Source: a virus (taxonomy: Duplodnaviria > Caudoviricetes). Taken from it: DNA of 33,682 nucleotides. The stretch is taken from the IMG/VR virus record IMGVR_UViG_3300032305_000417, positions 1 to 33,682 of that record, one strand, 5' to 3'. Positions 1 through 33,682 of this stretch are shown here, piece after piece. The stretch's first letter is position 1; every line of letters begins with the position of its first letter. The position numbers and the translations under genes were made by a program. Below the pieces are notes generated by a model that saw only the letters and a list, made by a program, of their open reading frames with translations, did not search any database and was not told where the DNA came from.

Positions 1-120
1 AAACTCGTTCTCGCTACATAGTGGAGCAGCCATATCAATCCTTCAGTTTAAGTCGCCAAAATAAAGTGCCAGTAGCACCCCAAGGTTTACTCGGCTCAAA
101 CAATTTGAAACCTGTGGCTA
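1..120. repeat. Terminal direct repeat, left copy (identical to 33563-33682); circular assembly overlap
   Basis: First 120 nt (aaactcgttc...cctgtggcta) recur exactly at the window end; reading frames continue across the junction. Confidence 0.97.
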
Positions 121-463
121 TCAAACTATTAGAGGATGCAGGGTTGAGATATGTATCGGTAACTAACCAGTTCCAGCCTAATGCTTTGGCTTGGCGAATA
201 CGCGCCCGTATAAGACGTTTCTGAATTCCGTGTCCACGATAGCCAGATAGAACGCCCGCACGACACAGATAACCAGTATCAAGCCAACGCACACTGGGAA
301 CAAGACCGCCAAAAGCACACGGCAAATTAAGTGCGTCATAGACTATCCACCAGTAACCATAGTTAGTATCAAATGGCGCATCCCCTGGCAAGCACTTCTG
401 TTGAAGCAACGCCAAAGTTTCTTGTATCGCGGAACATCTAGTGTCAACACGCTTGATTTTCAT
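35..463 (-). CDS. GNAT-family N-acetyltransferase
   Basis: Acetyl-CoA motif A (AGVLSGYRGHGIQKRLI) and motif B (NPASSNSLIATGF); start MKIKRVD chosen. Confidence 0.85.
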   Translation of the reverse strand: MKIKRVDTRCSAIQETLALLQQKCLPGDAPFDTNYGYWWIVYDALNLPCAFGGLVPSVRWLDTGYLCRAGVLSGYRGHGIQKRLIRARIRQAKALGWNWLVTDTYLNPASSNSLIATGFKLFEPSKPWGATGTLFWRLKLKD

Positions 464-522
464 AAGCGTATTACACATTGGCAGTATGTACTATTTATGA
501 ATAAGCGCGTGTGCCAGCCATG

Positions 523-528
523 TATAAT
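523..528 (+). promoter_or_regulatory. Consensus -10 box (TATAAT) upstream of HNH gene
   Basis: Perfect TATAAT 24 nt before an ATG preceded by AGGAG; no clear -35. Confidence 0.45.
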
Positions 529-551
529 GCGCCTATATGATAGGAGCAATC

Positions 552-1046
552 ATGGAAAGAACAGACAGCCATTTCACAAAAGAACATTTGCAATCCTTGT
601 TTTTCTATAAAGATGGGCAATTGTATTGGAAACAAACAAAAGGCAGACGCATTGCTAACACCCTTGCTGGCGCAAGATCGCATCATTACTGGCAAATCTG
701 CATAGATTACGTTATTTATCGAACGCACAGACTTGTGTGGATTTACCATCATGGTTATTCGCCCGATGTAATTGACCACATTAACGGCGATACATTTGAC
801 AACAGGATTGAAAATTTACGTGAATGTAGCCAATCTCAAAATCAACACAACAGAACAATTAGCAAAAACAACTCATCTGGCGTTAAAGGCGTTGGTTGGT
901 CTAAGCAAAAAAATAAATGGCGAGCGCGACTTATTGTGGATGGAAAACAACAACACCTTGGATTTTTTGATAATTTGCAAGATGCCAAAGAAGTTATACG
1001 CGCAAAACGCATAGAGCTTCATGGCATCTTTGCAAGAAACAATTAA
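552..1046 (+). CDS. HNH homing endonuclease with C-terminal AP2-like DNA-binding domain
   Basis: HRLVW...IDHINGDTFDNRIENLR (HNH_3); SGVKGVGW...KWRARL...HLGFF (AP2); AGGAG before ATG 552. Confidence 0.92.
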   Translation: MERTDSHFTKEHLQSLFFYKDGQLYWKQTKGRRIANTLAGARSHHYWQICIDYVIYRTHRLVWIYHHGYSPDVIDHINGDTFDNRIENLRECSQSQNQHNRTISKNNSSGVKGVGWSKQKNKWRARLIVDGKQQHLGFFDNLQDAKEVIRAKRIELHGIFARNN

Positions 1047-1471
1047 GCGTATGGTCTTGTTGACTGCTTATCAATAATAAGTGCTTGCTTACGTGGTGCG
1101 GTTGCAACAGTATTAGGGATTGAGATGTGCGTCCAGCGGTCAAACTCACGAATCACTTGGTCGTAGCTAATGCCAGACGCAATGATGGCTTTAACAACTT
1201 GATCAGGGGTCATGCTTGGCACACGAATGTCGGCAGCGCAGCCAATACGATGTTGGCTTGTGTCTTTGCTGCCAACCGCATCGTTAACCTGTTTAGACCT
1301 AAAAGCAGAGTTAATCATGATTGGTTTGCCAGCAAGCACAACTTTTACTTGTTCTAAAAAGTCAGCCAAGCGCACTAAATTAGCCAATTCTGCGTCATTA
1401 GGCGTGTTGTCAAACTCACGGTGATCGGTATGCGTAAGTTCTTCAAGCGTAAAGTGGGGCGTTAAGTTCAT
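1043..1471 (-). CDS. Endolysin, peptidase M15A family
   Basis: LTPHFTLEEL start, INSAFRS, SQHRIGCAADI, WTHIS zinc-peptidase motifs. Confidence 0.88.
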   Translation of the reverse strand: MNLTPHFTLEELTHTDHREFDNTPNDAELANLVRLADFLEQVKVVLAGKPIMINSAFRSKQVNDAVGSKDTSQHRIGCAADIRVPSMTPDQVVKAIIASGISYDQVIREFDRWTHISIPNTVATAPRKQALIIDKQSTRPYA

Positions 1472-1965
1472 TTGATTGTCCTCATCATTTCTTCAGTTTT
1501 AGATTTGCTACCAGCAGATGAACCACGATGGAAATTAAGCACAGTACCGCACATGGTAATCAATGAACCAATGGCCATGTATGCAATCTCTTTATTTTCA
1601 ACAGGAACGCCTTTAAAGAACACAATCCAAGTCATGATGATGGTTGCACTCACAATGGCAAAATCAAGCACATAAGCAGCGTTCTTGGCCAACCATGCAG
1701 CATTGGCGGATTCTTGAATCTTGCTGTTCATGTCTCTTGCATTAGCGGTATTGGCCATGTCTAGCTTGGCATATTCCAACTCTAACTCTTGTAATTTTGC
1801 AGCAGCCGCAGGGTCACCAGCAATGGCCTTTGCCACAGCTTCTACGCTGTCCCCGACATTAAGTCGATTAGCAATGGCAGATACGGCAGCAGCGCCAAAA
1901 GGCCCAATAGCGGCAGTTGCCAAAGTAGGCGCAATGCCTTTAAGCAGATTGAATAGTTCATTCAT
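1468..1965 (-). CDS. Holin-like membrane protein
   Basis: N-terminal IAPTLATA..GP segment, two C-terminal TM helices, FHRGSSAGSKSK tail; ATGA-coupled to endolysin. Confidence 0.65.
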   Translation of the reverse strand: MNELFNLLKGIAPTLATAAIGPFGAAAVSAIANRLNVGDSVEAVAKAIAGDPAAAAKLQELELEYAKLDMANTANARDMNSKIQESANAAWLAKNAAYVLDFAIVSATIIMTWIVFFKGVPVENKEIAYMAIGSLITMCGTVLNFHRGSSAGSKSKTEEMMRTIK

Positions 1966-2237
1966 TTCTTTAGCTCCTCTTTAAGTTTTCGCAGTTCTTT
2001 TGCTTCTTGTTTAATCTCAGCCTTCATCCACATCGTTTCAATGTAGGCCACCACCGTCAACCCAACGCAAAGGCACAAAGCCACAATTGCTAAGACCCCA
2101 GCCAAAACTGCGATCTCGCTATAACCTGAATCTTCAAGTCCCACAGAATCGCTGCCAGCATCGCCAAAACGAATGTCGCCCCTGCTAGAACTACCCATAG
2201 ATCGACTAATTGATTGTGTAGGCGCTCTCGTTGCCAT
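1962..2237 (-). CDS. Single-TM protein with C-terminal coiled coil (lysis region), overlapping upstream gene
   Basis: Hydrophobic helix IAVLAGVLAIVALCLCVGLTVVAY then KQEAKELRKLKEELKK; ATGA overlap with holin. Confidence 0.6.
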   Translation of the reverse strand: MATRAPTQSISRSMGSSSRGDIRFGDAGSDSVGLEDSGYSEIAVLAGVLAIVALCLCVGLTVVAYIETMWMKAEIKQEAKELRKLKEELKK

Positions 2238-2872
2238 TTTTTGTACTTCGCCCTTCTAACCTGTTGTAGTCGTGCAAATTCCTGTTCTTCTTCAATCTTT
2301 CCGTACATCGCCAAGAATCTAGAATAGAAATCCTTTAACTCTTTAGGCGCGTAAACCATTGTTTCCCGAATGTCTACCGTCATTTGTTCCAACTGAAGTT
2401 CAACAAAAACCCTGTCCTTTGCCTTGATTGCGCTGTTTTGGTCAGGTTTATAGTCCTTTATAGAGGCTTCTTCTAGGCTTCTGAAATAGTCTTTTAGCTT
2501 CTTTTGTATCTCAAAGAACTCACCTAACTTATCGCTAATGCCAGCAATCGTTTTTAGTTGTAAGATTTCAGGTTCATCTTGTCTCTTTTGTGATGCCTTA
2601 ATCGGTTTTTGTGCGACTAAAGGCGCATTTACTTGTTTTTGTTCAACATAAGAAACAACTTCTTTTTTATTTCCTGCAAAACCAAATAGATTTTTAAGCC
2701 AAGCCCACAACCCTGTAACTGTTTCAATTGATGCTTTGACTTCTGCAACAACGCCCTCGGCATCGCTTTTAAAATCGTCAATAAGAGCGCGACCTTCTTG
2801 CAGATAAGCGCACCCTTGTTTGACAAAACTAACCGCAGCTTGTGCAGCAAGTAAAAGACTGAATGGGTCCAC
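2090..2872 (-). CDS. Coiled-coil protein with C-terminal TM helix (lysis region)
   Basis: Probable GTG start (MDPFSLLLAAQAAV) just after upstream stop; long helical body; C-terminal hydrophobic segment. Confidence 0.75.
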   Translation of the reverse strand: MDPFSLLLAAQAAVSFVKQGCAYLQEGRALIDDFKSDAEGVVAEVKASIETVTGLWAWLKNLFGFAGNKKEVVSYVEQKQVNAPLVAQKPIKASQKRQDEPEILQLKTIAGISDKLGEFFEIQKKLKDYFRSLEEASIKDYKPDQNSAIKAKDRVFVELQLEQMTVDIRETMVYAPKELKDFYSRFLAMYGKIEEEQEFARLQQVRRAKYKKWQRERLHNQLVDLWVVLAGATFVLAMLAAILWDLKIQVIARSQFWLGS

Positions 2873-2873
2873 A

Positions 2874-3119
2874 TTACTTAAACCCGTGATTCCTTGCAAA
2901 ATCAACAATCAGGTAGCCAAACGCACAAATCAAAAACCAGGCTAGACCAGCCATTGTTTTTTCAATAATGGCCTCACGCAAACGAATACTCTGCGCCTCG
3001 CGTTTTATTGCAAGGCGTACCCATTGCAGTTCCTCATCTGTGATAGACGGTAAAACATGGGCTGCTTTTAGCGCAAATGCAATGTCAGCAACGAGTTCTG
3101 AGCGTTCTTCAGGTGTCAT
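2874..3119 (-). CDS. Small membrane protein, holin/antiholin-like
   Basis: Start MTPEERSEL; one C-terminal TM helix (MAGLAWFLICAFGYLIV). Confidence 0.65.
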   Translation of the reverse strand: MTPEERSELVADIAFALKAAHVLPSITDEELQWVRLAIKREAQSIRLREAIIEKTMAGLAWFLICAFGYLIVDFARNHGFK

Positions 3120-3120
3120 G

Positions 3121-3663
3121 TTATGTCTTCTGGATAAAAGCCAATGAGTAGTACAAAGGCAAGTTAGTGCCAATGTTGCTAGTAACAGAACTTGTAAAGC
3201 CGCCTGTGTTGCCCACCGCATAGGTAGCGCCAGAGCCAACAACAAAACTGTCTTTCAGGTTAGGCGTTCCGTTAGTTCCGTCACACAGAACATAACCAGA
3301 AGGAATTGAAGCAATAGAGCCTGACCACATGATGATGCCGCCAGCAGGCACAGCAGACACGCTAGGTGTCGTGCCAATAATGCCATAAAGGTTGTCATAG
3401 GTCTGAATGGTTACGTTGCTGGAATCAGTCAGCACAAACTTGTAGGTAGAGCCAGCGGTCAGCCAAATCTCTTGCGGTGGTCGGCCATCTGTACCCAACT
3501 GGATTGGATTGGTGTTGGCGATCAGGCCAGCAGCATCGGTATAGGTTGTTACAGGCGTTGTTGAGCCTGCTTGGTAAGTATAGATAAAACCGCCCGCAAG
3601 CGGGATGCCTGTGGTGGTAAAAAACTGAAAGCCGTTACCGATGGGGGATAGATTGACTGCCAT
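3121..3663 (-). CDS. Short tailspike-like/tail appendage protein (virion-binding N-domain plus tail-collar-like domain)
   Basis: GIPLAGGFIYTYQAGS..NTNPIQL..GR N-domain; PAGGIIMWSG..PSGYVLCDGTNGTPNL collar motif; syntenic with P22 gene 9. Confidence 0.75.
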   Translation of the reverse strand: MAVNLSPIGNGFQFFTTTGIPLAGGFIYTYQAGSTTPVTTYTDAAGLIANTNPIQLGTDGRPPQEIWLTAGSTYKFVLTDSSNVTIQTYDNLYGIIGTTPSVSAVPAGGIIMWSGSIASIPSGYVLCDGTNGTPNLKDSFVVGSGATYAVGNTGGFTSSVTSNIGTNLPLYYSLAFIQKT

Positions 3664-5777
3664 TATTTTTCCTTAGTTGCCATGCCGCGCATTTCAATGC
3701 GTGGAATATCTGAAATTTTAGTGCCTGGGTTTGCGTACTCTTGCACTTTTTTCATTTTTTGATTAGCGCGGTATTTTTTTACCCCGTAAGTTGCAATAGT
3801 AGTAACAGGGGCAGGAACGCCAGTAGCTGCGCCAGTTAAAGCCATCTCACCCAAAGCGGCAAGCATTGTTGAAGTTGTGCCAGATGTGTTTACAGTGCCT
3901 TGCGGTGTTGTTTGCAAGTCTTTTGTAAACTCATTAAGTGTGCGGTAGCGTTCAGCTTGTTGCTTGCCAAACAAAAAGTCTAGCTTTCCGCTTTTATCAA
4001 GTCCATTTATTTGTTTGTCAAGTTCAGCCGTTGAAACATAAGGTTTTCCGTTAATGTCACGACCAACGCCCTTGGTGGCTTGTTCTTTAATTTTGTCAGC
4101 AGCATAACCACGCAATTCATTAGCAATTTGTTGGCCTTCTGGCCCCATTTTTTCCAACGTAGAAAACACAGCCTTAACGTCAGCGCCAGTGCCTTTGAAA
4201 ATTAGTTTGTCTGCTAGGTTTTCTAAAGGAACAACTCGGTCAGAAGTGCCACGTTTTAATCGTGTAATGTCACGAATAATGCCTTGGTCTTCAAACTCTG
4301 CCTCAAAAGCCTCATTCTTTGCTCTAGCTTTTTTGTAAAGGTCGCCGCCAGCATTTTCGGTCGCTTTGTCAATTTCTTTTTTAAGTTGCTTTCCAAGACG
4401 AACGCTTCCCTTTTTAGAAGGGTCTGCTTCTTCATTGATTAACTTGCGGATGTCTTCCATTGCATTGACAGGAATCATGCCGCTGCCATTTGGGTCATTT
4501 GCTTTTAGTTCTTCTTCAACAATGGCGTAAAGCGGATTTTGCGCTTTCTTTGTTGGGCGACCTTGTGTTTCTTTTTGAATTAAATCGTTAATTCCCTTGT
4601 AAGGCACAGGCTGTGCGGTCTCTCCAGCATCTTGTGCTGCTTTGTATGTGTCAGAAACATCTTGATAACGCTCATTGCGATATTTGCTAACTGTGTCAGA
4701 TACAACTTTGCCAAATTCTGGTGCATCCATGCCAACCATTTGAGCGCCAGTTTGGTCAACTTCGGCTTGCAAGTTACGTTGCAATTTTTCGTTGTGTAAT
4801 GCGTATTTTTCTTGCAATGGTGCGCCAAATTCAGGGCTTTTTGCAGTTTCACGCTCAAACATAACGTCTGAAGGATTACGGGTAATTTGACTTTTAGTCA
4901 TGTCATCACCCATAGGAATCAACAATTGATTGCCGCGCTCTTGACGCAAACGAGCCGCATCAACTTCAGCAGCGCCCATGCCTTTCATGGTTTCTGCTGG
5001 CGCTTTTTCCATGCGTACAGATGGCATTTTTTCTTTAATTTTTTGGAAAGCCTCTTGCATTGGTTTTGTGGCATCTTTAACAGCCCCGCCAAGCATTTTT
5101 GATTCATTTACAAGCGCTTGATCTGCCGCAAAAACACCTTTTTTAACTGCGCCGCCAACTTTTGCTGCCCCTGGCGCAGCAGCAATTGTTAATGTGCCAA
5201 TCATGTTTTCAATGTCGGCTGCTGGTATTCCTAACTTTTTAGAAATTGCTTCAGCACCTTCACCAACGTGCTGCCCAATGTATTCCATTAACTTTTGTGA
5301 TGCTTCGCCTTTATAACCAGCGGTTTCTGTAACGCCAGCAATTTTGCCAAAAGGTTTGTCTACTAATCCAACAATTTTTTGTTGTAAGGCTTGTGCTTGT
5401 TCTGGTGTTTGTTGTGCAGCCCTTGCCCCAGCATAAGTTGCAGCGCCAGCAATAGCAGGAATAACACCGCCAATTGTGGTGTCAGCAAGCGAAGCTAATC
5501 CTTGACCAAATGTTGCCAAAGATGATGCGCCGCTTTCTTTTGGGGCTTTAATTTGACCAGTTGCAACTTGATATGCTTGCTTGTCCAAATTCTTCATGTC
5601 AAATGAAAAATTGTCTTGAGGCTGAGTTGGCTGGCCTTCTGGCTCTGGCTGTAAATCTGGTCGGATGCTAGACACATCCTGACCAAACAGCTTTTTTTTC
5701 TGAGGCTCAATAGGCTGAGTTTTGCTAGAAACACCACGAGCCGCAGCGTCTAAGGCTTCAATGGAAAATTCAGACAT
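3663..5777 (-). CDS. DNA ejection protein (P22 gp16 position)
   Basis: 704 aa, helical Ala/Lys/Gln-rich, third of three large ORFs after tail hub genes. Confidence 0.65.
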   Translation of the reverse strand: MSEFSIEALDAAARGVSSKTQPIEPQKKKLFGQDVSSIRPDLQPEPEGQPTQPQDNFSFDMKNLDKQAYQVATGQIKAPKESGASSLATFGQGLASLADTTIGGVIPAIAGAATYAGARAAQQTPEQAQALQQKIVGLVDKPFGKIAGVTETAGYKGEASQKLMEYIGQHVGEGAEAISKKLGIPAADIENMIGTLTIAAAPGAAKVGGAVKKGVFAADQALVNESKMLGGAVKDATKPMQEAFQKIKEKMPSVRMEKAPAETMKGMGAAEVDAARLRQERGNQLLIPMGDDMTKSQITRNPSDVMFERETAKSPEFGAPLQEKYALHNEKLQRNLQAEVDQTGAQMVGMDAPEFGKVVSDTVSKYRNERYQDVSDTYKAAQDAGETAQPVPYKGINDLIQKETQGRPTKKAQNPLYAIVEEELKANDPNGSGMIPVNAMEDIRKLINEEADPSKKGSVRLGKQLKKEIDKATENAGGDLYKKARAKNEAFEAEFEDQGIIRDITRLKRGTSDRVVPLENLADKLIFKGTGADVKAVFSTLEKMGPEGQQIANELRGYAADKIKEQATKGVGRDINGKPYVSTAELDKQINGLDKSGKLDFLFGKQQAERYRTLNEFTKDLQTTPQGTVNTSGTTSTMLAALGEMALTGAATGVPAPVTTIATYGVKKYRANQKMKKVQEYANPGTKISDIPRIEMRGMATKEK

Positions 5778-7216
5778 TACTGGCCTTTCGTGATTAGATC
5801 ATTCAGTTTACCAGCACGTTTTAGCATATCTTTGTAACCTTCAGAGCCATAGCCGCCAACAGATTTAATCATTTCTCGTGCGCCCTCGGGGTCTGCTTTA
5901 GCGTTACGCATAGCATCAACAAATTGCAAAGTTGGAAGCAATTGTTCTTGTGTTGACCATTTGTTTTGGAAATCACGAGCCGCAAATGGCGAATTGTTAG
6001 CTTTTTCAACAGCAGAATTAACGCCACGATTAAACATATCTGTGCTAGTAGTCAATGCACGATTCATTCGCGCTGTTGATTTAATTGCTTCTGGTGTCCA
6101 TTCAGTAGTACCAGACATTTTTTCAGCCAAACCACGCGCAGCATCAGTACCCAAATTGGCACTAGAAGCCAAAGTTGCGGTTTCAAGAGCCAATTGATGG
6201 CCCAAGATTTGACGGTTTTGCGTAGCGTTAGAAGTCCAAGGAGCAATGGCATAACCACCGCCTAATTTAGCCAAAGTTTCAGCATTAGCACCAACCAACG
6301 CTTTGTCAGCTAATTCAACAATTTTGTTGTTGTTGTATTGTGATGTTTGCACCGTTGTTGCAGCTTTGTTGGCTTGCAACTGAATTGCTTTTGCGGCATC
6401 TGCTGTTGCCGCAGTTTCGCCAGACGGCAATGTTTGGAAACCGCCACCACCGCCGCCGCCACCACCGCCTGCAACTGAGCCGCCAGGCGCGGGGCGACTA
6501 GAAATCACATTGCCATTTGCATCTTTTGTAACAACCAACATATTTTTAGAATATGGGTCTTGCACAAGTGATTCTTGTTCGGCAGGAGTAATTTGCATTG
6601 GAACTGCTGGTGTTTTTCCAGCGCCGCCGCCTTGGTATGGGCTTTCGTAAATAGGAATTGCCATTTGTCCAGTATTAACAAATCTTGCTGGCGCATTAAG
6701 CTGGCTAAATTGTTTTTCGTTACCACCACGTTGAATAATGTTTTTTACAACTTGACTAACCAATTCTGGTTTTTGTTCGATTGTTTGATACATAGGGGCG
6801 GCAGAACTTCTAAGCAAAACAGGGTCTATACCTTTTGCTTTTAAACGGTCTTCACGCTCCATCAATGCCTCAACCGCGCCACGTTTGTCTTTTGCTGCGT
6901 TTAACCATCGTGGGTCAGCTTGTAAAGTTCCAAGCTCATCAAAAATCATTTGTTGTTGCTTGTCAGTAAACCCTAATTGTTTTTCTTTTGTTCCAATTTC
7001 AGCTTGGCTAACTTCTTCTGTTGCCTTACGCACAGCCAAAGGATTTAACTTTTCGGCTTGTTCAATGTCCATCTGCGCTTTTTGAAGCTGCAAAGGGTTT
7101 AATTGGCCTTGTTGTTGGTAAGCCTGCACACCACGCGCAAGGTTAACCATGTCGCTAAGGCTTGTGGTTGGCTGTGCCGCAGGGCCAAGGTTTGTATTGA
7201 ATTGATAATCTGCCAT
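5777..7216 (-). CDS. DNA ejection protein (P22 gp20 position)
   Basis: 479 aa, Gln-rich N-terminus, poly-Gly linker, synteny. Confidence 0.65.
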   Translation of the reverse strand: MADYQFNTNLGPAAQPTTSLSDMVNLARGVQAYQQQGQLNPLQLQKAQMDIEQAEKLNPLAVRKATEEVSQAEIGTKEKQLGFTDKQQQMIFDELGTLQADPRWLNAAKDKRGAVEALMEREDRLKAKGIDPVLLRSSAAPMYQTIEQKPELVSQVVKNIIQRGGNEKQFSQLNAPARFVNTGQMAIPIYESPYQGGGAGKTPAVPMQITPAEQESLVQDPYSKNMLVVTKDANGNVISSRPAPGGSVAGGGGGGGGGGFQTLPSGETAATADAAKAIQLQANKAATTVQTSQYNNNKIVELADKALVGANAETLAKLGGGYAIAPWTSNATQNRQILGHQLALETATLASSANLGTDAARGLAEKMSGTTEWTPEAIKSTARMNRALTTSTDMFNRGVNSAVEKANNSPFAARDFQNKWSTQEQLLPTLQFVDAMRNAKADPEGAREMIKSVGGYGSEGYKDMLKRAGKLNDLITKGQ

Positions 7217-7225
7217 TTTTAATCC

Positions 7226-8452
7226 TTATGCAACACGACCGCTTTGGTTAAGCAACTGAGACAACATATAAGTGTTACCAACGTTGCCCACAGTATTTGC
7301 CAGCGCGTTAGTTGAACCAACTTGGCCAGCCGCTTGAGCCGCTGCGCTACCAATGCCTAATGAAGTTGCTGCATTTGTTGCGTTTGCTGCCGCTGTGTTT
7401 GTTGCTGTTTGACCTGTTTGACCAATGCCAGCAATACCAGCCAAAGTGTTGTAAATGTTTGATCGTTGGTTCTGGAAGTTGGTAAACGCATTTTGATACG
7501 CATTGCATGCGTAGTCTTGCGTAAACCTGTTTAGACCTTGCAACGCATTACCGCCAATAGCACCGCCGCCCATATTGGCAGCACGTTGGTTAGCCATTTG
7601 GCCTTGACTAAGCATAAAGTCATAGTTAGGAGCCAAGCCACTTCTTAAGTCATTAGCGTCAAATTGTTTGGTCAAATAACCAGAACCTTGCCCAATGCCC
7701 GTAGGGTTTCCAGCAGCGTCATACATTTCGTATGTGCCGCTACCAAGGCTACCAATGTCGTTCAATGCGCCATAACCAGCGGTGCGATAAGGCGCTTGTT
7801 GTTGGTTAATGGTGTTAAACATTTGGCCTTGCAGAGCCGTTCCACTTTGCGCCGCCGCCGATTGAATGTCAGCAGCTTTTTTAGCGGCGTTAGCTTGCAG
7901 CAAACCAGTAACAGCTTGACCGCCAACCATGTAAGGCAACGCAGATGACAAAGCAGAACCGCCAGCAGCACCAGCACCTAATGTGCCTAATGTACCCATT
8001 GTTCCCAAACTTGTTCCTATTCCAGAACCTAACCCGCCAGCAGCCAAAGTGCCACCTTGAGCGCCCGCAAGTGTTCCAGCAGTAGTAGCTCCAGTTAAGC
8101 CTTGAGCGCCACTCATAGTGCCTAAGTTTGTAGTTGTACCGCCTACAAGACCTTGAGAACCAGTTAAACTTAAACCAGTACCCGTAGAACCAGTAGCAGC
8201 GCCACTAGCAATTTCCCCACCTACAACTTCAGACGTTGGAACAACAGAACCAGATGCGTTCATGTATGCGCTAATTTCTGGCGCATAGTAGTAACCCCCA
8301 GCCAACAAAGCCGCAGTAGTCCAGCCGCCAGGTATTTCGGTGTTTACAAAATCGTCAAACTGTGAGCCTGCATCAGACACAGCGCCTGCAATGCCGCTAA
8401 CAGCATCTCCAATTCCATTTGCAACAGCAGATATAGGATTTCCACCACTCAT
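7226..8452 (-). CDS. DNA ejection/pilot protein (P22 gp7-like)
   Basis: Gly/Ala-rich; QQQAPYRTAGYGAL and PNYDFMLSQGQ..GGNALQGL motifs; ATGA overlap with upstream gene fixes start at 8452. Confidence 0.72.
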   Translation of the reverse strand: MSGGNPISAVANGIGDAVSGIAGAVSDAGSQFDDFVNTEIPGGWTTAALLAGGYYYAPEISAYMNASGSVVPTSEVVGGEIASGAATGSTGTGLSLTGSQGLVGGTTTNLGTMSGAQGLTGATTAGTLAGAQGGTLAAGGLGSGIGTSLGTMGTLGTLGAGAAGGSALSSALPYMVGGQAVTGLLQANAAKKAADIQSAAAQSGTALQGQMFNTINQQQAPYRTAGYGALNDIGSLGSGTYEMYDAAGNPTGIGQGSGYLTKQFDANDLRSGLAPNYDFMLSQGQMANQRAANMGGGAIGGNALQGLNRFTQDYACNAYQNAFTNFQNQRSNIYNTLAGIAGIGQTGQTATNTAAANATNAATSLGIGSAAAQAAGQVGSTNALANTVGNVGNTYMLSQLLNQSGRVA

Positions 8453-8850
8453 AATTTTTTCTCCACCAAAATGGAACGCTCTCGGAATCCGAGTTTGCGC
8501 CATAGCCTTGCGACTGATTCTCTTACACTACCTTGTATTTTAGTCGCACCATGCAACTTTAAGATAGCCTGAAATTGCTCAAAAGTCTCTGAATTCGTGA
8601 TGTTTTTACCGCCAATCGCAGTAATAAACGCCACACGGTCGTTTGGCATATTTGAAAACTGCACAGCAATAACGCCCAACAACTTTTCTTCAAACACCCC
8701 TAGCGTTAGCCATTGGCCTGAAGAAACATAAACCTTAACTTGGTCAATGGTGAAATCTCCACCAGAATGAGCCAATGAATCCTCAATAAAAGGCGCAATT
8801 TCCTGCCATCTTTGTGCGATCTGGTCAGGGGTTATGCGTAGAATTTTCAT
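8449..8850 (-). CDS. Virion-assembly GNAT-fold protein (P22 gp14 position)
   Basis: VAFITAIGG, ARLWRKLGF motifs; located between needle and ejection genes. Confidence 0.6.
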   Translation of the reverse strand: MKILRITPDQIAQRWQEIAPFIEDSLAHSGGDFTIDQVKVYVSSGQWLTLGVFEEKLLGVIAVQFSNMPNDRVAFITAIGGKNITNSETFEQFQAILKLHGATKIQGSVRESVARLWRKLGFRERSILVEKKL

Positions 8851-9087
8851 TTAAGGATTGTAATAAGGAACTTTGTAAGGCTTGCCGTTTACAGTCACAT
8901 CTATGAACCCAACAGGGTTGGCGGGTAACGTTGCCGAACCCGCTGTTGCTGTTGTTGCCGAGGAAAAGTTCAACAGATTCAAAAAGAATTGTTGCCATGC
9001 CCGTGTCGGTCTTTTTGTAGCCCCATCCAAGAATTCACTCTGTGGATACGGGTTTACTTGGGGAGAGCTATAAAGTCCACTAGCCAT
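8851..9087 (-). CDS. Short tail needle/plug protein (P22 gp26 position)
   Basis: PTRAWQQFFLNL N-terminus, ATLPANPVGF..KVPYY C-terminus; synteny. Confidence 0.55.
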   Translation of the reverse strand: MASGLYSSPQVNPYPQSEFLDGATKRPTRAWQQFFLNLLNFSSATTATAGSATLPANPVGFIDVTVNGKPYKVPYYNP

Positions 9088-11075
9088 TAGTTATCTCCCC
9101 CACTTGCTTTAAGGTTTGCGCCAATAATGACAGCGTTAACAGGGTCTGTAATTGACACCTCAAACACACGGTCACGCGCAAAGCCCAATCTGCGCCAAAT
9201 GGCACGATTTTTAAATTTACCCAATTGGCCAATACTGACCCAATATTCTTTTGACCAAGTAGAGCCGCCATCGTTAGACCAACGCAACATTGCTTGCGGA
9301 TTGGTTGTGGTGTTTATGCTGCTTAAAGTGGCTTGCGTACCCAAAACATACGTTTCAAACGGGCCAATGGTAAAAGTTGCATCTGGCAAAATGATGTACG
9401 GCGAAGTGATAAAAATATCACCATTTGACCGTGAAAGCCCTGTTGTGCCAACGCCAGGCTGAAACTGAATCTGCAACTCATCAAAAAACTGGCGCTGATA
9501 GTCAGTTACCAAATGCGGCGCTCTACGCAGTCTGCGTACATTTTGACCGTTATCTGTGTAGTTCTTTTTGTCTAATTCGTAGATGCGGCCATTTTCATAG
9601 TCGCCAACCAAAACCATGCCCTGAAACACAGCGCAGCAGTTACCACGATGCCGCTGGTAAGAGTTGTCATCAGCCGTGTAAAGTCACTTGTGCCACATAC
9701 CTGAAGCAATGTCGTAAGCCCATGTTAGTTGCAACGTAGGAAACGTAACGACATAGATTTCATGGCCTTCAAGCTGGTAAGTCCAAGCAATAGCATCATC
9801 AATGTATTGATTTGTTAAAGAATTTTCAACAGCGTGGGTAGAAATACGCGCTGGCACATAACCATTCATTTGCATGATTTGCGCTTGGCCACGATTGTTG
9901 CGTGAAACGTAACAGAACGAATTGCCAAATCTAGCTAGTGAAAATGGTGCTGCACAGCCGTGTTGGGTAGAAGTGCCAGGTATTCTTTGGAACGGAAAAG
10001 GCACAGAGCCTACATCTGTCCACACTTCTGAAGATACTTCACCCAACAAATAAACTTCGCGGTGGTCAACGATCAGCGCCACTAAATCGTCAGGTGAGCC
10101 ATCTTTCAGCGAAAAGCTGTTCTGCGGCGATATAGGCGACAAAAGATCAGTTGCACCAAACTGCTGTGTCGTGGGGTTGTTGTAAACAATGTAGTTGTCC
10201 ATTACGTCAACGGTATTTGCACCGCTAAACGCGCCATCAGTAGAAGGCAAAACAGAAAAGTTAATTGCGTACATGGTCACGCCAACGCCAACCGTACTGG
10301 CAACGCTTAACGTGTAAGTTCCAACGCCGCCTGTGCCTGTTCCCAAGGCGGTAACAACTGTGTCTGCGGTAACGCCTACGCCTTGGATAGTCTGACCCAA
10401 ATAAATAGTGCCAGTAGCCACAGCGGAAACAGTCATTGTCGTGCCAGCAATCGTTGCCGTAAATCTAGCGCCAGTAGTCGTGGAATTCAGGCTTCTAGCT
10501 GTTACTGTTTGCGACACGTTAATTGTATATGTACCCGTTCCACCAGTTCCAGTACCTAAAGCGGTAATAACGGTTTCATCAGCAACACCAACGCCATACA
10601 ACGATTGGCTGGCCGCAATAGTGCCGCTAGACACGCTTGTGACAGTTAGGGTAGTGCCGCTAACAGAACCTGTAAAAACAGCGTTAGCAGGGCTAGAAAT
10701 GCGCCATGTGTAACGAAACGCCCCATCAACAAGATAGACGTTCACGCCGTTGTCAGTAATTCTTACCTGACCAGCGGATGAATTCAAAATGCCAATAACA
10801 GACGGCACTAAGTTAGAAGTTAGCGCGTATACATACGGGCCAGACACCACAACCATTTGCGAACCGCCAGAAACTGTACGCATACCGCGCACCTCTTGCG
10901 TGTTAGGCAAAACCGCTTTTAGCGTAAGTCCAGGCGTTGGATAAAGAGCCACCACGCCATTAACGCCAGGCTGCTTTAACGGGTCAATTTCAGGAAAAAA
11001 GTTAATACATTCCTGTGCATCTTGGTAGATGCTTGGTGCTTCGTAACTTGGGCCAACAAAGCCAAAATCTGGCAT
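9087..11075 (-). CDS. Tail hub / packaged-DNA stabilization protein (P22 gp10-like), interrupted by one in-frame TGA at 9684-9686
   Basis: ORFs 9684-11075 and 9087-9629 are in the same frame ([25 protein letters not shown]); motifs [32 protein letters not shown]. Confidence 0.85.
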
Positions 11076-11084
11076 ATCAGTCCT

Positions 11085-12065
11085 TTAAATAAAGCCGCCA
11101 GAAAGAATCCAGCCTGCATCTTTTGATTTGCCAACCAGAATTGAATCAGGGTAACGCGCAACTTGAAGGGGTGACATATTGGTACGCTTTAACGTAGCCT
11201 TTGCTTGTGCGGCGTATTGCTGAATCATTCCAATTTGCATCTGGTTTGCTTTGCCGTACATAGGCATTAAGCGTTCTGCAAGACACCAACGCAAGCACAT
11301 TGAGTAACCTTGTGGCAAAACAACATCTTCATACAGACTGCCGTAGCGTGTAAACAAGGTGTTTGCAAACAAGTGCATTTCACCCTGTGATGGATTAGGC
11401 CAAACAAACAGGTTTGCAGATTCTTCATTAGGGTTGTAATAAACAGCTTTAGGCCAAGGGCCGTTTAGCGTTTTCAAACCAATCATTTGATAGTCTTGCA
11501 AAGACAAAACAGAAACTGGATAGTCCAGACCGCCGCCCGTAATTGGTTGACCGTTTGCGGTAGTGTTTACCCTAACAAATGCCGAATCAATGTTTAACGG
11601 TTTTTGGTAGTTTGCTGTGATCGTTGTAGTTGCGACAGTTTGCGGGATGCTTACCCGATATGTACCAGCTTGCAAGACATTACCGCCAGCGCCAGTAATT
11701 TCTAGGGTAATACGTGTGCCAGCAATGATGCCGCCGCCGCTTAACAGTTGACCTTGTGCCACAGCGCCTGAGTTAACAGTTGTGACGGTCAGAATGTCGC
11801 CAGCAATTGACCCTTGAAACGATGCGCCAATAAAGTTGGTTGTTTGCGGATATGGGCCAAGGCTGTACTGCACTTGCCCAGCTATCACAGGAAAAATAAT
11901 TTCTGTGACGTTAAACACCATCATGTTTTCGTTTGACCATTGATCTACAAGGTCGTTCATCATGTCAAACGCATCTTGCGCTGCGTCTGGTGTTGGCGTT
12001 TCACCAGCTTCTAATGCGCCAATATCTTTTAACGCTCTAGAAATTAAATCTATTGGCTTTGTCAT
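11085..12065 (-). CDS. Head-to-tail adaptor (P22 gp4 position) with inserted beta-rich module
   Basis: [19 protein letters not shown] start, [14 protein letters not shown] end; directly upstream of gp10-like gene. Confidence 0.72.
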
Positions 12066-12074
12066 GTTTTTACC

Positions 12075-12386
12075 TTACAGGTCTGGTGTGAAGGTCTGCG
12101 GCAACCAAGGTGCTGGGACAGGCTTCTTAGACAACGATTTTAACTGTTCAACTATCCTTGATTTTATGATGTTTTCACCATAAAGAACAGAATCATCTTC
12201 AACCCATTTTGCAATCATGTCTTCAGTCACATCTGCAAATGGAACGGACAATTTTGGCTGCTTAAATGTCCAGTAACCTTCTGTCTCAACGGTGTTTTCA
12301 CCATCTGTGCCAGAACAGAAATATTTAACAGACGTAATCATTTCACCGTCTGCATAAACTTCTAAGATTTTCCAAGCAAAGCCCAT
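12075..12386 (-). CDS. Hypothetical protein, possible tail-fibre assembly protein
   Basis: VPFADVTEDMIAKWV and PAPW motifs typical of small fibre-associated ORFs. Confidence 0.6.
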   Translation of the reverse strand: MGFAWKILEVYADGEMITSVKYFCSGTDGENTVETEGYWTFKQPKLSVPFADVTEDMIAKWVEDDSVLYGENIIKSRIVEQLKSLSKKPVPAPWLPQTFTPDL

Positions 12387-12550
12387 TACGCAGCCTCATC
12401 CGCTGGCTCTGGCGTGTTGCCTTCGTCAAGCCATTTCAAATAGGCTTGGTAGTCGGTATTGGCGGGGTCAAATGGGATGAAGGCGCTGTCGATCAGGCGA
12501 ATTACCGAATTAGGCTCTGTTCTTCCCAAAGGTGTGTGCAATTTGTACAT
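12386..12550 (-). CDS. Small tail-fibre-associated protein (54 aa, not in ORF track)
   Basis: [54 protein letters not shown]; abuts fibre stop, TAATG-coupled to next gene. Confidence 0.75.
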
Positions 12551-13969
12551 TTATAACTCCGCAGAAGCAGTAATTGAGGACGTTGTGTTGTTGTTACTTG
12601 TCAGCAAATATCCACCGTTTGCTGCAATACCAGTTGATGTGCAGCTAACTGAAAACGCATCTACCCCAAATTCAGCAGAGACAATTCCAGACAGCACGTT
12701 GCCAAAACTCCATAGAAAACTAGAAGCTGTGCTAAACGTCAATGTAGGTTGCGCTCGCATTGTTTGAGCAGTTTTTATAATCACCCTAAAGTCAGTTGTA
12801 TTTACACCATGCCCCATTCCATAAGGGCCATAGCTAGTTGTAGGCGACATCTTGAAACAATACCGCTGGCACAAAGCCAACTCAGTACCATAAGGTCTGT
12901 AATCGAAACTAGTGGCTGTGCTGCCTTGTTCTAGTTGAACGCCTGTGATGTAGAAGGTGGCTCCGTTAGTGCCTACTACGCTTGTTGCACCTGTGGCTGA
13001 TAAATATTGATTTGCTGACCAAGAACCAGCAGTTCCTGATTTTGTAGAACCAACTCCAAGACCAAAATTTACTTTTATTCCTGCGCCATTTGTAGTCAAC
13101 CAAGTCCCAGTGGTATCGCCAGCAATAGTGACACTAATTTGTGTCCAAGTATTTGCAGAAGATATGGTATATGTAAATGGATAAGACCTATTTTCTGCGC
13201 TATTTGCCAAAGACCCACCAAAAGTCCCAGTTAAAGAACTGCGAACCCAGAATGAAAGCGTAATCGTTGCCGCATTGGCAGTACCCCAAGACAAATCAGC
13301 AACATTGAATCCTTCAATTACCTGTACAAGAATAAAAAAATCAGTTGAGGTAACCGAATAGGATGACTGTGATGTCAATCCAAGATAATTTGCATATCCC
13401 GCTGGTGGAGTAACGCTACCAGCATTTTGTTGCATTGCAAGTTTAGATGCTTGAGTAATTGCAAGAACCCATCTATCAATTCCATAAGCTGTTGCCGTAG
13501 GAGTAACACTAGCCCCCGCATTACGCTGGTCAATCACCATCGCACCATTGATGATGCGGTTCTTGAAGCCGTTGTAACCAATTGTTGTGCCTGTGCCGCC
13601 GTTGGCTTCTGGCAATACACCAGTAACACCAGTAGTTAGCGGCAAACCAGTAGCGTTTGTAAGCGTACCGCTTGCAGGCGTTCCTAATGTTGGAGTTGTC
13701 AGAGTTGGGCTTGTCAAAGTAAGACCAGCCACAGTAGTAGCGGCTGCACCCAAAGCAATAGCCGTAGAACCCACAGTTACGCTTGAGTTTGTCAGCTTGG
13801 CGTTGGCGATAGAACCAGCCAACATTGTGTTGGTCACAGTACCTGTGTCGCCAGTAGTTACCATGTTTCCCGCAGTAGCAGGAACGTTGATGTTAAACGT
13901 TGAAGCCGTATTAGGGCCAACCAGATTAACCTGGCCGCCTAGTGTTGCTTGAAATACAAGTTGTCCCAT
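12551..13969 (-). CDS. Tail fibre / receptor-binding protein with putative carbohydrate-binding domain
   Basis: Thr-rich shaft, GFKNRIINGAMVIDQRN...ITGVQLEQG..ELALCQRY framework, variable C-terminus. Confidence 0.8.
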   Translation of the reverse strand: MGQLVFQATLGGQVNLVGPNTASTFNINVPATAGNMVTTGDTGTVTNTMLAGSIANAKLTNSSVTVGSTAIALGAAATTVAGLTLTSPTLTTPTLGTPASGTLTNATGLPLTTGVTGVLPEANGGTGTTIGYNGFKNRIINGAMVIDQRNAGASVTPTATAYGIDRWVLAITQASKLAMQQNAGSVTPPAGYANYLGLTSQSSYSVTSTDFFILVQVIEGFNVADLSWGTANAATITLSFWVRSSLTGTFGGSLANSAENRSYPFTYTISSANTWTQISVTIAGDTTGTWLTTNGAGIKVNFGLGVGSTKSGTAGSWSANQYLSATGATSVVGTNGATFYITGVQLEQGSTATSFDYRPYGTELALCQRYCFKMSPTTSYGPYGMGHGVNTTDFRVIIKTAQTMRAQPTLTFSTASSFLWSFGNVLSGIVSAEFGVDAFSVSCTSTGIAANGGYLLTSNNNTTSSITASAEL

Positions 13970-13978
13970 AATTTTTCC

Positions 13979-14248
13979 TTATGCGTCTTCGGCGCCATCA
14001 AACTCAGGCTTTTGCTTAATGATTGCGTACAGGGCAGCACGATCAGCACCAGCAACGTACTCGTCACCAGCAATCTGCACCTTACCTGCGCTCAGAGGTT
14101 GTTTACCAGCTTCACGGGCTTCCTTGGATGCGTAGCCGTAGAAGGTCACTTCAGTACCTTGGCCTTTGAAGTCTTCTTGTACTGCGCCGATGTTCCAATA
14201 GGTCGCTGGAATTCCGAAGTCGGTGTCTACTGATTTAATGAGTGCCAT
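13979..14248 (-). CDS. Hypothetical protein, possible fibre chaperone
   Basis: 89 aa directly after long fibre gene; AAGGA RBS. Confidence 0.6.
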   Translation of the reverse strand: MALIKSVDTDFGIPATYWNIGAVQEDFKGQGTEVTFYGYASKEAREAGKQPLSAGKVQIAGDEYVAGADRAALYAIIKQKPEFDGAEDA

Positions 14249-14261
14249 TTTGATTTCCTTG

Positions 14262-16781
14262 TTAACCTACGAGTAAGCGGCGGGTTGTTCCACCAGAATC
14301 TTTAATTTCAATGTAGCCTGTGGGGGCCAATACACTAGCTGTGTGCGTACCAAACCTGACGTTACCTGTTCCCTTTGGTGTTAGGGTTAGGTCTATGTTT
14401 GTGTCTGAGCCAGCAACGCTAAATGTAGGAGAAGCGCCAGTTGCAGCACCTGTAACAGTTGCATAGTTGACAATAGTTCCTGCCGTGTCTACAACTCTAA
14501 ATTGCTCTCTTGTTCCAGTAAAGAATTTAACAGCGCCGTTGCCTTTGGATAAAAATTCTAAGTTGGCGTTTGCATCAGAACCTTGTGTAGAAATTTGAGG
14601 CCCGTTACCTGTTGCTCGACCAGTAACCTGTACGTAGTTCACAGCAGAGGCTGTGTGGGTTACAGCAAATTGTTGGTTAGCGTTTGCGTTTGTGTAAAAA
14701 GTAAGTGAACCTGTACTACGAGAACTCATACGCAAATCAACGCTTCCAGAAGCAGCGTTTGCAAATACGCGAGCAGTTGTAGTGCCGCCTTGAGTTTCAA
14801 TCCAAGTTGTTGTTAACGTAGTACCAATATCACTAACTCTAAACGCTTCTCCACTAGGCGTTGCAAAAGAAAGAGCAGAACCTACGGTCTTTAATGTAGG
14901 AATTGAACCCACAGTAGCATAAGCAGCAGCACCAGAGCCACCACCACCTGAGAAGGTTACTGTTGGTTGTTCTACGTAGCCACTACCTGCGTTGGTGATG
15001 GTAATCGTACTGTTAACGCCAAAAGTTGCATTAAAAGTTGCGCCCGAACCTGTGCCGCCAGTTACTGATATTGGATTTGATGGGGCAACTGTATAACTAC
15101 CACGTGCAGCACCTGCTATTGAAACAGAAGTAATAACACCGCCTGAAACGCCAGTTACAGTTAATGTTGCCGCTACGGTAAAAGTACCGCCAGATAATGT
15201 AAGAACATCTCCATTTGTATATCCAGTTCCTCCAGAAACAACAGTAGGTGTGGATTCAACCCAAATAGTAATTCCTAAAGTTGCTTGTACGCCGCCCGCA
15301 GTAGTTGGCGCAGATACGGCAACTGTTGGAAGAGTTGTATAACCCGTTCCTCCAGTAGTCCTAGTAATAGCAGTAACAGTACCCCCGTTACTAATGTTCA
15401 CACCGCTAGAGCCAGCAGCTAGGTCAATGGCTCCTGTGCCTTTGCTTTGGAATACTTGGGAGATGTTTGTGTCTGAGCCTAAAGATTTAAATTCAACAGC
15501 CTTGGTTGTAGCACCGCCTGTAAGTTGTCCGTAGTTAGCAGACCCACCACCGCCGATCAACGTAGTAAACGTACCAGCAGCAGGGGTTGTAGCGCCGATG
15601 GTTACATTGTCCATTTCACCAACAGAGACAGGGGCAATTTCAACCGAGTTAACGCCAGTAGGCTTTATGTGAACGTGGCCTGTCCCCGTAGGGCTAATGT
15701 CAATCTGTGCGTTTGTACCGTTTAGATTGGTAGAAACATTGATAGACATATTATCGCCACCACCAGCGCCCATGCTCATTTGAGTAGTGCCAGCAGAGTT
15801 CTTTAGAGCTAATCCAGCAGAGTTGGTAGCCTGAACAGCCGTCAATGTCAATGTGCCTGTGCTTGGCACAAACCCCAACTTTGTAGACGATGTTTTAACA
15901 GGTAAATTGCCCGTTGTGTTTGTTACAAAAGTTGGATAAACAGTAGAAACTGTGGTTGTATCGTCAGTAATTGCTACGTTTGTTGCATTGGTTGCCGTTG
16001 TCGCCGTTGTCGCTGTGCTTGCGTTACCCGTCAAAGCGCCTACAAAAGCGGTAGATGTAACAGAAGTTAGGTTAGCAAACGTTGTAACCGTAGCACCTAG
16101 TGCAACAGCAGTTGAACCGATCGTTACGCTTGAGTTAACCAATGCGCCATTAGGAATACTTGTTAAAGCAGCGCCTGAACCGCTAAACCCTGTGGCCGTT
16201 AAAACGCCCGTAGAAGGATTAAATTGGTATTTGGTACTGCTGACAAACTCTGTCGTTAAATTGCCTGCTGTCGCGTCTGCAAACAGCGGATAACGGGTCG
16301 CATTGGTGGTCGTGTCATCTGTAACTGTTGCGTAAGCCGTTGGATTGCTCCACGTTGGCGCACTAGAAGCATTAGATGTTAAAACCTGACCTGCTGAACC
16401 GTTAGTTACAAAATTAGTTACGCCTGGCGCGGCCTGATAAAGAATATTACCCGCTAAACCATTAGCAATGTTTGTCGTTGCTGAAGCCGTACCATTTAAT
16501 ACGCCCTGAAACACACTTGCAGTAAGCGTTCCAGTTGACGGATTAAAAGATAGCTTGGTAGAAGTTACATCAAGCAAAGTCACTTGGCCTGTGCTTACAG
16601 GGCTAAGTGTTGGGTAAAGCGTTGCATTAAGAGTTGTTACATCTTGTATGCCAATGCTATCAGTCGCCGAAACAATGAACGGCTGACCCTGACCAATAAA
16701 CGTATTAAACGAATTGTCTACATTAAACAGCGCCTGAACAGGCAGAATGTTTTGTGTTTCAACTTCGGCAGGGTCAGCCAT
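14262..16781 (-). CDS. Long repetitive fibre protein
   Basis: 839 aa Thr/Gly/Ser-rich with several internal repeat families (DDTTT..YP.F..STK..FNPSTG.LT; GSDTNI...KGTG; GG.GYT). Confidence 0.8.
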   Translation of the reverse strand: MADPAEVETQNILPVQALFNVDNSFNTFIGQGQPFIVSATDSIGIQDVTTLNATLYPTLSPVSTGQVTLLDVTSTKLSFNPSTGTLTASVFQGVLNGTASATTNIANGLAGNILYQAAPGVTNFVTNGSAGQVLTSNASSAPTWSNPTAYATVTDDTTTNATRYPLFADATAGNLTTEFVSSTKYQFNPSTGVLTATGFSGSGAALTSIPNGALVNSSVTIGSTAVALGATVTTFANLTSVTSTAFVGALTGNASTATTATTATNATNVAITDDTTTVSTVYPTFVTNTTGNLPVKTSSTKLGFVPSTGTLTLTAVQATNSAGLALKNSAGTTQMSMGAGGGDNMSINVSTNLNGTNAQIDISPTGTGHVHIKPTGVNSVEIAPVSVGEMDNVTIGATTPAAGTFTTLIGGGGSANYGQLTGGATTKAVEFKSLGSDTNISQVFQSKGTGAIDLAAGSSGVNISNGGTVTAITRTTGGTGYTTLPTVAVSAPTTAGGVQATLGITIWVESTPTVVSGGTGYTNGDVLTLSGGTFTVAATLTVTGVSGGVITSVSIAGAARGSYTVAPSNPISVTGGTGSGATFNATFGVNSTITITNAGSGYVEQPTVTFSGGGGSGAAAYATVGSIPTLKTVGSALSFATPSGEAFRVSDIGTTLTTTWIETQGGTTTARVFANAASGSVDLRMSSRSTGSLTFYTNANANQQFAVTHTASAVNYVQVTGRATGNGPQISTQGSDANANLEFLSKGNGAVKFFTGTREQFRVVDTAGTIVNYATVTGAATGASPTFSVAGSDTNIDLTLTPKGTGNVRFGTHTASVLAPTGYIEIKDSGGTTRRLLVG

Positions 16782-16790
16782 AAATCCCCT

Positions 16791-17141
16791 TTAGGATTGG
16801 TCGCCAACAGGTGTGACGTACAAAATAGACGGGCCAGCGGCAGAACCGATAGCGCGAACATAGAAGGGGGCTGCGGGAACAGCCAAGATAACTGGTCTTG
16901 TCATAAGTGGTGGCAAGACGTAATCACCTTGTGTAGAAGCTGCAACTGGAAACACAGCAGCACCAACGTTAGCGTCACCAAATTTCACCGCAACAGCCAC
17001 AGAGCCTGTATTTAGGACAGAAACAAAGTTAACTTGGTCGTTGGTATAGCCTGCTTTGATTTCCAATGCAGTAGACGATGTAGCCGTTACGGAAATAGCG
17101 TGTGTATTTCCTGCAACGCGCAAAACAGATGTAGCAGCCAT
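16791..17141 (-). CDS. Virion structural protein (head decoration/accessory)
   Basis: 116 aa beta-rich, ILYVTPVG C-terminus, located in head cluster. Confidence 0.55.
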   Translation of the reverse strand: MAATSVLRVAGNTHAISVTATSSTALEIKAGYTNDQVNFVSVLNTGSVAVAVKFGDANVGAAVFPVAASTQGDYVLPPLMTRPVILAVPAAPFYVRAIGSAAGPSILYVTPVGDQS

Positions 17142-17143
17142 GA

Positions 17144-17470
17144 TTAACCCGCAGTTACAGGCAACGGGCCTTCAGCGCGAACGATCTGGATGTTGTAAAC
17201 ACCAGCAGTAGGCACAACGCCAGCAGCAGTCAAGTTACCAAACTGAATGGTCAAGACGTTAGCAGTCAAGCAATCAGCTTGTGCGATAACGATGCCAGCA
17301 ATTTGAGCCACATTCATGCCGATCACGGTCACGATGTCAGTTGTTTGCAAACCAGCAATGCTAAAAGTTTGTGCAGCAGTTGTATTAGCGGCAACAGAAG
17401 CTGGTGTCAGGCTAGGTGCAATGTAGAAAGTAGAAAGGGAGTTTCCACGGGCAATGGTGGTAGAAGGCAT
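17144..17470 (-). CDS. Capsid decoration protein-like, paralog 2
   Basis: SLTPASVAANTTAAQTFSIAGL..D.V.V..LTIQFGN; similar to 17562-17939. Confidence 0.6.
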   Translation of the reverse strand: MPSTTIARGNSLSTFYIAPSLTPASVAANTTAAQTFSIAGLQTTDIVTVIGMNVAQIAGIVIAQADCLTANVLTIQFGNLTAAGVVPTAGVYNIQIVRAEGPLPVTAG

Positions 17471-17507
17471 GATGATTCCTTACAAAAGAACAATTTGATT
17501 GTACGAT

Positions 17508-17542
17508 AAAAAAAGAAAAGGCCACCCCTTTTGAGAGTGGCC
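17508..17542 (-). terminator. Rho-independent terminator
   Basis: Minus strand GGCCACTCTC-AAAA-GGGGTGGCC followed by TTTTCTTTTTTT, 20 nt after a stop codon. Confidence 0.8.
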
Positions 17543-17561
17543 CGTTCTTATTTCTTCCAGC

Positions 17562-17939
17562 TTACCAAGAAAGCAATGGAGAAGTTGCAGTCGAGCCAGT
17601 TAGGGTGCTTGGACGCTGCACAGACACCAAGTAAGCGCCAGCAGCAGGAGTTACGCTCGCTGCGGTTGGGTTTACAAAGCGGATGGTCAACTGGTCAGCA
17701 GCAGAAACGTAAGCGTCAAGAACGCCAACGCCAGCAGTCTGAGCGCCGTTAAAAGCCACAGAAACCATGTCGCCAACTGCCAAGCCAATGCCAGTATTGG
17801 CAAAGTTTTGGGCTGCTGTGGTAATGGTTGCAACTGCTGCGGGGGTCAAGGAGAGAGAGAACACGCCACCCTTGACAACGTTTGTCATTGGGGCAAACGA
17901 TTCTTGGGTGATGGTGGTTGCTGGGCCTGGATTTGCCAT
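17562..17939 (-). CDS. Capsid decoration protein-like, paralog 1
   Basis: SLTPAAVATITTAAQNF..GL..GD.V.V..LTIRFVN; follows coat gene. Confidence 0.6.
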   Translation of the reverse strand: MANPGPATTITQESFAPMTNVVKGGVFSLSLTPAAVATITTAAQNFANTGIGLAVGDMVSVAFNGAQTAGVGVLDAYVSAADQLTIRFVNPTAASVTPAAGAYLVSVQRPSTLTGSTATSPLLSW

Positions 17940-17970
17940 GATAATTTCCTTAAAAATTGATTTAAATAAC

Positions 17971-17988
17971 GGGGGTTTTTACGCCCCC
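17971..17988 (-). terminator. GC hairpin after coat gene (weak terminator or RNA-stability element)
   Basis: GGGGG-CGTAAAAA-CCCCC then GTTATTT. Confidence 0.5.
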
Positions 17989-17995
17989 ATCAGAT

Positions 17996-19252
17996 TTAGG
18001 CTGCAACTCGGCAAGCCAACTCAGGGTACAAAGGAGCCCAACCGTAGAGAACATCCAAACGAGTTGGGATGCTGTCGTTGTTGATTGTGTACTGACGCAC
18101 CACACGCATTGACAAGCCGATTTCTTTATCAGAAGCGCGGCCAGCAAAATGCACACCTTCTGGCAATTCCAGATCGGCTACTGCCAAAGTGAAAGCGTTT
18201 TTGTGCATGATGATGTTTTGTGGAGACACAACACCTGTGCTGTTGAATTGGGTCACAGCGGCAGAAGCAGAAGTAGTCGGGATAGACACGTTCTGGAACT
18301 GGCCAGCAGTAATCACAGCAGGGGACACAATCACAGAGCCAGAAGCACCAGATGCGATAGCAACAGTTGACTTAACAACAAAGTTACGCAGGCGGTTAGT
18401 ACCGTAGGCTTGGCGGTTTTGTGGGTTAACAGCAAACACACCAGCGATAGTGATAACGTCACCAGCGTTCAGGTTCAATGTACCTGTGTTGGCGGCTGTC
18501 AAAGTGATGGTGGAGCTAGATGCCCAACCGCTGGTCAAGAAACCAGTAGCTGTGGTAGTAGCAACAGAAGCGGTCACGGTGGTGGTGCTATTAGAACCAA
18601 ACACTTGCGACACAACGTTCTGGTCCATTTTCCACTTCATGCCTGCGCTGTCAGTACCCATCATGCCTTTTTCGTATTGGTCGCTGATCTTTTGAGTAGG
18701 AGCAAACAAACCTTTCAAGCTGTCAACAATAGTTGCAGATGTGAAGGGTTCAACGATACATGAACGGCGACCGTCACGGGGTGCGCCTTCGCTGTCCAAG
18801 AACGCGCCAGCAGTCAGATAAGTGATCAAACCTGTGGGTGGTGTGCCAGCAGTACCAACGATGTTGGCAGTTTGCAGGGTAGCCATAGCCAAGCCATCAC
18901 GGTCGATCTTGTTAGCGATCGCTGCAATTGCAGGCTTCAACACACGGTCAGAGAACATATCCAAAGACAGAGCCAAATCTTGTGTAGTGAATTGGGTATC
19001 AACGTGGAACTGAGTAGACAGGGTAACAGGCACGCTAGTCTCGTTGAAGTCTTCAACGTTCAAAGCGGGGCCAGTTGTACCGATGAAACGACCAGGGCGG
19101 CGAACGTTAACGGTTGCGCCGATTTTTGCGCCAGTAACGGCGAATTGGTCATCATAGTTGCGGTCAACTTCAGATGTGAAGGTTAGTTCGTTTTCCAAGA
19201 CCATCAACGCTTCGTTGGTGATCTTGCTAATGGTTAAGAGATTATTTGCCAT
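17996..19252 (-). CDS. Major capsid protein (P22 gp5 family)
   Basis: ITNEALMVLENEL, KIGATVNVRRP, RVLKPAIAAIANKID, RLDVLYGW motifs. Confidence 0.93.
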   Translation of the reverse strand: MANNLLTISKITNEALMVLENELTFTSEVDRNYDDQFAVTGAKIGATVNVRRPGRFIGTTGPALNVEDFNETSVPVTLSTQFHVDTQFTTQDLALSLDMFSDRVLKPAIAAIANKIDRDGLAMATLQTANIVGTAGTPPTGLITYLTAGAFLDSEGAPRDGRRSCIVEPFTSATIVDSLKGLFAPTQKISDQYEKGMMGTDSAGMKWKMDQNVVSQVFGSNSTTTVTASVATTTATGFLTSGWASSSTITLTAANTGTLNLNAGDVITIAGVFAVNPQNRQAYGTNRLRNFVVKSTVAIASGASGSVIVSPAVITAGQFQNVSIPTTSASAAVTQFNSTGVVSPQNIIMHKNAFTLAVADLELPEGVHFAGRASDKEIGLSMRVVRQYTINNDSIPTRLDVLYGWAPLYPELACRVAA

Positions 19253-19276
19253 TTTTTGCTTTCAAAAAGATTAGGT

Positions 19277-20176
19277 TTACCGAATTTTCCCCGCTTTGCG
19301 TAGCTCTTTCCACTGTGCTGCTGTACCAAAAAAGACCCCATTGGAATCTAGTGGAACATCAGGTGTGTTCTTGCCGCCGCGAATCGGTTGAATCGGTGCT
19401 GGTGCTTTACTTCTAACAATAGGGGTTGGTTTCTCAGCTTCAGGCTCTTTAGCCTCAAACCTTGCCTCCAACTTTCCAATTTCCCTCAACGCCTGTTTGG
19501 GCGACAAACCAGCGATCTTCTTAGCGACTTCATCATTTTCAGCTAGGTGGTATAGGATTTGTGGGCCTACATCACTCTCCAGAATAGCATCACGAATATC
19601 GTCATTAACGACCACATCGCTTGATGCAACAATGTCATCAAAATCTGGCAACGATTGCTTGGCTGCTTCTACTTTGCTAGTCCATTGGGTAATAACCTTT
19701 TGGCGTTGCTCGGCTTCTTTAGCTTGCGCTTCTTGTTGCTTCATTTCACCGATTCGTTTATCTGCCGTGTACTCTGCTAGAGCCTCGGCATATTCAAACG
19801 CATCGCTGAATTGACTAGGTTGTGGCTTTTCGTCAGTAGGGTTGGCTTTTGGCTTTCCCTGACTTTCTAAAGCTGCCAAACGCTGTTCTAGGGCTTGCCT
19901 TGCTTCACGTTCTGTCTGCGCTTCTTTCCGCGCTTCTTCACGTTGCTTGGTAATCTCACTAAAACGGCGCTCAAGTTTTGGATTTTGCTTGCGCTCACCC
20001 TCTTGTTTTGCTTCGGCTTCTGCTTCTTCAGGTTCACTCCGTTCGTCAACCGCTTCAGGCTCCGAGGATTCCTCGGCCACTGGCGCTGCTGGTGATTCGG
20101 CTAAACCTAATCTGTTTGCATAAAATTCCGCTGCGTTGTCGCTGGTCAAAACTTGACCTGCTTCTTTTTCAGACAT
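19277..20176 (-). CDS. Scaffolding protein
   Basis: Acidic coiled coil (ERRFSEITKQR), GPQILYHLAEN, basic C-terminal helix; directly upstream of coat. Confidence 0.85.
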   Translation of the reverse strand: MSEKEAGQVLTSDNAAEFYANRLGLAESPAAPVAEESSEPEAVDERSEPEEAEAEAKQEGERKQNPKLERRFSEITKQREEARKEAQTEREARQALEQRLAALESQGKPKANPTDEKPQPSQFSDAFEYAEALAEYTADKRIGEMKQQEAQAKEAEQRQKVITQWTSKVEAAKQSLPDFDDIVASSDVVVNDDIRDAILESDVGPQILYHLAENDEVAKKIAGLSPKQALREIGKLEARFEAKEPEAEKPTPIVRSKAPAPIQPIRGGKNTPDVPLDSNGVFFGTAAQWKELRKAGKIR

Positions 20177-20229
20177 TACGTTGTCACTCCGAATTTACCC
20201 AGTTAACCTAACTGGTAAGGCTTGTGTAG

Positions 20230-20259
20230 TTTATACCACACTTTTATTTTAAACGTCAA
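20230..20259 (-). promoter_or_regulatory. Sigma70-like promoter for scaffold/coat genes
   Basis: TTGACG-18 nt-TATAAA with TGn extended -10. Confidence 0.6.
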
Positions 20260-20460
20260 TTACTGAGCATCATTTAGTTGTTTTAAAAGTGCATCCATTG
20301 CGCCTTTTTTACCCAAAGACGCTTTGAGTTTTGCATATCTTGGATGGTTTTTAACTCTTTCAAATTGCTCATCAACAGGCTTTTCTTTTTTCAAAATGCC
20401 TTTTTTCTCCATGAACTCGCGGTCATAGGATGCTTTGTTTTCACTTGTTACGGTTGCCAT
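20260..20460 (-). CDS. Small basic hypothetical protein
   Basis: 66 aa, AAGGA RBS, between portal and scaffold. Confidence 0.7.
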   Translation of the reverse strand: MATVTSENKASYDREFMEKKGILKKEKPVDEQFERVKNHPRYAKLKASLGKKGAMDALLKQLNDAQ

Positions 20461-20469
20461 GTTAATTCC

Positions 20470-22581
20470 TTACTGGTTCATGATAGGGTTTTGACTATTA
20501 TCAATGTCTGAGACGGCAAATTGTGCCGCTTGCAGTTGGTCTGCGTTGCGTCTTTCAATTTCTTGCAGGATTCGGCTAGTGTCCATGTTGTGCAACAAAA
20601 GCTGAACAATTGCATCAATCTCCGTCTTGTTCTGGCTTGTGATTGAACGTGTGTTTTGGTCGTTAACCCGCACTTCAGCCATTGTTTCTGTGTTGTGGGC
20701 GCGGCTTGTAACATCCATGAGCTTGCGCTTGTTGTTGTTTTCTTCTTTGATCTGAGCCACAGACTGACCATATTTCAGGTCCAGTTCCATTGCCTGCATT
20801 TGTTGTTGCATTTGCTCCATTTGCTGCTTGGCCTGCGCCAATTGCATCTGAACTTGCGGCGGGATGTCAGATTTGTCATCAATCTGCGCCAACGGGTTAA
20901 GCGTAGCCAAACGGTCTGCAATAACGTCTGCGCCTGGGAAGTCTTGGTTTCTGAAGTACAGATCGCCAATCTTTTCCATCAAAGCAGGGTCAGCGGCCAG
21001 AATCGGGCCAATGCTTGCCACGGCTTCTTGGCGCTTGCTGTCGTAGCCTGGGCCTGTATCCATCACCACATCATATTGGCCAATGGTCAGGTCATTCAGG
21101 ATTCGACCTGTTGCTTCGCGTTGGTTCATTGTCAGCAACTCAGGTTTGCCATCGTCACCAATAATCCGCATCACGCGTTGTGTGTCGTAGATTTTAGGAA
21201 TCAAATCCAGACAAATCCTACCAATGTGCGAGATAGAACGGGTCAGGTTGTCGTAATAGTCGTAATTGGTCAGGTCAACTTGCTGCTGTTGGCCATTCAA
21301 AGCCTTGCCAGAAATGTTGCCTTGACCTAGCTGTGCAGGGTCAAACACGCCCATGATTGCTTTGATGTCGTTATCTACACCCATAGCAGCGGCCATGATG
21401 CCAGCTTGCGGTGGCTCTGGTTGCAGACGTTGTGGCACAGGTGCAGGGCGACCTTCAATGTCTGTCTGCTTGTAGCGCAACAGCGGGAATGACTTAATGT
21501 TTGCCTGCGCCCAATCGTTTTCGTGGCCTTCGTCTTGACCTTCAGCAATTAGCCACTTAGCCTTTGGAGCCAATGCAACGCCTTCGGTGATAGAAGTCTG
21601 CCAGAAGTTGTACATACGCTGCGGGTCTTTGGCATTGCGAATCATGCCAAATTTCTTACGCTTGTCGCCCACAACCAAATGACGGCCATAAACAGGCACG
21701 ATTGGAATGTAGCGGCCAGCCCATGTGCCTTCTTCAATGATTTCGTTGGCTGTTAGCTTGCAGTATTTAATGGTTTTCTTGTATGACGGGCGCTGGTCAA
21801 TCACCACAATGCCAGCAGAAGCTAAACGCGCAAACAAATCTTTATCTTCTGCAAAGGTGCTTGAGCCATCACTTAACTGATACAACGTGGCTTTCTCGCG
21901 CACCGTGTAGTAATACTCAGCAAGCCTAATATCTTCTTTAGTAATCCATTCTGATTGGCTGTCACCAGTACCACGTTGCGTAAATGATGTGCCATTGCCA
22001 TCATCTGCATCTGGATACAGCTTTGCAAATTCCTTTTTTGGCATCATTGTTGTAATTAAACAACGGTCAGCGTCAGAGCCATCAGGGGCAACAGAATTAG
22101 GGTCAAAGTAAACAGTAAACGGATTGTCTACGGGGTCGATAAAGATTTCTTGGTCGAATGAATCTTCTGTAACGTAGTCTGTACGCACACGGATATAGCC
22201 CCAACCCATACGAACAGCGTATTCAAAAGCGTTATCGTAAGCGTGATCGGCGTTTGAATTGACTTCAATGTGGCGAATGACCCCCTGAATAACTTGCGCG
22301 TCAACCATGTCCTGCTGCGTATTAGTAGCATGAACTTTGATGCGTGGGCGTTGTTGGCGCTGTTGGTTACAGACTTGGCGGCAATAGTTATCCACCTTGT
22401 TTACGACAATTACGGGGCGTGATTCCAAATTGCGAGAGTTTTGCAACTCCACAGGCCATTGATCGCCGCCGCCAAACTTGAGGTCTTCAAGAGCCTCTTG
22501 ACGGTTCATTGTGTCGGCATCGTTTGCCAATTTCAGGAATTCAATTGCTTCTTGAATCCGTGGGTCGTAATCATCTGCCAT
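20470..22581 (-). CDS. Portal protein (P22 gp1-like)
   Basis: EDLKFGGGDQW, IPIVPVYG, AKDPQRMYNFW, ISGKAL, GQYDVVMDTGP motifs; Gln-rich barrel region. Confidence 0.93.
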   Translation of the reverse strand: MADDYDPRIQEAIEFLKLANDADTMNRQEALEDLKFGGGDQWPVELQNSRNLESRPVIVVNKVDNYCRQVCNQQRQQRPRIKVHATNTQQDMVDAQVIQGVIRHIEVNSNADHAYDNAFEYAVRMGWGYIRVRTDYVTEDSFDQEIFIDPVDNPFTVYFDPNSVAPDGSDADRCLITTMMPKKEFAKLYPDADDGNGTSFTQRGTGDSQSEWITKEDIRLAEYYYTVREKATLYQLSDGSSTFAEDKDLFARLASAGIVVIDQRPSYKKTIKYCKLTANEIIEEGTWAGRYIPIVPVYGRHLVVGDKRKKFGMIRNAKDPQRMYNFWQTSITEGVALAPKAKWLIAEGQDEGHENDWAQANIKSFPLLRYKQTDIEGRPAPVPQRLQPEPPQAGIMAAAMGVDNDIKAIMGVFDPAQLGQGNISGKALNGQQQQVDLTNYDYYDNLTRSISHIGRICLDLIPKIYDTQRVMRIIGDDGKPELLTMNQREATGRILNDLTIGQYDVVMDTGPGYDSKRQEAVASIGPILAADPALMEKIGDLYFRNQDFPGADVIADRLATLNPLAQIDDKSDIPPQVQMQLAQAKQQMEQMQQQMQAMELDLKYGQSVAQIKEENNNKRKLMDVTSRAHNTETMAEVRVNDQNTRSITSQNKTEIDAIVQLLLHNMDTSRILQEIERRNADQLQAAQFAVSDIDNSQNPIMNQ

Positions 22582-22608
22582 ATATGTCCTTTGACAAGTT
22601 GCCTAATT

Positions 22609-23892
22609 TTAGCCCATCCAGCTATTAGCGCCACCGTAATTTTGCGTTGGCCTAGTCTGCCTACGCTGTTTTGGTTCGTTAATCATCAATCCAATGTATC
22701 TAAACGCATCAGCGCCATGTGAATATTGGTCGTGAACGGGTGTTTTACTGAATTGCTTGGTATCTGGGTCTACATCGTAACGGTAGTGCCGCAGGCATTG
22801 CAACCCGTCATGGCAGTTGTCGCGGTCAAACCAGCAATTCCTAAAAATTGTTCTAGCAGCGTTGATGCTGTCCATGATTGGTGTTCTAGGAATGATCTTG
22901 GTCTTGTAGCCAGCAGCCCTAACAATTTCCTCAATGCTGCGGCCATTGCCTGCCAGCGTCTTGTTCTCAGCGTCATGCGGCAACCACAACGTATCATAGA
23001 TATAGCCAAACGTCTGCATTTTGGCTAAGTAGTCGCTAATTGTGGTTTGGTTGCCTTCAATGTAGCGAATCAAGCGCGTTTCCATGCCTACAAACTGCAA
23101 GAACCAAATAGCCGTAGCGTCAGACCAACCCAAATCAAAAATAGCGTGTACGGGCTTTGTCGGGTCGTAGTTAACCTTTGTGATGCGGCCATCCAACTCA
23201 GCAAGCTGCATTTCCTTGGCAAACACAGCGCCATCAACCGTCTGGCGGCACAAACCTTCCCACACTACGTTATAGGCTTGCGGGTCACGGGCTTTTAACG
23301 CGTCTTTCTCATCCCGCAACGTGTCAGGAAACCAAGGGTTATCCGACCAGTTGATCTTTTGAACGATTGCGTTGTCAGGCTTGTGGATAACAAACCGTTG
23401 GTAGGTTTCGTCTGTCTCTAGCTCTGGGTTAAACGTAATCCATATCTCGGATTGTTCTTTGCGGATGGTAGGAATCAACACGTTCCAGCTTAAACGGCTA
23501 GTCGTTTGCGCTTCTTCTACCCAACAAATGTCCACGCCCTCATAAGACTTGACGTTTGCCACGTTGTTCTTCAGGCCGACAAAGTTAAATTCTGAGCCGT
23601 TCTTGCCCCTGATCGTGTTCTGGGTGATCTCATAGAACCCCAACAGACCAAGCGCCTCAATCTGGTCGCACAACAGCTTGTGTACTGAATCACGAATTGA
23701 GGTCTGAAACTCACGGGCGCACAGTATGCGTAACGGGTCTTTTGCTGCCTTAATCAGCAATGCCCTTGCAACACCCCAAGACTTAGCGCCACCACGACCA
23801 CCGTAAAGAACCTTGTAGCGTGACTTTTCAAACAAGCATTGCAGCTTGATCGGGAACTGTGCTTTAGCTATTGCGCCCTGTAAGTCACTCAT
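22609..23892 (-). CDS. terL: Terminase large subunit (PBSX/XtmB-like)
   Basis: Walker A YGGRGGAKS, Walker B WVEEAQ, ITFNP, nuclease DLGWSD and HGADAFRY. Confidence 0.95.
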   Translation of the reverse strand: MSDLQGAIAKAQFPIKLQCLFEKSRYKVLYGGRGGAKSWGVARALLIKAAKDPLRILCAREFQTSIRDSVHKLLCDQIEALGLLGFYEITQNTIRGKNGSEFNFVGLKNNVANVKSYEGVDICWVEEAQTTSRLSWNVLIPTIRKEQSEIWITFNPELETDETYQRFVIHKPDNAIVQKINWSDNPWFPDTLRDEKDALKARDPQAYNVVWEGLCRQTVDGAVFAKEMQLAELDGRITKVNYDPTKPVHAIFDLGWSDATAIWFLQFVGMETRLIRYIEGNQTTISDYLAKMQTFGYIYDTLWLPHDAENKTLAGNGRSIEEIVRAAGYKTKIIPRTPIMDSINAARTIFRNCWFDRDNCHDGLQCLRHYRYDVDPDTKQFSKTPVHDQYSHGADAFRYIGLMINEPKQRRQTRPTQNYGGANSWMG

Positions 23893-24289
23893 TAGGCTTT
23901 ACAAAGGTGACTTGGATGCCAGCTAATAGCGGCGTTCCATCAACACCTGTAATCTCGGTCTTTGTGCTTTCACGGTACTTCTTAGGAAACCTTGCAGCCA
24001 TTGACCGCGACCACAACGAAGCGTTTAAGCGGTCACTTTCTTTGTTCTCGACCATGTAAGCAGCGGCTTGTTCTTCCCACCATGCCTGCTCATAAGTCTT
24101 GGCTTCTTCCAAGGCTTGCGAAAATTCTTCATGCCGATCACGCCACTCATACAAAGTTCTTACGGGCGTATGCAAATGGAAACAGATTTGCTCAATAGAT
24201 TTACCCAAGCGCCCTAGTTCTACAACGGTCTCGCAATATGCGGGGTTGTATGTGGTTGGTCTACCAACAGGGCGCTTAGTTTCAGTCAT
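23885..24289 (-). CDS. terS: Terminase small subunit
   Basis: GRPTTYNP, HTH-like TLYEWRDRHEEFSQAL, overlaps terL start. Confidence 0.85.
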   Translation of the reverse strand: MTETKRPVGRPTTYNPAYCETVVELGRLGKSIEQICFHLHTPVRTLYEWRDRHEEFSQALEEAKTYEQAWWEEQAAAYMVENKESDRLNASLWSRSMAARFPKKYRESTKTEITGVDGTPLLAGIQVTFVKPNE

Positions 24290-24447
24290 TTTTTGGCAGT
24301 CTTTGCGGCTTCTTTAAACGCTTTGGCTGTGGGTGCGCCCTTAGTGCCAGGCGTTCTCATCTTCTCCGCAGGCTTACCTTCCGCTTTTTGGCGTTCGATA
24401 CGTTCCTGTTTTTTGTGAATATTGGCATAAAGTCCAGGTTTTGACAT
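24286..24447 (-). CDS. Small Lys/Ala-rich protein (53 aa, not in ORF track)
   Basis: MSKPGLYANIHKKQERI...GAPTAKAFKEAAKTAKK; coupled overlaps at both ends. Confidence 0.75.
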   Translation of the reverse strand: MSKPGLYANIHKKQERIERQKAEGKPAEKMRTPGTKGAPTAKAFKEAAKTAKK

Positions 24448-24719
24448 TAGCAGTTCCAGTTCTTTAATGATGCTTTAGCCCGTTCCGCTGGGCCTTTAGC
24501 GTTCTTTACTACGCCTTCCATCCTTGCACAGAAACTAGCCTTTCGGCCTTCATCTGCCTTAGTCTTTGGGTTTGGCGCTGGTGGCTTTAGGTTAGAGTTG
24601 TTTTTTGCATTGTATTCAGCACGACCTTTGGCGGTCATTCCTGCGCCTTTTTCCGTTGGATTATAGGTTTTACCCTTACCCGTGGTTTTATGCTCGATAG
24701 GCTTGTCGTGCTTTTTCAT
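24447..24719 (-). CDS. Small basic phage protein (DUF6321-like)
   Basis: GMTAKGRAEYN..LKPPAP..RKASFCARM..LKNWNC. Confidence 0.7.
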   Translation of the reverse strand: MKKHDKPIEHKTTGKGKTYNPTEKGAGMTAKGRAEYNAKNNSNLKPPAPNPKTKADEGRKASFCARMEGVVKNAKGPAERAKASLKNWNC

Positions 24720-24856
24720 TTCTTTTTGGCCTTCTGTGCTTCACGCTTTTCGGCATAGGCAATCGCCACGGCTTGCTTGACAGGCTTGCCTGCCTTCACT
24801 TCCGCTTTGATGTTTTCTTTAAACGCTTTCGGGCTGGCTGATTTCTTCAGGGGCAT
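24716..24856 (-). CDS. Small Lys-rich protein (46 aa, not in ORF track)
   Basis: MPLKKSASPKAFKENIKAEVKAGKPVKQAVAIAYAEKREAQKAKKK; ATGA overlap. Confidence 0.75.
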   Translation of the reverse strand: MPLKKSASPKAFKENIKAEVKAGKPVKQAVAIAYAEKREAQKAKKK

Positions 24857-24986
24857 CTTGCTTTTCCAGTTCGGTTAATGTCCATTGGCATTGCTGCAAT
24901 GCACCATTGATTTGCATGATCTGCTGTTCCAATTCCTTGCCTTTGGCCATCAGGTCTTGAATACGCAGGTTAATTGTTTCTTTCAT
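24819..24986 (-). CDS. Small coiled-coil protein (55 aa, not in ORF track)
   Basis: MKETINLRIQDLMAKGKELEQQIMQINGALQQCQW...; GGAG RBS. Confidence 0.65.
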   Translation of the reverse strand: MKETINLRIQDLMAKGKELEQQIMQINGALQQCQWTLTELEKQDAPEEISQPESV

Positions 24987-25099
24987 TTCTTTTCTCCAGT
25001 TACTACGGTTGCTTGTTTATACAGTCTTGGGCGTTTCTTTGGGTCTTTGCGTTCTAGAAGTTTGCCAATCTTCCAAACTAACCATTTGATCTTGTTCAT
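24983..25099 (-). CDS. Small basic peptide (38 aa)
   Basis: MNKIKWLVWKIGKLLERKDPKKRPRLY...; ATGA overlaps at both ends. Confidence 0.5.
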   Translation of the reverse strand: MNKIKWLVWKIGKLLERKDPKKRPRLYKQATVVTGEKK

Positions 25100-25383
25100 G
25101 CTTCTTCTACAAAACAAATGTCTTGCCAACTCATCCGCAAACAAATGTCTTCACCAATTTTAATCGGCTCAAACTTCAAATATTCGTCTTTGGCTGTGTC
25201 TGCTACTGTGCCGTAATGCACTAAATCGCCCATCTTTAAACCTTGGCGCATAGCATCATCACCTAACGCAACCACATGGCCTGTGGTGAAAGCGCCTTCT
25301 ACCTTGCTTAAGTCCAACAGGTCAGACTTAAAACGTTGTTCAGGCTTGACAATGATCTTGTCTCGTAATGGCTTAATGGTCAT
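25096..25383 (-). CDS. GroES-like co-chaperonin
   Basis: IKPLRDKIIVKP, GHVVALG, LKMGDLVHY, MSWQDI pattern of Cpn10. Confidence 0.8.
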   Translation of the reverse strand: MTIKPLRDKIIVKPEQRFKSDLLDLSKVEGAFTTGHVVALGDDAMRQGLKMGDLVHYGTVADTAKDEYLKFEPIKIGEDICLRMSWQDICFVEEA

Positions 25384-25597
25384 ACGACACCTTTGGCGGT
25401 CTGCCCTTACGCTTTGGCGGCTCAGATACAACTGGCAACGCAAGCATATCTAATACAGGTTCTCCGTATTCCAAAGCCAAAAATTCACCGCAACGCTCGT
25501 TGGGTGATCTGTTTTGGTACTGCGGATAACGCCTACAAGTACCTACGCTGTGGCCACTATCAACAAAGTGATCGCAGCCTCTACATGATTTATCCAT
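25373..25597 (-). CDS. Four-Cys metal-binding small protein
   Basis: CRGCDHF...CRRYP...CGEF, basic tail KRKGRPPK. Confidence 0.65.
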   Translation of the reverse strand: MDKSCRGCDHFVDSGHSVGTCRRYPQYQNRSPNERCGEFLALEYGEPVLDMLALPVVSEPPKRKGRPPKVSYDH

Positions 25598-26087
25598 GAT
25601 TTGCATATTCCCCATGATGTTCAGTTCTGAAAGCAACAGCAGCATTTTTTGCCACTTCTAAATCATCAAATCTACCAACAAATGTTTTTTTATTATCAAC
25701 ATACACTTGGACTTCCCATTTGTTTCGAGCTTTTGCCCATGAAACATTTTTTACGCCAGATGTGTTTTTGTTTGACAAACCTTTGTTTAAAAGGTTTTGA
25801 GAACGAGTTGCAGGTCGCAAATTCTCAATTTTGTTGTTTTGCTTATTACCATCAATGTGATCAATTTCAACTGGCAAATAACTATGATGAAACAAGAAAA
25901 TAATACGATGCGCCCGATACATTCGGTTGTTAATCGTAATTCTCCAATAACCACGGTCACCCAATTGACCAGCCTTTTGACCAATTTTTACATGGGGTCT
26001 AGCTATTTTCCAAAATAGGAAACCATCACGATACTCAAACAGTTCGTGAAGTAAATCTTTTGACAAGCTAAAATCTATCTCAGCCAT
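25590..26087 (-). CDS. HNH homing endonuclease with AP2-like domain
   Basis: AHRIIF..IDHIDGNKQNNKIENLR; SGVKNVSW..KWEVQV..VGRF; AAGGAG RBS. Confidence 0.92.
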   Translation of the reverse strand: MAEIDFSLSKDLLHELFEYRDGFLFWKIARPHVKIGQKAGQLGDRGYWRITINNRMYRAHRIIFLFHHSYLPVEIDHIDGNKQNNKIENLRPATRSQNLLNKGLSNKNTSGVKNVSWAKARNKWEVQVYVDNKKTFVGRFDDLEVAKNAAVAFRTEHHGEYANHG

Positions 26088-26114
26088 TTCAACTCCTTTT
26101 TAGTTGTTTGGTTA

Positions 26115-26151
26115 GAAGCCTTTGCAATCCCTTCACGGTTGCAGAGGTTTC
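26115..26151 (+). ncRNA. Intergenic stem-loop, folds best on plus strand
   Basis: GAAGCCTTTGCAA pairs with TTGCAGAGGTTTC; two G-U pairs on plus strand are A-C mismatches on minus strand. Confidence 0.45.
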
Positions 26152-26157
26152 GCTATT

Positions 26158-26373
26158 TTAACGGTATGCAGCTTTTTCTTTAACGTAACAAATGCCAGCA
26201 GTTTTGCCAGTATTGAACAGTTTATCTGAACCTACTTTATCTTCCATGCCTTGAGCCACGCCGCCAACAACTTTACCCATGCGGTTGCCGCTGTTGTCTG
26301 GCTTGTCAGCGCCTTTGGGTGGCGTTGCGCCAGTAGAACTTGGTGCGCCTTTGCCTGTATCCATTTTACCCAT
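26158..26373 (-). CDS. Small Gly/Lys-rich hypothetical protein
   Basis: 71 aa, AAGGA RBS; probable first gene of late arm. Confidence 0.7.
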   Translation of the reverse strand: MGKMDTGKGAPSSTGATPPKGADKPDNSGNRMGKVVGGVAQGMEDKVGSDKLFNTGKTAGICYVKEKAAYR

Positions 26374-26453
26374 GATAATTTCCTTAAGAAAGTTGTTTGG
26401 TGACTTTATGCCGTTGGTGGCACAATGTCAATGTTATTTTAACAGGAATTCCT

Positions 26454-26621
26454 ATGGCTACCAATTTCACAATCTCTGGCGACATGAAATCTAAAAAAAC
26501 CCCAACTGGCCACTATGAACCAGAAAAACAACACAAATCAGAAATGAAGCGTATTGTTGCTGTTGAAAAAGAACTAAAAAAACACAAAAAAATGCCAGCC
26601 GCCAAAGCTCACGGCAAGTGA
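26454..26621 (+). CDS. Small basic protein, opposite strand to neighbours
   Basis: CAGGA RBS then MATNFTISG...KELKKHKKMPAAKAHGK. Confidence 0.6.
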   Translation: MATNFTISGDMKSKKTPTGHYEPEKQHKSEMKRIVAVEKELKKHKKMPAAKAHGK

Positions 26622-26920
26622 TCTGGCCACAGGTTTTGGCCTTTTAATCGGCTTACAGTCCTAAAGTAAGCCAAGTCCCACAACATTCGGCGCTGTTCTT
26701 TACTTAGTCTTGCGCCTGAATCTAACTCTGCGTGGCAGGTTTGGCATAACGCAGCCGTGAATTCGTCACTTGCCTTGATTCCCCTGCCTTTGCCGTGTTC
26801 AGCCCAATTACTGTGCGCGGCTTGAGTTTGGTCTTCTATGTAGCAATTCTGACAAGGCAAACTGGCCACATTCTTTAAATGCTTGGTGCTGCGGTAATAG
26901 TTAAACTTTGGAATCATCAT
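26609..26920 (-). CDS. Zn-binding HNH-like nuclease (DUF968/DUF1364-like)
   Basis: LPCQNC..QAAHSN..GKGRGIKASD..ALCQTCH. Confidence 0.7.
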   Translation of the reverse strand: MMIPKFNYYRSTKHLKNVASLPCQNCYIEDQTQAAHSNWAEHGKGRGIKASDEFTAALCQTCHAELDSGARLSKEQRRMLWDLAYFRTVSRLKGQNLWPDHLP

Positions 26921-27249
26921 CGCATAGCTTTGTCTGTACGGTTTCCAGCGTAAATATTCGCTTTTTCGGCTTCAATTCGTGCCTGTGCTGCCACCATGAG
27001 CCAGCGGGTGCGCTCTCTTTGCTCTACTGCCGCCTGCAATGCCAGTAAGTGCTGTGTATATTTTGGGTCTGCGTAGGCTTCCCGTTCTTGGGCGGCTGTT
27101 GTTTTATGGCCTTGCAGCTCAAAATCTTTCATTAACTGCGCTTTTACGGTTTTGCGAAGTTCCGTCATGTAAACAAGTTGCGCCTCTGCTACTGCGTAAC
27201 TTCCTGCATGGTCACGCAAATAATCAACAGCTTTATCAAGGTTGCTCAT
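26917..27249 (-). CDS. Helical nin-region hypothetical protein (possibly UvsY-like)
   Basis: LRKTVKAQLM..AAQEREAYADPKY motif. Confidence 0.6.
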   Translation of the reverse strand: MSNLDKAVDYLRDHAGSYAVAEAQLVYMTELRKTVKAQLMKDFELQGHKTTAAQEREAYADPKYTQHLLALQAAVEQRERTRWLMVAAQARIEAEKANIYAGNRTDKAMR

Positions 27250-27527
27250 ATCACCCCAATCATTCGTAAAGCGGCCTCTGGGCCATCAACAATACAAACT
27301 GGGCCTTGCCATGCGCCATGCCACTTAATCTGGTCTTCTGTGAGCCTCTGAGCCGATTTAGACTTATTCCCGTCTTTGACTTCCATCAAAAGATTTACCC
27401 CATTAAATGAAACCAGCAAATCAGGCACACCCTTACCCACAGCAGCTAATGATTGAACTGATGCGCCAGCAGCACGAAGCGCCGACACTACTTGACAGTG
27501 ATTAGCGTCCACCTTAGCGTATTTCAT
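27246..27527 (-). CDS. PD-(D/E)XK nuclease, VRR-NUC / Holliday-junction resolvase-like
   Basis: KVDANH, GVPDLLV, LMEVKDG, LTEDQ..W. Confidence 0.8.
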   Translation of the reverse strand: MKYAKVDANHCQVVSALRAAGASVQSLAAVGKGVPDLLVSFNGVNLLMEVKDGNKSKSAQRLTEDQIKWHGAWQGPVCIVDGPEAALRMIGVI

Positions 27528-27625
27528 TCTTTGTAACTAATCATCAAAATGCACACTAACGTAGCGACTGTTATAACAACGCCGATTCCGATCAGCAGCA
27601 CAATGGTTGCAATGTTTTCAATCAT
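27524..27625 (-). CDS. 33-aa single-TM peptide
   Basis: MIENIATIVLLIGIGVVITVATLVCILMISYKE; AAGGA RBS, ATGA overlap. Confidence 0.55.
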   Translation of the reverse strand: MIENIATIVLLIGIGVVITVATLVCILMISYKE

Positions 27626-27633
27626 TTTTTTCC

Positions 27634-27819
27634 TTAGTGTACGGAAATAACGTATTCACATTTTTCATTGTCTAAAGGTGGCGCAGATACAAACCAAGGT
27701 GTTCTTTCACCACTTGGTTGTTGCTCCAACACTCTACGGCAAGTGCTGCAAGGTGTTACCAGCTTGGTATCATTATCTCGCCAGCCTTCACAGCGGCAAA
27801 TATCAAAGGGCAGCGTCAT
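27634..27819 (-). CDS. Cys-rich hypothetical protein
   Basis: LPFDICRC..CSTCRR..CEY. Confidence 0.6.
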   Translation of the reverse strand: MTLPFDICRCEGWRDNDTKLVTPCSTCRRVLEQQPSGERTPWFVSAPPLDNEKCEYVISVH

Positions 27820-28019
27820 TCGTCAACACCGTTCATTTCAAACTCAATGCGCTCGATGGCTTTACGCTCATCTTGCCAAACTAGCTTGTCGTAATCGGCT
27901 TGGGTCATGTTAAGCCACGCTTTACTAGTTGCATCCAGTACGTCAATAACGCGCTGAATGTCCTCTGGCGACTGTTCATAATCCAACTCTGCAAATGCTT
28001 GATTCAGTTTGGTGTTCAT
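27816..28019 (-). CDS. Hypothetical protein
   Basis: AAGGAG RBS, ATGA overlaps. Confidence 0.65.
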   Translation of the reverse strand: MNTKLNQAFAELDYEQSPEDIQRVIDVLDATSKAWLNMTQADYDKLVWQDERKAIERIEFEMNGVDE

Positions 28020-28159
28020 GGCTGCTCCTTTAGGCGCTCTCGCACTTCTTCGGTGATACCTTTAAACAAGTCTTCTTTCTCAAGTTCCTCTGACCTTGCC
28101 TTGGCATAAGCTGTCCAGCCAGGCTTGCGAGCCATATTTGTTAGATGCTGGATTTGCAT
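28016..28159 (-). CDS. Hypothetical protein (47 aa; alternative TTG start at 28177)
   Basis: MQIQHLTNMARKPGWTAYAKARSEELEK...EEVRERLKEQP; ATGA overlap with next gene. Confidence 0.5.
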   Translation of the reverse strand: MQIQHLTNMARKPGWTAYAKARSEELEKEDLFKGITEEVRERLKEQP

Positions 28160-28283
28160 CTCCCTCACATTCTCCAAAGTCCAAGTCACCTGTTAGTTCC
28201 AAAGCCTTGTTAATCGTGTCTATATTATAAGACACATTATCACGCACTTGGTCAAGTATTTTTACTGCTTCGTAGTAGTTCAT
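28080..28283 (-). CDS. Hypothetical protein
   Basis: MNYYEAVKILD..INKALELTGDL; ATGA-coupled to replication gene. Confidence 0.6.
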   Translation of the reverse strand: MNYYEAVKILDQVRDNVSYNIDTINKALELTGDLDFGECEGDANPASNKYGSQAWLDSLCQGKVRGT

Positions 28284-29077
28284 ACTTGCGCCCCTTTACG
28301 CAACTCTGCCAATTTAGCCAGCACTTCCAAAGAAGGCGGCACAGCATTTTTTCTGTGTTCTTCAATCTTCCGCAATGCAGCGTCTTGATTTGGTGGTGTC
28401 GGTGTAGTGATATGCGCGACATCAAACTTGTTGGCAAAACTCTTAGGCGCTGATTGACTGCGTATCCAGTTACGCCATGTTGCTTGCCAATCCAATTTAA
28501 CTCCACCAGTACCAGCTTTGGCAATCCAAAAGTCTTTAAAACTGTCAGCCACCGAATTGATGTTTAGGTCAGATCGTTCTTGTTCTGCCCATTCTTTCCA
28601 ATCATCTGGCAAAGACCAATCGGTAGGCAAGCGCGACCCGCGCTGCGTCTTTACCTTTGGTTCTTGGTTAATGGTTATTGGTTTATGGTTATTGGTTGGT
28701 TGAACGTCTGTTGAACGTAAATCTAACGACCGTTCAACGCCCGTTGGATTCTTGTTTAACGCTCGTTTAGCTGCCGATGCTTTTCCAGCTTTAGAAGCTG
28801 TATCAAGCTGCTGGTGGTAATGCTTAATTTCTTTGTCGCAACGTGTGTGATGCCATTGGTTGTCTTTTAATGTAAAAAACATATCAAGAATTCCAAGCAA
28901 TTTGTCTTGTTCTTCACGCGCATTGACCTTCATGGAAAGTTCAAACATTGAGTTTGGCAATGCTTGCTCTGTATCGTAATAAAGCCACAAAAGTTTTAAA
29001 TAAATGCCGACTTCTTCGTTTGTCAAGAACGAAGTGTCCTTGATGAAGTCACCAATATGATGCTGGTAGTAGTGCAT
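28280..29077 (-). CDS. Replication initiator, DUF1376/YdaU family (lambda O position)
   Basis: MHYYQHHIGDF..DTSFL..GIYLKLLWLYY N-domain; RLPTDW..FKDFW..KLDWQATWRNW C-domain. Confidence 0.85.
   Translation of the reverse strand: MHYYQHHIGDFIKDTSFLTNEEVGIYLKLLWLYYDTEQALPNSMFELSMKVNAREEQDKLLGILDMFFTLKDNQWHHTRCDKEIKHYHQQLDTASKAGKASAAKRALNKNPTGVERSLDLRSTDVQPTNNHKPITINQEPKVKTQRGSRLPTDWSLPDDWKEWAEQERSDLNINSVADSFKDFWIAKAGTGGVKLDWQATWRNWIRSQSAPKSFANKFDVAHITTPTPPNQDAALRKIEEHRKNAVPPSLEVLAKLAELRKGAQV
28661..28750. repeat. Putative replication origin (iteron-like repeats inside initiator gene)
   Basis: Tandem TGGTTAA/TGGTTAT/TGGTTTA/TGGTTAT heptamers, GTTGAACG twice and inverted CGTTCAAC. Confidence 0.55.
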
Positions 29078-29106
29078 ATAGCCCGCTTTTTAAAGCCCCT
29101 TTGAAA

Positions 29107-29172
29107 GAAACTGCGGCAGGAGAAGGGGTAACTCTTTTCAATCGGGTAATTAGTCCGACCTAGCCGTGTTTC
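29107..29172 (+). ncRNA. Three-way-junction structured RNA, c4-antisense-RNA-like
   Basis: P1 GAAAC.GCGGC.AGG / CCT.GCCGT.GTTTC; P2 AGAAGGG-GTAA-CTCTTTT (GNRA loop); P3 TCGGG-TAATTAG-TCCGA; four G-U pairs on plus strand. Confidence 0.6.
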
Positions 29173-29185
29173 AAAACATTATAAC

Positions 29186-29473
29186 TTAGGAATCGTCATC
29201 TTCAAACGCTTCAGAACTTTTCTCGCCTTCTTCATAAGCAATGTTTAGGCAATCAGCAAAGTTCACATCCAATGTTGCACAGATGCTAATCAGCGAAATG
29301 CCAATCCAGCCAACCATCTTGGCCATCTTGTCTGGGCTTTCTTGATCGTTGAACCAGGCTAACGATTCCATATATTCTTGGATAGCCTCCAGATCAAAGT
29401 CTATGCTTCCGTCAAAACCGCGAGTTGCCTCGACCTGACGGATAATTTTCATTTCTGTTTCAGCGTAACTCAT
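29186..29473 (-). CDS. Degenerate MazG-like (NTP pyrophosphohydrolase fold) protein
   Basis: MSYAETEMKIIR start and VG.IGISLISICATLDVNFADCLNIAYEE end resemble phage MazG-like proteins. Confidence 0.5.
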   Translation of the reverse strand: MSYAETEMKIIRQVEATRGFDGSIDFDLEAIQEYMESLAWFNDQESPDKMAKMVGWIGISLISICATLDVNFADCLNIAYEEGEKSSEAFEDDDS

Positions 29474-29627
29474 CTTTAAACCAATCTGGTCGTAAGACCT
29501 TTAGTTGCCATACACGGGCCTTTGGCACTACGTCTTTCCACGCAGACACCGCTGGCTGACTGATACCTAACAGTTTAGCAAGCTCAACCTGTGAGCCTGC
29601 AAGTTTGATTGCTTGTGTTTTTTCCAT
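29460..29627 (-). CDS. cro: Cro-like HTH repressor (55 aa, not in ORF track)
   Basis: AIKLAGSQVELAKLLGISQPAVSAWKDVVPKARVWQLKVLRPDWF; first gene of divergent arm. Confidence 0.85.
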   Translation of the reverse strand: MEKTQAIKLAGSQVELAKLLGISQPAVSAWKDVVPKARVWQLKVLRPDWFKDELR

Positions 29628-29699
29628 GCGTGAAATATAACATAACTTTCGTTAAGTTGTAGATAAACAACATTAGGGTTTGTCACTACAAAATAATTG

Positions 29700-29727
29700 T
29701 TGACGTATGCTTAATCTAGGTTATAGT
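29700..29727 (+). promoter_or_regulatory. Early rightward sigma70 promoter
   Basis: TTGACG-16 nt-TATAGT followed by leader with AGGAG RBS. Confidence 0.65.
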
Positions 29728-29773
29728 TCAGTCATCCCGTAGCAATTAGCAGGCGGTACTTAGGAGAAACAAA

Positions 29774-29971
29774 ATGATAGTAGTTTCAACAACACCCATT
29801 GGCCCGAAAAAAGACAGAGCTTATTGGCTTATACAGCAAAGCCCAGAGCAAACAAAAATTTTTAAAGTACAAGGCGTTGGAAAAAGTTTTATGCTGTTTG
29901 ATGGTGAGCAACACTTAGTAAGTTTTCCAACTTTAACAAAATGCACAGATTACGTTAAAAACGCAACTTAA
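29774..29971 (+). CDS. Early hypothetical protein
   Basis: 65 aa, TAGGAG RBS. Confidence 0.7.
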   Translation: MIVVSTTPIGPKKDRAYWLIQQSPEQTKIFKVQGVGKSFMLFDGEQHLVSFPTLTKCTDYVKNAT

Positions 29972-29975
29972 ACTG

Positions 29976-29984
29976 TGTTATACT
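29976..29984 (+). promoter_or_regulatory. Extended -10 promoter (second copy of early leader)
   Basis: TG-T-TATACT followed by repeat of the first leader. Confidence 0.55.
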
Positions 29985-30029
29985 TCACTCATCCCGTAGC
30001 GCAATGCAAGCGGTAACTTAGGAAACAAT

Positions 30030-30248
30030 ATGAAAGATGCTTACCTCAAACCAGAACACTTTGACCATGTGTTCTACACCTACATCACCTTCTACGGCTC
30101 ACAAAAAAAAGTCACTTGTGCTTTTGATGAGCCTGATGATGTCCACGTTTGGTTGTACGACAACGACTACAACATCACATACGACACCACACGCGAAGAC
30201 AGCCAACGCATTGAATTATTCGCCCACGAAATTTTGGAGCAAGTATGA
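30030..30248 (+). CDS. Early acidic hypothetical protein
   Basis: 72 aa, TAGGA RBS. Confidence 0.7.
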   Translation: MKDAYLKPEHFDHVFYTYITFYGSQKKVTCAFDEPDDVHVWLYDNDYNITYDTTREDSQRIELFAHEILEQV

Positions 30249-30367
30249 AACGCACCTTTTACCCTGAAATCCCCAAGATCAAAAAACCAATCTGGCCACA
30301 CGTTTTGCGTGTTACCTACATTGTTGCTTGCTTTACCGTATTTATTTTAATTTGGACAGGACTATGA
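30245..30367 (+). CDS. 40-aa single-TM peptide
   Basis: MKRTFYPEIPKIKKPIWPHVLRVTYIVACFTVFILIWTGL; ATGA overlaps at both ends. Confidence 0.6.
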   Translation: MKRTFYPEIPKIKKPIWPHVLRVTYIVACFTVFILIWTGL

Positions 30368-30918
30368 AAAACATTGCCACCGCACTCGTCAAAGCACAGA
30401 AAGCCTTTGGCCCTGCTTTAAAGACCGCTACAAACCCGCATTTCCGTAGCAAGTACGCAAACCTATCAAACTGCGTTGAAGCCGTTATAGACGCTTTAAA
30501 CGATAACGGGATTTTCTTGTTGCAAAAGAACTACGACAGTCCAAACGGCATCATGGTGGAAACCGTGTTTGTTCACGAATCAGGTGAGATGCTTGAATGT
30601 GGATGCTTGTTTTTTCCAGCGCAAAAGAACGACCCTCAAGGCTTCATGTCGGCTTTGACTTATGGACGCAGGGCGTCTTTGATGGCCGCTTGCGGTATCG
30701 CGCCAGAAGATGATGACGGTGAATCAGCCACAAGACCAGCCAAGACTACGGTTGATTCAAACCAGATGGCTGACCACTTACTTGCAATACAAGACGCAAC
30801 CGATCAGGACAGCTTGAAAACGGCTTACCAAGCAGCTTACAAAGCCTGCGGCACAGATGCCAACTGGCAGAAAAAAGTTATTGCAGCCAAAGACGCAAAG
30901 AAAGCGGCACTATCATGA
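30364..30918 (+). CDS. erf: ERF-family single-strand annealing recombinase
   Basis: ALVKAQ..K.ATNPHFRSKYANL, HESGE, DPQGFMSALTYGRR..GIAPEDDDG. Confidence 0.9.
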   Translation: MKNIATALVKAQKAFGPALKTATNPHFRSKYANLSNCVEAVIDALNDNGIFLLQKNYDSPNGIMVETVFVHESGEMLECGCLFFPAQKNDPQGFMSALTYGRRASLMAACGIAPEDDDGESATRPAKTTVDSNQMADHLLAIQDATDQDSLKTAYQAAYKACGTDANWQKKVIAAKDAKKAALS

Positions 30919-31547
30919 TTGAACAAGGCTCACCAGAATGGTTTGCACAGCGCCTTGGCAAAGTTACGGCCAGCCGTGTTGCTGACGTTATCGCTAAGAC
31001 TAAGACGGGTTACAGCACCAGCCGCGACAATTATATGGCGCAGTTGGTCTGTGAGCGCATGACCAACACAGTTGCTGAATCGTTTACCAACACAGCTATG
31101 CAATGGGGTACTGAGACTGAACCACTAGCTAGGGCAGCGTATGAAGCCCATGCAGACGTTTTAGTGGATGAGGTTGCCATGATTACCCACCCAACGATTG
31201 AGGACGCTGGCGCTTCTCCTGATGGGCTTGTTGGTGATGATGGCCAGCTTGAGATTAAATGCCCTAACACAGCCACGCACATTGACACTTTGTTGTCCCA
31301 AGCTGTGCCAAGCAAGCACATAACGCAGATTCAATTTCAGCTTGCCTGTACTAGTCGCAAGTGGTGCGATTTTGTGTCTTTTGACCCAAGGTTGCCCACA
31401 GAACTTCAATTGTTTGTAAAGCGCGTCAACCGTGACGATGCCTACATTCAAATGTTGGAGAAAGAAGTTATCCAATTCTTGACTGAGTTGGATGGCAAAA
31501 TTAAGAAACTAAACGAACTGAAAGAAACCAATGGCAATAATTTATGA
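30915..31547 (+). CDS. YqaJ / lambda-exonuclease-family nuclease
   Basis: QGSPEWFAQRLGKVTAS, WGTETEPLAR, ASPDG, LEIKCP, QIQFQL. Confidence 0.92.
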   Translation: MIEQGSPEWFAQRLGKVTASRVADVIAKTKTGYSTSRDNYMAQLVCERMTNTVAESFTNTAMQWGTETEPLARAAYEAHADVLVDEVAMITHPTIEDAGASPDGLVGDDGQLEIKCPNTATHIDTLLSQAVPSKHITQIQFQLACTSRKWCDFVSFDPRLPTELQLFVKRVNRDDAYIQMLEKEVIQFLTELDGKIKKLNELKETNGNNL

Positions 31548-31797
31548 AGTGACCGTCAAAGCTGGCGTGTACCAAAAAGACGGACAAGAAAAAATCCGCT
31601 ATCAGCGCATCGGCAGCGTGATTGAGACAAAGAAAGGGCCAATGCTTAAACTTGACCAGATGCCTTTGGTTGAAGGCGGCTGGACAGGTTGGGCTTACCT
31701 TTTTGAGCCACAAACCGATGGCTACAAAGCGCCAGCAAAGTCTAAAGCGCCAGCCAGCAGCGGGTTTGATGACATGGATGACAATATCCCCTTCTAA
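31531..31797 (+). CDS. Small SSB-like protein
   Basis: Beta-rich core and acidic tail GFDDMDDNIPF like bacterial SSB C-terminus. Confidence 0.65.
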   Translation: MAIIYEVTVKAGVYQKDGQEKIRYQRIGSVIETKKGPMLKLDQMPLVEGGWTGWAYLFEPQTDGYKAPAKSKAPASSGFDDMDDNIPF

Positions 31798-31803
31798 TTT
31801 TTT

Positions 31804-31858
31804 GGGGGTGAAAGTCAGCAATTTGCAGTTGCCATTGATTAGTAGCCCCCGTTTTTTT
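31804..31858 (+). ncRNA. Stem-loop with loop-E / sarcin-ricin-like internal loop and U-tract (structured terminator)
   Basis: GGGGGT-GAA-AGTCA...TGATT-AGTA-GCCCCC then GTTTTTTT. Confidence 0.55.
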
Positions 31859-31872
31859 GCATAGGAACCAAT

Positions 31873-32175
31873 ATGTTTAAATTTTTTAGAGCAAAAACCA
31901 CAGACGCAATCACCAGCTTTAAAGCGGCTGATTCCATTAAAGACGTAGCAAAAATGCACCAAGAGGTGATTGTTGCGTGTTTACAACGCTTTGGGCCATT
32001 GGGTAAAGATGGCATTGCTATGCACACAGGCTTGCAAAGCAACCAAGTGGCCAGACGCATGAACGAGTTAGAAAAACTTGATCTAATTGAGTTAACTGGA
32101 AAACAGGTAACGTCTAACAGCGGCAGGCAAGAGCGTGAGTGGCGTTTTAAGCCAGTACAACAGGAGTTAATATGA
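31873..32175 (+). CDS. Winged-helix DNA-binding protein
   Basis: TSFKAA..GPLGKDGIA..QVARRMNELEKLDLIELTG..SNSGRQEREW. Confidence 0.7.
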   Translation: MFKFFRAKTTDAITSFKAADSIKDVAKMHQEVIVACLQRFGPLGKDGIAMHTGLQSNQVARRMNELEKLDLIELTGKQVTSNSGRQEREWRFKPVQQELI

Positions 32176-32396
32176 AAACAGTTTTAGTGCCTGGCGCACC
32201 TTGGCCAGACCCAAACGAAAAGCTCGTTGTTGAAAAAAGACCTAAACAACATAGCTGGCGCCACATCAAGATAGACAGCAACTATCTAGATTACTTTGCC
32301 GATACGCATAATGAGTTGCTTCAGCCTCCCAAAAAAGGCCAAGGCAACCCAAATGCGGCAAAGAATTTCGAAAAGTTTAATCTTCGATCTTCGTAA
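32172..32396 (+). CDS. Hypothetical protein
   Basis: CAGGAG RBS, ATGA overlap. Confidence 0.55.
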   Translation: MKTVLVPGAPWPDPNEKLVVEKRPKQHSWRHIKIDSNYLDYFADTHNELLQPPKKGQGNPNAAKNFEKFNLRSS

Positions 32397-32607
32397 CAAC
32401 GTAGGTGGAGACGGTTACAGCTTCGTCTTCATCTTCTTCGTCTTCTTCTTCTTCTTCCACGATTTGTTCGTAGTCAGCAGCCCAACCATTTTCTTGTTGG
32501 AATTCAATGAACTCGCGGATTAACTCGATCTTGTCAAAGTCAGAAGTCTCGATAGTTACTTTCTCGTCACCACCCCAAGCTGAAATGTCGATTTCAATTT
32601 TGTACAT
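32377..32607 (-). CDS. Small highly acidic protein (76 aa)
   Basis: AAGGA RBS before MYKIEIDI; tract EEEEEDEEDEDE. Confidence 0.7.
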   Translation of the reverse strand: MYKIEIDISAWGGDEKVTIETSDFDKIELIREFIEFQQENGWAADYEQIVEEEEEDEEDEDEAVTVSTYVVTKIED

Positions 32608-32617
32608 GATTAGTCCT

Positions 32618-33595
32618 TTAAACATTGATGATTTGGCCTCTAAATTCGATCTGCCCTTCAGCCCATTTGTGAACCAACTCAGGCCACAACAGTTTCCCAT
32701 CCTTAAATGACAGAACGGCGAAACCCGATCTCCAGTTCACAGGCGCGTCTTCCAAGTAGTCCATAAATTGTGGGCCATTTGTCTCAGCTAATGTCCCCGT
32801 GTCAACGCCAAACCGATTGCCGTTGTAATCTGCATAAGGCGTAACTTTAAGGCTATGCAGATGGCCTGTAACCATTGTTTTACCGCTGTTAACCGTGTTG
32901 TTGTGGGTAGCATGAACGCCGCCCTTCCAACGATGCTTAACGACCACATCTTCAGTCACCCAACATGACCAGCAAGGTTTCCACGCAGGAAAGTGGTCTT
33001 TAAGGGAAAACCCTTTAACCTGTTCGTACTGTGGTGCGTTAGCAGCTAGGCGGTTTTCAAACCTAGCGTCATGGTTGCCAAGTGTCCAAACTAAATGGAC
33101 ATTGTGACGGGCTTTCTTGGCGGCTTCTTCTATCTCACCCATTGACATTTCACAGGCTTTTAGTTCTTCAATGACTGATGGGGTTTTACTCCAGCCATGA
33201 GGGGGATAACGGCTAATACTAGCGCCGTCAAAAACGTCACCGTTAGCAATAACCGCCTTCGGTTGCAGTTCCTTAATAGCCCATAACAGACCACGATAAG
33301 CAGTAGTGTGGATACCTGGCCAAAAATGTGAATCAGAGAAAATAATGACAGTTCCATTTTCCACTCCGAGATAAGAACGCGCAGGATTCCTGTTTGCCTG
33401 ATTGCTACTTACAGCAACGTATTTTTGTTTACTAGGATGAACATCTAGGTTGATTTTTAACCGATCTTCTATCCGTCTGCGTCTGGCGTTTACTTTTCTC
33501 TCAGAAGTACCAATGAGTTCAGCAATTTTTTTAGCTGAAGCGTGTGTATTCCACAACTCTAAAAACTCGTTCTCGCTACATAGTGGAGCAGCCAT
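32618..33595 (-). CDS. Calcineurin-like metallophosphoesterase with N-terminal HTH-like segment
   Basis: SDSH, NGDVFD, GNHD, KHRW, TGHLH motifs; N-terminal AKKIAELIGTSERKVNARR. Confidence 0.88.
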   Translation of the reverse strand: MAAPLCSENEFLELWNTHASAKKIAELIGTSERKVNARRRRIEDRLKINLDVHPSKQKYVAVSSNQANRNPARSYLGVENGTVIIFSDSHFWPGIHTTAYRGLLWAIKELQPKAVIANGDVFDGASISRYPPHGWSKTPSVIEELKACEMSMGEIEEAAKKARHNVHLVWTLGNHDARFENRLAANAPQYEQVKGFSLKDHFPAWKPCWSCWVTEDVVVKHRWKGGVHATHNNTVNSGKTMVTGHLHSLKVTPYADYNGNRFGVDTGTLAETNGPQFMDYLEDAPVNWRSGFAVLSFKDGKLLWPELVHKWAEGQIEFRGQIINV

Positions 33596-33682
33596 ATCAA
33601 TCCTTCAGTTTAAGTCGCCAAAATAAAGTGCCAGTAGCACCCCAAGGTTTACTCGGCTCAAACAATTTGAAACCTGTGGCTA
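33563..33682. repeat. Terminal direct repeat, right copy
   Basis: Identical to 1-120. Confidence 0.97.

What the first reader, a model, noticed from the sequence alone, without database searches (positions are those of the whole stretch)
29081..29172. c4-like three-way-junction RNA antisense to the replication initiator leader, with adjacent complementary sites
Seen: three stems with four G-U pairs and a GUAA (GNRA) tetraloop on the plus strand; on the coding minus strand these become A-C mismatches. Just 5' lie GCCCG (29081-85) and CCCCTT (29096-101), complementary to CGGGT and AAGGGG in the two hairpin arms and overlapping the initiator translation-initiation region. Known: P1/P7 c4 and P4 CI RNAs are junction-shaped RNAs with paired a/b target sites. 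Inference: an RNA switch or antisense RNA controls replication (or superinfection) in a phage with no CI protein.
Basis: partly seen in the sequence, partly recalled or inferred. Interest (0 to 1): 0.7.

Follow-up and report, generated by a model that had tools for sequence, protein, structure and literature searches.

The report
Self-pairing leader RNA gating phage replication
The fold is conserved but most likely belongs to the gene's own strand, not the opposite one: it is a divergent form of a catalogued, untested phage RNA (int-alpA) predicted to head the message for the replication-start protein, in which one loop matches either a decoy or the ribosome-binding site and a second loop matches itself, so it likely throttles that protein when two copies of the message pair up.

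Summary
The plus-strand fold exists, but it is the mirror of a minus-strand (sense) RNA. That RNA is a three-way junction starting just behind a predicted promoter, ahead of the DUF1376 initiator gene; 69 of 76 readable relatives have it there. No c4/CI family matches. The closest is Rfam int-alpA (24.1 bits, cut-off 35.8; 15 of 31 homologs pass). Sense-strand evidence: P2 wobbles 43 G-U to 1 A-C, an upstream -10 box in 162 of 286 homologs, and the GNRA loop in only 9 of 252 antisense folds. The P3 loop co-varies with two downstream sites that compete for it: a proximal decoy and one at the ribosome-binding site. P2 loops are self-complementary (47 of 70 loop types against 18 expected) and have no partner in cis. 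Best reading: a translational switch, likely flipped by kissing-loop homodimerisation, so it would count its own transcripts. Dimer, sign and expression are untested. This scan noted int-alpA leaders before on other DNA (168 findings), including both features. My paper searches found no test of function.

The parts
29178..29205 (-). Predicted sigma-70 promoter (-35 TTGAAG 29205-29200, -10 TATAAT 29183-29178); puts the start at about 29172, the first base of P1
   Evidence: 10 of 12 consensus matches; TAnnnT 11-18 nt before the core in 162 of 286 homolog flanks vs 26 in a control window. Start site not mapped.
29107..29172 (-). int-alpA-type three-way junction. P1 29172-29163 / 29117-29107 with an internal loop; junction strands UA (29162-61), GAAAA (29139-35), CU (29119-18)
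   Evidence: Rfam RF02996 24.1 bits, E 0.021, below cut-off 35.8; pair counts; single strong hit of own model R1, on the minus strand
29140..29160 (-). P2 hairpin, 6 bp with two G-U pairs, 9-nt loop
   Evidence: 6 of 7 P2 column pairs change on both sides; G-U 43 vs A-C 1 in 140 unique P2 stems
29147..29152 (-). Self-complementary hexamer UAAUUA in the P2 loop; predicted kissing site for a second copy of the RNA
   Evidence: sequence; enrichment 47 of 70 vs 18.0 expected; set towards the 3' side of the loop in 40 of 47; no partner in cis
29120..29134 (-). P3 hairpin, 3 bp, loop UUACCCCUU (29131-29123), the switching loop
   Evidence: loop co-varies with two tail sites
29096..29101 (-). Site A (AAGGGG), proximal decoy complementary to the P3 loop; predicted pseudoknot
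   Evidence: -9.7 kcal/mol duplex; all 6 column pairs change on both sides; about 16 nt from the junction family-wide
29082..29088 (-). Site B (AAG-C-GGG, one bulged base), second complement of the same loop bases, ending 4 nt before the AUG in the ribosome-binding region
   Evidence: -5.9 kcal/mol duplex; family-wide co-variation, overlap with predicted Shine-Dalgarno in 231 of 265
28280..29077 (-). DUF1376 (YdaU-type) replication-initiator gene, 265 aa; the gene the leader would control
   Evidence: PF07120 E 4.8e-23; PHROG 'primosomal protein' E 2.5e-40; initiator role is by family annotation
29460..29627 (-). Cro-like regulator, 55 aa, upstream context
   Evidence: PF14549 P22_Cro E 3.9e-12
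29186..29473 (-). 95-aa ORF between cro and the leader; its 3' end overlaps the predicted promoter
   Evidence: weak PHROG MazG-like hit E 3.8e-4; function unknown

Best explanation
The element is a conserved int-alpA-type three-way junction predicted to form the 5' end of the initiator mRNA, and it likely works as a translational switch that counts its own copies: the P3 loop would hold the decoy site A in a lone transcript (ribosome site free), and kissing of two transcripts through their self-complementary P2 loops would move it to site B and block the ribosome site. Shown by comparison: the fold, the complementarity of the loop to both A and B, their competition for the same loop bases, the P2 palindromes and the lack of a cis partner. 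Inferred: sense-strand expression from the predicted promoter (about 0.9), control of translation by an A/B exchange (about 0.8), dimer formation as the trigger (about 0.6), and the negative sign (about 0.6 given a dimer). The effect would be dose compensation: initiator output levels off as genomes and transcripts multiply.
For: Strand: P2 G-U 43 vs A-C 1 (23 vs 3 on a stricter count); -10 box upstream in 162 of 286 vs 26; antisense -10 at most 4% at any position, n=273; Rfam models the same strand. Two sites, n=276: own loop against site A -6.83 vs foreign -3.12 kcal/mol, site B -7.11 vs -4.51; two sites in 258, and 248 of these share 3 or more loop bases. This holds for 81 loops without anti-Shine-Dalgarno words (-6.49 vs -3.77) and with one row per downstream-protein cluster (top decile: A 54 of 88, B 42 of 92). 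A comes first and is the stronger in 161 of 235. Palindromes: 47 of 70 unique P2 loops vs 18.0+-3.3 shuffled (max 28 of 1000); hexamers 15 vs 1.9; P3 loops as control 16 of 148 vs 19.6. Fifteen different 4-mers occur; the commonest exception is GACG, 25 of 236, the two-pair kissing loop of Moloney viruses (PMC7357161, passage). No cis partner from -30 to +240 nt and no tandem junctions. Downstream genes are dose-sensitive kinds: of 98 representatives 13 initiators/primases, 17 nucleases, 6 Rha/Ant-type regulators, 2 integrases, 2 ParB/methylase, 5 other, 53 no hit.
Against: No transcript, start site, dimer or regulation was observed. Minimum-energy folds are lower on the antisense strand in most homologs (sense lower in 47 of 252); the gap falls from 2.85 to 0.53 kcal/mol when the invariant junction bases are kept single-stranded but does not vanish. 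Wobble asymmetry favours the sense strand only in P2: P3 20:17, P1 8:8, sites A and B even; pseudoknot A 36:22; P1 outer positions lean A-C 18:7 and P3 position 5 A-C 13:1. 35 of 236 P2 loops have neither a 4-mer palindrome nor GACG. B is on average weaker than A (-7.1 vs -8.4), so a move to B needs a structural push that I cannot show. The window's own minus-strand fold is not unusually stable (z -1.0). Loop types are related by descent and recombination, so unique loops are not fully independent.
Confidence: 0.4

Rival explanations
1. Same sense-strand two-site switch, but the trigger is a small molecule, ion or protein bound at the invariant junction (an orphan riboswitch or protein site), or folding kinetics alone; the palindromic loop would then serve stability or a non-regulatory dimer.
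For: Junction words are nearly invariant across hosts of many phyla; junction plus pseudoknot plus ribosome-site occlusion is riboswitch anatomy (PMC5737381, passage). 35 of 236 loops lack an obvious self-match.
Against: It does not explain why 15 different palindromes are kept, off-centre in the loop, while the P3 loop shows none. The downstream genes share no pathway. The fixed words were part of my search patterns, so their invariance is partly built in.
Confidence: 0.28
2. Dimer-triggered switch of the opposite sign: a lone transcript folds its loop onto site B (off), and in a kissing dimer each loop takes the partner's stronger site A, freeing both ribosome sites. That would be a threshold that turns the initiator on only at high transcript number or multiple infection.
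For: A is the stronger site in 161 of 235, which suits the final state. A lies about 16 nt from the junction whatever the P1 length, leaving a median 5-nt linker in long-P1 members such as this one, a tight reach in cis.
Against: Short-P1 members have 10-nt linkers and could reach A in cis. The internal loop in P1 could hinge. A is transcribed before B. The junction's helix stacking is not known.
Confidence: 0.22
3. The junction is cut out or released as a small RNA and acts in trans on site B of other transcripts, in the way P1 c4 and P4 CI RNAs do (processed RNAs of the same strand as their targets; mechanism recalled).
For: Rfam types int-alpA as 'Gene; sRNA'. A U-rich run follows P1. One loop with two targets in its own transcript resembles CI. 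C4 and CI are RNase P substrates (PMC5499578, passage).
Against: No c4-family hit. Site A sits at a fixed distance from the junction, as a cis contact would. No terminator-like site was called there.
Confidence: 0.07
4. One reading: a plus-strand antisense RNA with a GNRA-capped hairpin represses the initiator.
For: The plus strand folds better in this genome (z -3.0 vs -1.0) and in most homologs.
Against: P2 wobbles 43:1 for the sense strand and no antisense -10 enrichment; GNRA in 9 of 252; no plus-strand promoter-like site upstream; the extra plus-strand pairs use invariant bases.
Confidence: 0.03

Closest known systems
int-alpA RNA motif, Rfam RF02996 (typed 'Gene; sRNA'; by my recollection from the Weinberg et al. 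2017 survey, PMC5737381, whose main text does not name it and whose supplement I could not read)
   Same: Same strand relative to the gene, same three-way junction with UA / GAAAA / CU strands, U-rich run and purine-rich 3' end; model matched over all 71 positions. 12 of 20 pattern homologs and 3 of 11 DUF1376-leader homologs pass the cut-off.
   Different: The window scores 24.1 against 35.8. P2 is longer (6-7 bp with an 8-10 nt loop) and P1 has an outer helix. The Rfam structure line shows no pseudoknot, ends at site A and lacks site B. The gene is a DUF1376 initiator.
DNAVirus_187 candidate RNA (Fremin et al. 2023, PMC10690425, supplement rows)
   Same: Listed within 25 bp upstream of DUF1376 genes 54 times; 122 sequences, mostly freshwater. 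It may be this leader or part of it.
   Different: 49 nt, shorter than this junction. Its sequence and structure files could not be read, so identity is untested. No mechanism in the passages I saw.
P1/P7 c4 and P4 CI RNAs (Rfam C4, c4-2, c4-a1b1)
   Same: Branched phage RNA whose single-stranded part matches two sites in its own operon (recalled).
   Different: No model hit; a different junction; no sign of processing; a self-complementary loop is not a c4 feature to my recollection.
IncI/IncB plasmid repZ leader pseudoknot with Inc antisense RNA
   Same: A leader loop pairs with a site near the initiator's start and acts as the switch for initiator translation (titles in the reference list of PMC10724649).
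   Different: There a separate antisense RNA counts copies; here no antisense promoter is evident and the loop has two competing sites.
Retroviral kissing loops (Moloney GACG tetraloops; HIV-1 DIS) and the ARRPOF plasmid RNA dimer
   Same: Self-complementary loops that join two copies of one RNA. GACG is the commonest non-palindromic P2 loop here (PMC7357161). ARRPOF is a replication-linked bacterial RNA that dimerises (PMC12990946, passages). The short-3'/longer-5' flank recalls DIS (recalled).
   Different: Those dimers serve packaging or are of unknown use; in the passages I read none is a leader that switches a ribosome-binding site.

Membership tests
int-alpA RF02996 | Score at or above the gathering cut-off of 35.8 bits | tested here: not met
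   24.1 bits, E 0.021; no gathering-level hit in the window. Filed as a divergent variant, not a formal member.
int-alpA RF02996 | Three-way junction with CUAG / GAAAAG / CCUG words on the strand of the downstream gene | tested here: met
   (29163-29117, minus); alignment; pair counts
int-alpA RF02996 | Continuity with members above the cut-off | tested here: met
   3 of 11 leaders of DUF1376 relatives pass (L061 42.8, L003 36.7, L062 36.0), 10 of 11 hit at E<=1; 12 of 20 hand-picked pattern loci pass
int-alpA RF02996 | Position between an integrase and an alpA gene (read from the name; recalled) | tested here: not met
   cro, 95-aa ORF, leader, DUF1376; no integrase in the genome
c4 / c4-2 / c4-a1b1 / P4 CI | Match to the Rfam covariance models | tested here: not met
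   no hit at gathering level or at E<=10
c4 / c4-2 / c4-a1b1 / P4 CI | Two separate RNA segments (a', b') pairing with paired a/b targets | tested here: not met
   only the P3 loop has partners; P2 has none in cis
c4 / c4-2 / c4-a1b1 / P4 CI | Release as a processed small RNA (RNase P) | not testable with these tools
   only contigs of one RNA run were available
Antisense-controlled initiator leaders (repZ/Inc type) | A counter-transcript from its own promoter over the leader | tested here: not met
   no plus-strand promoter-like site upstream; no antisense TAnnnT enrichment in 273 homologs. Consensus scans only.
Kissing-loop homodimer RNAs | Self-complementary loop kept through sequence change | tested here: met
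   self-pair columns AU 21 / CG 21 / GC 20
Kissing-loop homodimer RNAs | Dimer observed | not testable with these tools
   needs native gels, mass photometry or cryo-EM
Ligand-binding riboswitch | Ligand-dependent change of structure | not testable with these tools
   needs in-line probing

The most novel reading that the evidence does not exclude
A 100-nt phage leader that senses its own concentration with no protein, ligand or antisense partner. Two transcripts kiss through a palindromic loop, which flips a second loop between a decoy and the ribosome-binding site of the replication initiator. The palindrome is a swappable identity code (at least 23 changes among 70 initiator genes), so each phage would count only genomes of its own code group.
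Probability: 0.45. Interest if true: 0.85.

Novelty: new variant of a known kind. Interest (0 to 1): 0.62.

Why it matters
If right, an abundant orphan RNA family (about 4,400 IMG/VR stretches estimated for one strict pattern, most but not all real) gets a mechanism: gene control by RNA homodimerisation. Recent reviews call the biological role of natural RNA multimers mostly unknown (PMC12990946, passage). It would also give phages a protein-free way to count genomes at the replication step. The built-in natural variants (15 palindromes, many loop/A/B sets) make both claims cheap to test. If only the two-site switch holds, it is still a useful revision of the int-alpA model: cis-acting, with two missing helices.

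Tried and rejected
Rfam at gathering level over the window: 0 hits. c4-type identity: rejected. GCCCG pairing with the P2 arm: no own-versus-foreign difference. GNRA hairpin: 9 of 252. Cis partner for the P2 loop: none in 14 windows, n=260. DNA-operator or quasi-palindrome-repair origin of the loop palindromes: unlikely, since they are off the hairpin axis in 43 of 47 and absent from P3 loops. Wobble counts at P1, P3, A and B did not tell the strand. Free-energy comparison of strands points the other way and is reported as counter-evidence. Expression: one RNA run held 6% of the words; its 5 contigs at depth 3-9 come from relatives, one overlaps the junction with a different P2, and contigs show neither strand nor level, so no evidence. 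Cultured phages: blastn of the leader against 50,697 records found nothing; two cultured phages with distant DUF1376 genes (P19250A, CV-1-33) lack the element. Genome-collection pattern hits were mostly chance (28 of 76 passed a stem filter). The window's own copy failed the Watson-Crick-only filter because its first two P2 pairs are G-U; it is included. Loci (selected for GACG) and 11 loops over 12 nt were left out of the palindrome test. Of 103 representative proteins 98 were scanned. Papers: ten searches gave two papers with 'int-alpA' (one lists it in 2 of 5 E. coli genomes untested, one means the gene order), none with 'RF02996' in the main text, and none on its function. The 2026 preprint on short RNA assemblies covers manA, EGFOA and a k-turn RNA (first of five parts read).

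Full report
Setting. The window is a complete 33.7-kb phage record with direct terminal repeats. It has P22-like head genes, ERF and YqaJ recombination genes, a 55-aa Cro-like gene and a 265-aa DUF1376 gene at 28280-29077 on the minus strand. No CI-type repressor or integrase was found among the 57 ORFs scanned. The flagged stretch lies between a 95-aa ORF and the DUF1376 start.

Observation. The minus strand also gives a three-way junction with two G-U pairs in P2. Rfam has no gathering-level hit in the window. The best sub-threshold hit is int-alpA (RF02996) on the minus strand, 24.1 bits against 35.8; no c4 family appears at E<=10. A promoter-like site on the minus strand (TTGAAG-16-TATAAT) would start transcription at about 29172, the first base of P1.

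Homologs. Of 80 DUF1376 relatives fetched (best of 513), 76 had enough upstream DNA; 69 carry the junction within 60 nt of the start, 6 carry it 277-999 nt further up, and 1 lacks it. A strict three-word pattern is estimated at about 4,400 stretches in IMG/VR; 101 of 115 viral but only 28 of 76 genome-collection cores passed a stem filter. After a Watson-Crick-only, strand-neutral filter, 312 instances remained. All 20 hand-picked loci hit int-alpA and 12 pass the cut-off; of 11 DUF1376 leaders, 3 pass and 10 hit. On a 70-row alignment 89.4% of cells pair and 20 of 28 pairs change on both sides, above all shuffles and slid controls. Downstream genes: of 98 representatives 13 are initiators, helicase loaders or primases, 17 nucleases, 6 Rha/Ant-type regulators, 2 integrases, 2 ParB or methylase, 5 other and 53 unassigned. 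In the unbiased viral sample 44 of 84 fall in the initiator cluster.

Strand. For the sense strand: 43 G-U to 1 A-C in 140 unique P2 stems; TAnnnT 11-18 nt upstream in 162 of 286 versus 26 in a control window; no antisense -10 enrichment in 273; no plus-strand promoter-like site upstream in this genome; GNRA in 9 of 252 antisense folds. Against: antisense folds are lower in energy in most members (sense lower in 47 of 252). Most of that comes from invariant junction bases pairing (2.85 to 0.53 kcal/mol when forced open). P1, P3 and the two tail sites do not discriminate, and a few loop-edge positions lean A-C. I put the sense strand at about 0.9. No strand-specific data were available.

Two competing sites. 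In 276 members the P3 loop pairs with its own tail far better than foreign loops do, both at a proximal site A (-6.83 vs -3.12 kcal/mol) and in the last 17 nt before the start, site B (-7.11 vs -4.51). Two sites were found in 258, and 248 use the same loop bases; median ends are 19 and 7 nt before the start codon. The signal at B is not just Shine-Dalgarno likeness: it persists for 81 loops without anti-SD words and with one row per protein cluster. B overlaps the predicted SD in 231 of 265. The loop has no partner beyond 40 nt. A lies about 16 nt from the junction regardless of P1 length and is the stronger site in 161 of 235. Here A is AAGGGG (29101-29096, -9.7) and B is AAG-C-GGG (29088-29082, -5.9).

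Self-complementary P2 loop. The window's loop holds UAAUUA. Of 70 unique loops up to 12 nt, 47 hold a palindrome of 4 or more (shuffled 18.0, max 28 of 1000) and 15 of 6 or more (1.9, max 7); P3 loops show none of this. Fifteen different 4-mers occur; by instance 176 of 236 are palindromic, 25 are GACG and 35 are neither. GACG is the two-pair kissing loop of Moloney viruses (PMC7357161, passage). Palindromes sit towards the 3' side in 40 of 47, which argues against a DNA operator and recalls HIV-1 DIS (recalled). No cis partner exists from -30 to +240 nt and no locus had two junctions, so the only match is another copy. On a tree of 70 initiators the palindrome type changes at least 23 times (minimum 5, shuffled 38.6); the two nearest relatives keep this P3 loop but have UCAUGA. 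Whole P2 hairpins seem to be exchanged, so these are not all independent origins.

Mechanism. Shown: fold, two exclusive partners for P3, self-matching P2. Inferred: the leader starts at its own promoter; A, made first and stronger, holds the loop and leaves the ribosome site open; kissing of two leaders moves the loop to B and shuts translation. That would cap initiator supply as genomes multiply, as IS10 multicopy inhibition does for a transposase (recalled), and suits the nuclease and antirepressor genes too. I give this 0.40. Rivals: ligand, protein or kinetic trigger 0.28; dimer turns translation on 0.22; processed c4-like RNA 0.07; plus-strand antisense 0.03.

What is known. The RNA is a divergent, long-P2 form of int-alpA; it fails the formal cut-off but is linked to members that pass. 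It is not c4 or CI. It works like the repZ leader in switching an initiator through a loop-to-leader pairing (reference titles only), without an evident antisense RNA. Ten paper searches found no functional study. I saw passages of PMC5737381 (supplement unreadable), PMC7357161, PMC12990946, PMC5499578, PMC12370729, PMC13612085 and PMC10690425, and the first fifth of bioRxiv 10.64898/2026.07.01.735769. The supplement of PMC10690425 lists RF02996 eight times among recovered structures and a 49-nt candidate, DNAVirus_187, upstream of DUF1376 genes 54 times; its sequence was not readable and it may be this leader. The unread supplements could already note the pseudoknot or palindromes. This scan has 168 earlier notes on int-alpA leaders in at least 135 genomes, mostly before nuclease genes, with the two-site pairing and, in one, the self-pairing loop. 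I recorded my reading before seeing them, and they are not independent support.

Verdict. New variant of a known orphan family, with a testable and unusual mechanism. Interest 0.62.

Noticed in passing
window 29710-29758 and 29967-30015 (+): A 49-nt direct repeat (78% identical): each copy is a -10 box followed by a shared leader and a ribosome-binding site ahead of the small ORFs 29774-29971 and 30030-30248. It folds no better than shuffles, gives a weak freshwater-2 hit (E 4) and recurs in relative L010. Likely a duplicated early promoter-leader cassette.
   Followed up: partly
L013, L035, L036, L041, L059 (about 1 kb upstream of the DUF1376 match): The leader sits 955-999 nt upstream of the initiator with an extra gene between them; in L013 it is methyltransferase/ParB-like. 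Genes can thus slot in behind the leader and take over its ribosome site.
   Followed up: partly
L623 and L634, tail behind the junction: Sites A and B are exact 8-nt copies about 35 nt apart, against a usual 6-9 nt, ahead of a gut-type initiator gene. The A-B spacing is free while A's distance to the junction is fixed.
   Followed up: no
window 29626-29658 and 29960-29992: A 33-nt inverted pair (73%) covering the predicted cro promoter and the second plus-strand promoter; the divergent promoters may share a motif bound by the Cro-like protein.
   Followed up: no
window 537-1046 (+) and 25590-26087 (-): Two HNH endonuclease genes have no strong copy of this leader; model R1 finds only weak matches elsewhere (best E 0.078; 435-528 minus, E 0.96). 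In this genome the leader serves only the initiator.
   Followed up: partly
window 28658-28745: Short TGGTT-type direct repeats and an inverted pair inside the DUF1376 gene, where lambda-type initiators carry their origin (recalled); a candidate origin.
   Followed up: no
window 29186-29473 (-): A 95-aa ORF with a weak MazG-like hit (E 3.8e-4) lies between cro and the leader; many relatives run from cro straight into the leader.
   Followed up: no
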